Below, piece by piece: positions 1 through 64,000 of a DNA stretch of 64,000 bases (its first letter is position 1; each line of letters opens with the position of its first letter). The stretch covers positions 32,001 through 96,000 of the forward strand of contig JBMFRC010000009.1 of NCBI GenBank assembly GCA_049968235.1, in the 5' to 3' direction. A model generated the notes under the pieces. It ran no database searches. It was not told the origin of the DNA and worked only from the letters and a program-made list of their open reading frames with translations. Origin of the DNA: Candidatus Hydrogenedens sp. GTDB lineage: Bacteria > Hydrogenedentota > Hydrogenedentia > Hydrogenedentales > Hydrogenedentaceae. The translations under genes and the position numbers were made by a program.

Positions 1-323
1 GTCGGAATGGAACCTGATGCAGAACCACTTAATTTATCAAATTCTGTTAGGGATGTTTTAATATTCCCACCCGTTGGTTCAGGCACCACAATATCTATAT
101 CACTTATGGGTGGCAGTCCACCTTCAAAATCATCACTCCCCTGTGATTTTTTGAAAGCGTCAGAATCGAAAGAAGATAGCGGTGGAAGTTGACTACTTAT
201 GTCAGAAACTTCCCCTGTATCAAAATCGCTCAAAGGAGGAAGATTTCCTAATCCGGAATCTGCACTGGGAATTTCTTCCTTTTTCTTTTTTTCTTCGGAA
301 GGGTTGTTTTTAAATTCAGCCAT
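1..323 (-). CDS. Hypothetical acidic protein, partial (C-terminal part runs off the window start); repeated LPPLS/LPPIS motifs
   Basis: Complement ORF open from ATG (revcomp of cat at 321-323) to position 1 with no stop. GGAG sits 7-8 nt upstream of the ATG. Translation MAEFKNNPSEEKKKKEEIPSADSGLGNLPPLSDFDTGEVSD... The +strand ORFs 7..192 and 199..441 are antisense to it. Confidence 0.4.
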   Translation of the reverse strand, partial: MAEFKNNPSEEKKKKEEIPSADSGLGNLPPLSDFDTGEVSDISSQLPPLSSFDSDAFKKSQGSDDFEGGLPPISDIDIVVPEPTGGNIKTSLTEFDKLSGSASGSIP

Positions 324-484
324 GTTTCATCTCCATAATTATAATTCGTTTGTAATCTTCTATTTTAGTTTATTTTTAAATTCTATCATTTTTTATATCT
401 TTTGTCAAGAAAATTGTCAACAATTAATAATATATTATTAGTCTATTTTAACAAAAATTGCAATCTATAAACGAATAATTAAAT

Positions 485-907
485 TTAGGGTTTTACTACG
501 CCAATAGTCAACAATATATTTGCATAAAGGCGTTGGTCCCCTGTAACAATTTGCAGACAGGTATCTGATGAGGATGCACAATCATAAAAGTCAAATCTTT
601 CTAATTTAATCAATGATAAATGAGGCAGAGATTGACGAAATGCTTTGTAAATTTCAGGTTCGTCTCCGGTATTCGGTGTCATTACATACGCTTCTTCTAT
701 TTCTACTGCAGTAAGTAAAGTATCAAGAACCTCAGTTACTTTAACGAGTCCCGGAGCTAGGTTCAAGTAGACAGTTTCTGCGGATACCCCTTCTTTTGTA
801 CTGGCAGGGTAATTACCATCTGTGATTAAAATTTTTGAGCCATGACCAGCACCCGCAATAGCGTAAAGAATTTCAGGATGTAAAAGTCTGTGTTTAAGCA
901 TATCCAT
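485..907 (-). CDS. RbsD/FucU family sugar mutarotase (L-fucose mutarotase / D-ribose pyranase-like)
   Basis: 140 aa; aligns along its length to FucU (..AGAGHGSKILITDGNYP.., C-terminal ..TGDQRLYANILLTIGVV resembling FucU GERAKYGNILLKKGV). Confidence 0.75.
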   Translation of the reverse strand: MDMLKHRLLHPEILYAIAGAGHGSKILITDGNYPASTKEGVSAETVYLNLAPGLVKVTEVLDTLLTAVEIEEAYVMTPNTGDEPEIYKAFRQSLPHLSLIKLERFDFYDCASSSDTCLQIVTGDQRLYANILLTIGVVKP

Positions 908-925
908 TCCTTTTATTTTATGGTT

Positions 926-2806
926 TTAGTTTTCAATAGGCATATATGAAGATACTGACAATTTTCCACCTACAGAAATTTTTTGTATCTCTTTTAATAA
1001 TTTTTTGTCTGCAGTTTGTATTCTGGAAGAAATCATTTGATATGTTTTTATATCGCCTAAGGCAAGGGAAGACTGGGCAATATACCACAATGCTTCAATT
1101 CCATAAGGAACGAAGTTCTTCTGTTTTACCAGAAAACTTACGGGTGTTAGATGTTCGATGGATTCATTAAATTTTCCCATATAAAACAAAGTTTTGCCAG
1201 ATGAAAGCCATGTCTCGATTTCTTCTTCATTCATAAAGGAGATTTGCTTCTCTGAAATTCCAGTTTTTTTCTTAATCCTATCATAAGTTTTTATCAATTC
1301 CTGATATTCCCTTTTTGCTCCGGGATAGTTTTTCATTATTTCTTCGTAAGTTACCGCGAGGTTATATCGAACGCGCGTTGTATTGGGATTATAATGCAAT
1401 GTACTGCGGAATATAGTCTCATTATCTTTCCAGTCCTGATTGCGGAGATAGGTTAGATAAAAATAGGATAGGGTTAGAATAATGAGTAAAATATTCATCA
1501 CAGGCAACATATATTTTGTGTGAGAATTTTGAAAGGATAAAGATTTTATAAAATAGTGAATTAATTCAAAAACACACCACCAGAAACCAATCATCGGTGT
1601 ATACATCCAATGTTCTGCCTGGGGTGCGTTCAATGTGAAAAAACCGGAGATAGGAAACCATGTGATTAAAAACCATAGAATACCTGTCAATATCTGATAA
1701 AGGTTATTTTTCCATGCCCAGTAGCCAATAATACCAATAATTATTAAAAAAGAATATCCAGGTAGTGCTGTCCAATAAGGAGTGTTTTCAAGCGTTTGTT
1801 CCATATGTAAGCCAAAAGGAAAAAAAAGAATTCGAATATAAAAGGCGAAAGATTGTCCAATTTCTACAACTTTATCGCTCCATGTTTTTATAATAGAAAC
1901 CGATTTTTCAGAAAAGTTTAATATGGACATTCGAAGTAGAATATAGATTGTAGAAACTATTATAGAAAGTAAAAGGGGAAACCACTTTTTTATCTGATAC
2001 CCTGTTGCCGGCTGAGAATTCTGGATACGGGATGTTAGGGGTATTATGAACAAAATTAAAAGAGGAAAAATATTGCTGGATTCTTTGCTGAGTAGTCCCA
2101 GAGCAAAAAATAATGGACAGGCAATTAAATATAAATTTTTTCGTAATCTTTTTTCTTCCTGTAAATATTGAATGCATGAAAGAACCCCTCCTAAGAGGAA
2201 AACTGCGGACATCATATCTGCTCTACCACTGATATAAGTAACCGCTTCGGTAGGGATGGGATGAACAGCATAAACTACACTTGTCCAGAAAGAGACAAAA
2301 AAAGGTGCTTTTAATTTGCTTAATAGTAAAAATACAAGGATAACTACACACGCATGCCATAGACTATTTGTGATATGGAAAATTAAAGGAGAAATAACAG
2401 GAATTGAAGAATTTTCTTGTTCATGCTTATAGGATAACAGGTAATCTACCATAAAAGAAACAGAAACCAGAGGACGATAAAAATTGCCCTTCCCTCTTCC
2501 GAATGCATGTTGGTCTTCGAGAAAAAGCTGGAAAATTTTCTCAGGATTCTGCACATGTTTATGCATAAGTACTGACGAAGCATCATCCCAGACCCAGTCA
2601 TTATTTAGTGTATTTGCATAAGCGAGAAATGTTATACAGATTAAAAGAAAACAATAAAAAATCTTTTCATATAAGGAAAGAACTATACCTTCTTTTGTTT
2701 GTTCAAAATGGTTACAAGTCTCTTTCGACAAATCATCAGTCATCTTTAAAATGTGTTTTCTAATCGATTTTATTAACCTTTGTTTTTGGGTCCGGGAACA
2801 ACCCAT
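926..2806 (-). CDS. Polytopic membrane protein with C-terminal TPR-like region (PMT/TMTC-like, DUF1736-type glycosyltransferase-like)
   Basis: 626 aa. More than 10 predicted TM helices across the N-terminal two-thirds, followed by a soluble helical repeat region. True start is probably the internal M (MTDDLSK..), because the listed start overlaps the upstream lipoprotein gene by 34 nt. Confidence 0.5.
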   Translation of the reverse strand: MGCSRTQKQRLIKSIRKHILKMTDDLSKETCNHFEQTKEGIVLSLYEKIFYCFLLICITFLAYANTLNNDWVWDDASSVLMHKHVQNPEKIFQLFLEDQHAFGRGKGNFYRPLVSVSFMVDYLLSYKHEQENSSIPVISPLIFHITNSLWHACVVILVFLLLSKLKAPFFVSFWTSVVYAVHPIPTEAVTYISGRADMMSAVFLLGGVLSCIQYLQEEKRLRKNLYLIACPLFFALGLLSKESSNIFPLLILFIIPLTSRIQNSQPATGYQIKKWFPLLLSIIVSTIYILLRMSILNFSEKSVSIIKTWSDKVVEIGQSFAFYIRILFFPFGLHMEQTLENTPYWTALPGYSFLIIIGIIGYWAWKNNLYQILTGILWFLITWFPISGFFTLNAPQAEHWMYTPMIGFWWCVFELIHYFIKSLSFQNSHTKYMLPVMNILLIILTLSYFYLTYLRNQDWKDNETIFRSTLHYNPNTTRVRYNLAVTYEEIMKNYPGAKREYQELIKTYDRIKKKTGISEKQISFMNEEEIETWLSSGKTLFYMGKFNESIEHLTPVSFLVKQKNFVPYGIEALWYIAQSSLALGDIKTYQMISSRIQTADKKLLKEIQKISVGGKLSVSSYMPIEN

Positions 2807-3513
2807 GTATCATTTGCAGGAATGTAAAGTAGCTCGACGGATTGTTGGTCGCCGATTACCCGAACTATACGAAGTTTCGCTGATTCTTTTTGTTTTGTCT
2901 GTGGATTTACAGGCTCATAAAATTCTTCACCTTCACGGACTTTAAAATTTTCTGTTTTATTTGTTTTTGTATCCGTTACAGTAAGGAATACATATAAATC
3001 ATTTTCTGCTTGAAGAAAACCTGTAACTTCGACACGAGGTCGAGAGAGCATAAGTTCTGCCCGTTCTTTTAATCGAGCATATTTCCCATCCGGTGCTGAC
3101 GCGCCAGGCCTCAAAACATCATAAATATTTATTCCAGCGATAACTAATGCCCATCTCTGTTTGTCCCTTGCCTGCCTTATTGTTTCTTCAATGTCCGGCG
3201 CAATTCGACTCATGGCTATTTTGCCATTCTCAATGGCAGAATATTTCGCTTTGATACCGCGGAAATTATTTACAATTGTATCCTGCTGGTCCTGTGGAAG
3301 ACGGCTATTATTCACAACCGCATCTATCCATGGTTGAATTGCAGAACGCATTTCAGATTGTATTTGTTCTGGACTTGGGGGGGGAGGTTCTTGTGGAGGA
3401 GGGGGGGGAGGTGGTGGTTTAGAGCAGTTTATAGTAGAAAGAGAAATAATTCCAATTGTAATAAGTATAAATGCATAAGAAAATCGTTTTAAAGACAGAT
3501 TCCTTTTCTTCAT
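2773..3513 (-). CDS. Lipoprotein with poly-proline linker (hypothetical)
   Basis: Signal peptide plus lipobox-like ..SLSTINC SK.., followed by PPPPPPPPQEPPPPSPEQ. The DNA carries two C8 homopolymer tracts on the coding strand. Confidence 0.5.
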   Translation of the reverse strand: MKKRNLSLKRFSYAFILITIGIISLSTINCSKPPPPPPPPQEPPPPSPEQIQSEMRSAIQPWIDAVVNNSRLPQDQQDTIVNNFRGIKAKYSAIENGKIAMSRIAPDIEETIRQARDKQRWALVIAGINIYDVLRPGASAPDGKYARLKERAELMLSRPRVEVTGFLQAENDLYVFLTVTDTKTNKTENFKVREGEEFYEPVNPQTKQKESAKLRIVRVIGDQQSVELLYIPANDTWVVPGPKNKG

Positions 3514-3733
3514 ATTTTGTCAATCCTCTATTGAAGTTTTTTTCTTCTATTTAATGTTATCATAGAAAAATGTTATATCACAAAATATGAATTGAATTTA
3601 GTAATGAAAGAATTGTATTGGGAATAAATAAACTTAACAAAAAATGATTTTATTATGTATAATTTTGTAAAATCATATGTATTTATAAGTCTTAATTATT
3701 TTTTAATTTAAGATAATTAAAGAAAGGGAACAA

Positions 3734-4666
3734 ATGAGGATTTTAGTTGTTGATGACGATTTCGACTTAGCAGAATTGATAAAGACAAAACTACAAAGTG
3801 AAGGACATCAGGTCGATGTCATAAACACCGGGGAAGGGGCTTTTGAACGGGCGAAAAGTTTTAAGCCTGATGTAGTGCTTCTGGATATCATGCTCCCCGG
3901 TGTGACGGGTTATCAGGTATGTCGTAAAATCCGGAGAGACCCCGAAATTTACAAAACCGCTATACTTATTTTAACAGCATTAGGGGAAGAACCTGAAGTT
4001 TTGCATGGATTGGAACAGGGGGCAGATGATTATCTGGTTAAACCATTTAAATTAGAACGATTAATGGATAAGATTTCATCCTTAGGTGTATTAATAGCCT
4101 CTGTAAATAGTCGAAATCAAATAACAAATTTTCCCGGTACAGATGCAATCAAAAGGGAAATTAACCACAAATTAGCAAGGGGAGAACAAATAGCGGTTAT
4201 ATATATAAACATGACAGGATTTAAACCTTATTGTGTTTCACGGGGTCCGGAAGGACAGAAACGAGCATTAACTTTCCTTTCAGAACTTTTGATAGAGGTT
4301 AAAAAGAGTCTGGGTATATATGAATCTTTTGTGGCACATATGGGAGGAGAACATTTTGTTATATTATTAAATGCTTCGGATGCAGAAAAGTTTTGTGAAG
4401 CCTTAATTTCATATTTTGACCAGAAGAAGAAAGACTTATATACTTCGCAAGAATATGAACATGGATATATTCTCGCAGTAGATAGAAATGGAATGGAAAT
4501 AAAATGCCCGTTGATGGCACTATCGTTAGGGGTTGTACACAACCAATTCCGTCCCTTCCGAAATGCGAAAAAAATGTTTGAAGTCCTTGCACAGGTTCGA
4601 CAAAAAGCTCAGCCTGTAAATGGGAAAAGTGTCTATTTTATAGACCGCAGACATACAGACCGGTAA
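3734..4666 (+). CDS. Response regulator: N-terminal REC domain + C-terminal degenerate GGDEF-like domain (GGEHF)
   Basis: REC signature DD..D (MRILVVDDDFDLAEL..LLDIMLPGVTGY..KPF). C-terminal ..FPGTDAIKREI..VIYINMTGFK..AHMGGEHFVILL.. resembles a GGDEF fold with the signature motif altered. Confidence 0.6.
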   Translation: MRILVVDDDFDLAELIKTKLQSEGHQVDVINTGEGAFERAKSFKPDVVLLDIMLPGVTGYQVCRKIRRDPEIYKTAILILTALGEEPEVLHGLEQGADDYLVKPFKLERLMDKISSLGVLIASVNSRNQITNFPGTDAIKREINHKLARGEQIAVIYINMTGFKPYCVSRGPEGQKRALTFLSELLIEVKKSLGIYESFVAHMGGEHFVILLNASDAEKFCEALISYFDQKKKDLYTSQEYEHGYILAVDRNGMEIKCPLMALSLGVVHNQFRPFRNAKKMFEVLAQVRQKAQPVNGKSVYFIDRRHTDR

Positions 4667-4712
4667 ATAATCTACATATAACTACTAAATACATCAGGAG
4701 AAAACACTTTTT

Positions 4713-5321
4713 GTGTTGAATATCAGAGAAATTCGGGAAGCAGATATAGACAAAGCAGTAGAATCTTTAGTCTATGCTTTTTTTGATGATGGATTGGTTT
4801 GTTATATGTTTCCCGAAGAGAAATTTCGCAAAGAATTTATAACATGGACATATGAGCGTTGGCTTCGACTTTTAATGATATTTAACTCAGTATTTGTAGA
4901 TGAAAATGTCCAAGGTGTTGCAGGTTGTATCCCACCCTCTCTATATCCCCATATCCCTTTTCGCTATATTATGCGGGCAGGATTTTTCCGGGCTATTCCT
5001 AAATTAATATGTCGAAACTTCTGGCGACCTTTGCGTGCCTATTGGGATAATCAGAACAGGACACGAAGTGAAGTAAAAGAACCTGCATGGATTTTGGACA
5101 TTCTGGGAGTTCATCCCTCTGCACAGGGAAAAGGAATTGGTAGTGCTTTGGTTCAGCATGTAATTTCCTGTGCAAATCGGGATAAGGTTCCTGCTTATGT
5201 GATTACTCATAAAGAAAAAAATATTATCTTTTACGAAAAAAATGGGTTCAAACTTCTAAATAAGAAAAATTTCCTCCCTGGGGGTCCTCCCACCTGCTCC
5301 CTGATTTACAAACCTTTCTAA
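4713..5321 (+). CDS. GNAT family N-acetyltransferase
   Basis: Motif A ..LGVHPSAQGKGIGSALVQHV..; GTG start. Confidence 0.6.
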   Translation: MLNIREIREADIDKAVESLVYAFFDDGLVCYMFPEEKFRKEFITWTYERWLRLLMIFNSVFVDENVQGVAGCIPPSLYPHIPFRYIMRAGFFRAIPKLICRNFWRPLRAYWDNQNRTRSEVKEPAWILDILGVHPSAQGKGIGSALVQHVISCANRDKVPAYVITHKEKNIIFYEKNGFKLLNKKNFLPGGPPTCSLIYKPF

Positions 5322-5461
5322 GAATATTTGCGAATTTATTAGACCGCAGAAAAGAAAAAATTTCCTTTGAAAAGGGAAAAAAATATCTTTGTTTTCAAAT
5401 ATGAAAAAAGTGAGTTTGATTAAGTAATTGATTTTTAAGTAGATATGAAAACTTATCTATG

Positions 5462-5477
5462 TGGCATATCATTTGCT
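5462..5477 (+). promoter_or_regulatory. Sigma54 (RpoN)-type -24/-12 promoter upstream of flgB
   Basis: gTGGCATatcaTTTGCT matches the TGGCAC-N5-TTGCW consensus with the exact GG-N10-GC spacing. It lies ~37 nt upstream of the flgB start. Confidence 0.45.
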
Positions 5478-5513
5478 AAATAAAAAAACAAAACCGAAAG
5501 GTAATTACAATAA

Positions 5514-5915
5514 ATGGTCAATGGAATAGGAAAAATAAGTGCCGAAACAATGCTAATTTCTGCAATGAAAGTAGCAGAGATTAATCATCGGTATATTGCT
5601 AATAATATAGCCAATGCGGATACCCCTGGATATACGCAAAAGGAATTAGATTTTCAGAAATCTCTCAACGCCGTATTGCAAGGGCGAGGGGGTATCGTTC
5701 TCCGCACGAACCACCCTCGCCATATCCAGGTAGAAAAAGAAGGAGTTGTTGTAGAAAAGAGAAAGAATGTACTGAAAAACGATTTTAATTCTGTGGACAT
5801 TGATGAACAAATTACAAAACTAACAGAGAATACAGGAAAAGTTACTGTTTATACTGCATTGTTAGCCAAGAGATTTAATCAGTTAACAACCATTATTAAC
5901 GACTTGAAGAGATAA
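5514..5915 (+). CDS. flgB: Flagellar basal-body rod protein FlgB
   Basis: 133 aa; rod-protein N-terminal motif ..NIANADTPGY..; first gene of the flagellar cluster. Confidence 0.85.
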   Translation: MVNGIGKISAETMLISAMKVAEINHRYIANNIANADTPGYTQKELDFQKSLNAVLQGRGGIVLRTNHPRHIQVEKEGVVVEKRKNVLKNDFNSVDIDEQITKLTENTGKVTVYTALLAKRFNQLTTIINDLKR

Positions 5916-5924
5916 GATAATAGT

Positions 5925-6350
5925 ATGCGAGTTGAAGGAATTTCTGCATGGGATATAGCCCTTAGTGGTATACGGGCTCAACGGCTGAGAATGAATATTA
6001 TTTCAAATAATATTGCTAATGCGGAAACAACCCGAACTGAAAAAGGAGGTGGTCCATTTCGCAGGCAGATGGTTCTGTTAAAGGGTTATGAATTAGGCAA
6101 GAATGTAACATCAAAACAAGCAGGAGTAGAAGTAAAGTCTGTAATTTATGATATGTCCCCATTTAAAGAAGTGTATGAACCAGAACATCCCGATGCTAAT
6201 AAACAAGGTATTGTAAAATATCCGAATGTCCAACTTGCGAATGAAATGGCAGACCTTGTGTCTGCACAACGAGCATACGAGGCCAATATTGCGGTTTTTG
6301 TGGCAAATCGGCAAATACGACAAAGAGCATTAGAAATTTTACAAAGATGA
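5925..6350 (+). CDS. flgC: Flagellar basal-body rod protein FlgC
   Basis: 141 aa; ..NIANAETTRT.. plus C-terminal ..QRAYEANIAVF.. Confidence 0.85.
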   Translation: MRVEGISAWDIALSGIRAQRLRMNIISNNIANAETTRTEKGGGPFRRQMVLLKGYELGKNVTSKQAGVEVKSVIYDMSPFKEVYEPEHPDANKQGIVKYPNVQLANEMADLVSAQRAYEANIAVFVANRQIRQRALEILQR

Positions 6351-6439
6351 GTAATATAAGATTTTTTTATGATAAAATAATGATATGATATAGAGTAGAA
6401 ACAAAAAATAAAAAGGAAATAATAACGAGGTAGTATCCC

Positions 6440-6757
6440 GTGGATAATATTGATTCTATTCACCAAATAGGTCCGGTAAAACCTAAAGTAGATATACCCT
6501 CTGTAAGTCCTATTAGGACTACACCGGTTGAAAATAAAACTTCTTTTAAGGATATATTAGTTGATGCTGTATCTGAAGTTCAGAAATTACAGGATGAAGC
6601 AGATACAACTATTAAAAAATTAGTTTCGGGCGAGATAAAAGATGTAACTGAAGTAATGGTGGCGGTTCAACGGGCAGATACTGCTTTTCAAACCCTGATG
6701 GCAGTTCGAAATAAAGTAATAACGGCGTACGAAGAGATAATGCGAATGCAAATTTAG
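6440..6757 (+). CDS. fliE: Flagellar hook-basal body complex protein FliE
   Basis: 105 aa; ..FKDILVDAVSEVQKLQDEAD.. and C-terminal ..VITAYEEIMRMQI typical of FliE; position after flgC. Confidence 0.8.
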   Translation: MDNIDSIHQIGPVKPKVDIPSVSPIRTTPVENKTSFKDILVDAVSEVQKLQDEADTTIKKLVSGEIKDVTEVMVAVQRADTAFQTLMAVRNKVITAYEEIMRMQI

Positions 6758-6859
6758 TATTTGACATGAGGTCAATACCCTGTGATTTGAAAAATCAAAT
6801 CCAGGAAAGAGCGGAGGTAAAAATTGAATAATTTCCCTAAAAAAATTTATTAAAAATTC

Positions 6860-6888
6860 TTGACATGATACACTATATATTGTATTAT
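6860..6888 (+). promoter_or_regulatory. Sigma70-like promoter inside the fliE-fliF gap
   Basis: TTGACA (6860-6865), 17-nt spacer, TATTAT (6883-6888); ~100 nt upstream of fliF. Confidence 0.35.
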
Positions 6889-6988
6889 ATAAACAAAAGT
6901 GATCTATTAGTTTGGTTTTGTTTGTTGTGTTACATTAAAATATATACAATAAGTTGATGAAAAATAAAAAGAAATATATAGTGTATTT

Positions 6989-8545
6989 ATGGAAACGATT
7001 TTACAATTCATAAATGGAATAAGAGAATTCTGGGCTAAGTTAACACTCAGTGCTAAAGTTATTATCGGGGTTTCTTTCTTTATAGTTTTTTTAGGTCTGT
7101 TATTAATTATATTCATTGGAGCACAGCCCCAATATACGGTTTTATCTGCGGGACTTTCGCCTCAAGAGATTTCTAAAATAACAGATGTATTATCCCGTCA
7201 GGGGATTCGATACCAGTTAGGAGACAACAATACAAGTGTATTAGTTCCCGTAAATGAAAGAAGTAATGCACAATTATTACTGGCACAGAGCGACTTGCCT
7301 GTTGGAAGACCTGTTCCTCCGGGCTGGGAATTATTTTCCACAACGGAATTAATGACCAATCAGTGGTTGCAGAATGTAAAATTTATGAGGGCTCTTCAAG
7401 GAGAGATACAAAAGCAGTTAAATGCTTTTGATTTTGTAAATGATAGTTATGTTCTTATCCGTGAAGCAAAAGAAGAGTTATTTGTGTCGGAACAAAAACC
7501 GTCAGAAGCGGCAGTTACGCTTGATATAAATAGACCCCTAACCAAACAGGAAATAAAGGCTATAGTTAGTATTGTAGACCATGCTGGCGGAGCCAATCTT
7601 CACCCTGGGAACATTACCATAGTGAGCACAAAAGGAGATGTTTTATACTTACCTCCCCAGTCTGGATTTGCTTCTCTTGCAAGTTCCAAATTGGAATTAT
7701 TGACCGAATGGGAGAAACAGCGAGAGATGAAAGTAATGAATAAATTGCGGGAATTAGGAGTTCGGGGGACTGTCTCCGTGAGTGCTAAGATAAACTTTGA
7801 TAGTTCTGAAGAGATAGAAGAAAAAGTAAGTGAAGGAACTGAAATAAGCACTTCAACGACAGAGACAAGCAGTGAGACGAACGAAAAACCACCTGAAGGT
7901 GCTCCGGGTGTAGTTGCTAATGTCCCTGAAGCCACAGTTCCTGGGGCTACTTCTACTAAAGAGACGACGACAGAGGAAATTGCAAACTATGAACCCTCTC
8001 GTTTAACGAGAAAAAAGAAGAAAGAAGGAGGAAATGTTGAGAAATTCCTTGTGACTGTTATTGTGGAAGGAGATTATCAAGAAACACAGGATGAGCAGGG
8101 TAATAAGAAGCGAAATTATATAGGTCTTTCCGAAGAGCGGAAGAAGATGTTTCAAGATTTTGTGATGTCTGCAGTAGGTGAAGGAGAAGTCCCCACAGAG
8201 GTATTGGTTTACGACCAGCCTTTTGGCATTTCGGAATTAGAGACCGGAATTCCCAAATCGGAAGAAATGCCATTCCAGTGGAGAACATGGCTGACACCCG
8301 TTACAGTCATTATTCAACTATTCGTTATTTTTGTAGTCTTTCTATTATTAAGGTCGTTTTTAAGGAGTACAGTAGTGGAGAAGAAAGAAATAGAAGAAGA
8401 AGAGGAACCGGTTGAGTTACCGGGTGTTTCCAAAGAAGATTTACGAAGACAAGAAGTGGCTCGGGAAGTGGCTCGGGTATCTATCGAGGAACCCGAAACC
8501 GCAGCTGCTTTAATTCGTTCATGGTTATCAGAAGGAGAAGAGTAA
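6989..8545 (+). CDS. fliF: Flagellar MS-ring protein FliF
   Basis: 518 aa; N-terminal TM, large periplasmic region, second TM near the C-terminus, acidic C-terminal tail; position in the operon. Confidence 0.85.
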   Translation: METILQFINGIREFWAKLTLSAKVIIGVSFFIVFLGLLLIIFIGAQPQYTVLSAGLSPQEISKITDVLSRQGIRYQLGDNNTSVLVPVNERSNAQLLLAQSDLPVGRPVPPGWELFSTTELMTNQWLQNVKFMRALQGEIQKQLNAFDFVNDSYVLIREAKEELFVSEQKPSEAAVTLDINRPLTKQEIKAIVSIVDHAGGANLHPGNITIVSTKGDVLYLPPQSGFASLASSKLELLTEWEKQREMKVMNKLRELGVRGTVSVSAKINFDSSEEIEEKVSEGTEISTSTTETSSETNEKPPEGAPGVVANVPEATVPGATSTKETTTEEIANYEPSRLTRKKKKEGGNVEKFLVTVIVEGDYQETQDEQGNKKRNYIGLSEERKKMFQDFVMSAVGEGEVPTEVLVYDQPFGISELETGIPKSEEMPFQWRTWLTPVTVIIQLFVIFVVFLLLRSFLRSTVVEKKEIEEEEEPVELPGVSKEDLRRQEVAREVARVSIEEPETAAALIRSWLSEGEE

Positions 8546-8546
8546 T

Positions 8547-9584
8547 ACGGCACCGAAAAAAGATACAAAAGAACCTGAGAAACTAACAGGTCGAAAAAAA
8601 GCGGCAATTCTGCTGGCATGTTTGGGTCCAGAACATGCGAGTAATATTCTTGCTCATTTAAGAGATGCTGAAATTGACCGCCTCACGCTGGATATTGCTT
8701 CTCTGGGAACTATTGACCCGGAGATTAAGGCAAAAATATTTGATGAGTTTTTCCAGATGGTAGAGGCAAAACGGTTCGTAGCAGAGGGAGGAATTGAATT
8801 AGCCAAGGAATTATTAGAGAAATCCTTTGGTGCACAAAAAGCGGTAGAAATATTGAGTCGTTTACAAAGTTCCTTGCAGGAAGTTCCTTTTCAATTTTTA
8901 AAGAAAGCAGACCCATCACAAATCAGTAGTTTTATTCAGGAGGAACACCCTCAAACCATTGCATTAATATTAGCCCACCTCGACCCTAAAGTTTCTGCTC
9001 TGGCTCTCTCTTCATTACCTCCTGAGACACAAACCGATGTAATTTATCGTATTGCCACGATGGATCGAACCGCTCCTGAAATTATTCATGAGGTAGAACG
9101 GGTTCTGGAAAGAAAAATGGCAGCGGTTTTCACACAAGGATTTACTTTTGCTGGAGGTGTGAAAGAAGTAGCAGAGATACTCAATCTTGTTGAACGGTCT
9201 GCTGAAAAGAGTATTATGGAAAAATTGCAAGAAAAGGACCCGGATTTAGCAAATGAAATCAATAAATTAATGTTTACTTTTGATGATTTGATTTATGTTG
9301 ACGATGCAGGTATTCAAAAGGCATTGAGAGAAATTGATTCTAAGGATTTGGCTTTAGCTTTGAAATCATCTACGGATGAAGTCAAAGACAAAATATTTAA
9401 AAATATGTCAGAACGTGCTCGGGAAATGTTGAAAGAAGAGATAGAATTTATGGGTCCTGTTCGACTTAAAAATGTGGAAGAGGCTCAACAACGAATTGTG
9501 GCAGTAATACGCCGATTAGAAGAAGCAGGTGACCTTATTATCACAGGAAGAGGAGAAGGTGGAGGCGAAGAAATTCTTGTTTAA
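8547..9584 (+). CDS. fliG: Flagellar motor switch protein FliG (start codon unclear; N-terminal LTGRKKAAILLACLG segment lies upstream of the first canonical start at 8622)
   Basis: FliG signatures (..MFTFDDL.., ..EIEFMGPVRLKNVEEAQQ..). The conserved N-terminal helix is encoded in frame upstream of TTG 8622 with no ATG/GTG/TTG available. AAGGAG (8532-8537) precedes an ACG codon at 8547, overlapping the fliF stop. Confidence 0.8.
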   Translation, partial: TAPKKDTKEPEKLTGRKKAAILLACLGPEHASNILAHLRDAEIDRLTLDIASLGTIDPEIKAKIFDEFFQMVEAKRFVAEGGIELAKELLEKSFGAQKAVEILSRLQSSLQEVPFQFLKKADPSQISSFIQEEHPQTIALILAHLDPKVSALALSSLPPETQTDVIYRIATMDRTAPEIIHEVERVLERKMAAVFTQGFTFAGGVKEVAEILNLVERSAEKSIMEKLQEKDPDLANEINKLMFTFDDLIYVDDAGIQKALREIDSKDLALALKSSTDEVKDKIFKNMSERAREMLKEEIEFMGPVRLKNVEEAQQRIVAVIRRLEEAGDLIITGRGEGGGEEILV

Positions 9585-9592
9585 CAATCAGG

Positions 9593-10303
9593 ATGGATAT
9601 ATTTATGTCTAAGGTTAAGAAAACACAAAAAGTTATTACTGAAAATACAGAAATAAAGTTTCTATCTCGTAATGATTTGAAAGAATTTCCGAAAGAAAAA
9701 GAGATTTCTGACGACCCTTTAAGCATGTATTCTCCGGAGGAATTGCGTGCTTTAGTGCTAGAACAGGCTCAACTGGAAGCGGAGGAAATGAAACGGAAAG
9801 CCTATGAAGAAGGATACAATGCAGGCAAATTACATGCTGAAAAGGAATTCCAACAATTCCTTGAGGAGATGAATAAAATTGTTCAAGAAAGTATAAAAAC
9901 AATTACTCAAGCAAGAACCAGCTTCCTTGAGCAATTGACTCCTCAAATCCTTAAAATGGTTTTTCAAATTTCTGAACAGGTAATCTCTGCTCAAATCCAA
10001 ATAAAGTCAGATATTGTTGAGGTTATTATAAGAGAAACATTAGAGGAATTAATAGATAGTCAGGAGATATATTTACATATTCATCCGGATGATTATGCAT
10101 TAATTGAAGCGGAAATCAAATCGCAATTGGAGGGTGGTAGCATAATGCAAAAGGTTATTTTTGTCCCGGATGAAACAATAGAAAGGAGTGGATGTATTGC
10201 GGAAACTAAAACACAATTTATAGATAATCAAATTTCTTCACGATTAAAACTAATCATTGAGAAGATAGTTAACCTTGCGAGGGAAAATGGTGTTGACATT
10301 TAA
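9593..10303 (+). CDS. fliH: Flagellar assembly protein FliH
   Basis: 236 aa; E-rich coiled-coil N-terminus; lies between fliG and fliI and overlaps fliI. Confidence 0.6.
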   Translation: MDIFMSKVKKTQKVITENTEIKFLSRNDLKEFPKEKEISDDPLSMYSPEELRALVLEQAQLEAEEMKRKAYEEGYNAGKLHAEKEFQQFLEEMNKIVQESIKTITQARTSFLEQLTPQILKMVFQISEQVISAQIQIKSDIVEVIIRETLEELIDSQEIYLHIHPDDYALIEAEIKSQLEGGSIMQKVIFVPDETIERSGCIAETKTQFIDNQISSRLKLIIEKIVNLARENGVDI

Positions 10304-11597
10304 GCCTTATATCGATATTGTTCAAGGGACAAAGCCATTTCAAATTTGTGGCAAGGTTAAAAATATTACGGGGTTAACTATTGAAGTTACGGGTCCAGAA
10401 ATGAGAGTTGGGGACCTATGCTATATATCATCAAGGGACAGAAAAAATCTGATACCTGTGGAAGTGGTTGGTTTTAGAAATGACCATTATCTTGTAATGC
10501 CTCTGGATGAGATTCAAGGGTTAGGACCGGGCTATATTTTAATTCCAACTTTTCAGTCACGAAATGTCCCTGTTGGAGATGCCTTTTTGGGAAGGGTTAT
10601 TGATGCTCTCGGTAATCCTATGGATGGAAAGCCTTTCCCTAAAGTTAGTGAAAAGAGGTCGCTATATACATGCCCTCCATCTGCAGTGTTTCGTCCTCGA
10701 ATAACAGAACCATTAGCGACAGGGATAAAATCCATTGATGGATGTACTACCTGTGGTAAAGGACAGCGTGTAGCAATTCTTTCCGGAAGTGGTGTGGGAA
10801 AAAGCAAATTGATTGGGATGATTGCACGGAACACCAATGCGGATATAAATGTAATCGCTCTTGTAGGAGAACGAGGGAAAGAAGTTCGTGAGTTTATCGA
10901 TTTAGATTTAGGAGAAGAAGGACTGAAAAGGTCTGTGGTTGTTGTGGCAACATCACACGAGTCTGCATTAAGACGAATTAGCGCTGGCTATGTAGCAACA
11001 ACAATTGCAGAATATTTTCGTGACCAGGGTGCAGATGTATTGTTGATGATGGATTCTATAACAAGGTTTGCTATGGCACAACGCGAAATAGGTTTATCTA
11101 TTGGAGAGCCTCCAACAACGAAAGGATATACACCGTCCGTGTTCAGTCTTTTGCCCCGTCTATTGGAACGGGTAGGGACATCAAAGAAAGGAACTATAAC
11201 AGGTTTTTATACAGTTCTTGTAGAAGCAGATGATTTGAATGACCCCATAGGCGATGCTGTTCGTAGTATTACGGATGGGCATATTTCTTTATCACGGAGT
11301 TTAGCATCTCGTGGACATTATCCTCCGGTAGATGTTCTGGAAAGTATTAGCCGTTCCATGCTGGAAATTACATCGTCGGAACATCGTGTACTATCAAATA
11401 AAATACGAAGTATTCTGGCTATTTATCGTGATGCCGAAGATCTGGTAAATATTGGGGCTTATGTTACAGGGTCAAATAAGGAGATTGATGAGGCGTTACG
11501 GCTTATGCCGAAAATAAGAAAATTTTTAATCCAGGATTTGTATGAAAAGGTTTCCTGGGACCAAATTTTACCCTTAATGAAGGAGGCACTTGGTTAA
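10275..11597 (+). CDS. fliI: Flagellum-specific ATPase FliI
   Basis: Walker A GSGVGKS; F1/T3SS-ATPase-like ..MDSITRFAMAQREIGL..; 440 aa. Confidence 0.9.
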   Translation: MRGKMVLTFKPYIDIVQGTKPFQICGKVKNITGLTIEVTGPEMRVGDLCYISSRDRKNLIPVEVVGFRNDHYLVMPLDEIQGLGPGYILIPTFQSRNVPVGDAFLGRVIDALGNPMDGKPFPKVSEKRSLYTCPPSAVFRPRITEPLATGIKSIDGCTTCGKGQRVAILSGSGVGKSKLIGMIARNTNADINVIALVGERGKEVREFIDLDLGEEGLKRSVVVVATSHESALRRISAGYVATTIAEYFRDQGADVLLMMDSITRFAMAQREIGLSIGEPPTTKGYTPSVFSLLPRLLERVGTSKKGTITGFYTVLVEADDLNDPIGDAVRSITDGHISLSRSLASRGHYPPVDVLESISRSMLEITSSEHRVLSNKIRSILAIYRDAEDLVNIGAYVTGSNKEIDEALRLMPKIRKFLIQDLYEKVSWDQILPLMKEALG

Positions 11598-11602
11598 TTG
11601 TC

Positions 11603-12061
11603 ATGAATCCGAGAGAGTATCAACGATATGACCCTTTATTAAGAATTCGTAAAACACAAGAACAACTGTGTGCACAGAAATTGGCAGAAACAATGATGAA
11701 AATAAAAAACATTGAACAGGAAATTAAAAACACGGAGCAATTGCAAAAGGACTATATGTCGCAGGTTCAGACCATGCAAAAAAAATCGCATAAAGTAAAA
11801 GAAATATCAGATTCATTTGAATATATAGTATTTTTAGGGAAGCAAAAGGAGTTGCTAGATAAAAAGAAAGGGGAATTGGAAGATATAGCCCAAAAGCAGA
11901 GAAAAGAATTAGAGCAAATTATGATAGAAGAAAAAATGCTCCAAAAACTAAGAGATAATAGAGAAAGAGTTTTCCGTAATTGGGTGAGAAAGGAAATACA
12001 AAAGGACACAGATGATTTAAGTGGAACACGATTTTCAATGAAGAATAAAGAAGCCATATGA
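11603..12061 (+). CDS. fliJ: Flagellar export protein FliJ (coiled-coil)
   Basis: 152 aa fully helical, charged protein directly after fliI. Confidence 0.55.
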   Translation: MNPREYQRYDPLLRIRKTQEQLCAQKLAETMMKIKNIEQEIKNTEQLQKDYMSQVQTMQKKSHKVKEISDSFEYIVFLGKQKELLDKKKGELEDIAQKQRKELEQIMIEEKMLQKLRDNRERVFRNWVRKEIQKDTDDLSGTRFSMKNKEAI

Positions 12062-12099
12062 TTATAAATATATGGTATTGAAACATAGGAAACGAGAAT

Positions 12100-12675
12100 A
12101 TGCGATTTCTCTTGATTATTATATTAGCAATTATATCTTTTGTGGGGACACTGGTAGGAATATTAGCCGTTACAGGAAATCTATCCGGAGAATCTCTCCA
12201 GAAATTAGTTGCCCCTTCTCCTGCTACCCCAAAGGTAACAATACCCCAGCACAATATTCATGAAGATTCCATTGCTACATTGATTGAGCAGATTCAGAAG
12301 AAGGAATCTTTATTAAAGCAAAAGGAAGAGGAAATAAAGAAAAAAGAGGAAGAGATAAATGCAAAATCTCAAGAATTGCAACAAATGCAAACGAAAATAG
12401 AGTCCATACAAAAAGAACTGAGTTCCAAATTAGGGGAGGATAAAAAAGAAAAGGCAGTGCAAATGCAAGCCATTGCAGTTACGCTTAGTGGTATGAAGCC
12501 GGATAAGGCGGCAGAACGATTGAAAACAATGAATCCAGATGAAATTGCAGAAATTCTTTCTTATGTCAAACCTAAGGAAAGAGGGAAAATTGTAGAAGCC
12601 TTAGATGCTCAATTAGCAGCACAGGTACTTCAAGCTCTGCAAAAAGTGCAACCTCCTTCTCCTCCCTCCTCATAA
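12100..12675 (+). CDS. Flagellar operon protein with MgtE_N-like domain (YlxF/FlbB/MotE-like)
   Basis: N-terminal TM, coiled-coil, C-terminal ..ERLKTMNPDEIAEILSYVKPKERGKIVEAL.. (MgtE intracellular N-domain-like); same position as B. subtilis ylxF between fliJ and fliK. Confidence 0.5.
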   Translation: MRFLLIIILAIISFVGTLVGILAVTGNLSGESLQKLVAPSPATPKVTIPQHNIHEDSIATLIEQIQKKESLLKQKEEEIKKKEEEINAKSQELQQMQTKIESIQKELSSKLGEDKKEKAVQMQAIAVTLSGMKPDKAAERLKTMNPDEIAEILSYVKPKERGKIVEALDAQLAAQVLQALQKVQPPSPPSS

Positions 12676-12767
12676 AATTCATTCCTTAATAAACTAATCT
12701 AATTCGAATTCAAAACTTATTCCTTGATTTGGTTGAAATATTAACTCTTTTTTTAAGGAGAGGATTT

Positions 12768-14264
12768 ATGATTGATAATATAATGAATGTTCTTTTCCCT
12801 GTAGTGTCCGGGGAAATCACAAAAACAGAACCAGGTGCTCAGGAGAATACAAACCCTAATGGGAGCAATTTCGGGCAGGTCCTGAGTATATTGATGGCTC
12901 AAATGGGATTAATAGCAATACCCGTTCAACAGGATGGTAATACTTCTTTGTCAGAAACAGAAATCCATTCAGATGCACAGGTAAATAATGTCTCTTCATT
13001 TATTACAAACCCGAATAATATAGAATTGCCTTCTACCATAGAAGGTACGGTTACTCAGGAACTAGTTCAATTACCGGATTCTGGTATCGAAATTGATTCT
13101 ATTACAGGACAGGAAGATGTGCAAAACAAAAGTTTACCTGTTGTGGATACAGATGCAAAACAAGATAATCCTATTATTTATGAGTGTCAGGATGAATTGT
13201 TATTGCAATTAGGTACTAATATAGAACAGAGAATTGCAAAAGTACAATCTGGACAACCTAAGACAAAACAATCGGGTGTGGGAATAAAAACTTTAACATC
13301 TCTTAATTCCTCACAAAAAGGAAATTCATCCATTGGTAGTGAAAATGTAATTACACCGATGGATACAGAACAAATGGGCAAAATAGAGACGGTAGAATTA
13401 CCTCAAATTACAGAAAAATTACACATTAAGAATATAGGATTATCTACCATTTTGAATCCTGAAGAACAGCAAGAACAGGTCCTCTTAAAATCAGGACAGG
13501 TATCAAATGATAAAAACATTCAGAATGGTGTGATGGGGACCCCGTCAAATACACAACAAAAATATACAGATATACTGGCAGATTTAAAACACGATTTACC
13601 AGAAAATATGGATGTAGAAATGAAAGGAAATATATTTTCTAAAGTTCCGGAAACGAAATTAATTTCTAATTCCGGTGAACAAACCAATTCAAGCTCTCAA
13701 CATAAATCTGATTTGCCAAACTCAAATCCTCAATTAGGAATTTTCACCGAAAAGTACATGAAGATAGGAAGTGAAGGAGCCTCTGCTAAAACACCTTCTG
13801 TAATCCCGGCAGAATCCAAAGATGTTGTTGCTACATTATCCTCATTGAGGGCTGTTCTGACAGAACAGATAAAGTTTGCAGTTCGCTCAGAGACAAAAAC
13901 GATTACTGTAAGATTAGAACCTGAGTCGTTAGGGCTCATGGAGGTTAAAGTTCAGGAATATTCCGGTAAAATTGGAATTCAACTTACTACTTCTAACAAT
14001 GAAGTCCATAAAATTCTAACACAAGGTCTACCTCAATTAAGGGAAGCCCTGAAACAGGAAGGTATTTTTGTTAAGGATGTACAGGTTATTTCCACAGGGA
14101 CAGCAAGCCTTATGTTAAATCAGGATTTCAGTTCACATTCCTTTTCAAGGGAACTTCACATAGAACCTGTCTTATCTCATTTTAATAGTAACACGCAACA
14201 AATAACAGAGGAAATAAAACCCTTAACAGATTACCATAATGGAACATTAAGTTTATGGGTATAG
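12768..14264 (+). CDS. fliK: Flagellar hook-length control protein FliK
   Basis: C-terminal Flg_hook-type domain (..ITVRLEPESLGLMEVKVQEYSGKIGIQL..). Long S/T/Q-rich N-terminal region. Start taken at ATG 12768 preceded by AAGGAG; the ORF track starts earlier at 12729. Confidence 0.7.
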   Translation: MIDNIMNVLFPVVSGEITKTEPGAQENTNPNGSNFGQVLSILMAQMGLIAIPVQQDGNTSLSETEIHSDAQVNNVSSFITNPNNIELPSTIEGTVTQELVQLPDSGIEIDSITGQEDVQNKSLPVVDTDAKQDNPIIYECQDELLLQLGTNIEQRIAKVQSGQPKTKQSGVGIKTLTSLNSSQKGNSSIGSENVITPMDTEQMGKIETVELPQITEKLHIKNIGLSTILNPEEQQEQVLLKSGQVSNDKNIQNGVMGTPSNTQQKYTDILADLKHDLPENMDVEMKGNIFSKVPETKLISNSGEQTNSSSQHKSDLPNSNPQLGIFTEKYMKIGSEGASAKTPSVIPAESKDVVATLSSLRAVLTEQIKFAVRSETKTITVRLEPESLGLMEVKVQEYSGKIGIQLTTSNNEVHKILTQGLPQLREALKQEGIFVKDVQVISTGTASLMLNQDFSSHSFSRELHIEPVLSHFNSNTQQITEEIKPLTDYHNGTLSLWV

Positions 14265-14276
14265 AGGAGAAATACT

Positions 14277-14903
14277 ATGAATGCAATGGTGCAATTTAAA
14301 TCAAATGTTTTGGGGATAAATTCTCCGACATCTGCTCAACGAACGGAAGTAATCAAAGAAATGAGTTCTTTGTATCAAGCGAAAAGAAAAGGATTACTTC
14401 AAAATTACCTAAAGAAAGTTATTGAATCAACAGATGCAAAAACTTTATCGGTTGCAAAGTCTGTTGATACGCCGTCCACCAGTAATAATACAGGGACAAT
14501 TCGAACTCCATCAAGAGAATTAAGTTCAGATACATTTTTACAATTACTTGTTATGCAAATGCAATATCAAGACCCATTGGAACCTGTTCAAAATACAGAA
14601 ATGCTTGCCCAATTAGCTCAATTTTCAGCACTGGAACAAACCATTAAAACAAATACAAATATAGCATTATTACAGCAAGAAATCCAGACTTTATCCCAGA
14701 ATGTGCAATTTATGTCTATGAACGCCAGTCAACAGATGATTGGTAGATACATTGAAGGTTCTTCACAAGATGGAACATCTGTAAAAGGGAAAGTGGATGC
14801 GGTATCCATTGAGAATGGGACAGTCTTTTTAAATGTAGGTTCGGATAAAGTTCCTATTACTCAGGTTCAAAGTGTCCGAGTAGAACAACCCAATACAAAG
14901 TGA
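14277..14903 (+). CDS. flgD: Flagellar hook capping/assembly protein FlgD
   Basis: ..DTFLQLLVMQMQYQDPLEPVQNTEMLAQLAQFSALEQ.. is the FlgD signature; AGGAG RBS. Confidence 0.85.
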   Translation: MNAMVQFKSNVLGINSPTSAQRTEVIKEMSSLYQAKRKGLLQNYLKKVIESTDAKTLSVAKSVDTPSTSNNTGTIRTPSRELSSDTFLQLLVMQMQYQDPLEPVQNTEMLAQLAQFSALEQTIKTNTNIALLQQEIQTLSQNVQFMSMNASQQMIGRYIEGSSQDGTSVKGKVDAVSIENGTVFLNVGSDKVPITQVQSVRVEQPNTK

Positions 14904-14977
14904 CGAAACATTCATCTGAAATGAAAAGAAGAGTCCTAAATATAAATTAAACCAATAAACCATAAGGAGATATAACT

Positions 14978-16237
14978 ATGGGAATGGCAATGTTAACAGC
15001 AGTAACAGGCTTACAGTCGCATCAACGACGGTTGGATGTAATTGCAAACAATATTGCAAATGTAAACACTGTAGGTTACCGTTCTTCTCGTGTTCTTTTT
15101 CAGGATTTGTTTTCTCAATTGTTAAGAGGTGGTTCTGCTCCGGTAGGGAATTTTGGAGGTTCCAATCCGCAACAGGTGGGGTTGGGTGTGCGTATCGCAA
15201 GTATTGATGTCAATCATCAACAAGGGTCACTTTTGTCTACCGGAGTTTCTTCGGATTTGGCAATACAGGGCAATGGTTTTTTTGTGTTGAGTGATGGACA
15301 AAAAATTGCTTTTACGCGGGATGGCTCCTTTGATTTAAACTCTAATGGGTTGCTTATTGACCCTGCTACTGGTATGCGCGTGCAAGGATATATTGCAGAT
15401 GATACCGGTGTTGTCAATACAGACCAGCCAGCACAGGATATTTCCATCCCCATTGGAAGTGCAGGGATTGTTCGTTCTACTACCAATGTGTATCTTATTG
15501 GAAATCTAAATGCGAATGCTCCTACGACTCCTACTCCAACTACAGTAACAAGGACAGTAGAGGTTTACGATTCTTTAGGTACTGCACAATTGGTAACTTT
15601 ATCATTTACGAAACAGGCAACCCCTGCAAACCAGTGGACATGGGAAGCTTCATACGACGGAAATACTGTAGGTAGTGGAGCATTAACATTTAGTACTTCT
15701 GGCACATTACCATCAGGCACTACAGGAACGATAACAATTCCTGGTGCATTAATGAATACAACAGGTTCTCAACCCAATGATTTAACATTCAATATTGATT
15801 TTAGTGAAATCACTCAATTGGCAACAGATAGTAGCACAGGTAGTGATGTTACAGTTCGTTCACAGGATGGTTTTCCAAGAGGTGTCCTTGAAAGTTTTAA
15901 TATCGGTGCCAATGGTGAAATTGTAGGAGTATTCAGCAACGGACTTACCCGCGTTTTTGCTCAGGTAGCCCTGGCAACATTTTCCAATGTAGGGGGATTG
16001 GTTCGCGATGGGAATAACATGTTCCTTGAAACCCCTGCATCCGGGGTCGCTCAAGTAGGTCCTCCCCGTTCTGGTAGTAGGGGAACTGTTTCCGGTGGTG
16101 TTCTGGAAAGTTCCAATGTAGATTTAGGTACAGAATTTAGTTCTTTAATTGTAACACAACGCGGATTTCAAGCAAATGCCCGAACCATAACTGCTGCGGA
16201 TACACTTCTTCAAGAGACCGTTAATTTAGGTAGATAA
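14978..16237 (+). CDS. flgE: Flagellar hook protein FlgE
   Basis: N-terminal ..NIANVNTVGYRSSRV.., ..GFFVL..; C-terminal ..VDLGTEFSSLIVTQRGFQANARTITAADTLLQETVNL. Confidence 0.85.
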   Translation: MGMAMLTAVTGLQSHQRRLDVIANNIANVNTVGYRSSRVLFQDLFSQLLRGGSAPVGNFGGSNPQQVGLGVRIASIDVNHQQGSLLSTGVSSDLAIQGNGFFVLSDGQKIAFTRDGSFDLNSNGLLIDPATGMRVQGYIADDTGVVNTDQPAQDISIPIGSAGIVRSTTNVYLIGNLNANAPTTPTPTTVTRTVEVYDSLGTAQLVTLSFTKQATPANQWTWEASYDGNTVGSGALTFSTSGTLPSGTTGTITIPGALMNTTGSQPNDLTFNIDFSEITQLATDSSTGSDVTVRSQDGFPRGVLESFNIGANGEIVGVFSNGLTRVFAQVALATFSNVGGLVRDGNNMFLETPASGVAQVGPPRSGSRGTVSGGVLESSNVDLGTEFSSLIVTQRGFQANARTITAADTLLQETVNLGR

Positions 16238-16286
16238 TCTTAATACATGATTTCATTAACAAAAAAATCCTACTAATTCCAAATAA

Positions 16287-16319
16287 GGCTGAGGCTTGAA
16301 AACCTCAGCCTATTTTTTT
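16287..16319 (+). terminator. Rho-independent terminator after flgE
   Basis: GGCTGAGG-cttgaaaa-CCTCAGCC stem-loop followed by tATTTTTTT. Confidence 0.6.
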
Positions 16320-16438
16320 AGTAGAATTGTAATAGCAAAGAGAGATTAAATCATGTTAAAATCAGAGACGAAGAGGTGTTTTATGTTGATGAAAAGAAAT
16401 GAAAATTTCTATATGAATAACATAGAAAAGGGAGTTCT

Positions 16439-17212
16439 ATGGATTTAGCAACTGTAATAGGACTGATTGCAGGTATATCTTTGACACTTATATCTATTCT
16501 GATGGGAGGGTCCATTACAATCTTTATAAATATACCTTCTTTCATTCTCGTTGTGGGAGGGACTATTGCATCTACACTAATTAATTATCCATTGAGCGAT
16601 GTGTTAAAGGTCTTTAATACAGTAAAGAATTCATTCATTCAGAAACTTACACCTGTCGAAACTTTGATTGAAAAGATTATTGAATTTGCCACTATTGCAC
16701 GAAGAGAGGGTATCCTTGCTCTCGAAGGACCTGCATCGGAATTAGACGACGAGTTTTTGCAACGAGGTATACAACTTGCGATTGATGGAACCGCACCCGA
16801 ATTGCTTAAAGACATTCTTACGACAGAATTGGCGTTTATGGAAGATAGACATGCGTTGGGGCAATCAGTTCTTTCTGCGATGGCTGCTTATGCTCCTGCC
16901 TTCGGAATGATAGGAACATTAATTGGTTTGGTGCAAATGCTTGCTACAATGGAAGACCCATCTCAAATTGGTATTGGTATGGCTGTTGCAATCTTAACTA
17001 CATTGTATGGAGCATTAATCGCTAACTTAATTATGTTGCCTCTTGCAGGAAAATTAAAAGTCAGAACCGCAGAAGAACTCCTTTTAAGGGAACTTATTAT
17101 TGAAGGTATTTTATCAATTCAATCAGGAGATAATCCTCGTGTTGTGGAACAGAAGTTAAAAGCATTTATTGCTCCTGAATTGCGAAAACGGATTGTAACA
17201 GGGAAAAAGTAG
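16439..17212 (+). CDS. motA: Flagellar stator protein MotA
   Basis: 4-TM MotA/TolQ/ExbB topology with conserved ..AFGMIGTLIGLVQML.. segment. Confidence 0.85.
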   Translation: MDLATVIGLIAGISLTLISILMGGSITIFINIPSFILVVGGTIASTLINYPLSDVLKVFNTVKNSFIQKLTPVETLIEKIIEFATIARREGILALEGPASELDDEFLQRGIQLAIDGTAPELLKDILTTELAFMEDRHALGQSVLSAMAAYAPAFGMIGTLIGLVQMLATMEDPSQIGIGMAVAILTTLYGALIANLIMLPLAGKLKVRTAEELLLRELIIEGILSIQSGDNPRVVEQKLKAFIAPELRKRIVTGKK

Positions 17213-17218
17213 GACATT

Positions 17219-17956
17219 ATGGCAAAGGAAAGAAAAAAGCAACCTGAAGGAGAAGGGGGAGCCCCTGGATGGGTAGTTACTTACGGAGATATGATGAGCC
17301 TATTACTAACTTTCTTTATTCTCCTCGTATCATTTTCGTCTATTAGTGAAGAAGACTTTAAGAAAGCAATGGGCTCATTGGAAGGCGCTTTAAGTGTGCT
17401 TCCAAAGAATGCAGGTGTTTTAGATTTACAAATGTTGAATCGGAGAGAACAGCAAAGAAAAATGCAGCAGGCAGCACAAAAAATAGCGGAAGAATTACAA
17501 ATTTTGGGACAAGATAAACAGGTCAAGGTAGAATATGATGCAAAAGGAGGAATCAAGATAACCTTTCCTGATTCTGTCTTATTTGATAGAGGAAGTGCAG
17601 ACCTGAAACCCGAGTCTTTTCCTATTATTGAAAGTGTGTCAAAGACATTAGAAGAACTTACGGATGTCTTTGTAGAAATAAAGGGGCATACAGATAATAC
17701 CCCTATAGTGAATAATCCTCGATATAGAGATAACTATGACCTGAGTTATTACCGCTCCGACCAGGTTATGCGTAAAATGCTTTCTATTAGTTCTCTTACT
17801 CCGGAGATGTTTGAAATTACTGCTTGTGGTTCAAGCCAGCCTATATCAACAAATTTAACTGAGGAAGGAAGAAAAGAAAATCGTCGTGTTGAGATTTTCG
17901 TGCGAGGTTTTGTGAGTGAGGAAAAGATGGAAATGATACAAAAGGGTATGCCTTGA
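17219..17956 (+). CDS. motB: Flagellar stator protein MotB (OmpA-like C-terminus)
   Basis: N-terminal ..GWVVTYGDMMSLLLTFFILL.. (MotB plug/TM); OmpA-like ..NRRVEIFV.. at the C-terminus. Confidence 0.85.
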   Translation: MAKERKKQPEGEGGAPGWVVTYGDMMSLLLTFFILLVSFSSISEEDFKKAMGSLEGALSVLPKNAGVLDLQMLNRREQQRKMQQAAQKIAEELQILGQDKQVKVEYDAKGGIKITFPDSVLFDRGSADLKPESFPIIESVSKTLEELTDVFVEIKGHTDNTPIVNNPRYRDNYDLSYYRSDQVMRKMLSISSLTPEMFEITACGSSQPISTNLTEEGRKENRRVEIFVRGFVSEEKMEMIQKGMP

Positions 17957-18022
17957 TTTTATTTTTCAGAATGTGTTTTTCTATTATTACAATGGATATA
18001 AACAGAATAAGGAATAATTTTT

Positions 18023-18571
18023 ATGGCAGATGAAAAACCACCGGAACAACAGGAACAAAAGAAATCATCATCAAGCCTTATAAAATTGCTCCTGATAGGG
18101 GGGGCGAGCGTGCTAATTCCAGCAATTAGTGCAATTGTTGTATTTATGTTTGTTTTACGCCCTATGCTATTAACAGATGACACAGAAGGGAAAGATACAC
18201 CTGCAACTGTTGATACTACTGATGCGATACCTGCAACGGCAGTGATAGTAAAGTTTGATGAGACACAGGCAACGGTAATTACACAAAAGTCAGATGCACC
18301 TGCACCCTTGCTAATTTATCAAGTTGCAATGTCCTGCTCCGGACCCGAGGTATCTGCTGTAATTGAGGGGAAAAAAGAATATTTTACAGCATTGATTAAT
18401 AAAATACATCGGAATCGTTCACGAACCGAACTTAATGACCCCGGTGTCCAGGAAGCATTATTAAGACAGACAAAAAATGAGGCAAATCAATTGTTAAATA
18501 AGTTATCTCCCGGTATTCAGGGGTCTATTCTCGAAGTAATGTATATTAAATATACGATTGTGGACTTATAA
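18023..18571 (+). CDS. fliL: Flagellar basal body-associated protein FliL
   Basis: 182 aa; charged N-terminus, single TM, periplasmic domain; position after motB. Confidence 0.6.
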   Translation: MADEKPPEQQEQKKSSSSLIKLLLIGGASVLIPAISAIVVFMFVLRPMLLTDDTEGKDTPATVDTTDAIPATAVIVKFDETQATVITQKSDAPAPLLIYQVAMSCSGPEVSAVIEGKKEYFTALINKIHRNRSRTELNDPGVQEALLRQTKNEANQLLNKLSPGIQGSILEVMYIKYTIVDL

Positions 18572-18573
18572 TA

Positions 18574-18906
18574 ATGGCTATACAAAATCCCGAAAATATA
18601 TCTGATTTTGTTCCTGATGAAGATTTGGAAAAGGAAACGTCTCCTTCCGCTGTTCATCTAACTCTAAATGATTTAGCAATGATTCCTATTAAGGTGAGTG
18701 CGGAGTTGGGAAGATGCTCTATAAAAATAAAAGATATTCTGAAATTAGATAAGGGGTCTATTGTTACATTAAATAAACAAGCAGGTGAATTGGCAGATAT
18801 ATTTTTTAATGGCATCCTTATAGGTAGAGGAGAGATGATAGTTTTAGCGGACACTTTACATATACGTATAGTTGAAATAGAGGGTTTTAAAAGAGATGAA
18901 GAATAG
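18574..18906 (+). CDS. fliN: Flagellar motor switch protein FliN (SpoA domain)
   Basis: ..IPIKVSAELGRCSIKIKDILKLDKGSIVTLNK..GRGEMIVL.. matches the FliN/SpoA C-terminal domain; 110 aa. Confidence 0.75.
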   Translation: MAIQNPENISDFVPDEDLEKETSPSAVHLTLNDLAMIPIKVSAELGRCSIKIKDILKLDKGSIVTLNKQAGELADIFFNGILIGRGEMIVLADTLHIRIVEIEGFKRDEE

Positions 18907-19705
18907 AAAAAATTTTTTTAGCGTAGTTTTCTTTTTATTCCTGCTATTCTATGGTGTTTATATTTTTGCAGAAAACAATTTTTCATCTGGGAATGACAGT
19001 GTTCTTGACAAATTAAAAGACCCTAAGCAATATGTCGAAAAAAATAATGAAGGCGGTGCCATGTCCACAAAAAATACGGAAGCAGTTCCGGAAAAGGAGA
19101 ATAACCCCTCTAATACGAATACATGGTTTTCCCAACATCAGAAGGTTTGGAGTTCCGAGCAAACAACCACTGGGAATACAGAAGGAGAAAATGTATCTTC
19201 AAATAGTTCCAATACAACGGAGACTTCCTGGATATATTATTTCTTTAGAACACTTGTTGCTCTTATCTTTGTCATCGGTTTAATACTGGTATTATTAGGA
19301 GTACTTCGTTACTTTTCAAACAAAACACATCGAGGGATGAAATCTATTGGAAAAATTGTAGGTGTTCTTTATTTATCTCCGCGTACACGGATTTATTATG
19401 TTCAGGGTGCTGGGAAAGTGTTTGTTCTAGGAGTTTCGGGAGACCAGATGAATTTGTTATTTGTCTTTTCAGAGGATGAATTTTTCGCATCTATTGCAAA
19501 TGAAGATAGTACAGAGTCTTCTTATTCTCAAAAAACATTTAAGAAGGTTCTGGATGATGTAGAAACGAGGATACAATCACAAAGTTCTTCTAAAATGCCC
19601 GAAGTATCAGAGAATATAGACGATGAATTGGCTTCTTTGAAAGTAAATATACAAAGATTACAGCAAGCGATACGAGAAGAAACAAATAATGCATCAGACC
19701 AGTAG
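18896..19705 (+). CDS. fliO: Flagellar biosynthesis protein FliO/FliZ-like
   Basis: Signal-like N-terminus, S/T/N-rich spacer, TM (..LVALIFVIGLILVLLGVL..) followed by ..KIVGVLYLSPRTRIYYVQGAGKVFVLGVSGDQMNLL.. (FliO core); precedes fliP. Confidence 0.55.
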   Translation: MKNRKNFFSVVFFLFLLFYGVYIFAENNFSSGNDSVLDKLKDPKQYVEKNNEGGAMSTKNTEAVPEKENNPSNTNTWFSQHQKVWSSEQTTTGNTEGENVSSNSSNTTETSWIYYFFRTLVALIFVIGLILVLLGVLRYFSNKTHRGMKSIGKIVGVLYLSPRTRIYYVQGAGKVFVLGVSGDQMNLLFVFSEDEFFASIANEDSTESSYSQKTFKKVLDDVETRIQSQSSSKMPEVSENIDDELASLKVNIQRLQQAIREETNNASDQ

Positions 19706-20513
19706 AATTTTTAATATGAGGATAAAAAAAAAGAGTATTTTAAACAATAAAAAAATGGGATTTTTTTTTGTTTGTTTTTCCGTTTTATTGCTATTCGATT
19801 CCTTTGCGCAACCTTCTCGAAATTCAATAACCAATCCCACAGGCATAAATATTGTCGGAACAGCACAGCAAGCAATAGACCCTGAAAATCTATCTACCAC
19901 ATTAACACTGGTAATACTTATTACCGCACTTACATTAGCACCTGCAATTCTCGTATTAACCACATCTTTTACGAGGATAATCGTAGTTCTTGCTTTCCTT
20001 CGACAGGCATTAGCAATACAACAGACCCCTCCCAATCAAGTTTTAATTGGCTTATCTCTATTTTTAACTATGTTTATTATGATGCCAACCTATGAGCGAG
20101 TTAATCGTGAATCGATACAACCTTATATTCAACAGCAAATTAGCCAATCGGAAGCATTTAATCGTGCTTTAATTCCTATCCGCGAATTTATGTTCAAACA
20201 AACAAAGCCTCAGGAACTCAAAACGATGTTGCAAATATCAGGAAGGGGTAGACCCAATACCCCGGATGATGTCCCCACACATGTTCTTATACCTGCTTTT
20301 GTTTTGAGTGAACTTAAAACGGCTTTTATGATAGGTTTTTTATTATATATTCCCTTTTTAATTATTGATATGGTAGTAGCAAGTACATTAATGTCTATGG
20401 GCATGATGATGCTACCTCCAATTTTCGTCTCGTTACCTTTTAAGATAATTCTTTTCGTTCTTGTAGATGGATGGACATTAGTTGTAGGCAATTTGGTAAA
20501 AAGTTTCCAATAG
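19689..20513 (+). CDS. fliP: Flagellar type III export apparatus protein FliP
   Basis: ..TSFTRIIVVLAFLRQALAIQQTPPNQVLIGLSLFLTMFIMMP.. is highly conserved FliP. Real start is probably at the internal MGFFFVCF signal sequence. Confidence 0.9.
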   Translation: MHQTSRIFNMRIKKKSILNNKKMGFFFVCFSVLLLFDSFAQPSRNSITNPTGINIVGTAQQAIDPENLSTTLTLVILITALTLAPAILVLTTSFTRIIVVLAFLRQALAIQQTPPNQVLIGLSLFLTMFIMMPTYERVNRESIQPYIQQQISQSEAFNRALIPIREFMFKQTKPQELKTMLQISGRGRPNTPDDVPTHVLIPAFVLSELKTAFMIGFLLYIPFLIIDMVVASTLMSMGMMMLPPIFVSLPFKIILFVLVDGWTLVVGNLVKSFQ

Positions 20514-20525
20514 AAGGACTATTTT

Positions 20526-20975
20526 ATGGATTTAGCGAAAATAGTTAAAATATTTATAATTTTAGGGATAATTATCATTGGTGTCCCTATTTTAATTCAA
20601 TTTCTCCCTGCTCCACTGAGTATGGAACGTATTATAGAAGGATTTAAAAAATCCGATTTAGGAGTGGTAGAAATACAGAATATTAATCCCCCAATGAATG
20701 AGGCAATTGCTCAAATAAGTTTTAAGGTAGGCGATGCTTTTGTGAATGTGTATCAGTATGATAATGAAGGAACTATTGCACGATATGCGGAGATGTATAA
20801 AAAAGACCCGGGTACTGCAATCGTTGAAGCATGGGGGTTGGCTCAATCATTAGGTGCAGCTCCTTCAAAAAACAAGCCGGAACGCGTAGCACGGCGCAAG
20901 ATGTTTCTTTTAGTTGCACAGGGAGAAGATAAATCGCTATTAGAACATATCGTTAAAATTTTTACAAGTCTGTAA
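20526..20975 (+). CDS. Hypothetical membrane-anchored protein ending the flagellar operon
   Basis: 149 aa; one N-terminal TM then a soluble domain. Not FliQ, which is ~89 aa with 2 TM helices. 12 nt after fliP. Confidence 0.4.
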   Translation: MDLAKIVKIFIILGIIIIGVPILIQFLPAPLSMERIIEGFKKSDLGVVEIQNINPPMNEAIAQISFKVGDAFVNVYQYDNEGTIARYAEMYKKDPGTAIVEAWGLAQSLGAAPSKNKPERVARRKMFLLVAQGEDKSLLEHIVKIFTSL

Positions 20976-21000
20976 AATTGTATCAACAAAATTGTTTTAA

Positions 21001-23040
21001 TTATTCATTCCCCGCTTCACGGGATTTTTCATAGGCAGAGATAATATCTTTCGCAATAAATTCAGGAACTTCATCATAATGGCTGAATTTCAGGTCAAAA
21101 GTCCCTCTACCGCCGGTCATACTTCTTAAATCTGTTGCATAACGGAGAATTTCTGATTCAGGGACCAATGCCCGTATCTGCTGTAGACCACCTCCGATAG
21201 GTTCCATACCTAATATTCTTCCACGACGACTATTTAAATCACCTGTAATATCGCCCATGAACTCTTCAGGAACAGTTACGGAAATCTCCATAATAGGTTC
21301 TAATATACATGGATTTGCTTCACGAACACCCTTTTGTATAGCAAGAGAAGCTGCGATTTTGAAAGCAAGTTCCGAAGAGTCAACCGTGTGATAAGAACCG
21401 AAAAACAAATCAACGACGATATCTACAACAGGATGTCCCGAAATTACACCTTTTGCCAGTGCCTCCTGAGCCCCTTTATCAACAGCAGGAATGTATTGCT
21501 TCGGTACAACACCTCCTACAATGCTATCAACAAATTTATAACCGGCTCCGCGTTCATTCGGTGAAAGTCGAAGATGAACATCGCCATATTGTCCGTGTCC
21601 ACCGGTCTGTTTTTTGTATTTTCCCTGAACTTCTGCTTTACCACGAATGGTTTCTTTGTAGGCAACCTTAGGGAGACGGGTTTCTGCTTCTACATTGTAT
21701 TTCCGTTTCATTCGATTTAATAAAATTTCAATCTGTAAATCGCCCATCCCACGGATTACATGTTCCCCGGTTTCATTATCTCTATAGTGACTGAAGGTAG
21801 GGTCTTCTTCTGCCATACGGTTTAGCGCTTCACCAATACGGTCTTCATCGTTTCTTGATTTAGGAGAAATGGCTAATTTAACCATAGAACGCGGTAATTC
21901 AATTGTAGGAAGTTTTATCTCATTTCCCGAAACAGTCAAAGTATCCCCAAAATGAGTATTCTTCAATTTTGTCATTGCTGCAATATCTCCGGGACCCACT
22001 TCGGCTACCTGCTTTTGTTCCTTTCCTATTAACATTACAATTTTACCAGAACGCTCTTTTGTCTGTGTAGAACTGTTATAAAAATCGGAATCTGACCGTA
22101 GAGTGCCGGAAAATACACGGAAATAAGTAAGATGTCCTACAAATGGGTCCACCATGGAGCGGAATACCTGAGCCACGAAGGGACCATCAGGGTTAGGCGT
22201 TATAACTACATCTTCACCAGCAGAATTCTTCGCCACAACAGTCCGTTCTAATGGATTGGGGAATGAGTTAGCTATAATGTCCAACAATTCTTCATGACCA
22301 ATTCCTTTGGTAACACTGCCTGCGATAATGGGTATAATTTTTCCTGTGCTAATTCCTTTTTGAAGTCCTTTGTCAAATTCCTCCTGAGATAACTCAAAAG
22401 TTTCCAGATATTTTTCCATGAGTGCTTCATCTGTTTCAGCAACCACTTCTACGATGGCTTCTTTTGCCTTTTCTGCTTCAGCACCTAAAACAGATGCATC
22501 TCCTGTAACGATATTAACAACACCACTCAAATTTGCAGATTGTCCTATGGGCATTACAATTGGAACACAGTGTTTACCATAAGCATTCTGAATTTTTTCT
22601 ACAACCTCATTAAAATTGGTATGTTCGCGGTCTAATTTATTAATAAAGATAGCCCGGGGAATTTGTCTCTTTTCTGCATATTTCCATGCTATATCAGTTC
22701 CTACCTGAACACCTGTAGTTGCATCTACTAAAATGACCAATGCATCAAGGACTGTGGAAGATGCACATAATTCCCCGATAAAATCTGTATAACCGGGATG
22801 GTCAATAATATGTATCCGTGTCCCTTTCCAGTCTAAATGAACTAATTTCATAGCAATGGAACACTTGCGTTCTTTTTCATCTTCCAGATAATCACAAACG
22901 GTGTTCCCATCTTCAATGCTTCCTAAACGACTGGTTAATCCTGCGGAATACAATATTCGTTCAATTAACATTGTTTTCCCAACACCACCATGTCCTGCAA
23001 AACCAACATTACGAACTTTTCTCGGGTCAAACTGTGCCAT
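21001..23040 (-). CDS. Elongation factor G family GTPase (EF-G paralog)
   Basis: 679 aa; G-domain with ..GHGGVGKT.. P-loop variant, ..DTPGYTDF.., NKLD; EF-G domain II-V architecture. Confidence 0.8.
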   Translation of the reverse strand: MAQFDPRKVRNVGFAGHGGVGKTMLIERILYSAGLTSRLGSIEDGNTVCDYLEDEKERKCSIAMKLVHLDWKGTRIHIIDHPGYTDFIGELCASSTVLDALVILVDATTGVQVGTDIAWKYAEKRQIPRAIFINKLDREHTNFNEVVEKIQNAYGKHCVPIVMPIGQSANLSGVVNIVTGDASVLGAEAEKAKEAIVEVVAETDEALMEKYLETFELSQEEFDKGLQKGISTGKIIPIIAGSVTKGIGHEELLDIIANSFPNPLERTVVAKNSAGEDVVITPNPDGPFVAQVFRSMVDPFVGHLTYFRVFSGTLRSDSDFYNSSTQTKERSGKIVMLIGKEQKQVAEVGPGDIAAMTKLKNTHFGDTLTVSGNEIKLPTIELPRSMVKLAISPKSRNDEDRIGEALNRMAEEDPTFSHYRDNETGEHVIRGMGDLQIEILLNRMKRKYNVEAETRLPKVAYKETIRGKAEVQGKYKKQTGGHGQYGDVHLRLSPNERGAGYKFVDSIVGGVVPKQYIPAVDKGAQEALAKGVISGHPVVDIVVDLFFGSYHTVDSSELAFKIAASLAIQKGVREANPCILEPIMEISVTVPEEFMGDITGDLNSRRGRILGMEPIGGGLQQIRALVPESEILRYATDLRSMTGGRGTFDLKFSHYDEVPEFIAKDIISAYEKSREAGNE

Positions 23041-23214
23041 CGGATAACTCCATTCTTATTAGGGTTATAGGATTAAAAATTGAATTTAAAAAGAAAAAAC
23101 TGCACGATTATCCATTTTCATTTAAAATCATAGAGTATGTATTATACTTATTACATATACTAATCCTCAAATTCACAAGCAATTAAAAATTTATAATAAA
23201 TAAGGTATAAAAAT

Positions 23215-24237
23215 ATGTCTTCACCTTTTGTTTTAAGAAGAAATACAAAATCAATACTTTGTGTTGCTTCCCTTCTGATGGTATTCCTTACCCCGTTAGG
23301 ATTTTCTGCTGAAAAAATACGACGACCTAATTTTGCCGAGACATTATATCCGGGAGACCCACCGGTACTGAAAGAAACCATTGAAAAATATTTTGCACAG
23401 GTTCCACCATCTCCGAACACAAATCAAAAACTGGTTGCCTGTATTGTTCCGCACTCGGGGTGGGGATTATGTGGAAACCTCATTGCACGTGCTTTTGCAG
23501 AAATTAAAGAAGAGGAATTTGATGATGTGATTATTCTAGCTCCTTCTCATACTGTCAAATTCGGAGGTTGTTCTTTACCTTCTGTGCAGGGTTTTGCTAC
23601 GCCCTTAGGTGTTATTCGCGTTGATTATGGAAAATTAGAGCAGATGGCTCTATCTCCTTACATTGTGATGCAAGCATTGCAAAAAACATTTCGTCAGGGA
23701 AAGACTGCTATTCATGAAAATGAGTATTCTGTAGAAGTCATTTTACCTATGTTACAGTATAAACTAAAATCTACAAAGATTATGCCTGTTCTCGTCGGAG
23801 AATTTATTGATACTTATGGGAAGAAAAGTGAAAATGTTTTTAGAAATATCGTAGAGACTGTGCGGAGATTTATTACCGGGAAAACACTGCTAATTTTAAG
23901 TACGGATTTAACATCGTGGGGTGCATCATTCAATTATACCCCAGCACCTGCAGAACAAATGCTTGAAACTCAAGAGAAACTGGATAAGGAATTAATTGAA
24001 CTCCTGATGAAAAAAGACCTATCAGGTTTGCAAGATTATTTTGAAAGAACAAAGAACCATGTATGTGGGAAAAATGCAATGTATTTATTTGTCGCCCTTT
24101 TGCCTAAGGATGCTCAAGGGACCTTTTTAGGTTATGAACAGTCCGGAAAAAAATTAAATGTCAAAGATACTTCAATAGGATTTACCGCTATTAATTATTA
24201 TCGTTCTATTTCATCCGAAGTGCCTAACAACTATTAA
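23215..24237 (+). CDS. MEMO1 family protein (AmmeMemoRadiSam system protein B-like), secreted
   Basis: ..CIVPHSGWGLCGNLIARAF..VIILAPSHT.. matches the Memo/AmMe B motif; N-terminal signal peptide. Confidence 0.6.
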   Translation: MSSPFVLRRNTKSILCVASLLMVFLTPLGFSAEKIRRPNFAETLYPGDPPVLKETIEKYFAQVPPSPNTNQKLVACIVPHSGWGLCGNLIARAFAEIKEEEFDDVIILAPSHTVKFGGCSLPSVQGFATPLGVIRVDYGKLEQMALSPYIVMQALQKTFRQGKTAIHENEYSVEVILPMLQYKLKSTKIMPVLVGEFIDTYGKKSENVFRNIVETVRRFITGKTLLILSTDLTSWGASFNYTPAPAEQMLETQEKLDKELIELLMKKDLSGLQDYFERTKNHVCGKNAMYLFVALLPKDAQGTFLGYEQSGKKLNVKDTSIGFTAINYYRSISSEVPNNY

Positions 24238-24258
24238 TCTATGGGTAAATGTGCAATA

Positions 24259-24960
24259 TCAACTGTTAAAAAATTCTTTTATAAGTATATTTCGGAATAT
24301 CTGTTCAAAATGAGAGCATGCTTTCTGAGCATTTGCAACGACCTGTTCATGAGTTAAGGGGAAGGATGCAAAACAATTATTCGTAACACAGGAAAACATG
24401 GATGTTTTTATTCCCAATTGTATAGCCCAATATAACTCCGGTCCTCCGCTCATACCGATAATATCACCCCCTAAAGATGTAAATAAGCGGAGTTCAGATT
24501 CCGTTTCGTAACACGGACCTGTTACCCAGATATAAGTGCCTTTGGGTTCGTAGAAATTAAATACCCACGACGGATACAGTATTGATGGGATTGGGAAAGA
24601 GTTATATTGAATAGAAATAAGTTTTTCGACTAAAACGAAATTTCCCACAGGTATATCTTTGTTCAATCCACCCACAGTATTTATTGAGACTAAATGTGTT
24701 ATCCCTTGTTCTTGAAAATAACTCAAAAAGGATTTAAATTTTTCAAATGTATATCCCTCATAAGCATGTATCCTGCCACTACATAATATTGTAGGTATCG
24801 AACCTATAAAACCGTCAATGATTTGATATTTATGTCCTGCTATTTGTGTGTTGATATCCGGAAACACATCAAACAAGGATTTTTCGTGATAACGAACATC
24901 CAGAATGTTTGTAAAATCCAAACCAGAGCCTGTTATGATTCCTAATTTTATATGTGCCAT
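24259..24960 (-). CDS. Nucleoside phosphorylase, PNP/MTAP family
   Basis: N-terminal ..IKLGIITGSGLD.. and ..GMSGGPELYWAIQLGI..SCVTN.. (PNP_UDP_1). Confidence 0.7.
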   Translation of the reverse strand: MAHIKLGIITGSGLDFTNILDVRYHEKSLFDVFPDINTQIAGHKYQIIDGFIGSIPTILCSGRIHAYEGYTFEKFKSFLSYFQEQGITHLVSINTVGGLNKDIPVGNFVLVEKLISIQYNSFPIPSILYPSWVFNFYEPKGTYIWVTGPCYETESELRLFTSLGGDIIGMSGGPELYWAIQLGIKTSMFSCVTNNCFASFPLTHEQVVANAQKACSHFEQIFRNILIKEFFNS

Positions 24961-25988
24961 GGAGAAGGTAAAAACAATTCTTGATATTTATTTAATGCAT
25001 ATTCATCTGTCATACCAGCAAGAAAATCGACAATATTTCTTTCCAGATAATCTTGTGTAGGTTCTTGTTCATTTTTGAATATTTCTTTGGGAGGATTACT
25101 CATAAAATAGTGGAACAATTCTTGAATAATTCTTTGGGCTTTATTAATCTCTCTTACTATTGGTTCTGACGGGTAAAGTTTTTCAAATAAATAGGTTCTT
25201 AATTCAACAATGGCATTCAATACATCAGGAACAATCTGTATATTATCCTGTGTTGAACCTTCAATAACTCCATGAACCATAGTATCAATTTGTTCGGATG
25301 TGGTTTTACCGAGAACGGAAATGGCTTTTGAAGGTAGTTGGTCAATTCTCAAAATTTTTGCACGAATTGCATCATCAATGTCATGGGTAATATAAGCAAT
25401 AACATCGCTTAAACTAACAACAAGAGCCTCATAACTTATATTTTCCGGACAGGGTTGCCCGGAAAGAATGCATTTTCCCCGAGAATGATTTCGAATCCCT
25501 TCTCGAACCTCATAAGTTAGATTTAGCCCTTTTTTACCCTGTCGTCTTTGTTCAAGAACATCCACAACACGCAAACTCTGTTCTGCATGGTTAAAACCCG
25601 ATGATGATAATTCATGAAGCGCCCGTTCCCCTGCATGTCCAAAGGGTGTATGCCCCAAATCATGCCCTAAGGCAATGGCTTCGGTTAAATCTTCGTTTAA
25701 TCTCAGCACACGAGATATAGTACGAGCAATTTGGACGACTTCTAATGTGTGCGTGAGTCGCGTTCGGTAATGGTCTCCTAAAGGGGCAAGAAATACCTGT
25801 GTTTTCCGTTTTAATCGACGGAATGCTTTGGAATGGATTATGCGGTCACGGTCTCGCTGAAAACAGGTGCGAAAAGGGTCTTCCTTTTCCGGTATTTGTC
25901 TTCCTTTTGAATTGATAGCGAGACATGCTGAGGGTGATAGCCATTCTTTTTCTCTTGCTTCATATAATTCACGAAAAAGGAAAGTCAT
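24948..25988 (-). CDS. dGTP triphosphohydrolase-like HD-domain phosphohydrolase
   Basis: ..RDRDRIIHSKAFRRLKRKTQVF..HYRTRLTHTLEVVQIAR..LGHDLGHTPFGH.. (dGTPase family). Confidence 0.8.
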   Translation of the reverse strand: MTFLFRELYEAREKEWLSPSACLAINSKGRQIPEKEDPFRTCFQRDRDRIIHSKAFRRLKRKTQVFLAPLGDHYRTRLTHTLEVVQIARTISRVLRLNEDLTEAIALGHDLGHTPFGHAGERALHELSSSGFNHAEQSLRVVDVLEQRRQGKKGLNLTYEVREGIRNHSRGKCILSGQPCPENISYEALVVSLSDVIAYITHDIDDAIRAKILRIDQLPSKAISVLGKTTSEQIDTMVHGVIEGSTQDNIQIVPDVLNAIVELRTYLFEKLYPSEPIVREINKAQRIIQELFHYFMSNPPKEIFKNEQEPTQDYLERNIVDFLAGMTDEYALNKYQELFLPSPWHI

Positions 25989-26010
25989 AGAAAATAGTCC
26001 TGTTCAAGAA

Positions 26011-27363
26011 TTAGTTTATATATGAAGCGGAAGGAGATGTTTCAACAATGAACATTCCCTGAGCGGAAGAGAGTCCTAAATATTTTTGATAATATTGTTT
26101 TTCAACATGTTCCATAAAATAATCTACCTTTTCACGCGGAACAAGGTTAACAGTGCATCCTCCAAAACCTGCACCTGTAAGACGCGAACCAATAGCACCA
26201 TATTTACGAGCAATCTGGGTAAGCACGTCCAGTTCAGGGATGCTTATTTCGTAATTTTTCGCACAACTGGAATGAGATTCATTCATCAATCTGCCAAAAG
26301 CATATACATCATTTGCCAATAATGCATCTCGGGATTGTTCTACCCGTCTATGTTCTGTTATGACATGTTGAATTCGCAACCTCAAAGGGAAACCCTTTTC
26401 AGGTTCTTCAATCTCACCTAACCACAACTCACGAACATCCTGAGGGGAAATATCCAGAAGATAGGCAATTTCTTTCAGCGAGAGATAGTCTTTAGGAATA
26501 GCCTGTTCGGTAACATCTAAAATTTCTTTGAAGGTAAGGCAGAGATTACCTGACCACAGGTCCCCCAGTCGTTTGATATGCAAGTCATTACCAAATTCAT
26601 TTTGTAAATGCTTTTCTAAAATAGCACATGCCAGAGAACACATACGCGGTCCTGCATTATACCGATGCAGACAAGTTCCTGTTTTTTGAGCGCGTATGGT
26701 AGAATCGCAAACAATAAAAACATGGTCTTCAAATAAAGGAATAAGAGCAGTTCGAATAGGGAAAAAATCAATTTTACAGGCATGTCCCTTTTCCCCGTTC
26801 AATATAACTGTTTGGTCCATTCCTCCACCTTTAGTCCCTACAAAATGTTCGCCTTCCGCCATGAGTTCTGCCAATTCCAAACGTGATATATCTCTACCCA
26901 ATTCCTTCCTCAATATTTTCAAGTACGCAAGTGATGCAGTAATAACAAGAGCGGATGAAGAACTTAAGCCCGTTGCAATTGGTAAAGTGCTATTTATAAA
27001 CAAATTAAACCCCGGAAATGTCCGAACATTAAATTTTTTATTTAAAGCAGTAACTCCTGCTTTAATATAGTTATCCCATGAGCCTGTAGGTGAAGGTGAA
27101 ATTTTAGGTTGATTTAAAAAAGACAGGGGTTGAAATCGAGGGTCTTCATTGAAGAGATGTATTTCGTTATCATCTCGTCGGGAAAAGGCACAATGAACCT
27201 CTTTTTTGATAGTTACAGGAAGCACAGAAAAACCATTGTAATCTGTATGTTCCCCAATCAGATTAACCCTTCCCGGAACTCTACAGAAACCAATATTTTC
27301 AGAATTAAATAAATGACCTGGTAATTTATTTATCATCATTGTTGTTGTTAAAGTATCTGACAT
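26011..27363 (-). CDS. Galactokinase-family GHMP sugar kinase
   Basis: Galactokinase signature GRVNLIGEHTDYNGF; GHMP motif PIATGLSSSSALV; 450 aa with N-terminal extension. Confidence 0.75.
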   Translation of the reverse strand: MSDTLTTTMMINKLPGHLFNSENIGFCRVPGRVNLIGEHTDYNGFSVLPVTIKKEVHCAFSRRDDNEIHLFNEDPRFQPLSFLNQPKISPSPTGSWDNYIKAGVTALNKKFNVRTFPGFNLFINSTLPIATGLSSSSALVITASLAYLKILRKELGRDISRLELAELMAEGEHFVGTKGGGMDQTVILNGEKGHACKIDFFPIRTALIPLFEDHVFIVCDSTIRAQKTGTCLHRYNAGPRMCSLACAILEKHLQNEFGNDLHIKRLGDLWSGNLCLTFKEILDVTEQAIPKDYLSLKEIAYLLDISPQDVRELWLGEIEEPEKGFPLRLRIQHVITEHRRVEQSRDALLANDVYAFGRLMNESHSSCAKNYEISIPELDVLTQIARKYGAIGSRLTGAGFGGCTVNLVPREKVDYFMEHVEKQYYQKYLGLSSAQGMFIVETSPSASYIN

Positions 27364-27530
27364 AAAGGACTCTTCTCTTATAGAAAAATTTGTTATATTT
27401 TTGTTACGAAATGTATTCTTATATGAATATAGAAACTAATTATACAATTTTTTTAAAAGTAAAATTATTATTTTCTTTTGTCCATCCATAGAGAATTGTA
27501 AACAAAGATATTTTATAAGGTAAATATTAG

Positions 27531-28517
27531 TTGAAAAAAAAATTATATATCATTAGCCCCTTTCGTCTGATAGAGTATCCATGGAATTGGAAAGTATATT
27601 ATTGTGTGGAACTTTTTTCAACTTTATTTCAGCAAGGCTACATTATTAATTGGATACAGCCCGGGAAGAACCTTATCAATTTTAGTTTGTTCCCCTCTCT
27701 TTCTCATTGGAAAAATTTTTTTGTGATTAATATTGGAAATTTTTTGACCTATCGCTGGCTAATGCCTTTTTTCCTGTCAAGGTTAAAACAGGTAAGCAAG
27801 GATATAAAACCATTTATGCTGATTGAAATTATCGATGGAAGCCCGTTTCCATTAAATATAGATGAGTCCTTTGTAAATATACCTATTATTTTCTCACTAA
27901 AAAAACAATGGATTGCATCGAACAATTTTCCAGGACCTGTTATTATTCCCGAAAAAAAAATGTTAGAAGATTTAGTCCTCAGGGGAGTACCCGAAAAATA
28001 TTTGAATTATATTCCGATGGGTGTATGTTCTCATAAAAATGAAATAGAACACACAGAAAAACAACTTCAGAAAAGAATACTTATCTTCGATAAAGACCCT
28101 GGAAGACGGTTAAAGCCACTTGCAAAGCAAATAGAAAAGGACAAATCCGATTACGAAGTTGTTTATTTCGGTAATAAAGATTTAAATACTATCCCTGCAG
28201 ATGAATTTTATGTCTGGTTGCATGAGATTATTAAGGATAGAAAAATTATTGTAGTACTAAGTAGAAATATGGAGCATATAGGGATGGAATTTATATCGCA
28301 AGGAGCTATCGTATTTGTTCCCGGGTCCGGATTCTTAGTGAAAGAAGAGAACAAAAATCTATTTTTTTATAACAATCCAATGGACATTCAAGAACAGATT
28401 TATAACTTAATAGAAACACAATCCACATTACTATCTAATAATAAAATATCTTTTCCAACATGGAAAGAACTGTCTATAGAATTGAGCCGGTTATTCGCAG
28501 AATGGATTAACGAATAA
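27531..28517 (+). CDS. Hypothetical protein (possibly GT-B-like)
   Basis: 328-aa ORF with TTG start; no strong motif recognised; codes through A9 tracts. Confidence 0.35.
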   Translation: MKKKLYIISPFRLIEYPWNWKVYYCVELFSTLFQQGYIINWIQPGKNLINFSLFPSLSHWKNFFVINIGNFLTYRWLMPFFLSRLKQVSKDIKPFMLIEIIDGSPFPLNIDESFVNIPIIFSLKKQWIASNNFPGPVIIPEKKMLEDLVLRGVPEKYLNYIPMGVCSHKNEIEHTEKQLQKRILIFDKDPGRRLKPLAKQIEKDKSDYEVVYFGNKDLNTIPADEFYVWLHEIIKDRKIIVVLSRNMEHIGMEFISQGAIVFVPGSGFLVKEENKNLFFYNNPMDIQEQIYNLIETQSTLLSNNKISFPTWKELSIELSRLFAEWINE

Positions 28518-29535
28518 AAACTTTTTGGTTGGTATGTGCAGATTGATAAATAGCGTCCAATACCTCCATATATCTTAGTCCATCTTCAAAATTGGGATGG
28601 TATTCTCTACCCATAGACACGGCTTCAATGAAATCTTTTTCCACACACCAATTTTTTACATCGTAAAAGTCTTCTTCTTGAGGAATTATAATTTTTCTTT
28701 CCCCATTTTTGTTTAATTCATAAAGTTTATCTTCAATTACATCATAATAAAGTGTTTTATTCTGGCTATGAATTTCGACACTTTCCTGTGGATAGTTCGA
28801 CATACCAGATATCGTTATTTGGACTGTGGCTCCGCAAACAAGTTCTAATTGAGCCTGTACCTGGTCTGGAATCTGTACAACAATAATTTCTCCTTCTGAT
28901 GTTTTTCGCGTGGGAGTAAAAATCTGGTAACTTCCCCAAACACTCTTTGTCCACCCAAACCAGCGATGTATTAATTCAATATACATACCTAAAGTTAGCA
29001 CATTCTGTCCAGATAACCGATGGTCTTTACGCCAGTGTAAAGGTTTAGTAGGGTCAAGATTGAAATCATTAAAACTATTTACCTTTACAAAATAGATTTC
29101 TCCAAGTATTCCTTCTCGCCTCATTCGAGCAATTGTCTTATCAAAAGTCATCCCGAATGGCACCGGACACAACCCAGCCACTTTACCCGTTCGAGAAGCA
29201 GTTTCATACATTTGTTGTGCTTCCAAAAGATTCATTGCCATACGAGCCTGACAAAATACATGTTTCCCTGCTTTTAATGCGGAAATACTCACCGGTGCAT
29301 GAAGATAAGGCCAGGTACCAACCCAAACTATATCTATTTCCGGGTCGTTTACTAATTGTTCCCATGACGAATATACACGAGAAATTTTATACTCCTGAGC
29401 CACTTTTTTACTTGACTGTTCTGTGCGATTTATAACGCCGATAATGTTTACATGTGGTAATTTCATTAATCCGGGGATATGTCTCTCTCTGCAAATATTC
29501 CCCAGACCTACAAAAGCAACATTAAATTTTCTCAT
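28507..29535 (-). CDS. Gfo/Idh/MocA family NAD(P)-dependent oxidoreductase
   Basis: N-terminal Rossmann ..FNVAFVGLGNICRERHIPGL..; family-typical length and C-terminal alpha/beta domain. Confidence 0.75.
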   Translation of the reverse strand: MRKFNVAFVGLGNICRERHIPGLMKLPHVNIIGVINRTEQSSKKVAQEYKISRVYSSWEQLVNDPEIDIVWVGTWPYLHAPVSISALKAGKHVFCQARMAMNLLEAQQMYETASRTGKVAGLCPVPFGMTFDKTIARMRREGILGEIYFVKVNSFNDFNLDPTKPLHWRKDHRLSGQNVLTLGMYIELIHRWFGWTKSVWGSYQIFTPTRKTSEGEIIVVQIPDQVQAQLELVCGATVQITISGMSNYPQESVEIHSQNKTLYYDVIEDKLYELNKNGERKIIIPQEEDFYDVKNWCVEKDFIEAVSMGREYHPNFEDGLRYMEVLDAIYQSAHTNQKVFIR

Positions 29536-29559
29536 AGATTAAATTCTCAATAGATACAT

Positions 29560-30369
29560 TTAGTTCCTTTTATTCATTAAAAATTCAGATAACCGTTTTG
29601 GAAAATCTGTATTCAAAAAATCCACGCCTTCATTATACAGAACTTCCCAACATTCCAGAGTTTGATGGGCTCCCCAAAAACGGACTTTTCTGCCTTGTTC
29701 ATGTGATTTTGAGACAATCTCTTTTAATGTATTCAATTCCTGTGGAGGAATTTCTCCTTTGCCTTTCCATGAAAAAATAGATGACCAGTTATTACTTATC
29801 CAGGGAACAAGGTCATTAGAAGGATTTATTTCTAAATCCTGCAACCTCCCGTCAATAAAAACATAACGGTTCTTTTCTTTTTGTATCATTTCTCGCGGAA
29901 CAGCACCAGAAATGACAATGGTTACTGCACCATCCACTTTTTTCCCATTTTCTATGCGAGTAAGGTATTTCTTATAAGGTAATAATTGTTCTTTTAAAAG
30001 GGTATATGTGCTTTCTGGCTCACTTTTTATATCTATCAATAACCAGAATTCAGAAGGGCTTACATACACATGTCCGTTATTTTTCTGGACACGCTTAAAA
30101 ACGGGGTTTAAATACATATTAACAAGGTTCTTTTCGGGTTTGCACTTATCTAAATCATGAGCAACCAATAAATCACCATTAACGATATGTATATCCGCTT
30201 CAACACTACAAAAACCGTTATTTAATGCATCAAAAAGAGGTTGCGGGCGTAAATAATCATTATGTGAATGTGCCCGTTTTAAAGGAACAACATTTTTGTC
30301 CGCAGAACTGGTGAAGGGTATATACAAAAGGATAGAAATAAAAAAATGGATTAATATTTTTTTTTGCAT
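29560..30369 (-). CDS. Secreted PLC-like phosphodiesterase superfamily protein
   Basis: Signal peptide; ..RAHSHNDYLRPQ.. catalytic-His-like motif and TIM-barrel-size (269 aa); assignment tentative. Confidence 0.35.
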   Translation of the reverse strand: MQKKILIHFFISILLYIPFTSSADKNVVPLKRAHSHNDYLRPQPLFDALNNGFCSVEADIHIVNGDLLVAHDLDKCKPEKNLVNMYLNPVFKRVQKNNGHVYVSPSEFWLLIDIKSEPESTYTLLKEQLLPYKKYLTRIENGKKVDGAVTIVISGAVPREMIQKEKNRYVFIDGRLQDLEINPSNDLVPWISNNWSSIFSWKGKGEIPPQELNTLKEIVSKSHEQGRKVRFWGAHQTLECWEVLYNEGVDFLNTDFPKRLSEFLMNKRN

Positions 30370-30389
30370 AATATTCTTTTTGTTGTTTG

Positions 30390-30848
30390 TTATTCTGAGG
30401 TGTTTGAAACAGAATAAGGAGTTACAATTGCATTCGCAAGAGCATGCACTTTCTCACGATAATTCTTGGCTTTTCCCATAAGTAATAATAATTTTCGACT
30501 TTTTGCCGATATAGAGATTTCAAGAGTGAGGGAAGATGAATTGATTGGAATAGGATTAATTAAAGAAAAATTTGTTTGAATGGGAATACATGGACGATTT
30601 GCAAGAGAAAAAGCAAAGCAATAGAAGGCTTCAGTAAATGCAAAGGATAAATATCCCGGATGTAAAAAACCCATGCAATCTTGAAAATGAGGATTGCATG
30701 GTAGAATAAATGAAATACTTTTTCCTACTTGAACTCCAGCCACACTCATTTTCATTTCTAAAAAAGAATGTGATGGCCATTTCAAACTAAGCCCTTCAAC
30801 TTGATATTGGTCAAGAGCCTTAAAAAATTGTTCACTTAAATTATCCAC
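30390..30848 (-). CDS. Hypothetical protein (possible hotdog-fold)
   Basis: 152-aa ORF; weak resemblance only. Confidence 0.3.
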   Translation of the reverse strand: MDNLSEQFFKALDQYQVEGLSLKWPSHSFLEMKMSVAGVQVGKSISFILPCNPHFQDCMGFLHPGYLSFAFTEAFYCFAFSLANRPCIPIQTNFSLINPIPINSSSLTLEISISAKSRKLLLLMGKAKNYREKVHALANAIVTPYSVSNTSE

Positions 30849-30927
30849 ATCTCATATCCCATATTCAATATTTTAATTTTACTATGAGATGTAATTATAA
30901 TCTATTTTTACACATTTGTCAAATATT

Positions 30928-32154
30928 TTATATCTTAGTTATATCAACCTCAGGAGCATCTATTTGTTCATAAACGGGCAAGGGTCCAATTAAAGGACGG
31001 AGATAATTGATATATTCCGCTGTTACTCCATTACCGGTTTCATTAATAAATGCATCGCTCATATATTTGGTCTTATTTGCAATCTCTTCTAATGCTTTTA
31101 ATTCATAGCGAACGACATAATCTGCTATTCGTTGAATAGAGACGGAACCTGTTTTGTTTTGTCCTGCAGAGAATTGCACTGCTTTTTCACCAACTTCTCG
31201 GGCTTCTCGCTGGTCTACTTCACTTACACAGCCTAAGAAACTTCTCTGAGGATAGCCTAATGTATCTGCACGGGCTCTGACTTTCTCGATTTTTAATTCT
31301 TTAAATCTTTCTTTCAAATATATGACCAGGTCATCTCCTAATGCTCCTGTTCCTGATAATTGAACATGTCCAAAGGAATCCATTTCTCCTTTTGTAAAGC
31401 GTTCTGCAATTGTTGTTCCACTTTCATCGTGAACACCTTCAGAAACTGCAACTAAACAACGCCCTAAACGGTCATATACTTCTTTAACATCTTTAAAGAA
31501 CTGGTCAAGTTTTAAGGGTCTTTCTGGTAGGTAAACTAAATGAGGACCATCGTCATTATACTTCTTGGCGTAAGCAGAAGCGGCGGTCAAAAATCCTGAA
31601 TGTCGTCCCATAACTACAACAATGTGAATACCTGGCAGTGCTTTGTTATCCAGATTAATTCCTGCAAATGCTTGTGCCACATATTTCGCCGCAGAAGGGA
31701 AACCGGGACAATGGTCATTAAGGACGAGGTCATTATCAATTGTTTTAGGAACATGGATGAGTCTTAAGTCATAATTTTCACTTTTGGCAGATTCGTCGAT
31801 AATTCTGCATGTCTCAGAACTATCATTTCCGCCGATGTAACAAAAATAACGTATATTATATTTTTTGAATACATTAAAAATTTTTTTACAAAATTCGGCA
31901 TCAGGTTTCTTACGGGTCGATAACAAAGCAGAAGAAGGAGTTTTTGCCACTGCTTCTAATTGATAAGAGGGTAATTCCGTTAAGTCTAATAATTTTTCAT
32001 CAACAATTCCCTGTACGCCATGTTTTGCACCGAAAATATGAGTAATCTGTGTATATTTTCTCGCTTCGGTGATTACACCAACTAAACTTTGATTAATAAC
32101 CGCAGTGGGACCACCACCTTGGGCTACAAGTAAGTTACCCTTTAATGTTGACAT
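30928..32154 (-). CDS. 6-phosphofructokinase family (ATP- or PPi-dependent)
   Basis: ..LLVAQGGGPTAVINQSL.., ..IGGNDSSETC.., ..MGRHSGFL.. PFK motifs; 408 aa. Confidence 0.8.
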   Translation of the reverse strand: MSTLKGNLLVAQGGGPTAVINQSLVGVITEARKYTQITHIFGAKHGVQGIVDEKLLDLTELPSYQLEAVAKTPSSALLSTRKKPDAEFCKKIFNVFKKYNIRYFCYIGGNDSSETCRIIDESAKSENYDLRLIHVPKTIDNDLVLNDHCPGFPSAAKYVAQAFAGINLDNKALPGIHIVVVMGRHSGFLTAASAYAKKYNDDGPHLVYLPERPLKLDQFFKDVKEVYDRLGRCLVAVSEGVHDESGTTIAERFTKGEMDSFGHVQLSGTGALGDDLVIYLKERFKELKIEKVRARADTLGYPQRSFLGCVSEVDQREAREVGEKAVQFSAGQNKTGSVSIQRIADYVVRYELKALEEIANKTKYMSDAFINETGNGVTAEYINYLRPLIGPLPVYEQIDAPEVDITKI

Positions 32155-32300
32155 GGAACTTCTCCTATTACTATGTTTTGCTTTAATTATTTTCGTTGGC
32201 TACAGAATAGGTTTATATTATGCCATGATTGGGACTAAAAATACAAAGAGACCAACGAGACGGTATCTCTTTATATGGTTGGAATAAATTATTTCAAGTC

Positions 32301-33539
32301 TTATGAAAGAACTTTATTTTCCTTTTGAAATTCATTTTCTAATTGTTCCAATGCATGAATACCAATTTCAAGGGCGTTTTTCTGCCGTTCGGTAATCACC
32401 CCTAATTGCTCTTGTGACAACAGATGTAGAATATTTTTTAAGGTTGTTATATAAGTATAAATTTGGGCTGTATGTTGAAGTGATAAATCAGATTGTAGGT
32501 CTTTTAATAACGATATTTTTTTATTAATTTCTTCCTCCCGTTTATGAAGTAATCGTGAAATTTCTTCTAATCTTTTATGCTCCCGTTTATCTATCATAAT
32601 TCCGAAGAAATATTTTCTCTGATTTTGATAAAAAACCTGAATAATGAAATCAACCGGTATTTCCTCCCCTGTAGAAGAAAGAGCAATAGCATTGATAACA
32701 ACATTACTTCTTGACCTCAAGGCTAAAAGGTATTCTCCTATTACCGTATCATCGAAAAATAAACTTCGAATACGCTGTCCTATAAGTTCTGAGGAATCCA
32801 TCTGGAAAAACTGAGATGTATATGCATTGGTGTCTGTTATGATTTCCCTCTCATCAAATACTAAAATGGGACTCTGAATGCTATCTAAAATAGATTTTAT
32901 TATTCCCTGAGTATATAAAAGTTCCTGTTGTACATAATAGGATTCTCTCCGTATCTGTTGAATGTAATTCAATAAGAAATAGCAAAAAATACCCGATAAT
33001 AAAATCATAAAATTCTTCCAAAATAGGTAATATGTAGCGAATTCAAGCCTTTCCCAGAACCATATTCCCATAATGGTAAAATCTAATACAATAACACATA
33101 TAAGAGTTACAAGTAATGGGTGAGGTCTTTTCTGAGCATATATTAAGTTTCCAAAGGTAAGCAGTGGATAGAAAAGTATCAATGGGCTATACTCTTTTTC
33201 TGTTACCACGACAGATGCTGTAATTGTAAGTAGGTGGAAGAAAAAATTCAGAGGATTGGAAAATAAATAATATTGTTTGAGATAGAAAATAATATGTGTA
33301 AAAAGGATATGCAAAATAATACATAGTAAAAAGATAGGAACAAAATATTGCTGTGAAAATGATTCTAATACATAACCTGTAATGACGATAATTAAGATTA
33401 AATATCTAAGGAACAGAGATAGACTTTCAATGGAGGTAATAATTTTTATATTAGGTTCATTAGACATTTCTTCTGGAACAGTTTCTGTTGTCCAGAAACT
33501 AAACATATTTTTTATATTTTTTATCGGTTTTTGAAGCAT
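32301..33539 (-). CDS. Polytopic membrane sensor with PAS domain and C-terminal coiled-coil, no kinase/ATPase domain
   Basis: ~7 TM helices, then a PAS-like block (..ILDSIQSPILVFDEREIITDTNAYTSQFF..LIGQRIRSLF..), then helical region; ends without HATPase_c. Confidence 0.5.
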   Translation of the reverse strand: MLQKPIKNIKNMFSFWTTETVPEEMSNEPNIKIITSIESLSLFLRYLILIIVITGYVLESFSQQYFVPIFLLCIILHILFTHIIFYLKQYYLFSNPLNFFFHLLTITASVVVTEKEYSPLILFYPLLTFGNLIYAQKRPHPLLVTLICVIVLDFTIMGIWFWERLEFATYYLFWKNFMILLSGIFCYFLLNYIQQIRRESYYVQQELLYTQGIIKSILDSIQSPILVFDEREIITDTNAYTSQFFQMDSSELIGQRIRSLFFDDTVIGEYLLALRSRSNVVINAIALSSTGEEIPVDFIIQVFYQNQRKYFFGIMIDKREHKRLEEISRLLHKREEEINKKISLLKDLQSDLSLQHTAQIYTYITTLKNILHLLSQEQLGVITERQKNALEIGIHALEQLENEFQKENKVLS

Positions 33540-33714
33540 TATCCATTAACAAGTGATATATATTTGTTTTAGGTGTTTATTATATACATTTTCATGAAAA
33601 ATATCATATCCTCCAGATGTTTGTAATTCAAAGAATATTTTTATACAAAGGTATTTATGTATAATAGCCATAGATGTATTTATTCATCACAATTAACGAT
33701 ATAGGAGACTTATT

Positions 33715-35151
33715 ATGCCTAAAATCGCAATGATAGGAGCAGGAAGTATTGTTTTTTGCAAAACTTTATTTATGGACCTCGTTTCTGTACCTGCTTTTCA
33801 AGATGCAGAATTTTGGTTCATGAGTCCTACCCGAAAGAAATTAGAACGGATGAAATCCTTTGCTGACCGTGTGGTAAAAGATAACGGATTAAAGGTGAAA
33901 AACTATATTACTCAGGACCGTAGAGAGGCACTAAATCAGGCAGATTATGTAATTGCAATGCTTCAGATAGGAGGTGTGAATGCATTTAAATATGATTATG
34001 AAATCCCATTAAAGTATGGTGTTGACCAATGTATCGGCGATACAATGGGTCCGGGTGGAATTTTTAGGGCATTGCGAACAATCCCGGTGATGATGGATCT
34101 CGCTCGTGATATGCAGGAACTTTGTCCGCAAGCATATCTATTAAATTATGTAAATCCTATGGCAATGGTATGCTGGGCTTTAGGGAAAATTCCAGGACTA
34201 AAGTTTGTAGGTCTCTGTCATGGTATTCAAACAACGCTTGATTTGATTTCAGGTTATGTAGAGGTTCCCAAAAATGAAATTGATTATCTAGTAGCAGGTA
34301 TTAATCACATGGCTTGGTTCCTGCGTATTGAACATAAAGGGAAGGATTTATATCCTCTATTTAAACTCCGTTGTGAACAACCAGAATATTATGTAAATGA
34401 GAAGGTTCGCATTGAGGTTATGCGTCATTTTGGTTATTTTATGACAGAGAGTACAGGACATTTATCGGAATATATACCGTGGTTTCGTAGCCATGAAAGG
34501 ACATTAAAAACATATTGTGATGAACCTTCCTTTGGCGGAGAGTCCGGTGCATATTACAAATGGTGCAGACTAATAGCCGACCGACTAGAAAATGAAGATT
34601 TGTTAGTAAATGAACCGACAAGAATCACTCATCGAAGTGTTGAATATTGCTCCTATATATTAGAAGCATTGCAAACAGGGAAAACTTTCAAGTTTCAAGG
34701 AAATGTACGGAATGACCACTACATTACCAATTTACCAGATGGCTGTTGTGTCGAAATCCCTGTTTTTGCAGATAAAATAGGACTTCATCCAACACATATA
34801 GGTGCATTACCTCCTCAATGTGCAGGATTAAATTTAACAAATGTGAATGTCCAAGGTTTAACAGTAGAATCTGCAATTCAAGGAGACCCGGAACTGGTTG
34901 TTTCTGCCTGTGCTTTGGACCCCCTAACTTCTGCGTGCTTGTCTTTGAAAGAAATTCGTGATTTGGTGGCGGAAATGTTAGAAGCAGAGCAATCATGGCT
35001 TCCCCAATTTGCAGGGAAATCTCTGAAACCAACTCCGATAATATCCATTCCTAAAGATGTGCAGAGGGCAAAAGTGCCTTTGGACCCGGCTCTGGCTGTA
35101 GTTCATCGTTTTGGTGAATTAGCAGACAAGGCAAGTAAAACTACATCATAA
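33715..35151 (+). CDS. Glycoside hydrolase family 4 (NAD+/Mn2+-dependent alpha-gluco/galactosidase)
   Basis: N-terminal ..MPKIAMIGAGSIVFCKTL.. Rossmann motif and GH4-typical length. Confidence 0.8.
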   Translation: MPKIAMIGAGSIVFCKTLFMDLVSVPAFQDAEFWFMSPTRKKLERMKSFADRVVKDNGLKVKNYITQDRREALNQADYVIAMLQIGGVNAFKYDYEIPLKYGVDQCIGDTMGPGGIFRALRTIPVMMDLARDMQELCPQAYLLNYVNPMAMVCWALGKIPGLKFVGLCHGIQTTLDLISGYVEVPKNEIDYLVAGINHMAWFLRIEHKGKDLYPLFKLRCEQPEYYVNEKVRIEVMRHFGYFMTESTGHLSEYIPWFRSHERTLKTYCDEPSFGGESGAYYKWCRLIADRLENEDLLVNEPTRITHRSVEYCSYILEALQTGKTFKFQGNVRNDHYITNLPDGCCVEIPVFADKIGLHPTHIGALPPQCAGLNLTNVNVQGLTVESAIQGDPELVVSACALDPLTSACLSLKEIRDLVAEMLEAEQSWLPQFAGKSLKPTPIISIPKDVQRAKVPLDPALAVVHRFGELADKASKTTS

Positions 35152-35165
35152 GAAACAAAACAGGA

Positions 35166-36476
35166 GTGATACATATGTCTAATAACCGAAACAATGAGGG
35201 ATTTAATAGAAGGAAATTCCTACAAAAAATATCAGGGCTTGCTTTATTAGGAAGTTCTACATATTTTTCAAAGGCATTTGCGGGAAATGTCGGCTTATCA
35301 GATGTAATACATATTGCTGTTATTGGAAATGGAGGTATGGGTACAAGACATATTGAAGCCCTGTCGGTAAACCCTAATTGCCACATAGTAGCCCTGTGTG
35401 ATGTTGCAAAAAGTCGATACTATACCGCTATTGAAACAGTAGAAAAATTAACTGGCAAAAAACCAGAAGGTTTTCAGGATTTTCGTTATCTGTTAGATAG
35501 AGATGATATTGATGCGGTATTTGTCGCAACGCCCGACCACTGGCATGCATTACTAACCATTATGTTTTGCCGTGCTGGAAAGGATGTGTATGTAGAAAAG
35601 CCCGTTTGCACTACAGTCCAGGAAGGGCGTGCAATGGTAGATACATCTCGAAGGTATGGACGCATTGTTCAGGCAGGAACACAACAGCGTTCTATGCCTG
35701 TTTTTCAACGTGCAATGCATATAATTCATTCCGGTGGAATAGGAACAATAACTTCAGCCCGTGCATGGGTTGGTGTAAATGAATGGATTCCCGGGGAAAA
35801 GATAGAACCTATTCCACGGGGATTGGATTGGGATTTATGGTTAGGTCCTGCTCCGTATGTCCCATTTTCCAGAGAACGATTTGGTGGTTTTATGGGCTTT
35901 TTTGATTACGCGAGAGGAGGACAATTAACCAATTGGGGAATACATCTATTAGATATTGTTCACTGGGGGATTCAGCAATCTGCACCTTTAACTATTCAAT
36001 CCGGTGGCGGTAGTTACCGTGTAGGTGCCGGTGCGGATAATTACGAAACGATAGAGTCTGTGATGGAATTTCCCGGGTGCCTTGTAACATGGGAACAAAG
36101 ACATGCCAATGTACATGGAAATAAAGGCTATGGAATTGCTTTTTATGGAACACAGGGTGCCTTGTTTGTAGATAGAAATTCTTTTGTTATCCGATATAAT
36201 GATGGCTCTCGTCCTCCTGAATTTATTGGAGAACCTGAACGTAGTTGGGCGAATACAGACCATCACAATAATTTCTTTGATTGTGTCCGTACTCGCTGTA
36301 AGCCCCATGCGGATATAGAGCAGGGTTTTCGTTCTACTACAACCGTGCTTCTTGCAGGCATATCTTTGCGATGCGGTAGAAAATTGGTATGGAATGCTGA
36401 GGAAGAAAAATTTATAAATGATGATGATGCGAATCGTTATCTTGCCCGAACCTATCGACCTCCATGGCATTTGTAA
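35166..36476 (+). CDS. Tat-exported Gfo/Idh/MocA family oxidoreductase
   Basis: Twin-arginine motif ..NRRKFLQKISGLALLG..; ..IHIAVIGNGGMGTRHIEAL.. Rossmann. Confidence 0.8.
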   Translation: MIHMSNNRNNEGFNRRKFLQKISGLALLGSSTYFSKAFAGNVGLSDVIHIAVIGNGGMGTRHIEALSVNPNCHIVALCDVAKSRYYTAIETVEKLTGKKPEGFQDFRYLLDRDDIDAVFVATPDHWHALLTIMFCRAGKDVYVEKPVCTTVQEGRAMVDTSRRYGRIVQAGTQQRSMPVFQRAMHIIHSGGIGTITSARAWVGVNEWIPGEKIEPIPRGLDWDLWLGPAPYVPFSRERFGGFMGFFDYARGGQLTNWGIHLLDIVHWGIQQSAPLTIQSGGGSYRVGAGADNYETIESVMEFPGCLVTWEQRHANVHGNKGYGIAFYGTQGALFVDRNSFVIRYNDGSRPPEFIGEPERSWANTDHHNNFFDCVRTRCKPHADIEQGFRSTTTVLLAGISLRCGRKLVWNAEEEKFINDDDANRYLARTYRPPWHL

Positions 36477-36491
36477 ATATGTAAGAAAGGA

Positions 36492-38609
36492 ATGGTAATC
36501 ATGATAACTCCCTTATTAACAGCATTTTTTGTTATTTCTGTAATTCATGCACCTGCAGATTTTGACAGGACATTATCCATTGAACAACTGGTAGGAAAAT
36601 TAAATTCAGATAGTCCGCAGGAACATGCAATAGCAAGACAATTATTGCCCTTGAAATCTCCTATGGAAGTTTTACCTAAAATTGTCCCTGCCTTAGGTTC
36701 TGATAATCCCGATATAAGTGGTACCGCAAAAAATATTTTGTTTGATATAACTAATCGTATGGCCAAAGCGGAACAAGCAGAAAAGATGCAATACATTAAT
36801 ATATTGTTAAATTATTTTGCGGATACTTCATTAAAAGATTTATCCCGAGAATATATTTTAAAATCACTATCTCTTATTATGGATGAAGAAACCCCTACTG
36901 AAATTCTCCAAAAATTTCTATTGGAACCTTTGTGGACGGAAAAGGTGCGAACCGCACTTGTTGAAAATGGAACACTGCTATCAGCAAAAATTTTATGCAA
37001 TAGTTTGAACATTCTTTCAGACGAAGGGAAAACCGCTATCCTTCTGGGGTTATATCAGATGGATAAAATTCCATGTATAGAAGAGGTAGTTTCACTTTTA
37101 GATAGTCCCATGATGTCTATAAAGGTTGCTTCCGCACGAGTAATTGCAAATACAGGATTACTGCTTTATGCACCTAAATTATTTGATGTATGCAAATCCA
37201 CTCCGGAAACAGAACCTTTATATCAGGAATTGTGGGACGCTTATATTCGTTTAGCAGAAAAATCCGCTTTGAATGGGGGAAACTGGGATTACACAATTTT
37301 TATGTATCGAAATGTTATTGAAAATTGCAAAATACCGGCAATTATAGAATCGGCTATTACAGGACTTGGGCGATATGGAGACGAAACCATTATACCTGAT
37401 TTAGAAACGATTCTCTTAAATTCGGATAAAGAAATGTTTCATCTGTCTGCATTTCACGCAATAAAAATGTTGAATATACCATCTACTGTCCAACCCGTAT
37501 TAGAGTTATGCTCTAAACTTACAAAAGAAAAACAATTATATTTGTTACCTTCCCTGGTTCAAATAAATGATGAAAGAGGGAAGACAATAGTTCAAAATTT
37601 GTTAGAAGAGTCAGGGAGCAATGGTAAGAGGATGTTATTAAATGCATTTTACGAAAATCCATCTTTGCTATATATTAATTATGTTCCAACAATAATGGGA
37701 AATCTTGAGGAGTCCGAAAAACAAAAATTGGTGGAATGTCTCTGGCGGGTTGTAGCCTCTTATCACGAAGTAGAGGATTCCGAAAAACAATTTATGGGAA
37801 AGGCGTATTTGTATCTATTTAAATTATGCCCTCCAGAAGAACGAGAAATAGTTATGGATAGGATAAAAAAGTTTCCTACCCCTGAAACTGTAGATGTATT
37901 ACTTCCTGAATTGGGCAAAGAAGACCCCAAAAACTTACCTTTCCCCTTACTTTTTGAATTATATAACACACTAACCGATGATAATAAAGAAAAGCGAAAC
38001 CAGATATATGAAATATTGAGAGAACAGTTGGCGACCGTCCCTTTGGAAAAAATTATCAGTAGCATAAGTAATTCAAAAAATCTACCTCAGTTTTGTTCCT
38101 TAGCCGGTTTTGTTAGTAAATGGAACTTACTGGGACCATTTCCATGGAATACACAGGAACCATTTGTTGAAAATTATGGCTTTCCTCAAACGATTTCAAT
38201 AGATACTCCCTATAAATATAAAGACAAAGGGTATGACTGGAAAAAAGATGTTTCAGTAGAAGGTTGGGGATATGTAGGATTGATGGGTTTATGTTCACAA
38301 TCTTCGATGGACTGTGAGAATATATGTGCCTTTGCATACACAAAAATTGATGTTTCTGAAGATACTTCTGCCTTTGCCTGTATAGGTTCTGATGACGGTT
38401 TCCGTCTATGGATAAATCAGGAAGAGATTGTAAATAAGCATGTGGACCGTGGTATGAAAGTAGATGAAGACAAAGCAGAGATTCATTTCAAGAAAGGAGA
38501 AAACACTATCTTGCTCCAAATAACCCAAATAAAAGGAGGATGGAATTTCTGTTTCAGGTTAACGGATGCTTCAGGAAAACCACTTATATTTAATATAAAA
38601 CCTTTTTAG
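36492..38609 (+). CDS. HEAT/ARM-repeat protein with C-terminal PA14-like beta-sandwich domain
   Basis: Long helical-repeat N-terminus; C-terminal ..ACIGSDDGFRLWINQEEIV..GENTILLQITQIKGGWNFCF.. resembles PA14. Confidence 0.5.
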   Translation: MVIMITPLLTAFFVISVIHAPADFDRTLSIEQLVGKLNSDSPQEHAIARQLLPLKSPMEVLPKIVPALGSDNPDISGTAKNILFDITNRMAKAEQAEKMQYINILLNYFADTSLKDLSREYILKSLSLIMDEETPTEILQKFLLEPLWTEKVRTALVENGTLLSAKILCNSLNILSDEGKTAILLGLYQMDKIPCIEEVVSLLDSPMMSIKVASARVIANTGLLLYAPKLFDVCKSTPETEPLYQELWDAYIRLAEKSALNGGNWDYTIFMYRNVIENCKIPAIIESAITGLGRYGDETIIPDLETILLNSDKEMFHLSAFHAIKMLNIPSTVQPVLELCSKLTKEKQLYLLPSLVQINDERGKTIVQNLLEESGSNGKRMLLNAFYENPSLLYINYVPTIMGNLEESEKQKLVECLWRVVASYHEVEDSEKQFMGKAYLYLFKLCPPEEREIVMDRIKKFPTPETVDVLLPELGKEDPKNLPFPLLFELYNTLTDDNKEKRNQIYEILREQLATVPLEKIISSISNSKNLPQFCSLAGFVSKWNLLGPFPWNTQEPFVENYGFPQTISIDTPYKYKDKGYDWKKDVSVEGWGYVGLMGLCSQSSMDCENICAFAYTKIDVSEDTSAFACIGSDDGFRLWINQEEIVNKHVDRGMKVDEDKAEIHFKKGENTILLQITQIKGGWNFCFRLTDASGKPLIFNIKPF

Positions 38610-38619
38610 GAGAAAAGAA

Positions 38620-39780
38620 ATGTTATATATAGCCCTATTCATTATGTCCAGTACGACTGTACTTGGTATGGATGCTGAAAATTATTTGTTCTTCCAACGA
38701 GAACGAATCGGGGAAGGAATCTATGAGTCTGCATCTATTTTTGATGTAAATAACAATGGCATTCTGGATATTTACTCGGGAGAATTCTGGTATGAAGGTC
38801 CCGATTTCAAAAAGGCACATCGCGTATGCGTTTTACAGCCAGTAGACGATTATTATGACGACTTTTCCAATTATCCGATGGATGTAAACGGTGATGGCTA
38901 TATGGATGTTATTACAGGTGGATGGTGGGGGAAAACTTTACGATGGCGTGAAAATCCTCAAGGAAAAGATAAATTATGGACCACGCATGATATAGCAGAA
39001 GTAGGTAATATAGAGCGAGCTATTTTTTGCGATTTGGATAAGGATGGTATTGCAGAAATTATTCCTGTTACAAAGCCTGTATATATATTTAAATTAAAAA
39101 TTTCAGATGATGGGAAACCTGCGGGTGAATTTATTAAGTATGAAATAAAAACAGATGGAGCGGGAGGACATGGTGCAGGTTACGGAGATGTAGATGGTGA
39201 TGGTAATATAGACCTGTTGTACGCAGGAGGTTGGTTACAATCGCCATCGAATCCATTTGATATATCTTCATGGCAGTGGCACCCGGAGTGGAATTTCGGT
39301 TCTGCCAGTGTTCCTATTTTGACCTGTGATATTAATAAAGATGGAAAGAACGATATTTTGGTAGGTTCTGCACATGATTATGGTCTCTTCTGGTATGAAC
39401 AAAAGTGTTCTTCTAATGGGAAAAGGATATGGGGAAAGCATGTTATTGATGAACATCGTTCTCAATATCATGATATTCAACTACATGATATTGATAATGA
39501 TGGTGAATTGGAATTAGTTACCGGGAAACGTTATCGTGCTCATGCCTTCCATGACCCCGGTTCCAAAGACCCCTTAGGTGTATATTACTTCAAGATAATA
39601 AATGGAGAATTTCGTCGTTATACCGTTGATTATGGACCTGCAGGAAAAGCAAGTGGTGTTGGTATTTATTTCTGGATTGACGATGTTGACAAAAATGGGT
39701 GGAAAGACATCCTTGCCCCCGGTAAAGAAGGCGTTTTCTTATTCCGTAATTTCGGACCGATAAAATCTGTTAAAAAATAA
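38620..39780 (+). CDS. FG-GAP/VCBS repeat beta-propeller protein
   Basis: Repeated D-x-[DN]-x-D-G calcium-binding repeats (DVNGDGYMDV, DLDKDGIAEI, DVDGDGNIDL, DINKDGKNDI, DIDNDGELEL). Confidence 0.65.
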   Translation: MLYIALFIMSSTTVLGMDAENYLFFQRERIGEGIYESASIFDVNNNGILDIYSGEFWYEGPDFKKAHRVCVLQPVDDYYDDFSNYPMDVNGDGYMDVITGGWWGKTLRWRENPQGKDKLWTTHDIAEVGNIERAIFCDLDKDGIAEIIPVTKPVYIFKLKISDDGKPAGEFIKYEIKTDGAGGHGAGYGDVDGDGNIDLLYAGGWLQSPSNPFDISSWQWHPEWNFGSASVPILTCDINKDGKNDILVGSAHDYGLFWYEQKCSSNGKRIWGKHVIDEHRSQYHDIQLHDIDNDGELELVTGKRYRAHAFHDPGSKDPLGVYYFKIINGEFRRYTVDYGPAGKASGVGIYFWIDDVDKNGWKDILAPGKEGVFLFRNFGPIKSVKK

Positions 39781-39787
39781 TCACAGA

Positions 39788-40195
39788 ATGCGTAAACTCA
39801 CGGAATCATTTTATAGACATAAAAGATTTGTAAAATTTATACTGGCGGTGATTGTTGCAATTCATTTAGGTCTGCTGGAATCTGCATGGACTACTCCAAC
39901 AGCACCGGGAGCCGTAAAAGCAGAATTGGGAAATTTTGCTATTGCAGTAATTATGGTGATTGTTTGTTTTCCATGGGTATGGTGGGCTTTCGGATTAAGT
40001 ATGCTGGAAGAATTTATTCAAGTGTGGATTGGCAATGAGGGCAGATGGGTTCCCAATTGGGATTGGCTATTTCATCATTGGTCAGCAGGCTATTTCGGTG
40101 TGAACCTCTATCCCGTCTTAACATTTCCTCTGGCGTCAATTCTTATAGAACGCGGTTATTGGATATTTATCAGATATTCAAAACATAAAGAATAA
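39788..40195 (+). CDS. Small integral membrane protein (hypothetical)
   Basis: 135 aa, 3-4 predicted TM helices, Trp-rich; 8 nt after the FG-GAP gene. Confidence 0.4.
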   Translation: MRKLTESFYRHKRFVKFILAVIVAIHLGLLESAWTTPTAPGAVKAELGNFAIAVIMVIVCFPWVWWAFGLSMLEEFIQVWIGNEGRWVPNWDWLFHHWSAGYFGVNLYPVLTFPLASILIERGYWIFIRYSKHKE

Positions 40196-40365
40196 CTAGG
40201 ATAAGTTACAAAAATGTTTGTTTCACAATTTCTTTGACTACTACAATGTAGATAATTAAACGCAAAAAATTATTTTCTATATCATATTAGATGTTGGCAT
40301 AAATTTTGTTCATAACTTTTCAGGTGTGAAGAAAATTAAATAACAAATAAAAAAGGAATGTATAA

Positions 40366-41931
40366 ATGATAAAAAAAATCCTTCTTACACTTTTTATAAT
40401 TTCTTTTTTAAGTGTTTTGTCCTATGGAGAATTGGTTTCTGTTGAAATTGGAGGAAAACTTGAGATTTATGGTTTGTATTACCATGGTTTTATTGAACCG
40501 TCTGACCGGGATAGGATTCCGTCATGGGCTTTATCAGGTAGGACCATAGGACCTGATGGAACATACTCCGCTTATAGGACAGGAAGCGATTCCACTGGAA
40601 GTTCGTATGTTGAACAGAGGACCCGTCTCCATACTCGTGCAATGATGACCGATAATGTTTCCGCTTTTATTGAATTAGATTCAATTGATTCATGGGGAGA
40701 AGATTTTCGTTCTCAAGACTATTTAACAGGAAGAGACAATAGAGGTAATACCATTGATGATATTGAATTATTTCAAGCATATATACAATGTAAAGATATA
40801 GGAACTGAGGGTTTGACACTTACTATAGGAAGGCAAGCCATTGACTTAGGTTCAGGTTGGCTGGTAGGTTCAGACCCGGGACCTAATCCATTTACAGGGC
40901 TAAGTTTTGACGCAATCAGATTACAATATGAACAGGAATCGTATATACTGGATGTTTTTTATGCAAAACTTCTTGAAAGTATGAATTCATTTAATCATAA
41001 CGATGTCGATTTTGCGGGTATGTATTTTACCTGGAAGGAAATTATTGAAGGTAGTAGTATTGACCTTTATTATTTTCTGCTAAGGGATAATCGAAAGAAT
41101 GAAGTGACCTATGGAGACATTTTCCTGGAAACATTTGAGCGAATTTTGGACAGAGATAATCCATCCACCACTTATATTAATACAATAGGCGTGCGATTTT
41201 TTGGTGAATACAACAGCTTTGATTATGAAGTAGAATTTGCATATCAATGGGGAGAAAGTTCTGCTTTTGGTAATTTGTATGTTCCGGTTGATGGAATTTA
41301 TGGCGATAGTGGTGCGGATTGGGCATTACCTGCGGGTCATTTCGAAGTAGGATATACTATAGACGAGAAAAAATGGACACCCCGAGTTTATATAGGAGGA
41401 TGTTATTATGGAGCAGAAGATAATCGTTCTTTCTCATTTGTAGATTGGTTAACGGGAATAGGTGTCGGAGAAGCCAGTCCTTCATTTAATCGCTTATTTA
41501 CAGCAACCCGTGAAGATAATTTCATTGATTTATCCGGTATGACAAACTTCTGGCAATTGTATTCTGGGATATCTGTTGCACCTATCGAAAAAGTAGAAGT
41601 CGGGTTTGAAGTCGCTTATTTGCAAACAGTATCTGCTTTTGATAGACCTTATTCTTTTACAATTGGCAATGCAGAGTTTTATCCACTGAGTCCATTCTCA
41701 TTTTTAACAAGAACGAATAGTAAAGATATCGGCTGGCAAACACTCCTCAGTCTAACATATCAATATAGTGAAAACCTAAGTTTTGAAACCGGCTGGTCTC
41801 ATTTCTTCATTGGCGATGGACTAGTAAAAGGAACCTTTCTGGATAATTACGCTACCTCCTTTGTTTCTACTGTTAATGATGACGATGCCGATTTCTTTTA
41901 TTTATCAACAACAATCGAGTTTAATACTTAA
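40366..41931 (+). CDS. Putative outer-membrane beta-barrel protein (alginate-export/porin-like)
   Basis: Signal peptide, then alternating amphipathic beta-strand pattern rich in Y/G/F throughout 521 aa. Confidence 0.4.
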   Translation: MIKKILLTLFIISFLSVLSYGELVSVEIGGKLEIYGLYYHGFIEPSDRDRIPSWALSGRTIGPDGTYSAYRTGSDSTGSSYVEQRTRLHTRAMMTDNVSAFIELDSIDSWGEDFRSQDYLTGRDNRGNTIDDIELFQAYIQCKDIGTEGLTLTIGRQAIDLGSGWLVGSDPGPNPFTGLSFDAIRLQYEQESYILDVFYAKLLESMNSFNHNDVDFAGMYFTWKEIIEGSSIDLYYFLLRDNRKNEVTYGDIFLETFERILDRDNPSTTYINTIGVRFFGEYNSFDYEVEFAYQWGESSAFGNLYVPVDGIYGDSGADWALPAGHFEVGYTIDEKKWTPRVYIGGCYYGAEDNRSFSFVDWLTGIGVGEASPSFNRLFTATREDNFIDLSGMTNFWQLYSGISVAPIEKVEVGFEVAYLQTVSAFDRPYSFTIGNAEFYPLSPFSFLTRTNSKDIGWQTLLSLTYQYSENLSFETGWSHFFIGDGLVKGTFLDNYATSFVSTVNDDDADFFYLSTTIEFNT

Positions 41932-42530
41932 AACTTATCCTTAATAACAAATTCTTCATAGGGAAGTTGACCGGCACGAGGCCAGGCAGGTTTTATTGCT
42001 TTACCTACTGCGATCATCATAGCAATAACATGGTCAGGTGGAAGATTAATTAATTTACCCACAGCATCAAAGTCAAAACCTACCATCGGACAGGAGTCAT
42101 ATCCCATTGCTTTTGCGGAAAGCATTAATGTTTGCCCCGCTATTCCACAGGAACGCATTGCCTCATCTCTTTGAACAAGTTCTCGCCCACGATAATATTG
42201 GTCTATGGCTGGGATAACAAATTTTTGTATATCTTCAGGTGCATTTCTCCAGTATCGTTCAGGTTGCTTTTCCCATGATTTCACATCTGCACACAGCACA
42301 ACAAGCAGTGAAGCATCGGTTACCTGGGATTGATTCCATGCAACCTCGCGAATCTTCTTTCGTAATTCAGGGTTCTGCACCAATACAAAACGCCAATTCT
42401 GGATATTGAAGGAAGTCGGAGACAAAAGCACCAAAGACATCAACTTTTTTATCTCTTCTTCTGTCATTTTGTGATTTGGGTCAAAATGTTTTACTGCCCT
42501 TCGTTGTTCAATGGCTTCAAAAACATTCAT
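41928..42530 (-). CDS. NAD(P)H nitroreductase family protein
   Basis: ..RRAVKHFDPNHKMTEEEIKKL.. and ..SFNIQNWRFVLV.. nitroreductase motifs; 200 aa. Confidence 0.8.
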   Translation of the reverse strand: MNVFEAIEQRRAVKHFDPNHKMTEEEIKKLMSLVLLSPTSFNIQNWRFVLVQNPELRKKIREVAWNQSQVTDASLLVVLCADVKSWEKQPERYWRNAPEDIQKFVIPAIDQYYRGRELVQRDEAMRSCGIAGQTLMLSAKAMGYDSCPMVGFDFDAVGKLINLPPDHVIAMMIAVGKAIKPAWPRAGQLPYEEFVIKDKF

Positions 42531-42619
42531 TATTTATATTCCTTTTTATACAGTTATAATTTTTGCATTGTTATGGTCTGGATTTATAACAAAATAAAAA
42601 ATGTTTTTATTCAAAAAGG

Positions 42620-44308
42620 TCATTTCACAGTATTTTGAAAATAATCACAACATTTTTTGATTTTCTTTGTCATTAATGTTGAACGCTCATATCCGCCTCG
42701 ATAAATATTTAATGTCTGTTTTGCCAATTCCAGTGGATTACTTCCTTCCAGATTATCTCGTTCAAATTTCGTAACAAGGGTAATAGGTTTTAAATATGAA
42801 TTTAATTCCCCATAGATTCGTATTTGTTCGTCAATTTCGGATAATAATTTAACCTGTTCACGTGCTTTTATAATCTTGCTATCCGCTATAGTATTTTTTA
42901 ATTGTTCTGTAATATGAATTCCCTGTTTATATTTTCCCGCCAATTCCTCAAAAGAATTTCGAAATTCCTTGTTCCATACCGCAAGAGTTTTTGCATCGGG
43001 AGTATTATAAAATTGGAAAAATTTGTGAAGATTATCCGATTCTGTTTGTTTATGGGGATTCACATTAAGATGTTCCAGCCACATTAACCGATAGGCAAAG
43101 CGTAGAAAATCTTTCTCATCAATTTCTCGACGAATAACGGGATAAAATTGCAGACAACCATCGGGAGCAAATTCCGAGATATGAACATTTACATTATCCA
43201 TATCGGGTGTAAGTTCATGCTGAATTAATTGTTTCTTCTTACGCGTGGAGAAAAGCCAATCAATTGCTTTGAGGACCTGCTCAGGTTGTATCTTATCTAA
43301 AGGATGAACATCGGAAGACTTTGAAGAAATATCCATCTTAAAAGAACGTTCTCTCATTTCGATAGCACAATTTCCTACGCCATAGGGACCTGTTTCGCGA
43401 AAATGCACATAGCCAACAGACACAAGCATTACAGGACATTTTACTGCCGATGCAAGATGCATAGTGCCTGTATCATTGGTTACTAATAAATGGGAGCGTT
43501 TTAATAATCCTGCCAACTGTGGAATGGTCGTTTTACCAAAAAGCGGAATTGCCAGACCGGGAACTTCCTTTTGAAATCTTTGACCCAATTCCGCTTCTGA
43601 TGGAATACCTACAAGAAATATCCGTGCCCTGCACTTTTCATGTAACTTTTTCCCTAATTGTGCAAAATATTCCGCAGGCCAACGTTTATTCGTTTCACTG
43701 GCACCCAGTTGCATACATACAACAAAATCTTCGGGTGTAATATGATACTCCGCAAAGAGATGGTCTGTAAATTCCATTGCATTAGAATTCACCTCAAAGG
43801 TGAGTTCTTTTACAGGTTCGGGTATCGGTTCATAGAGTTTGAATATATCGCATAAGTTCAAATCATTATAATCCCGAGAAAGAACGCTGGTAAAGAAGTA
43901 AACCGTCCACGGTCCCCGTAATGTGAATTGCCAATCTTCGGATAAATGTGCCCCGATAACTTTAGGAATTTGTGCCAATTTTAATAACAAAGCGGAAGAT
44001 GTGCTGTGAGTTATGTTATAAGCAATATCAAAGTTCCGTTGTCGTAAATCAAGAATTAACTTTTCTACCTCTTTGTATGCATTTAAATATCGGTCTGAAT
44101 CTCTCGCAATCATATCGGAGAAAATGGGGTCTTCTTGATAAATAATATAATCATTTACATCCGTATTGGCTTTAATAACCTCTTCACTCATTGCCCGTAT
44201 CATAACAGTAATATGGGCATCTGGATATTTAATACGAATCTGACGGAATAGGGGGGTGGTCTGAATTGTATCGCCAATCCTTGCAGTTTGCAAAACAAGT
44301 ATTTTCAC
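42620..44308 (-). CDS. Glycosyltransferase family 9 (heptosyltransferase-like) with ~180-aa C-terminal extension
   Basis: ..MKILVLQTARIGDTIQTTPLF.., ..KRWPAEYFAQLGKKL..IFLVGIPSE.., ..HLLVTNDTGTMHLASAV..PVMLVSVG.. GT9 motifs; 562 aa versus ~330-350 for LPS heptosyltransferases. Confidence 0.7.
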   Translation of the reverse strand: MKILVLQTARIGDTIQTTPLFRQIRIKYPDAHITVMIRAMSEEVIKANTDVNDYIIYQEDPIFSDMIARDSDRYLNAYKEVEKLILDLRQRNFDIAYNITHSTSSALLLKLAQIPKVIGAHLSEDWQFTLRGPWTVYFFTSVLSRDYNDLNLCDIFKLYEPIPEPVKELTFEVNSNAMEFTDHLFAEYHITPEDFVVCMQLGASETNKRWPAEYFAQLGKKLHEKCRARIFLVGIPSEAELGQRFQKEVPGLAIPLFGKTTIPQLAGLLKRSHLLVTNDTGTMHLASAVKCPVMLVSVGYVHFRETGPYGVGNCAIEMRERSFKMDISSKSSDVHPLDKIQPEQVLKAIDWLFSTRKKKQLIQHELTPDMDNVNVHISEFAPDGCLQFYPVIRREIDEKDFLRFAYRLMWLEHLNVNPHKQTESDNLHKFFQFYNTPDAKTLAVWNKEFRNSFEELAGKYKQGIHITEQLKNTIADSKIIKAREQVKLLSEIDEQIRIYGELNSYLKPITLVTKFERDNLEGSNPLELAKQTLNIYRGGYERSTLMTKKIKKCCDYFQNTVK

Positions 44309-44310
44309 AG

Positions 44311-46095
44311 TTATTTCTCCCGTAGCAGATTTTCACCAAAAATACGAACTTCATTCAAATACCAGAATACCTGAACAGGTAATGGAACATTATCATCCAG
44401 AATAGGCAAATGTTTATTAATTTCCTCCTGTAAAAAGGGTATGTCCTGAGGTAGTTTTGCAAGCCATTGTCCCAGAGGGCTATCTTTTCCATATCGTTCG
44501 ATGATTTCTCCTACAGTTCTCTGTATACGCATTCCCTTCCTCATGATTTTTCCACCATAATATTCTTTAATATAATCCAACATTTGATTGGCACGGTGCT
44601 CATAAGTATGCTCTTTTAAAGCCCGTTTTTGTGCATTTTGGGCTATCTGCTTTCTTTCTTCTTCATGTTGCAAAAAATAGTCTATTTTATTCCGAAGTGT
44701 TTTTAAGTCTGTATAGGTAGGGATTTCATTTTGAGTATCAAATAAATTTTCTAATCCCTTACAGGGGTCGCAAAGTTGAAATCCACCTGCTGATGCAATT
44801 TCAAATACGCGGGGATTGATAGCATCAGCCTCCGGGTCAACTCCTTCATGAATGACACTGGAATGAAGGTTTAGGTTAATCTTTGACCCAGCCACAATTT
44901 TCATATATTCTTCTGTATTAAACCCTTTATTCCCTTCTACCACATGAGGGAGCAATTCTAATTCATTCCAGTTTACTCCCCATATTTTTAAGTTGTAATC
45001 AGTTAGTCCTTTTAACATCTTAATACGATTATAATATCCTGCCCCTGCAAAGGATAAATCACACCTGTATTTTTTCTCTTCGTCTGGACTTAAAGAGACA
45101 GGTGCATGAAGTTCCGGATCACATGCGGTAAATATAGGGAAATGGCAATTACAACCAATAGCATCCAATTTGTTATCAAACTCTCCGGGTTGAATATGAA
45201 AAAATAAATTATAAAAAGGTGCTATTTCTTTCCAGTAACTAAGGTGCCGCCAGTTCTCCACAAACCAGAATGCAGTTACAATTCCTCGTTCATTCAATCT
45301 TGAAACAAATAAGTTTGTAACGGGAGCCTGCGCCATAACAATACAAATCTCCGGCTGAAATTCTAATACTTGAGCCAGGCACCATTCAGAAAGAAACTTT
45401 GTATAGAAATCTTCAAGCGAATGAGCAATTCGGGTTGTTTTCAGAGTTTTGCCGATAGCATTAAAGACATTCCACGCTATTTCAGTATCTACAAGAAGTG
45501 TTTGATGACCCAATTTCCGAAAAGCCTGATTTAAATATCGAGTAATAGGAAGAGAACCTCCATACATAGGACCTACAATGGCAATGTTGAAGTGTTGTCG
45601 GTTGAAGCATTCCCGGGATATTCGTTTAATTAACATTTCGCAAAATTCAGGATAAATCCGACTTACAACAGGATGGAAAAAAGGTTGAGGTATTTTATCA
45701 AGATAATCATTGAAGAAAGAATCATTAAAAAGGCAATCTAATGTATCAGGAATGGCAAGTAATAGGTCATCAGGTAATAGATTATTTTGAATGGCTGTAA
45801 ATGCTACGTCTTTATCGGGTTCAATGACAATAATTTTATATTCTTTCTGAATGAGTTCCTGGATATGATAACCCAATCCCAGCCCAACAACAACTACAGG
45901 CCGCTTTTTATCCAGAGAAGAACCTTCTACTAATTTTTTGGCTTCCTCTATGGGATTGTATTGGCTGTGATAAAGAAGTCCTGTTATACGAATTGTTTTT
46001 ATACCTTTGCGTTTTTCGACCAATTCAACGCGTTCACTCCTATAATTTTCAGGAATTTCTTTTCTCCATTCTGCAATAGATTTAAACATCTTCAT
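44311..46095 (-). CDS. Two-domain protein: N-terminal Rossmann-like domain (GLGLGYH motif, possibly Maf/MptE-like) + C-terminal CgeB-family (Glyco_trans_1_2) glycosyltransferase domain
   Basis: ..RPVVVVGLGLGYHIQELIQKEYKIIVIEPDKDVAF..; C-terminal ..KINLNLHS..NPRVFEIASAGGFQLCD.. and ..KEHTYEHRANQMLDYI.. CgeB-like. 2-nt gap to downstream GT9 gene. Confidence 0.55.
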   Translation of the reverse strand: MKMFKSIAEWRKEIPENYRSERVELVEKRKGIKTIRITGLLYHSQYNPIEEAKKLVEGSSLDKKRPVVVVGLGLGYHIQELIQKEYKIIVIEPDKDVAFTAIQNNLLPDDLLLAIPDTLDCLFNDSFFNDYLDKIPQPFFHPVVSRIYPEFCEMLIKRISRECFNRQHFNIAIVGPMYGGSLPITRYLNQAFRKLGHQTLLVDTEIAWNVFNAIGKTLKTTRIAHSLEDFYTKFLSEWCLAQVLEFQPEICIVMAQAPVTNLFVSRLNERGIVTAFWFVENWRHLSYWKEIAPFYNLFFHIQPGEFDNKLDAIGCNCHFPIFTACDPELHAPVSLSPDEEKKYRCDLSFAGAGYYNRIKMLKGLTDYNLKIWGVNWNELELLPHVVEGNKGFNTEEYMKIVAGSKINLNLHSSVIHEGVDPEADAINPRVFEIASAGGFQLCDPCKGLENLFDTQNEIPTYTDLKTLRNKIDYFLQHEEERKQIAQNAQKRALKEHTYEHRANQMLDYIKEYYGGKIMRKGMRIQRTVGEIIERYGKDSPLGQWLAKLPQDIPFLQEEINKHLPILDDNVPLPVQVFWYLNEVRIFGENLLREK

Positions 46096-46120
46096 AAGAT
46101 ATGCCTCTTACTTCAATCTT

Positions 46121-49100
46121 TCATAATGATTCCAATCGTTTTAATTCCTTTCCCAGTACATTATCACTCCCAAATAACGCTATATGCTCCTTTATCATAT
46201 TTACTGCTTCCTTTACCCTGTGATGTTGAGATAGGAAAGTCGAATACTTCAGGATAAGTGAAACATCTCCGGGGTAGAAATCTATAAACGCTTTAATTGT
46301 TTGTTCCGCAGATTCGATATAGCCTAATTGTTCGCATACATAAATATATAGGTCAAGAATCCCCGGATAATCATAACTGTTCGAAAAGGCATAATTTAAG
46401 TGTTTATAAGATTCGTGCATATTCCCTGATTGTAAATATCCCTGTCCCATGGCAAGGTGCAGACGAATATTCTCAGGTTCTTCTTGGAATACTTTTCCCA
46501 ATAATTCTAACGCTGTTTGCGTTTGATTCATTGCTAATAATAGCAGTCCATAATCTATATGTAATTCATTATTTTTTTCAATTTCTAATGCTTTCAGATA
46601 ACATTCTTGTGCTTTTACAAGGTTACCCGTGTGAGCATACGCTTTCCCTTCAATACTGTATCGTTTCCATAGAGGCAAGTCGCTTTCTGTTTTTGCAAGT
46701 TCAAATAACAGGTCCGTTCTCCCTGCTTCCAATAATTTGCGAACCTGTTCATTGATTTCATTTATATCCGAAGGGAGTTTTTGTGCAATAACGATATATT
46801 GGAAGGTGCGGAACACCTCATATTCTTCGTCGCTGATTTTATCAATACAAATTTTACCCATGTGTAAATTCCCATTTTCATCACGGGGTATTATGTCCTC
46901 AGATGCTATGGAAAGAGGTCCAATAGCATTAATCAGGAGACCTGTTTTACGAATAAATTCTTGTAAAGTATCTCTCGTGTAAAATTTCAAATGAGTTATA
47001 TCCTGAATTCCGGAATCACGATAGTCCCACCTCCCAAGAGATAAACCAAAAATAACACCCCAATATTGGACATTAGGAATGCTGATGATAACATAACCAT
47101 ACGGTTTTAGATAACGAATTAAATTTCGCAATGCTTTCTCGGGGTGTTCTGTATGTTCTAATACATCACAACAGGTAATTACATCAAAATAATCATTTTC
47201 AAATGGGAAATCATCCTTCTCAATATTTCCAATAAAAACTTTATCTAAAACCTTTTTGGCAATTTCAGCAATGTCAGGTACAATTTCTATTCCTACCACT
47301 TCCTCCACACCCAATTCACGTTTCATTGCTAATCCAAAATTCCCTGTAGCACAGCCAATATCGAGAACCTTTTTTGTCCCATCGGGAATATATTTTAAGA
47401 CCTCTCTTCTCTCAGAAGAGTAATAGTTTATAGGTTTAATTTCCAATCGTTTCGCTTTTGTTGTATCAATCTTGAAAATTTCCTCTACCTTCTTAATAAT
47501 CTGTTGGCACCTATGGTAATAAGTATGACTCTCTAATACCTTTTGTTGTCCCTGCCTTGCGATTTGCTCTCGTTCCTCTTTATGCTCCAGATAATACCGA
47601 ATTTTTTCAATTAAGTCCTTTTCATTTTCATAAATAACAAGATCTTTACCATCCTCAAACAATTCCAGAATACTATCTGCAGGGTCTGTAACTAGTAAAG
47701 CACCTCCTGCCATACCTTCAAATACTCTCATGTTTAAATCGTAATTAATTGCAGAATTCACAACAATTTTACTTCTTGAATACACTTCCCCCATTTCAAG
47801 AGGCCATTTTTTACCAATATAATGATTTGGAAATATTTCGGCTACTTTCATTAATAACCTTCTTCTTTTATCTCCTTCATCAGGCGATAAACTACCTACA
47901 TAAGAAACATCTATGTCACGAGACAATTCTTTTTGGGGATATAGTTCAGGACAACATGCAAGAGGTAGCCAGAAGACATAACGGACACCCTGCTCCTTAA
48001 AAAGTTTGACATGACTTTGTTGAGCCAGAAACACAATGTCAAAATGCTTTGCTATTTCCAACCGTGTTTGAAAGTCCAGGTGGGTATCAATAAGATACGC
48101 CACACGAGGAATATTGAGCATGTCTATCATAGGGTCAACTGTTTTAAGACCGGAATCAACATAGATATAAAAATCTGATGGATATCCTGATGGAATACCT
48201 GCTAAAAGATTCTCTATGCGTTTATCGCCAAAGGAGGTAGGAATCCTTTGCGGAGGATATGGTGGAGGATTTTGAAATCCCCACTTATATAACAAATCTT
48301 CAGGACATCGAAAACCCGATGTTATAACATCATGGTCTTTTTCAAAGGCAAATTCAAAATATCGGGCTGTTGTGTGGGGTGAAGTTATATAATCTAATAT
48401 AATGCGATAGTGCTTTTTCGCTGTTGATGGTTTTGTTATCTGAATAGAAGTGGTTTCTTTTCCACTTTGTTTCAATATTATCTTCTGCCAATTATCAACA
48501 AATTGAGATATAGGAAATTTCTTTTGAACAGTTTCTCTACCTCGTGTTCCTATTTCCCTGGCTAAGTCCGGATTTCCTAAGAGGAGTTCCAGATATTTGC
48601 GTAGCTGTGCTGGGTCAAAAGAAGTAAAGCCATCTACTCCATTTGTAATAGGAGAAGAACGATTGTTTAGAGCAACCACTGGCATACCACAAGCCATTGC
48701 CTCTAATGTAGAAAGATTATATCCATCTTCAAATTCCTGACGGGTGATATGTAATAGACAGCGGTTCAAACGATATGCAGACAGCAATTCTTCAAAGTTT
48801 ATAGATGGCTTTGAATTTTCAACCCCCGGATTTTCTCCCACAATAATATTGGGTAATCCCTTGCAGAGAGCCTCCTGTAATGGGAAATCAAACATCCAGT
48901 TCCGCACCTGCATATAATTGCCTACTCGCAAAATTACTTCTTTACTCCCCGCATAGCCTCCATATTCTTCTATATCAATTCCGGGTAGAACCACATACCC
49001 CGGATAACCATAATCATCTCTTTTAGAAGGGGAAATAAATACGAAAGTGAATCGTTCAGATAGGATATTTATGACCTTCTCAAAATTATTAACAACAAAA

Positions 49101-49426
49101 ACATCGTTCTTTGGGAGTGTTGTTTTCAGATAGGTTTTTCTGTTATGACATACAAGAATTTTAGGGCAATTTGCTTCGCGAATATCCCAGGCATTTGTTT
49201 CATTATGTGCAATAACAATATCATAATAGCCTTTAAAAACTCGTTCCCGCCACTCATTTTCAGGGACTTCATGTAAATTTTCAGGTATAGGTCGAAATTC
49301 CGTTTTCCACTTTCGAGCAAGCAGTCCCTCGCTATATAACCCCAAATCCATCTCAAACCCTGTTTTTGCCATCAAACACATGTAAGGCTCATGAAAATTA
49401 AAGGTTAAGATTTTAAGTTGTCCCAT
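46121..49426 (-). CDS. 1101-aa multidomain protein: GT-B (GT4-like) glycosyltransferase + CgeB-family glycosyltransferase + class I SAM-dependent methyltransferase + C-terminal TPR repeats
   Basis: ..EDGYNLSTLEAMACGMPVVA.. (GT4 C-terminal motif); ..NMRVFEGMAGGALLVTD..KVLESHTYYHRCQQII.. (CgeB); ..KVLDIGCATGNFGL..FDVITCCDVLEHTEHPEKAL..LKPYGYVIISIPN.. (methyltransferase motifs I-III); TPR-like helical repeats in the last ~250 aa. Confidence 0.7.
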   Translation of the reverse strand: MGQLKILTFNFHEPYMCLMAKTGFEMDLGLYSEGLLARKWKTEFRPIPENLHEVPENEWRERVFKGYYDIVIAHNETNAWDIREANCPKILVCHNRKTYLKTTLPKNDVFVVNNFEKVINILSERFTFVFISPSKRDDYGYPGYVVLPGIDIEEYGGYAGSKEVILRVGNYMQVRNWMFDFPLQEALCKGLPNIIVGENPGVENSKPSINFEELLSAYRLNRCLLHITRQEFEDGYNLSTLEAMACGMPVVALNNRSSPITNGVDGFTSFDPAQLRKYLELLLGNPDLAREIGTRGRETVQKKFPISQFVDNWQKIILKQSGKETTSIQITKPSTAKKHYRIILDYITSPHTTARYFEFAFEKDHDVITSGFRCPEDLLYKWGFQNPPPYPPQRIPTSFGDKRIENLLAGIPSGYPSDFYIYVDSGLKTVDPMIDMLNIPRVAYLIDTHLDFQTRLEIAKHFDIVFLAQQSHVKLFKEQGVRYVFWLPLACCPELYPQKELSRDIDVSYVGSLSPDEGDKRRRLLMKVAEIFPNHYIGKKWPLEMGEVYSRSKIVVNSAINYDLNMRVFEGMAGGALLVTDPADSILELFEDGKDLVIYENEKDLIEKIRYYLEHKEEREQIARQGQQKVLESHTYYHRCQQIIKKVEEIFKIDTTKAKRLEIKPINYYSSERREVLKYIPDGTKKVLDIGCATGNFGLAMKRELGVEEVVGIEIVPDIAEIAKKVLDKVFIGNIEKDDFPFENDYFDVITCCDVLEHTEHPEKALRNLIRYLKPYGYVIISIPNVQYWGVIFGLSLGRWDYRDSGIQDITHLKFYTRDTLQEFIRKTGLLINAIGPLSIASEDIIPRDENGNLHMGKICIDKISDEEYEVFRTFQYIVIAQKLPSDINEINEQVRKLLEAGRTDLLFELAKTESDLPLWKRYSIEGKAYAHTGNLVKAQECYLKALEIEKNNELHIDYGLLLLAMNQTQTALELLGKVFQEEPENIRLHLAMGQGYLQSGNMHESYKHLNYAFSNSYDYPGILDLYIYVCEQLGYIESAEQTIKAFIDFYPGDVSLILKYSTFLSQHHRVKEAVNMIKEHIALFGSDNVLGKELKRLESL

Positions 49427-49465
49427 GTTTCCTTTCTATTCTTTTATCTATGAAAATTAAACATT

Positions 49466-50104
49466 TTAGGTTGTTTTAATAATATATTGGATTGCCAATT
49501 GTTTTAACTGACCCACGATTTCAGGTTCTTTTTCTGCAAGAGGAGCTAATTCATATTCCAGCAAGTCCCCAAGACCAATACAATCGTTATTTTCGAGAGA
49601 TTTATATGCTTCCTCAAGAACATGATTCAATTCGTCATGATGTTCTTTTATCTTCCTTATAATAGGATTCTCTTCCGTTACATGGGAACTCAATATATTG
49701 ATTATAAGTGCCTCTCTTTTTTTAATTTCACTCCATATCTCCGAAAGTTTCTGAAAAGGGTCAAATCCTTCATCCGGATTTTCACTCTGAAATACCCGAG
49801 CAATTTCACAACATAAATCACTTAATTCCGGTGAATATAATTCCAAATCCGCAATACCTTCCTCCACCAATTGGTAAATTGGATAGGTATTAATTTCTAA
49901 TGTCCGTATATTAGAGATATTCATTTCTTGAATAGATTCTAATGACCTACCGGGATATACTTCTTGCTCATTAACTCTTAACTTTACCATTGCCAGTTGT
50001 TGACTATTAAGAAAATTCATAATCTCGTTCAGAGCCGATTGAAGTGTATCCGGCGAATTGGAAAATTGAAATCCTTTTACTCCATCAATGAGCACTTCCA
50101 TCAC
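49466..50104 (-). CDS. Hypothetical acidic protein co-transcribed downstream of csrA
   Basis: 212-aa ORF overlapping the csrA stop by ~20 nt; 39 nt upstream of the big GT/MTase gene; no recognisable domain. Confidence 0.4.
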
Positions 50105-50336
50105 GGGGGTCTCCTTTGTTGGGTTGGAAAACGGGAATATCCTTCGGGGGTTCTACCCGTGCTGCCTCTTCATTTTCCGCTTTGATTGATAGATATACCT
50201 CTTTCCGATGAACAGGAATAGAACGCGGTGCTTCTATCCCTATTTTGACCTGATTTTCCCGTAATTCAAGCACTTTGATTTCGATATTATCGCCAATCAT
50301 TATGCTTTCATCTTCCTTACGCGTAAGCACAAGCAT
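50085..50336 (-). CDS. csrA: Carbon storage regulator CsrA (flagellin translation regulator)
   Basis: [48 protein letters not shown] is canonical CsrA; AGGAGG RBS; start 1 nt after the fliW stop. Confidence 0.9.
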
Positions 50337-50337
50337 A

Positions 50338-50796
50338 TTAGACCTCCTGTCTATTAGTTGGTTGTTCATTTTGGGGTTGCGCAAGGAACCATTGAACAGG
50401 GTAATCCGTTCTGTCCAATACCATTTGCTTTGCTAACCTTGTTTTTGTATTTATTACAATGGGGGCTCTTAAATTTGTCCGGATTTTGGTCGGGTCTTCC
50501 GGAACCACAAGTAATGTATATATGGAAATCTCCTGAGGAGAATCGGCTTGTAATTCATGTAAATCCTGGGGAGTAAAAGAAACCTGATAATCTGGCAAAA
50601 CCTGCAAAGGTTCTAACAAAAGAAAAGCCAATGCACCATCTTCTATAGACTGAAGCCACCAAAGAGGGCTATCTTTAGGTCCTGGCAATAACATAAACTT
50701 CTGACAATTCTGAAATCCTAAAATAGGTTTTACAAATAGAAGAATTTGATTCTCATCAATTTCTATCTCACCGAATCGTGTTGTTTGTAGTTTCAT
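50338..50796 (-). CDS. fliW: Flagellar assembly factor FliW
   Basis: ..[46 protein letters not shown].. and ..[20 protein letters not shown].. match FliW. Start taken at internal MKLQTT; the ORF track extends upstream to 50943. Confidence 0.85.
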
Positions 50797-51460
50797 ATAA
50801 TTCTGTTCATTCCTTTTTGTTTTCAGTATGCAATATTTTATTTTACAATAACAACTCATTATTATAAAAATGTGTAATATCAAATAAACATTTGTAAAAT
50901 ATATCGATATATAATATAATTTACACTTAAATGTTAACATCAAGGAAGTAGTGTGTTTGGAGAAGAAAACCAGATATTGATAAAGGAGATGTTAAGATGC
51001 GACATACTGAAAAAGTAAATGATTAAAAAGAATATAATGCGTTTAAAGAACTTATAAAAGAAAACTTATCAAGGCAGTGGATGATGAGGATTATGAACGG
51101 TTGAAGTTCATATTCTCTATGTTAGAAATGCTTTTCCAGATAAAGGAAAGACTTAATATTTCAGAGAAAGAGAGCAATGAGTTTGATGAACAAGAATTAG
51201 AAGTGATAGAGACGGAAACAGGCAAAGATGTTAAAAAGAACAGAAAGAAAAGAAGTAAACCCTCAGAGGATAAAAAGGATGAAATTCAAGAAACGAAAGA
51301 AGATATGGGTAAAGAAAATATAATTGAAGAAGAGGAAGATGTAATTAAAAAAGAAGCGGTAACATAGGAAGAGGAGAAATCATCAAAGAAAAAGCAATCT
51401 CCACCAGAGAAATTAGCTCGCGGTTTAAAAACACCTGAAAGAGCCTATGTCCTACCGGTA

Positions 51461-51868
51461 GTGGATTCCTTAATGGAATTTGGGGGAACTGCTCCTCGAA
51501 AAGAAGTTGTCACAAGGGTATTTGAAAAAATGAAACATATCTTAAAAGATTATGATTTAGAACCCATGTCATACAATAAATATGTCCCTCGCTGGAAAGA
51601 TACTTTACATTGGGTAAGATTACACTTACTTGAAAGGGGAATCCTTGAGAAAGGAACTGAAAAAGGTATTTGGACTTTAACAGAATATGGTAAAGCCTAT
51701 TACGCTATGCACAAAGATAGAACAGAAGAAAAGAAAGAGGTTGATATTCCTCCATACTCCGAAAAAAGTGAAGAAATGACTAGTGAAGGAACTTTTTCTG
51801 CTCCCGAAAAGCAGGAAGAAAATATAGAACATAACATTAGTGAACCAAGAGATATCTTAAATCAGTAG
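51461..51868 (+). CDS. Winged-helix (Mrr_N-like) domain protein, probably N-terminally truncated; in frame with upstream ORF 51077..51367 across a single TAG
   Basis: ..YVLPVVDSLMEFGGTAPRKEVVTRVFEKMKHIL..VPRWKDTLHWVRLHLLERGILEKGTEKGIWTLTEYG.. matches the Mrr N-terminal wHTH. The first conserved strand (AYVLPVV) lies upstream of the GTG at 51461. TAG at 51365-51367 is in frame. Confidence 0.45.
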   Translation: MDSLMEFGGTAPRKEVVTRVFEKMKHILKDYDLEPMSYNKYVPRWKDTLHWVRLHLLERGILEKGTEKGIWTLTEYGKAYYAMHKDRTEEKKEVDIPPYSEKSEEMTSEGTFSAPEKQEENIEHNISEPRDILNQ

Positions 51869-51954
51869 ATAGAAATTATAGAATAAAAAATAAATCCCGA
51901 TAATTTTACCTCTTTCCCAGAAATACAATCCTTTATTGACATGAAAGTATATCC

Positions 51955-51991
51955 ATAAAAAAGCCTCTCGTAAAAAGAGAGGCTTTTTTAT
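51955..51991. terminator. Bidirectional rho-independent terminator
   Basis: AAGCCTCTC-gtaaaaa-GAGAGGCTT flanked by A6 upstream and T6 downstream; serves the +strand wHTH gene and the -strand tRNA. Confidence 0.55.
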
Positions 51992-52077
51992 GGTGCCCGG
52001 GAGGAGAATTGAACTCCTACCCCATTTCTGGGACCAGATCCTTAGTCTGGCGCGTCTGCCATTTCCGCCACCCGGGC
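51991..52077 (-). tRNA. tRNA-Leu (type II, long variable arm) with apparent anticodon AAG
   Basis: Revcomp folds as GCCCGGG/CCCGGGC acceptor, Leu-type D-arm (UGGCGGAAAUGGCAGACGC), anticodon stem CCAGA/UCUGG with loop CUAAGGA, variable arm CCCAGAAAUGGG, T-arm AGGAG-UUCAAUU-CUCCU, discriminator A and encoded CCA. The annotation track put a spurious ORF (51857..52081) here. Confidence 0.7.
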
Positions 52078-52185
52078 GCATATATTTGAAAAGTGTTTAA
52101 ATTCTATAACAAACAGCAGAAAAATTTAAAGTTAAGGTTCCTTTTAATGTCAGACCTATCGTACTCGTTAGTTTCGTCAGATTTA

Positions 52186-52440
52186 TCAAAGCATAGGTTC
52201 ATGTCTCCCTTTACCAGGACCATTCGGATGACGAAGACAGAAATTCGTAGTCATGCCGGCAATAGAACCGAACTTCTTCCCACAATATTTGCAAATATAT
52301 GTCTCTTTCTCCTCTCCCTCATAAGGTACATGTCTCCCCTTACCGGGACCATTCGGATATCTTATGCATGCGGAAGATGTTAAAGACTGGACACTGGTTG
52401 CTTGTTTCCCACAATATTTACAACGATAAATAGTAGTCAT
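52186..52440 (-). CDS. Small Cys-rich protein with two tandem zinc-ribbon-like repeats
   Basis: 84 aa. Repeat 1 ..YRCKYCGKQATSVQSLTSSACIRYPNGPGKGRHVP.. and repeat 2 ..YICKYCGKKFGSIAGMTTNFCLRHPNGPGKGRHEP... The repeat is also visible at DNA level. 18 nt downstream of the nucleotidyltransferase gene. Confidence 0.5.
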   Translation of the reverse strand: MTTIYRCKYCGKQATSVQSLTSSACIRYPNGPGKGRHVPYEGEEKETYICKYCGKKFGSIAGMTTNFCLRHPNGPGKGRHEPML

Positions 52441-52458
52441 AATTATCTTCCCTGTTAA

Positions 52459-53187
52459 TTAGAGTTTAATACCATGTTCTTTAGCAACGAGAATATTAGA
52501 ACGGAGCAGTGCTTCGAAACTACCACAATCTGCCCACCAACCTTCTAAAACTTCATAAGTCATTGTTCCCCGTCGAATATACTCATTATTTACATCTGTT
52601 ATTTCCAATTCACCACGTGCACTGGGTTTCAATGTCTTACAAATGTTAAACACATCCGCATCATACATATATATTCCGATGACTGCATAATGGGTCGGTG
52701 GAACTTTAGGTTTTTCTATAATCTCTTTCACTTTTCCATTCTCTACTATAGCAACCCCAAATTCCTGGGGATTGGGGACTTCTTTTAAAAAAATCTTTGC
52801 ACCGCAATCTTGTTTTTCAAAATCATCTACTGCATTCTTGATACTACCCTGCGTAAAGTTATCACCAAGGATAACTACCACTTTATCTCCACCAACAAAT
52901 GGTTCTGCAAGTTTAAGAGCATGAGCAATTCCCCCCTCTGTTTTCTGATAAGTATAATGAAGTTGATGTAATCCAAAATCTTCACCATTCCCTAATAACC
53001 GAAGAAAATCTCCCGCATTATTCCCACCTGTAACTATCATAATATCTTTAATACCCGCATCTACAAGTGTTTGTATAGGATAAAAAATCATAGGTTTGTT
53101 ATATACAGGCAATAAGTGCTTATTAGTTACGCGAGTTAATGGTAATAATCTTGTTCCTAAACCTCCAGCCAGGACAACACCTTTCAT
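52459..53187 (-). CDS. Sugar-1-phosphate nucleotidyltransferase (short RmlA/NTP_transferase family)
   Basis: ..MKGVVLAGGLGTRLLPLTRVTNKHLLPV.. signature; 242 aa. Confidence 0.8.
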   Translation of the reverse strand: MKGVVLAGGLGTRLLPLTRVTNKHLLPVYNKPMIFYPIQTLVDAGIKDIMIVTGGNNAGDFLRLLGNGEDFGLHQLHYTYQKTEGGIAHALKLAEPFVGGDKVVVILGDNFTQGSIKNAVDDFEKQDCGAKIFLKEVPNPQEFGVAIVENGKVKEIIEKPKVPPTHYAVIGIYMYDADVFNICKTLKPSARGELEITDVNNEYIRRGTMTYEVLEGWWADCGSFEALLRSNILVAKEHGIKL

Positions 53188-53322
53188 TTAATTTCTCCTT
53201 ATATCTAATTTACAAATTGCATTGTATTTGTCTTATCATTATACAATCTTTTATCTGTATTTAAAACTAATGGTATTATTTATCTCAATTTGATAAAAAA
53301 AGAATCAATAGGAGAATAGAAA

Positions 53323-54045
53323 ATGAAGATGCTAAAAATTATCTTAACTTCTGTAATAATTCTTTTTATACTGACTACTTTTCTTACTTGCACTACAAAT
53401 GGCAGAGAAGAAATTCAAAAGCGAATACCTGTTGGTAAATGTACACCTCCACCCCGTGGTGATGGTTGGATAAATTTATTCTCAGCAGAAAACCAATCTA
53501 AATGGGAAAATGTAACATCCGACAACAAAAAAACAGGATTTGAATTTATGCCTGACAATATATTACATATTTTTGGTTCTAAATCAGGAGGTTATATTGC
53601 ATATATGGGTGAAGAAATAACCGATTTTGAGTTACATATTGAATTTCAATTAACACCAAAAGCGAACAGCGGTGTTTTTTTCCGTTCCGACCTAAAGGAC
53701 CCTGTTCAGAAAGGATTTGAAATACAGGTTTTGGAGGATTATGGACAATCTCCTAACAAACAAGGTTCCGGTTCTTTATACGATGTAGCCACCCCTATGT
53801 TTAATATGTGCTTACCTCCCGGTGAATGGAATTCTTATGATATTACTTGCAAGGGGAGTCATCTCATCGTAATAATGAATGGTTGGAAAGTTATTGATGT
53901 TGATATTTCTCTTATGACAATGCCAATCGGAAAATTTGATACACCCTTAGCGCAACTACCTCAAAAGGGATATTTACAACTTCAGGACCATGGCGGTGAA
54001 GTATGGTATCGAAACGCTTATTATAAAAATATTGCAGGTAATTAA
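53323..54045 (+). CDS. Secreted DUF1080 (3-keto-disaccharide hydrolase family) protein
   Basis: Signal peptide; ..GWINLFSAEN..W..; ..NSGVFFRSD..GFEIQVLEDYG..; ..GEWNSYDITCKG..; ..GYLQLQDHGGEVWYRN.. conserved DUF1080 blocks. Confidence 0.75.
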   Translation: MKMLKIILTSVIILFILTTFLTCTTNGREEIQKRIPVGKCTPPPRGDGWINLFSAENQSKWENVTSDNKKTGFEFMPDNILHIFGSKSGGYIAYMGEEITDFELHIEFQLTPKANSGVFFRSDLKDPVQKGFEIQVLEDYGQSPNKQGSGSLYDVATPMFNMCLPPGEWNSYDITCKGSHLIVIMNGWKVIDVDISLMTMPIGKFDTPLAQLPQKGYLQLQDHGGEVWYRNAYYKNIAGN

Positions 54046-54059
54046 TACAGGAATTCGAG

Positions 54060-55295
54060 ATGTACTCTGGACAACAAAAATACTGGCTAACTCTATTTTT
54101 AATTCCGGGTATTGGTTCTACTACTTTTATTAAATTAATTGCCCGTTTTAGTTCCCCTTCTGAAGTCCTTACTGCATCTGAAAAAGCCCTATCCGAAGTA
54201 GTCGGGAAAACTTTAGCCCATAGAATAGCCCACTATCGGGAAGTTGTTGATGTGGATACCGAATTAAAATTAATAGAAAGTCATAATGTAAAAATTATTA
54301 CTTTAGATGACCCGGAATACCCCGTTTCATTAGCAGAAATTTATGAACCCCCTCTCGTTCTATATTGTAAGGGAAATCTACTCAGAAGAGACCAATATTC
54401 TATTTCCATTGTTGGGACGCGGAAATACAGCCCGTATGGGAGTAAAGCAACGCGATTTTTTGCGCAGGGATTGGTAAACGCAGGTTTTACTATTGTAAGC
54501 GGTCTTGCTTCCGGTATTGATACCATTGCCCATCAGACTGCGCTGGATAATGGGGGTAGAACCGTTGCCTTTTTAGGTTGTGGAATTGATGTGATATATC
54601 CTAAAGAAAACGCGGATTTATATGAGAGGATACAAAATCAAGGAGTAATAATATCTACTTTCCCTATGCGGACAAAACCCTTAGGAAATAATTTTCCAAT
54701 ACGCAATCGCTTTATTAGTGGATTTTCACTTGGAACAATCGTTACAGAAGCAACACAGAATAGTGGAGCATTGATTACCGCACAACATGCAGTTGAGCAA
54801 GGAAAAACCGTTTTCGCTGTTCCCGGTCCTATCGGTTCGTTAAATAGTCAGGGACCGCATGGATTAATTCGACAGGGAGCAAAACTGGCAGAAAAAATAT
54901 CTGATATTCTTGAAGAAATTCCTCAATATGCCCGTGAAAACATTACTGATGACCTCCCGAATATGGATAAAAAAATAACTCAGCCTGCTCATGAAACTGG
55001 AACAGAAAAAATCCAGTTCCCCTTGTCTATGGCAATAAAGCCTTCTGTGGAAACAACCCCTCCAGAACACGAGAGAGCAGAAAAGGTTCCACAACAAACC
55101 CATTTTAGCGAGGTTAGTTCACAAAGTCCACTAGAAGAGAAAATCCTATCTATTTTAAGTCCAGAGGGCTCGTATGTAGATGAGGTTGCCATCTCCTGTC
55201 AGATACCAATTTCCCAGGCACTTTCGACGCTGACCTTGATGGAAATGAAAGGTTGGGTTAAACAATTTTCTGGAAAAAGATTCGCGAAAGCATAA
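54060..55295 (+). CDS. dprA: DNA processing protein DprA (Smf)
   Basis: ..ISIVGTRKYSPYGSKATRFFAQGLVNAGFTIVSGLASGIDTIAHQ.. Rossmann DprA core; C-terminal wHTH-like. Confidence 0.85.
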   Translation: MYSGQQKYWLTLFLIPGIGSTTFIKLIARFSSPSEVLTASEKALSEVVGKTLAHRIAHYREVVDVDTELKLIESHNVKIITLDDPEYPVSLAEIYEPPLVLYCKGNLLRRDQYSISIVGTRKYSPYGSKATRFFAQGLVNAGFTIVSGLASGIDTIAHQTALDNGGRTVAFLGCGIDVIYPKENADLYERIQNQGVIISTFPMRTKPLGNNFPIRNRFISGFSLGTIVTEATQNSGALITAQHAVEQGKTVFAVPGPIGSLNSQGPHGLIRQGAKLAEKISDILEEIPQYARENITDDLPNMDKKITQPAHETGTEKIQFPLSMAIKPSVETTPPEHERAEKVPQQTHFSEVSSQSPLEEKILSILSPEGSYVDEVAISCQIPISQALSTLTLMEMKGWVKQFSGKRFAKA

Positions 55296-55308
55296 AAACG
55301 GAGTTGCT

Positions 55309-56043
55309 ATGATAAAAACAGAAAATTTGACCAAAAAATTCGGCGAAAAAACTGCTGTTAATAAACTCAATATTGAAGTTCCCCGCGGAACTTTTTTTTG
55401 TTTTTTAGGACCCAACGGAGCAGGTAAAACGACAACAATTAAAATGTTGACAGGTCTAATGCGTCCCACTGGTGGCAGAGCGTTTATAGCAGGAATTGAT
55501 ATTCAGCAGGACCCCGTAAAAGCTAAAAAATATATCGGATTTGTTCCCGACCATCCCTTCCTTTATGATAAATTAACAGGAAGAGAATTTCTAAAGTTTA
55601 TTGCAGGCTTGTATCAAATTTCAGAAAAAGAATTTAAAGAACGAACAGAAGAATTGGTCGGCTTATTTGGTTTAAATTCTGTCATAGACCAACTTATTGA
55701 AGATTACAGCCATGGCATGCGACAAAAATTGTCATTTACCGCTTGCTTTTTACATAAACCCGAAATCGTTATCGTAGATGAACCCTGGGTAGGTCTTGAC
55801 CCTAAAAATATAAGATTTGTAAAGGACTATCTCAAAGAAAAAACACGCAGAGAAGGAGTAACGGTCTTTATGTCTACACATACATTAAGTATTGCAGAAG
55901 AAATAGCAGATGTTATTGGCATTATCCATCAAGGAAAGTTATGTGCTTTTGGCTCTGTAAATGACATAAAGTCCCTTTCCAATACACCCGGGAATCTGGA
56001 AGATGTATTTTTAGAGTTAACCAGGGAAATGGATGAAGTATAA
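55309..56043 (+). CDS. ABC transporter ATP-binding protein
   Basis: Walker A GPNGAGKTT, signature ..SHGMRQKLSF.., Walker B ..IVIVDEP.. Confidence 0.85.
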   Translation: MIKTENLTKKFGEKTAVNKLNIEVPRGTFFCFLGPNGAGKTTTIKMLTGLMRPTGGRAFIAGIDIQQDPVKAKKYIGFVPDHPFLYDKLTGREFLKFIAGLYQISEKEFKERTEELVGLFGLNSVIDQLIEDYSHGMRQKLSFTACFLHKPEIVIVDEPWVGLDPKNIRFVKDYLKEKTRREGVTVFMSTHTLSIAEEIADVIGIIHQGKLCAFGSVNDIKSLSNTPGNLEDVFLELTREMDEV

Positions 56044-57742
56044 TAATATGAATCAAATTTCCGCTATCTTAGAAGCAAAACGGAATATCCTGAAACATCA
56101 AATATTAAGCATTCGAAAAGAATCAAAACTAAAAGTTACGGTAATCACATTCTCCGCTATTGCTATCTGGTTAGGAATTTTCTTCGGACTCTATGAAGGT
56201 TTTAACTGGCTATTAACATTCGGTTCACGAGCAGGGATAGAAGTAAACTTTGGTGAATTGCTCATGGCTCGGATGTTTATGATACTTATGAGTGCCGTTT
56301 TCCTGTTCCTTATATTTTCAAATATTCTCATAGCATTTTTTACTTTATATAAAGCCAAAGAAATTCATTTTCTTGTTCAAACGCCTATTCCTTTTCAACG
56401 TTTATTCCTTGTTCGTTTTGTTGAATGTATTGCGTTTAGTTCGTGGTCCGTTGCCTTCTTGGGTGTTCCTCTTATCCTCGCTTATGGATTGAGTCTGAGA
56501 ACCTCTATCTTTTTCTATGTTGCATCCATCATATTTTTTATACCATTTATTATCATACCGGCAAGTTGGGGTAATATTATCACTCAATTTTTAGTGCTTA
56601 TTTCCCCGAAAATAAAATTAAGAACGATGATTTTATTCGGTATTCTCGCAGTCATATTTCTATTCTGGTATCTAACCACGATGTTAAAAGGAACACGAAT
56701 TAATGAAGATACCATTCTACCTATATTTCTAAGTGCTACTTCCCGTGTTCAGTCTCCCATATTTCCACCTTATTGGTTTTCCGAAGGAGTGCTTAAATCC
56801 AAAGACGGATTATTTTCTGAAGTATTATTCTGGTTTTTGCTCCTTATGTCCAATGCATTATTTTTTACCTTTTTATCTTCGCTCATTGCTCAATGGATAT
56901 TTTATCCCGGTTTCTCAGGATTACAAGGTAGTGGACAAAGGAGAGTAAAACTTCCCAACAAAGGGATTTTAGGTCGGCTTGAATCTTTCTTAAATTTTAT
57001 TCCTTACCCTTACAAACCTTTAGTTGTAAAAGATATCCGAATGTTCTGGAGAGATGCCACTCAGTGGTCCCAGTTTATTATATTTTTCGGGATTATGGCG
57101 ATTTATATTGCAAACCTGCGTAATACTACAAAATACTTTGAGCAGGAAATGTGGCGTAGTTTTGTCGCCTGTATGAACATAGCATCATTAAGCCTTATCC
57201 TCGCTACCTTAACCAGCCGTTTCATTTTCCCGCTGATTAGTTTAGAGGGACATCGTTTCTGGATTATCGGTCTGGCTCCAATCACACTTCGACAGATACT
57301 CTGGCAAAAGTTTTGGCTCAGTGTAATGACTTCGGCACCCTTCACAGTGACCCTCGCTATTTTATCCGGATATATGCTTCAACTTGCTCCCCTCTATTAT
57401 GCTATGACGATTTTTAGTATTCTCCTAATGAATTTTGGGCTTTCAGGTCTTGCAGTGGGATTAGGTGCTCTCTACCCTAGTTTTGAGGAAGATAACCCCG
57501 CAAGGATTGTATCCGGATTGGGTGGGACATTGAACTTATTGTTAAGTATATTCTATATAGCTATAGTAGTTACAGCCCAAACAATAATTCTTCAATGGCG
57601 GGTGCTTGAACAGTTCACAAGCCCCGGTTATTTCTGGTTCGCATTGGTATTTGTAATAATTTTAATAGTAACATTAACAGGGATAACCATTGCTCTTCCT
57701 ATGTCTTTAGGATTAAAAAATTTGAAATCACTGGAGTACTGA
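56033..57742 (+). CDS. ABC transporter permease-like polytopic membrane protein
   Basis: 569 aa with >10 TM helices; overlaps the ATPase gene by 11 nt. Confidence 0.6.
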   Translation: MKYNNMNQISAILEAKRNILKHQILSIRKESKLKVTVITFSAIAIWLGIFFGLYEGFNWLLTFGSRAGIEVNFGELLMARMFMILMSAVFLFLIFSNILIAFFTLYKAKEIHFLVQTPIPFQRLFLVRFVECIAFSSWSVAFLGVPLILAYGLSLRTSIFFYVASIIFFIPFIIIPASWGNIITQFLVLISPKIKLRTMILFGILAVIFLFWYLTTMLKGTRINEDTILPIFLSATSRVQSPIFPPYWFSEGVLKSKDGLFSEVLFWFLLLMSNALFFTFLSSLIAQWIFYPGFSGLQGSGQRRVKLPNKGILGRLESFLNFIPYPYKPLVVKDIRMFWRDATQWSQFIIFFGIMAIYIANLRNTTKYFEQEMWRSFVACMNIASLSLILATLTSRFIFPLISLEGHRFWIIGLAPITLRQILWQKFWLSVMTSAPFTVTLAILSGYMLQLAPLYYAMTIFSILLMNFGLSGLAVGLGALYPSFEEDNPARIVSGLGGTLNLLLSIFYIAIVVTAQTIILQWRVLEQFTSPGYFWFALVFVIILIVTLTGITIALPMSLGLKNLKSLEY

Positions 57743-57745
57743 GAA

Positions 57746-58144
57746 ATGAAAACATTCACAATTGCTACTTCAAAGCAAACTCAATTTATACCTTTAGATT
57801 CATATATTCAACAATTTGTTCATGAAACCGGTGTAAAAAATGGAATTGTTTGTGTTTATATCCCACATACCACGGCGGGAATTACTATCAATGAAAATGC
57901 AGACCCGGATGTATTACACGATATCGAACAAATACTGGATAAACTTGTTCCCTGGTATGGAAATTACAGACATGTAGAAGGCAATTCCTCCGCTCATGTA
58001 AAAGCATCTATTATGGGGTCATCTGTCCAGATAATTGTTCAGAATGAGAAATTAGTCTTAGGAACATGGCAATCTATCTTCTTTTGTGAATTTGATGGTC
58101 CTCGAACACGAAAATTTTTTGTCGAAATAATACCTGCCCCATAA
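57746..58144 (+). CDS. YjbQ/UPF0047 family protein (secondary thiamine-phosphate synthase-like)
   Basis: ..GIVCVYIPHTTAGITINENADPDV..VEGNSSAHVKASIMGSS.. matches YjbQ; 132 aa. Confidence 0.75.
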   Translation: MKTFTIATSKQTQFIPLDSYIQQFVHETGVKNGIVCVYIPHTTAGITINENADPDVLHDIEQILDKLVPWYGNYRHVEGNSSAHVKASIMGSSVQIIVQNEKLVLGTWQSIFFCEFDGPRTRKFFVEIIPAP

Positions 58145-58154
58145 GTCTTATTTT

Positions 58155-58364
58155 TTAAGAAAGATTTTTGGAGATTATTTGCTGATAGCAATCCTCACAT
58201 ATTGTATGTGTAAGAGAAGGAATCTGTGTCTGTGTTAGCAACCCATATTTATTAATAACTTGTTCTAATTCTTCCCACTCTGCATCCATTCTGATTCTTT
58301 TACACCATGAACACATTGAAATAAATTCAAAAGACCGCACCGCTTTGGGGTCATGGATATTCAT
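58155..58364 (-). CDS. Small CxxC..CxxC protein (hypothetical)
   Basis: 69 aa (..CSWCKR..CEDCYQ..); in the same frame as the upstream PAS-like ORF, separated by one TAA and 18 codons; no clear RBS. Confidence 0.3.
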   Translation of the reverse strand: MNIHDPKAVRSFEFISMCSWCKRIRMDAEWEELEQVINKYGLLTQTQIPSLTHTICEDCYQQIISKNLS

Positions 58365-58420
58365 ATAATTTTGTGGGACAATTTTTTTGCTTCAGAAATA
58401 AACTTTACAATATTACCATT

Positions 58421-58702
58421 TTAGGGTTTTATTGTCATTTTTAAAAACCTTTTGCATGTAGGGGCATCACAACGAAAGTCAATAGGAATTACATTACCTT
58501 TTCGAGCCTGGTTAATAATATCTAAATATATCTGTTTTACAGTCATATTTTGAATAAAATCAAATAAATTTTTGCCCAAAATCTTCTTGGATATAATTTC
58601 CTCCCCAAAATTATTTAAAGCGAAACGGTCCCATTCTTCATTGACAAAAATAATGTTTTTTTCTGTATCAATTTTATATTCAATTGGGTTCATGTTAGTC
58701 AT
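58421..58702 (-). CDS. Small PAS-like domain protein (hypothetical)
   Basis: 93 aa from ATG (MTNMNPIEYK..) with AAGGA upstream; ..IIFVNEEWDRFALNNFGEEIISKKILGKNLFDFI.. PAS-like. The longer track ORF 58421..58954 runs into tRNA-Cys and is rejected. Confidence 0.35.
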   Translation of the reverse strand: MTNMNPIEYKIDTEKNIIFVNEEWDRFALNNFGEEIISKKILGKNLFDFIQNMTVKQIYLDIINQARKGNVIPIDFRCDAPTCKRFLKMTIKP

Positions 58703-58807
58703 CCTTTTATGGGTGTATAATACCCGGTTTATATAAATATTCTCTATATTTGAATTATGCCACCTTTTCTTTGTAAAATTAAACCACCATGATAATGGTG
58801 GCGGCAT

Positions 58808-58882
58808 GGCGGCATGGCCAAGTGGTAAGGCAGAAGCCTGCAAAGCTTCCATTCCCCGGTTCGAATCCGGGTGCCGCCTCCA
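58808..58882 (+). tRNA. tRNA-Cys (GCA)
   Basis: Acceptor GGCGGCA/UGCCGCC, anticodon stem GAAGC/GCUUC with loop CUGCAAA, T-arm CCCGG-UUCGAAU-CCGGG, encoded CCA. Confidence 0.85.
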
Positions 58883-58895
58883 TCTATTTCGTCGT

Positions 58896-58979
58896 GGGCG
58901 AGTGGTGGAATAGGAATACACGACGGACTTAAAATCCGTTGGCCGTAAGGCCATGCGGGTTCGATTCCCGCCTCGCCCA
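58896..58979 (+). tRNA. tRNA-Leu (UAA), type II
   Basis: Acceptor GGGCGAG/CUCGCCC, anticodon stem ACGGA/UCCGU with loop CUUAAAA, long variable arm GGCCGUAAGGCC, T-arm GCGGG-UUCGAUU-CCCGC; CCA not encoded; followed by T6. Confidence 0.8.
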
Positions 58980-59072
58980 CTTTTTTATTTTTACCTCTCT
59001 TTTTATATAATCTTTGACAGAGGGTTTTCCCAGCCTAACATATAAAAATTAAGTCCAAAAGGATATACCGAA

Positions 59073-60470
59073 ATGGCAGTATGTTTTTTTAATACTATGA
59101 ACCGAAAATTAGAACCGTTTATCCCCTTAGAACCACCTAAAGTAAAACTTTATACATGTGGACCGACCGTTTATAATTTCGCTCATATTGGGAATTTTCG
59201 TGCGTACATCTTTGAGGATTTACTAAAACGTTATCTCAAATTTCGCGGCTATAATGTATTTCATGTTATGAATATTACGGATGTAGAAGATAAATTAATA
59301 CGCACATGTCGCGAAACAGGAAAGTCCCTCAAAGAGATTACGGATTTTTACATTGAAGCCTTTTTTAAAGACCTTGATACCCTTCAAATTGAAAGGGCAG
59401 ATATTTATCCGCGTGCTACGGAACATATACCGGAAATGGTAGCGATTATTAAAAAATTAAAAGAAAAGGGACATACCTACGAACATGAAGGAAGTATTTA
59501 TTTCCGTCTGAGTACTTTTCCAGAATACGGAAAATTAAGTCATATGAACATCGAAGAGTTAAAAGTCGGTGCTAGTGGCAGGGTAGATAGCGATGAATAT
59601 ACTATGGAAGATGCCCGTGATTTTGCACTCTGGAAAGCATGGGATGAAGAGGATGGCAATGTATTTTGGGAAACGGAACTTGGAAAAGGCAGGCCCGGCT
59701 GGCATATCGAGTGTTCTGCCATGAGTATGAAATATCTCGGAGAAAGTTTTGATATTCATTGTGGGGGTATAGATAATATGTTCCCCCATCACGAAAACGA
59801 AATAGCACAATCCGAATGTGCAACCGGGCAACCTTTTGTCAAATATTGGCTCCATTGTGCCCATCTGGTTGTTGATGGTAAAAAAATGTCAAAATCATTA
59901 GGGAACTTTTATACGCTACGAGACCTCCTGGAACGCGGTCTGGAACCTCTTGCTATTCGATGGGTACTCCTCGCTACACATTATCGCCAACCCAATAACT
60001 TTACCTTTGAAACGGTGGAATCTGCTTCCAGCAGTATTCGGCGAATACGCGATTTCCGTTTGCGTCTCAAAGAAATTAAGGGAAGTGGGGACGAACTAAT
60101 GGAAGAATGTTCCCAATGTGAGAAATTATTTATAGATGCACTGGATGATGACTTAAATATTTCATCTGCTCTTGGTGTTTTGTTCGATTTTATAAGAGAT
60201 GTTAATAAAAAAATAGATAACGGCGAAGTGGGGGAGAAGGGGGCTCATAACGCTATCAATCTTCTTAACAAGTTAAACCAGATAACAGGACTATTCAACC
60301 CAGATATGGAAGATGAAATTCCAGCTGAAGTATTGGAAAAAGTTATGCAGAGGCAACAAGCACGGAGAGAAAAAAACTTCACTCTGGCTGATACAATCCG
60401 CAATCAATTACTTGAACAGGGTTGGGTTATTGAAGATACACCTCAAGGTCCACGCGTAAAACGAAAATAA
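59073..60470 (+). CDS. cysS: Cysteinyl-tRNA synthetase
   Basis: HIGH (..FAHIGNFR..) and KMSKS motifs, class I CysRS zinc-site Cys/His pattern; 465 aa. Confidence 0.95.
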   Translation: MAVCFFNTMNRKLEPFIPLEPPKVKLYTCGPTVYNFAHIGNFRAYIFEDLLKRYLKFRGYNVFHVMNITDVEDKLIRTCRETGKSLKEITDFYIEAFFKDLDTLQIERADIYPRATEHIPEMVAIIKKLKEKGHTYEHEGSIYFRLSTFPEYGKLSHMNIEELKVGASGRVDSDEYTMEDARDFALWKAWDEEDGNVFWETELGKGRPGWHIECSAMSMKYLGESFDIHCGGIDNMFPHHENEIAQSECATGQPFVKYWLHCAHLVVDGKKMSKSLGNFYTLRDLLERGLEPLAIRWVLLATHYRQPNNFTFETVESASSSIRRIRDFRLRLKEIKGSGDELMEECSQCEKLFIDALDDDLNISSALGVLFDFIRDVNKKIDNGEVGEKGAHNAINLLNKLNQITGLFNPDMEDEIPAEVLEKVMQRQQARREKNFTLADTIRNQLLEQGWVIEDTPQGPRVKRK

Positions 60471-60555
60471 ATACAAGACAGGTTCATATACCTCTTAAAG
60501 ATGGAACTTTGTTCATAGTAACAGTGTTTAATTTTATAAAAGGTAAATAAAAAGA

Positions 60556-61134
60556 ATGCGTTCCTTAGAGGATTGGGAATTGGTTGCATTAGCAAAACAA
60601 GGAAATCGTGAAGCGTTCCACAACCTTGTAGAACGATACAAATCCCCCATTTACACCCTTTGCCTCTATTTAACAAGAAATGTCCAGAATGCAGAAGACC
60701 TTGTGCAAGAAACATTTATCCGTCTATATAAAAATTTGAACCATATAGAACCTAAGGCTCAATTTAAAACATTTATCCTGGGGATTGCGAGAAATCTTGC
60801 TCTGAACCAGATTCGGAACGAAAAAAGAAAGAATAATTTTTTAGCACGGCTATTTAATAAAATAAATTCCAATTATGAGGAACAAGTAAATTATAAATCT
60901 GAAATGTGGCCTCCCGATGAAAAACAAGAATTTACCGCTGTTGTTCAGCAATGTATGTTAGAATTATCTACTGAACATCGAGAGATATTAATATTAAGAG
61001 AAACCCAGGGACTTGACTATGAAAGTATTGCTAAAATTCTGGGTTGCCGGGTAGGAACGGTTCGCAGTCGTTTAGCAAGAGCAAGAGCACAACTCCGAAA
61101 GATAATACTTGAGAAAGGGATAACAATACAATGA
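60556..61134 (+). CDS. ECF (group IV) sigma-70 family sigma factor
   Basis: Region 2 (..YKSPIYTLCLYLTRNVQNAEDLVQETFIRLYKNL..) and region 4 HTH (..YESIAKILGCRVGTVRSRLARAR..); 192 aa. Confidence 0.85.
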   Translation: MRSLEDWELVALAKQGNREAFHNLVERYKSPIYTLCLYLTRNVQNAEDLVQETFIRLYKNLNHIEPKAQFKTFILGIARNLALNQIRNEKRKNNFLARLFNKINSNYEEQVNYKSEMWPPDEKQEFTAVVQQCMLELSTEHREILILRETQGLDYESIAKILGCRVGTVRSRLARARAQLRKIILEKGITIQ

Positions 61135-61727
61135 CACATTTAACAGATGAACAAATTTCAGAATTACTGGATGGTTTCCGTGTCCTCAATCAGAAACAAC
61201 AAGAACATCTACAATCCTGTCCTGAATGTATGAAAAAATTAAAAGAATGGCGAAGCATTTCCCAATGTGTTCAAAATCTACCCCTTCCACAAGTATCTGA
61301 TGAATTTACATCTCGAATTAACTATAAAATAAATTCTATCCGGGAAGATACACCTAAAAGAGTTTTTCCATCAATCCAATGGAAATATACATTCCTTATC
61401 TCTTCTATTATGGCTATCCTACTTATTGTTTTTGGGAGTTTAATTATTAATTATAATAATTATGAAAATACAAACATATTAAATCATGGTAATGTTCAAC
61501 CTGCTTCTGCCGTAGGTCCGATTGCTAGTAATAATGGTACATCCACGAATAACCTTGCTATAACAGAAGAAATTCCTGGTGAAGAAAATATATTAAATAG
61601 CATTAGCGAACAATACATCAATTCAGAACCTTTTGATGAAGAATTACATAACATTACTATCTCAGAGTTGCTTTTGTCCCTCGCAGAAGAGACAGAAGAG
61701 TATAATATTTCAGATGTATCTCTTTAA
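61131..61727 (+). CDS. Membrane anti-sigma factor (zinc-binding, ZAS-like)
   Basis: Overlaps the sigma gene by 4 nt; N-terminal H-x3-C-x2-C (..HLQSCPECM..); central TM (..FLISSIMAILLIVFGSLII..); extracytoplasmic C-terminus. Confidence 0.6.
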   Translation: MTHLTDEQISELLDGFRVLNQKQQEHLQSCPECMKKLKEWRSISQCVQNLPLPQVSDEFTSRINYKINSIREDTPKRVFPSIQWKYTFLISSIMAILLIVFGSLIINYNNYENTNILNHGNVQPASAVGPIASNNGTSTNNLAITEEIPGEENILNSISEQYINSEPFDEELHNITISELLLSLAEETEEYNISDVSL

Positions 61728-61745
61728 TGCGAACAAATATACATA

Positions 61746-62471
61746 TTGGAGAATGATTTTATGAAAAAATGTATAACAATAATCCTTTTTCTGATTGTGC
61801 TTTTATCCTATTCCAATATAGCAACAGCACAACCTCCTGACACAATGCGTCCTGATTTAGTAAACCCACCTCATCCGGAGGGCTTTCAGCAAGGTATACC
61901 TGCCCCACCTGGGGATAGGAATCCTCCACCACTACCAGGTCCTGGTATATATCCTGAACCCATAGGACCGCCTCCAGAAGGAGATTTACCTGCTCGGGAA
62001 ATACTGGAACAAGTGCTTTTAGCAAAAGTAGCGAAGCAACTAAATCTCAATGATGAACAAACAGTTATACTCGTTCGGAGATTTTACGAGCAGAAAGAAG
62101 TCTTATCCGAAAAAATTCAGCAACGAAACAATTTAGCAAATGAATTACATAAACTAATCCGTGATAAAACGAAAGGGAATCCTAAAGAGTTAGAAGAAAA
62201 ATTCTCCCGTCTCCTAAAAATGGATATGGAATTAGCAGAGTTAAGACAGAAATGGATTGATAATATTTCTATGGAATTACCTTTAGAGTCCAAAATCCAG
62301 TTATATCTACTTATTTCCGATTTCGAGAACGAAGTACGTAAATTTCTCCGTAAAGCCTACGATTGGAAACAAAATAGATTTCCAGATAATAGAGGTGGTT
62401 TAATGCCTCCGGAACAACGTCGCAGTAGGTCTCAAAAACCCAACAATAATCCCGATACAGAAAGTCAATAA
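61746..62471 (+). CDS. Secreted Pro-rich / coiled-coil periplasmic protein (LTXXQ/Spy-CpxP-like)
   Basis: Signal peptide; P-rich segment; ..LNLNDEQTVILVRRFYEQKEVL.. resembles the LTXXQ motif of Spy/CpxP/ZraP; immediately downstream of the ECF pair. Confidence 0.4.
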   Translation: MENDFMKKCITIILFLIVLLSYSNIATAQPPDTMRPDLVNPPHPEGFQQGIPAPPGDRNPPPLPGPGIYPEPIGPPPEGDLPAREILEQVLLAKVAKQLNLNDEQTVILVRRFYEQKEVLSEKIQQRNNLANELHKLIRDKTKGNPKELEEKFSRLLKMDMELAELRQKWIDNISMELPLESKIQLYLLISDFENEVRKFLRKAYDWKQNRFPDNRGGLMPPEQRRSRSQKPNNNPDTESQ

Positions 62472-62793
62472 CTATACACAGTTTTTTTACGATTAAAAGG
62501 TAGCATAATTTTAATGGTCTGAATTACAGAACTTAAGATTTACCTTCTAATTTATTCTTTAGTGTCGTAAACACAATCAACCTATAAACACTGGAAACTA
62601 AAAGAACGGCTACTGTAATTCTTGTATCCAGAAGAAAAAAGTTTCCTACATTCATTTCTTTATTAAAATATTTTTTATATCCGAATTAATTATATAGACA
62701 ATGATATACAGGGATATACAGGATAAAATCGGACCCGAAGTGGCATAAATAGTTTTTCTGGATTTCACTGAATATTAAGAAATTAGTAAATCT

Positions 62794-64000
62794 TTATCTA
62801 CTATGTCGAAGGTCATCAAGACTGGAATCTTTGATAGCATTGTGATTACGAGGCGGAATATTGTAATCAAGAGGAGTCGGTGTCGGATAGTTGTTATCAA
62901 AACATGCAGTACAAAAATGTCGTTTGTCACCAAAAGTTGCTTCGAGAATAGCAGGAATTGTTAGATACGCAAGAGAATCCACACCCAGGTACTTCCGAAT
63001 CTTTTCCACATCTACTTGATTATCTTGCTTCGACATCTTATAAGCAACTAATCGTTCACGATTCGGCGTATCAATCCCGTAATAACAGGAATTTATAATT
63101 GGGGGAGATGCAACCCGGTAATGGATTTCTTTTACCTTGCACCGTCGAAGCATTTTTATAATCTTACGGGAGGTTGTCCCACGAACGATACTATCATCTA
63201 CCAGTACAATCCTTTTTCCTTTTACCGTATCCTTTGACGGATTTAGTTTTATCTTAACGCCAAAATCACGCATCTTTTGGTCGGGTTCGATAAATGTCCT
63301 ACCCACATAGTGATTGCGAATAAATCCCATATCAAAAGGCAAGCCTGATTCATGAGCATATCCTAATGCTGCTGGATTGGATGAATCAGGAACAGCCATC
63401 ACAAAATCTGCTTCAATAGGTGCTATCCTTGCAAGGGCTCTACCTAACTCTTTCCGGACCAAATCAACACTTTTGCCGAAGATTACACTATCCGGTCGTG
63501 CCACATATATATATTCAAATATACATTGTTTCGGAATAACTTTGCGGAAAGGGAAAAAACTTGTTATTTGGTTATTGGCTATATGAACTACTTCCCCGGG
63601 TTCAACTTCACGAATCCATTTGGCTTCTACTAAATCCAGTGCACAGGTTTCACTGGCAAAAACATAAGACCTCCCCTTTTTCCCTATCCATAAAGGACGA
63701 AAACCGTAAGGGTCACGAACAGCAATTAATTCATTATGATTCATTACAAGGACACAAAATGCCCCTTTTACCTGTTTCAAAGCATCAATTACCGATTCAA
63801 CAAAGGTCTTCTTACCAGAACGGGCAATTAAATGAATAATTACCTCTGTATCTGAAGAAGATTGGAAAATGGCTCCTTTTTGTTCCAGTTCATACCGTAA
63901 ATATGCAGCATTTACCAGATTCCCGTTATGACAAACAGCAAGGGAGCCGTTTACATAATTTACTAAAAAAGGTTGAACATTTCGTAAATTACTGGAACCA
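62794..64000 (-). CDS. purF: Amidophosphoribosyltransferase PurF (3' portion; gene continues past the window end)
   Basis: PRTase motif ..RIVLVDDSIVRGTTS..; C-terminal Fe-S Cys (..CTACFD..). The frame stays open from 63781 to 64000, encoding ..GSLAVCHNGNLVNAAYLRYELEQKGAIFQSSSDTEVIIHLIA.. (glutaminase domain). Confidence 0.85.
   Translation of the reverse strand, partial: GSSNLRNVQPFLVNYVNGSLAVCHNGNLVNAAYLRYELEQKGAIFQSSSDTEVIIHLIARSGKKTFVESVIDALKQVKGAFCVLVMNHNELIAVRDPYGFRPLWIGKKGRSYVFASETCALDLVEAKWIREVEPGEVVHIANNQITSFFPFRKVIPKQCIFEYIYVARPDSVIFGKSVDLVRKELGRALARIAPIEADFVMAVPDSSNPAALGYAHESGLPFDMGFIRNHYVGRTFIEPDQKMRDFGVKIKLNPSKDTVKGKRIVLVDDSIVRGTTSRKIIKMLRRCKVKEIHYRVASPPIINSCYYGIDTPNRERLVAYKMSKQDNQVDVEKIRKYLGVDSLAYLTIPAILEATFGDKRHFCTACFDNNYPTPTPLDYNIPPRNHNAIKDSSLDDLRHSR

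What the first reader, a model, noticed from the sequence alone, without database searches (positions are those of the whole stretch)
51991..52077. tRNA-Leu with an A34 anticodon (AAG)
The minus-strand tRNA is a well-formed type II Leu tRNA, but its anticodon loop reads CUAAGGA, giving anticodon AAG. Bacterial Leu isoacceptors normally carry C, G or U at position 34. A34 is usually restricted to tRNA-Arg(ACG), which TadA deaminates to inosine. A34 tRNA-Leu has been reported in only a few bacterial lineages. It implies either an expanded TadA substrate range or direct A34 decoding of CUU.
Basis: partly seen in the sequence, partly recalled or inferred. Interest (0 to 1): 0.5.

Follow-up and report, generated by a model that had tools for sequence, protein, structure and literature searches.

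The report
A34 leucine tRNA in Hydrogenedentota
A real, conserved leucine tRNA gene with the rare anticodon AAG sits in a genome of the uncultured phylum Hydrogenedentota, so a wobble-inosine decoding trick proven so far only in lactic acid bacteria probably occurs in other phyla too.

Summary
Window 51991-52077 (-) encodes a well-formed type II tRNA-Leu with anticodon loop CUAAGGA, anticodon AAG and A34. ARAGORN and Rfam (52.6 bits) agree. It has a promoter-like element, an encoded CCA and an intrinsic terminator.

It is neither a base-call error nor a fresh mutation. The same A34 gene sits at the same position, between an RmlA-like gene and fliW-csrA, in every related assembly that keeps this gene order (neighbour protein 95% to 83% identical). 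The tRNA body shows compensatory stem changes while the loop stays invariant.

Marker proteins place the window in Candidatus Hydrogenedens (phylum Hydrogenedentota). That is far from the Lactobacillales, where tRNA-Leu(AAG) is known and shown to be deaminated to I34 by an adapted TadA.

The loop fits the Streptococcus TadA consensus YUAMGRA exactly. CUC codons are not avoided in the window. A high-GC lineage (Planctomycetota-type) keeps the same anticodon arm although CUU is only 5% of its Leu codons.

Most likely the tRNA is read as IAG and decodes CUU, CUC and perhaps CUA.

I34 itself, the TadA gene and the absence of tRNA-Leu(GAG) could not be tested from 64 kb.

Verdict: new member of a known kind, moderate interest.

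The parts
51991..52077 (-). tRNA-Leu(AAG) gene: type II tRNA, 87 nt including the encoded CCA, discriminator A73
   Evidence: ARAGORN. Rfam RF00005 at 52.6 bits. The fold gives a cloverleaf. Covariation across 13 distinct homologues shows compensatory changes in 12 of 26 pairs.
52039..52045 (-). Anticodon loop C32-U33-A34-A35-G36-G37-A38. The anticodon AAG is 52043-52041 and the wobble A34 is at 52043.
   Evidence: Sequence read directly. Rfam alignment. The loop is invariant in all 38 AAG tRNA-Leu copies held. It fits the S. pyogenes TadA consensus YUAMGRA (PMC11472039).
52101..52130 (-). Sigma-70-like promoter candidate TTTAAA-N18-TAGAAT, ending 24 nt upstream of the tRNA 5' end
   Evidence: Consensus scan. 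The block is conserved in window, L123 and L125, and partly in L127, while the flanking sequence has diverged. Function is inferred.
51953..51993 (-). Intrinsic terminator directly after the CCA. The hairpin AAAAAAGCCUCUC...GAGAGGCUUUUUU has an A-run and a U-run, so it could also end the convergent + strand gene.
   Evidence: Terminator scan: 17 pairs, 7 of them G-C. L125 has a different hairpin plus T-run at the same place.
52459..53187 (-). RmlA-like sugar-phosphate nucleotidyltransferase, the conserved upstream neighbour used as the synteny anchor
   Evidence: NCBIfam rmlA_long 2.5e-74, below the curated cut-off. It is 95% identical to a 'Candidatus Hydrogenedens sp.' protein.
50085..50943 (-). 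fliW-csrA pair, the conserved downstream neighbours of the tRNA
   Evidence: NCBIfam FliW. Pfam FliW and CsrA on the called genes in L001 and L123-L129.
58808..58980 (+). tRNA-Cys(GCA) and tRNA-Leu(UAA), the only other tRNAs in the window, directly upstream of cysS
   Evidence: ARAGORN. Rfam at 67.1 and 61.5 bits. cysS at 59073-60470.

Best explanation
This is a functional, independently transcribed, vertically inherited tRNA-Leu gene of a Candidatus Hydrogenedens-like bacterium (phylum Hydrogenedentota). It is encoded with A at the wobble position.

The most likely mechanism has three steps. The transcript is charged by LeuRS, which does not read the anticodon. G37 is presumably methylated. 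A34 is deaminated to inosine by the organism's TadA, which must tolerate A35 and G37 instead of the C35 and A37 of tRNA-Arg(ACG). The mature tRNA-Leu(IAG) then reads CUU and CUC, and possibly CUA, taking over the role that tRNA-Leu(GAG) has in most bacteria.

Shown here: the gene, its structure, its conservation, its lineage, the loop's fit to the known expanded-TadA motif, and normal use of CUC.

Inferred: expression, the I34 modification, the adapted TadA, and the absence of a GAG isoacceptor.
For: Gene and structure.

Not an error: the identical A34 tRNA is present in independent NCBI, JGI, ENA and Logan assemblies.

Selection on A34:
- The tRNA sits at the syntenic site in all relatives that keep the RmlA-like...fliW order, from 95% down to 83% neighbour-protein identity.
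- The body diverges by loop changes and a compensatory C-G to U-A stem pair.
- Over 13 distinct AAG tRNAs from at least three lineages, 12 of 26 pairs show compensatory changes and the loop CUAAGGA is invariant.

Expression signals: a conserved promoter-like block and maintained terminators.

Lineage: named EF-G relatives at about 70% identity are Hydrogenedentes. The RmlA-like protein is 95% identical to a Candidatus Hydrogenedens sp. protein.

I34 model:
- The loop matches the YUAMGRA motif of S. pyogenes TadA, which fully edits tRNA-Leu(AAG) in vivo and in vitro (PMC11472039).
- I34 in tRNA-Leu(AAG) is also validated in S. mutans and S. pneumoniae and was first shown in O. oeni (PMC13249217).
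- CUC is used normally: 121 codons, C/(C+U) = 0.26, like other pyrimidine pairs.
- High-GC genomes carrying the same anticodon arm use CUC for 45.6% and CUU for only 5.4% of Leu codons. A CUU-only reader would be nearly useless there.
Against: - No TadA gene is in the window or in any of the roughly 170 held loci. Its presence and specificity are untested.
- E. coli TadA does not edit S. pyogenes tRNA-Leu(AAG) (PMC11472039). Changes at loop positions 32, 37 or 38 block E. coli TadA on an AAG-anticodon tRNA (PMC11066159). Deamination therefore requires an adapted enzyme and cannot be assumed.
- O. oeni has four A34 tRNAs, of which only two are modified (PMC11066159). A34 does not guarantee I34.
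- Only 64 kb of the genome was seen. A tRNA-Leu(GAG) or tRNA-Leu(UAG) elsewhere could cover CUC, which would weaken the codon-usage argument.
- The high-GC argument carries over to this genome only by analogy.
Confidence: 0.75

Rival explanations
1. A34 stays unmodified. The tRNA reads CUU by standard A-U pairing, perhaps with weak reading of other CUN codons as Mycoplasma tRNA-Thr(AGU) does. CUC is decoded by another isoacceptor elsewhere in the genome, either GAG or a U34 tRNA.
For: Unmodified A34 tRNAs exist in bacteria: two of the four A34 tRNAs of O. oeni and Mycoplasma tRNA-Thr (PMC11066159). CUU is the commonest CUN codon in the window, 351 of 797. TadA specificity is narrow in E. coli. 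No TadA was seen.
Against: In every bacterium where tRNA-Leu(AAG) was examined it is I34. The loop fits the expanded TadA motif exactly. The same anticodon arm is conserved in high-GC genomes where CUU is only 5% of Leu codons. In Lactobacillales the AAG and GAG genes are mutually exclusive.
Confidence: 0.15
2. The A at position 34 is an artefact (base-call or assembly error of a tRNA-Leu(GAG)), or a recent inactivating mutation in a decaying gene.
For: None beyond the rarity of the anticodon.
Against: The identical A34 occurs in many independent assemblies and in diverged orthologues, with compensatory stem changes and an intact cloverleaf. No G34 version of this tRNA body was found among 35 metagenome matches and about 120 genome matches.
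Confidence: 0.01
3. The tRNA is cargo of a phage or other mobile element, so it does not belong to the host's core decoding set.
For: Large viral contigs carry tRNA-Leu(AAG) with the same anticodon arm inside tRNA arrays. Gene content just 3' of the tRNA varies between relatives: Mrr_N-like and unknown genes.
Against: The tRNA itself is at a fixed chromosomal position between housekeeping and flagellar genes in all syntenic relatives. GC content around it matches the rest of the window. No integrase or phage genes are adjacent. The viral tRNAs have different acceptor stems and T arms.
Confidence: 0.03

Closest known systems
[quoted passage not shown]
   Same: - Type II tRNA-Leu encoded with A34 and anticodon AAG.
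- The loop fits YUAMGRA, with A35 and G37.
- AT-rich genome with UUA as the dominant Leu codon and CUU more common than CUC.
- A34 is conserved across a clade.
   Different: - The host is a diderm, flagellated member of the uncultured phylum Hydrogenedentota (FCB group), not Bacillota.
- I34, the TadA variant and the absence of the GAG isoacceptor are not shown here.
- The tRNA's anticodon stem (CCAGA/UCUGG) and 5' half are otherwise found only with U34, never G34, in the two scans. This hints at a different evolutionary route.
tRNA-Arg(ACG) to ICG, the canonical bacterial TadA substrate
   Same: An A34 tRNA whose loop begins C32-U33-A34 and has G36 and A38. One I34 tRNA would read the U-, C- and A-ending codons of a four-codon box.
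   Different: Position 35 is A rather than C, and position 37 is G rather than A. These are the positions at which E. coli TadA is intolerant. The amino acid, the type II architecture and the anticodon stem sequence all differ.
Unmodified A34 tRNAs (Mycoplasma tRNA-Thr(AGU); the two unmodified A34 tRNAs of O. oeni)
   Same: A34 is encoded in a bacterial tRNA other than tRNA-Arg.
   Different: Those occur in reduced genomes, or in tRNAs whose loops TadA does not accept. Here relatives sit on contigs of 0.5-1.4 Mb and the loop matches the accepted motif.
Eukaryotic tRNA-Leu(AAG) modified by ADAT2/3
   Same: Same anticodon, and the same I34 decoding logic replacing G34.
   Different: The eukaryotic enzyme is a heterodimer that needs the whole tRNA. 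Bacterial TadA is a homodimer that reads the anticodon loop. There is no evidence for an ADAT-like enzyme here.

Membership tests
Bacterial tRNA-Leu(AAG)/I34 tRNAs (TadA-dependent, Lactobacillales type) | Type II tRNA with leucine identity: long variable arm and discriminator A73 | tested here: met
   ARAGORN calls Leu. The sequence shows a 15-nt variable arm and A73. Rfam alignment. Covariation.
Bacterial tRNA-Leu(AAG)/I34 tRNAs (TadA-dependent, Lactobacillales type) | Genomically encoded A at position 34, anticodon AAG | tested here: met
   Reproduced in independent assemblies.
Bacterial tRNA-Leu(AAG)/I34 tRNAs (TadA-dependent, Lactobacillales type) | Anticodon loop compatible with the expanded TadA recognition motif YUAMGRA (positions 32-38) | tested here: met
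   The loop is CUAAGGA. The motif comes from PMC11472039.
Bacterial tRNA-Leu(AAG)/I34 tRNAs (TadA-dependent, Lactobacillales type) | A34 is actually deaminated to inosine in the cell | not testable with these tools
   This needs tRNA-seq, RNase T1 or an in vitro TadA assay. Only indirect support is available, from codon usage.
Bacterial tRNA-Leu(AAG)/I34 tRNAs (TadA-dependent, Lactobacillales type) | The genome encodes a TadA able to accept A35 and G37 | not testable with these tools
   No CDA-motif ORF in the window. No TadA homologue in the window or in about 170 held loci.
Bacterial tRNA-Leu(AAG)/I34 tRNAs (TadA-dependent, Lactobacillales type) | tRNA-Leu(GAG) is absent from the same genome (AAG and GAG are mutually exclusive in Lactobacillales) | tested here: inconclusive
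   There is no GAG tRNA in the 64-kb window or in the 20-kb syntenic loci. That is only a small fraction of the genome.
Bacterial tRNA-Leu(AAG)/I34 tRNAs (TadA-dependent, Lactobacillales type) | Host belongs to a lineage where the tRNA has been reported (Bacilli; also listed for Mycoplasma and Prochlorococcus) | tested here: not met
   EF-G and the RmlA-like protein point to Candidatus Hydrogenedens, phylum Hydrogenedentota. This is a matter of distribution, not of mechanism.
Unmodified-A34 'superwobble' tRNAs of reduced genomes (Mycoplasma tRNA-Thr(AGU) type) | Minimal tRNA set, reduced genome and loss or irrelevance of TadA | tested here: inconclusive
   Relatives lie on contigs up to 1.4 Mb. 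A separate tRNA-Leu(UAA) is present. CGU, CGC and CGA are all in use. These argue against a minimal set, but the full tRNA complement was not seen.

The most novel reading that the evidence does not exclude
In Hydrogenedentota and in the Planctomycetota-type lineage, the AAG gene did not arise from tRNA-Leu(GAG) by a G-to-A transition. It arose from a tRNA-Leu(UAG) gene by U34-to-A34. Its anticodon stem and 5' half are otherwise found only with U34 (118 of 121 genome hits and 10 of 35 metagenome hits; none with G34 or C34).

If so, tRNA-Leu(IAG) plus tRNA-Leu(CAG) may decode the whole CUN box with two tRNAs, as ICG plus CCG do for arginine. Both the GAG and the UAG isoacceptors would have been lost. 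This would be an independent, convergent expansion of TadA specificity in phyla unrelated to Bacillota.
Probability: 0.2. Interest if true: 0.55.

Novelty: new member of a known kind. Interest (0 to 1): 0.4.

Why it matters
Wobble inosine outside tRNA-Arg was long considered essentially eukaryotic. In bacteria it has been proven only in a few Lactobacillales, and published surveys place almost all tRNA-Leu(AAG) genes in the class Bacilli.

A conserved A34 tRNA-Leu in Hydrogenedentota, and apparently in Planctomycetota-type genomes and some giant phages, would have three consequences:

- The expansion of TadA's substrate range would have happened repeatedly, or would be older and wider than thought.
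- There would be new natural experiments on how an I34 tRNA reshapes leucine codon usage, in both AT-rich and GC-rich genomes.
- It would point to naturally relaxed TadA variants. These are of practical interest because TadA is the scaffold of adenine base editors.

For annotating this genome, the practical point is that CUC, and perhaps CUA, are probably read by this tRNA.

Tried and rejected
- **Genome-collection scan.** I searched with the anticodon arm and position 34 left free. It still gave the 118 U34 to 3 A34 tally.
- **TadA search.** A regex for the deaminase motif in all six frames of the window found nothing. So did phmmer with E. coli TadA, recalled from memory as a probe, against six-frame ORFs of the window and 169 loci.
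- **More distant Hydrogenedentota loci.** L130-L133 (77-81% neighbour identity) have lost the synteny and carry no tRNA nearby. They say nothing about how deep A34 goes in the phylum.
- **blastn against E. coli genomes.** The tRNA gave no match. I fetched leuU and leuW by coordinates instead.
- **Literature.** PMC6103674 (Rafels-Ybern 2018) is not held. The supplement of PMC13249217 has no genus list in text form. Searches for Hydrogenedentes or Planctomycetota together with A34 or inosine found nothing relevant. That is absence from the held library only.
- **Rejected explanations.** Base-call error, pseudogene and mis-called anticodon are refuted. Mobile-element cargo is unlikely because the chromosomal position is fixed.
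- **Not attempted.** I did not compare Leu codon usage between AAG-bearing and other Hydrogenedentota. Their tRNA content is unknown and their GC content differs.

Full report
**1. The observation**

ARAGORN finds three tRNAs in the window. One is tRNA-Leu(aag) at 51991-52077 on the minus strand.

Read directly, the gene has:
- a 7-bp acceptor stem (GCCCGGG/CCCGGGC);
- the 3-bp D stem typical of bacterial Leu tRNAs;
- a 5-bp anticodon stem (CCAGA/UCUGG);
- the loop C32-U33-A34-A35-G36-G37-A38;
- a 15-nt variable arm and a standard T arm;
- discriminator A73 and an encoded CCA.

The Rfam tRNA model aligns it over its full length at 52.6 bits against a gathering score of 29, with AAG at positions 34-36. 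The default whole-window Rfam scan did not list it. The permissive scan did, so the miss was a filter artefact. The single-sequence fold gives the cloverleaf. The wobble base is window coordinate 52043.

**2. Not an error, not a decaying gene**

The neighbouring RmlA-like protein occurs with an identical sequence in two NCBI MAGs, and both carry the identical tRNA.

I took homologues of that protein at graded identity and fetched their contigs. Every locus that keeps the order RmlA-like gene ... fliW-csrA has a tRNA-Leu(AAG) at the same place:

| Locus | Neighbour-protein identity |
|---|---|
| L123, L124 | 95% |
| L125, L126 | 91% |
| L127 | 89% |
| L128, L129 | 83% |

Four more distant loci (77-81%) have lost the synteny and are uninformative.

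The tRNA body has diverged in these relatives. L127 has three loop substitutions and no encoded CCA. L128 and L129 have a compensatory C-G to U-A change in the anticodon stem, a G-C to G-U change in the acceptor stem and a T-loop change. The anticodon loop is unchanged in all of them.

A promoter-like TTTAAA-N18-TAGAAT block lies 24 nt upstream. It is conserved in window, L123 and L125 while the surrounding sequence is not. A strong hairpin plus U-run follows the CCA. L125 has a different terminator hairpin at the same position.

The gene therefore looks like a monocistronic, expressed unit under purifying selection.

**3. Whose genome**

The window is 35-40% GC. It encodes flagellar proteins (FliF, FliW, CsrA), an LPS heptosyltransferase homologue, DprA, CysRS and EF-G.

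All named relatives of EF-G, at about 70% identity, are 'Candidatus Hydrogenedentes/Hydrogenedentota' apart from one labelled Nitrospiraceae. The RmlA-like protein is 95% identical to one from 'Candidatus Hydrogenedens sp.', and many further hits carry the phylum name. NCBI taxonomy places the genus in phylum Candidatus Hydrogenedentota, FCB group.

This is an uncultured phylum unrelated to Bacillota.

**4. What is known**

In bacteria I34 is found almost universally in tRNA-Arg(ACG) and rarely in tRNA-Leu(AAG) (PMC8266599). The main published facts are:

- I34 in tRNA-Leu(AAG) was first shown in Oenococcus oeni, as cited in PMC11472039.
- In S. pyogenes the tRNA is fully edited. S. pyogenes TadA edits it in vitro but E. 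coli TadA does not. The recognition motif widens from the Arg loop to YUAMGRA.
- A 2026 study validated I34 in S. mutans and S. pneumoniae. [quoted passage not shown] It noted AAG genes also in Mycoplasma and Prochlorococcus, and showed that an AAG-to-GAG mutant is viable but less fit (PMC13249217).
- E. coli TadA can edit an AAG anticodon only in an Arg-like loop. Changes at positions 32, 37 or 38 block it. In O. oeni only two of four A34 tRNAs are modified (PMC11066159).

I found nothing in the held library on A34 tRNAs in Hydrogenedentota or Planctomycetota.

**5. Mechanism**

The window's loop, CUAAGGA, is an exact instance of YUAMGRA.

Over 18,041 codons from the window, the Leu counts are:

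| Codon | UUA | UUG | CUU | CUC | CUA | CUG |
|---|---|---|---|---|---|---|
| Count | 697 | 297 | 351 | 121 | 158 | 167 |

The C fraction of the CUY pair (0.26) equals that of the Phe, Asp and Cys pairs. CUC is therefore not avoided and must be read efficiently.

A second line of evidence comes from the metagenome scan. I used this tRNA's acceptor stem, D arm and anticodon arm with position 34 left free. It returned 35 matches: 25 with A34, 10 with U34, none with G34 or C34.

The A34 set falls into two groups:
- a low-GC group (35-38% GC) with the Hydrogenedens-type tRNA body;
- a high-GC group (58-71% GC) whose body matches an NCBI MAG labelled Planctomycetaceae (L095).

In the high-GC loci CUC is 45.6% and CUU only 5.4% of Leu codons. 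A conserved tRNA that read only CUU would be nearly useless there, whereas an IAG tRNA would read the dominant codon.

By analogy, and given the identical anticodon stem-loop, I consider deamination to I34 by an adapted TadA the most likely mechanism for the window's tRNA, at about 0.75.

The inferred steps are the presence and specificity of TadA, the modification itself, and the absence of tRNA-Leu(GAG). No TadA homologue was found in the window or in any held locus.

**6. An unexpected detail on origin**

In the saturated genome-collection scan, the D-stem and anticodon-arm sequence of this tRNA was found with U34 in 118 cases and with A34 in 3 genome loci. It was never found with G34 or C34. 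The lineage-anchored metagenome scan showed the same pattern.

L166 (A34) and L152 (U34) are identical outside position 34 and the variable arm. The anticodon stem CCAGA/UCUGG is also that of E. coli leuW (UAG). E. coli leuU (GAG) has CUACC/GGUAG.

This suggests, but does not show, that these AAG genes derive from UAG-type genes. If so, IAG plus CAG might decode the whole CUN box as ICG plus CCG do for arginine. No Leu(GAG) or Leu(UAG) gene from Hydrogenedentota was available for a direct comparison.

**7. Rivals**

- **Unmodified A34 reading CUU, about 0.15.** This remains possible because TadA specificity is narrow and not every bacterial A34 tRNA is edited.
- **Artefact or pseudogene.** Refuted.
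- **Mobile-element cargo.** Unlikely. The chromosomal position is fixed and the composition is uniform. However, gene content just 3' of the tRNA varies, and some large viral contigs do carry tRNA-Leu(AAG).

**8. Verdict**

The feature is a new member of a known kind: a tRNA-Leu(AAG), probably IAG, in a phylum where it had not been reported. There is evidence that such tRNAs are more widely distributed than published surveys of cultured genomes indicate.

Interest is moderate at 0.4. The phenomenon and its mechanism are already established in Lactobacillales. The phylogenetic breadth, the likely independent origin and the implied new TadA specificities are worth a follow-up that needs only whole-MAG tRNA scans and existing metatranscriptomes.

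Noticed in passing
L095:3265-3353; L043:644-730; L040:7282-7366; metagenome loci L136, L137, L139-L142, L145, L148, L151, L153-L156, L159, L167, L168: tRNA-Leu(AAG) with the same anticodon stem-loop occurs in high-GC contigs (58-71% GC). It also occurs in NCBI MAGs labelled Planctomycetaceae, Planctomycetota and 'Deltaproteobacteria'. In these loci CUC is 46% and CUU 5% of Leu codons. Published surveys place almost all such genes in Bacilli.
   Followed up: partly
L172:11464-14490; L173:3-4990; L174:454-730; L175:1045-1321; L171, L176, L177: Seven IMG/VR viral contigs, several of 165-416 kb, carry tRNA-Leu(AAG). L172 has a 17-tRNA array that also includes Arg(ACG), Pro(AGG) (another A34 anticodon) and Leu(UAG). 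L173 has Leu(AAG), Leu(CAG) and Leu(CAA) side by side. This contrasts with the statement in PMC8007984 that phage tRNAs lack the 'prohibited' ANN anticodons.
   Followed up: no
window 52027-52061 (D-stem 3' strand and anticodon arm); L003-L122; L152; L170:1464-1548: The D-stem and anticodon-arm sequence of this AAG tRNA is otherwise found only in tRNA-Leu(UAG): 118 of 121 genome hits, with no G34 or C34. Its anticodon stem equals that of E. coli leuW(UAG), not leuU(GAG). The AAG gene may derive from a UAG gene.
   Followed up: partly
window 51077-51868; L123:11353-12474; L125:11112-12017: The stretch between the tRNA's 3' end and fliW varies among close relatives. The window has a 96-aa ORF plus a Mrr_N-like ORF. 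L123 has an unrelated 373-aa gene. L125 has a 301-aa Mrr_N protein. L127 and L128 have nothing. This may be a small insertion hotspot next to the tRNA.
   Followed up: no
window 58808-60470; L123:3179-4841; L147:146-605: tRNA-Cys(GCA) and tRNA-Leu(UAA) sit directly upstream of cysS (cysteine--tRNA ligase), an arrangement conserved in L123-L127. In L147 the Leu(AAG), Cys(GCA) and Leu(UAA) genes are clustered within 460 nt.
   Followed up: no
window 51991-52077: The default Rfam gathering-threshold scan of the whole 64-kb window did not report this tRNA. It scores 52.6 bits against a gathering score of 29 in a local scan or a permissive whole-window scan. This is a speed-filter false negative, worth remembering for pipeline scans.
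   Followed up: yes
window 46121-49426 (-), with 44311-46095 and 42620-44308: Downstream of fliW-csrA lies a 1101-aa protein combining two GT4-like glycosyltransferase regions, a SAM methyltransferase domain and TPR repeats. It is followed by another glycosyltransferase and a heptosyltransferase-family (GT9) gene. The set is conserved in L123-L128 and may be a flagellin glycosylation module.
   Followed up: no
window 58421-58954 (-): A 177-aa ORF on the minus strand overlaps the tRNA-Cys and tRNA-Leu(UAA) genes. It is most likely spurious, although a 180-aa gene is called at the equivalent place in L125 and L126.
   Followed up: no
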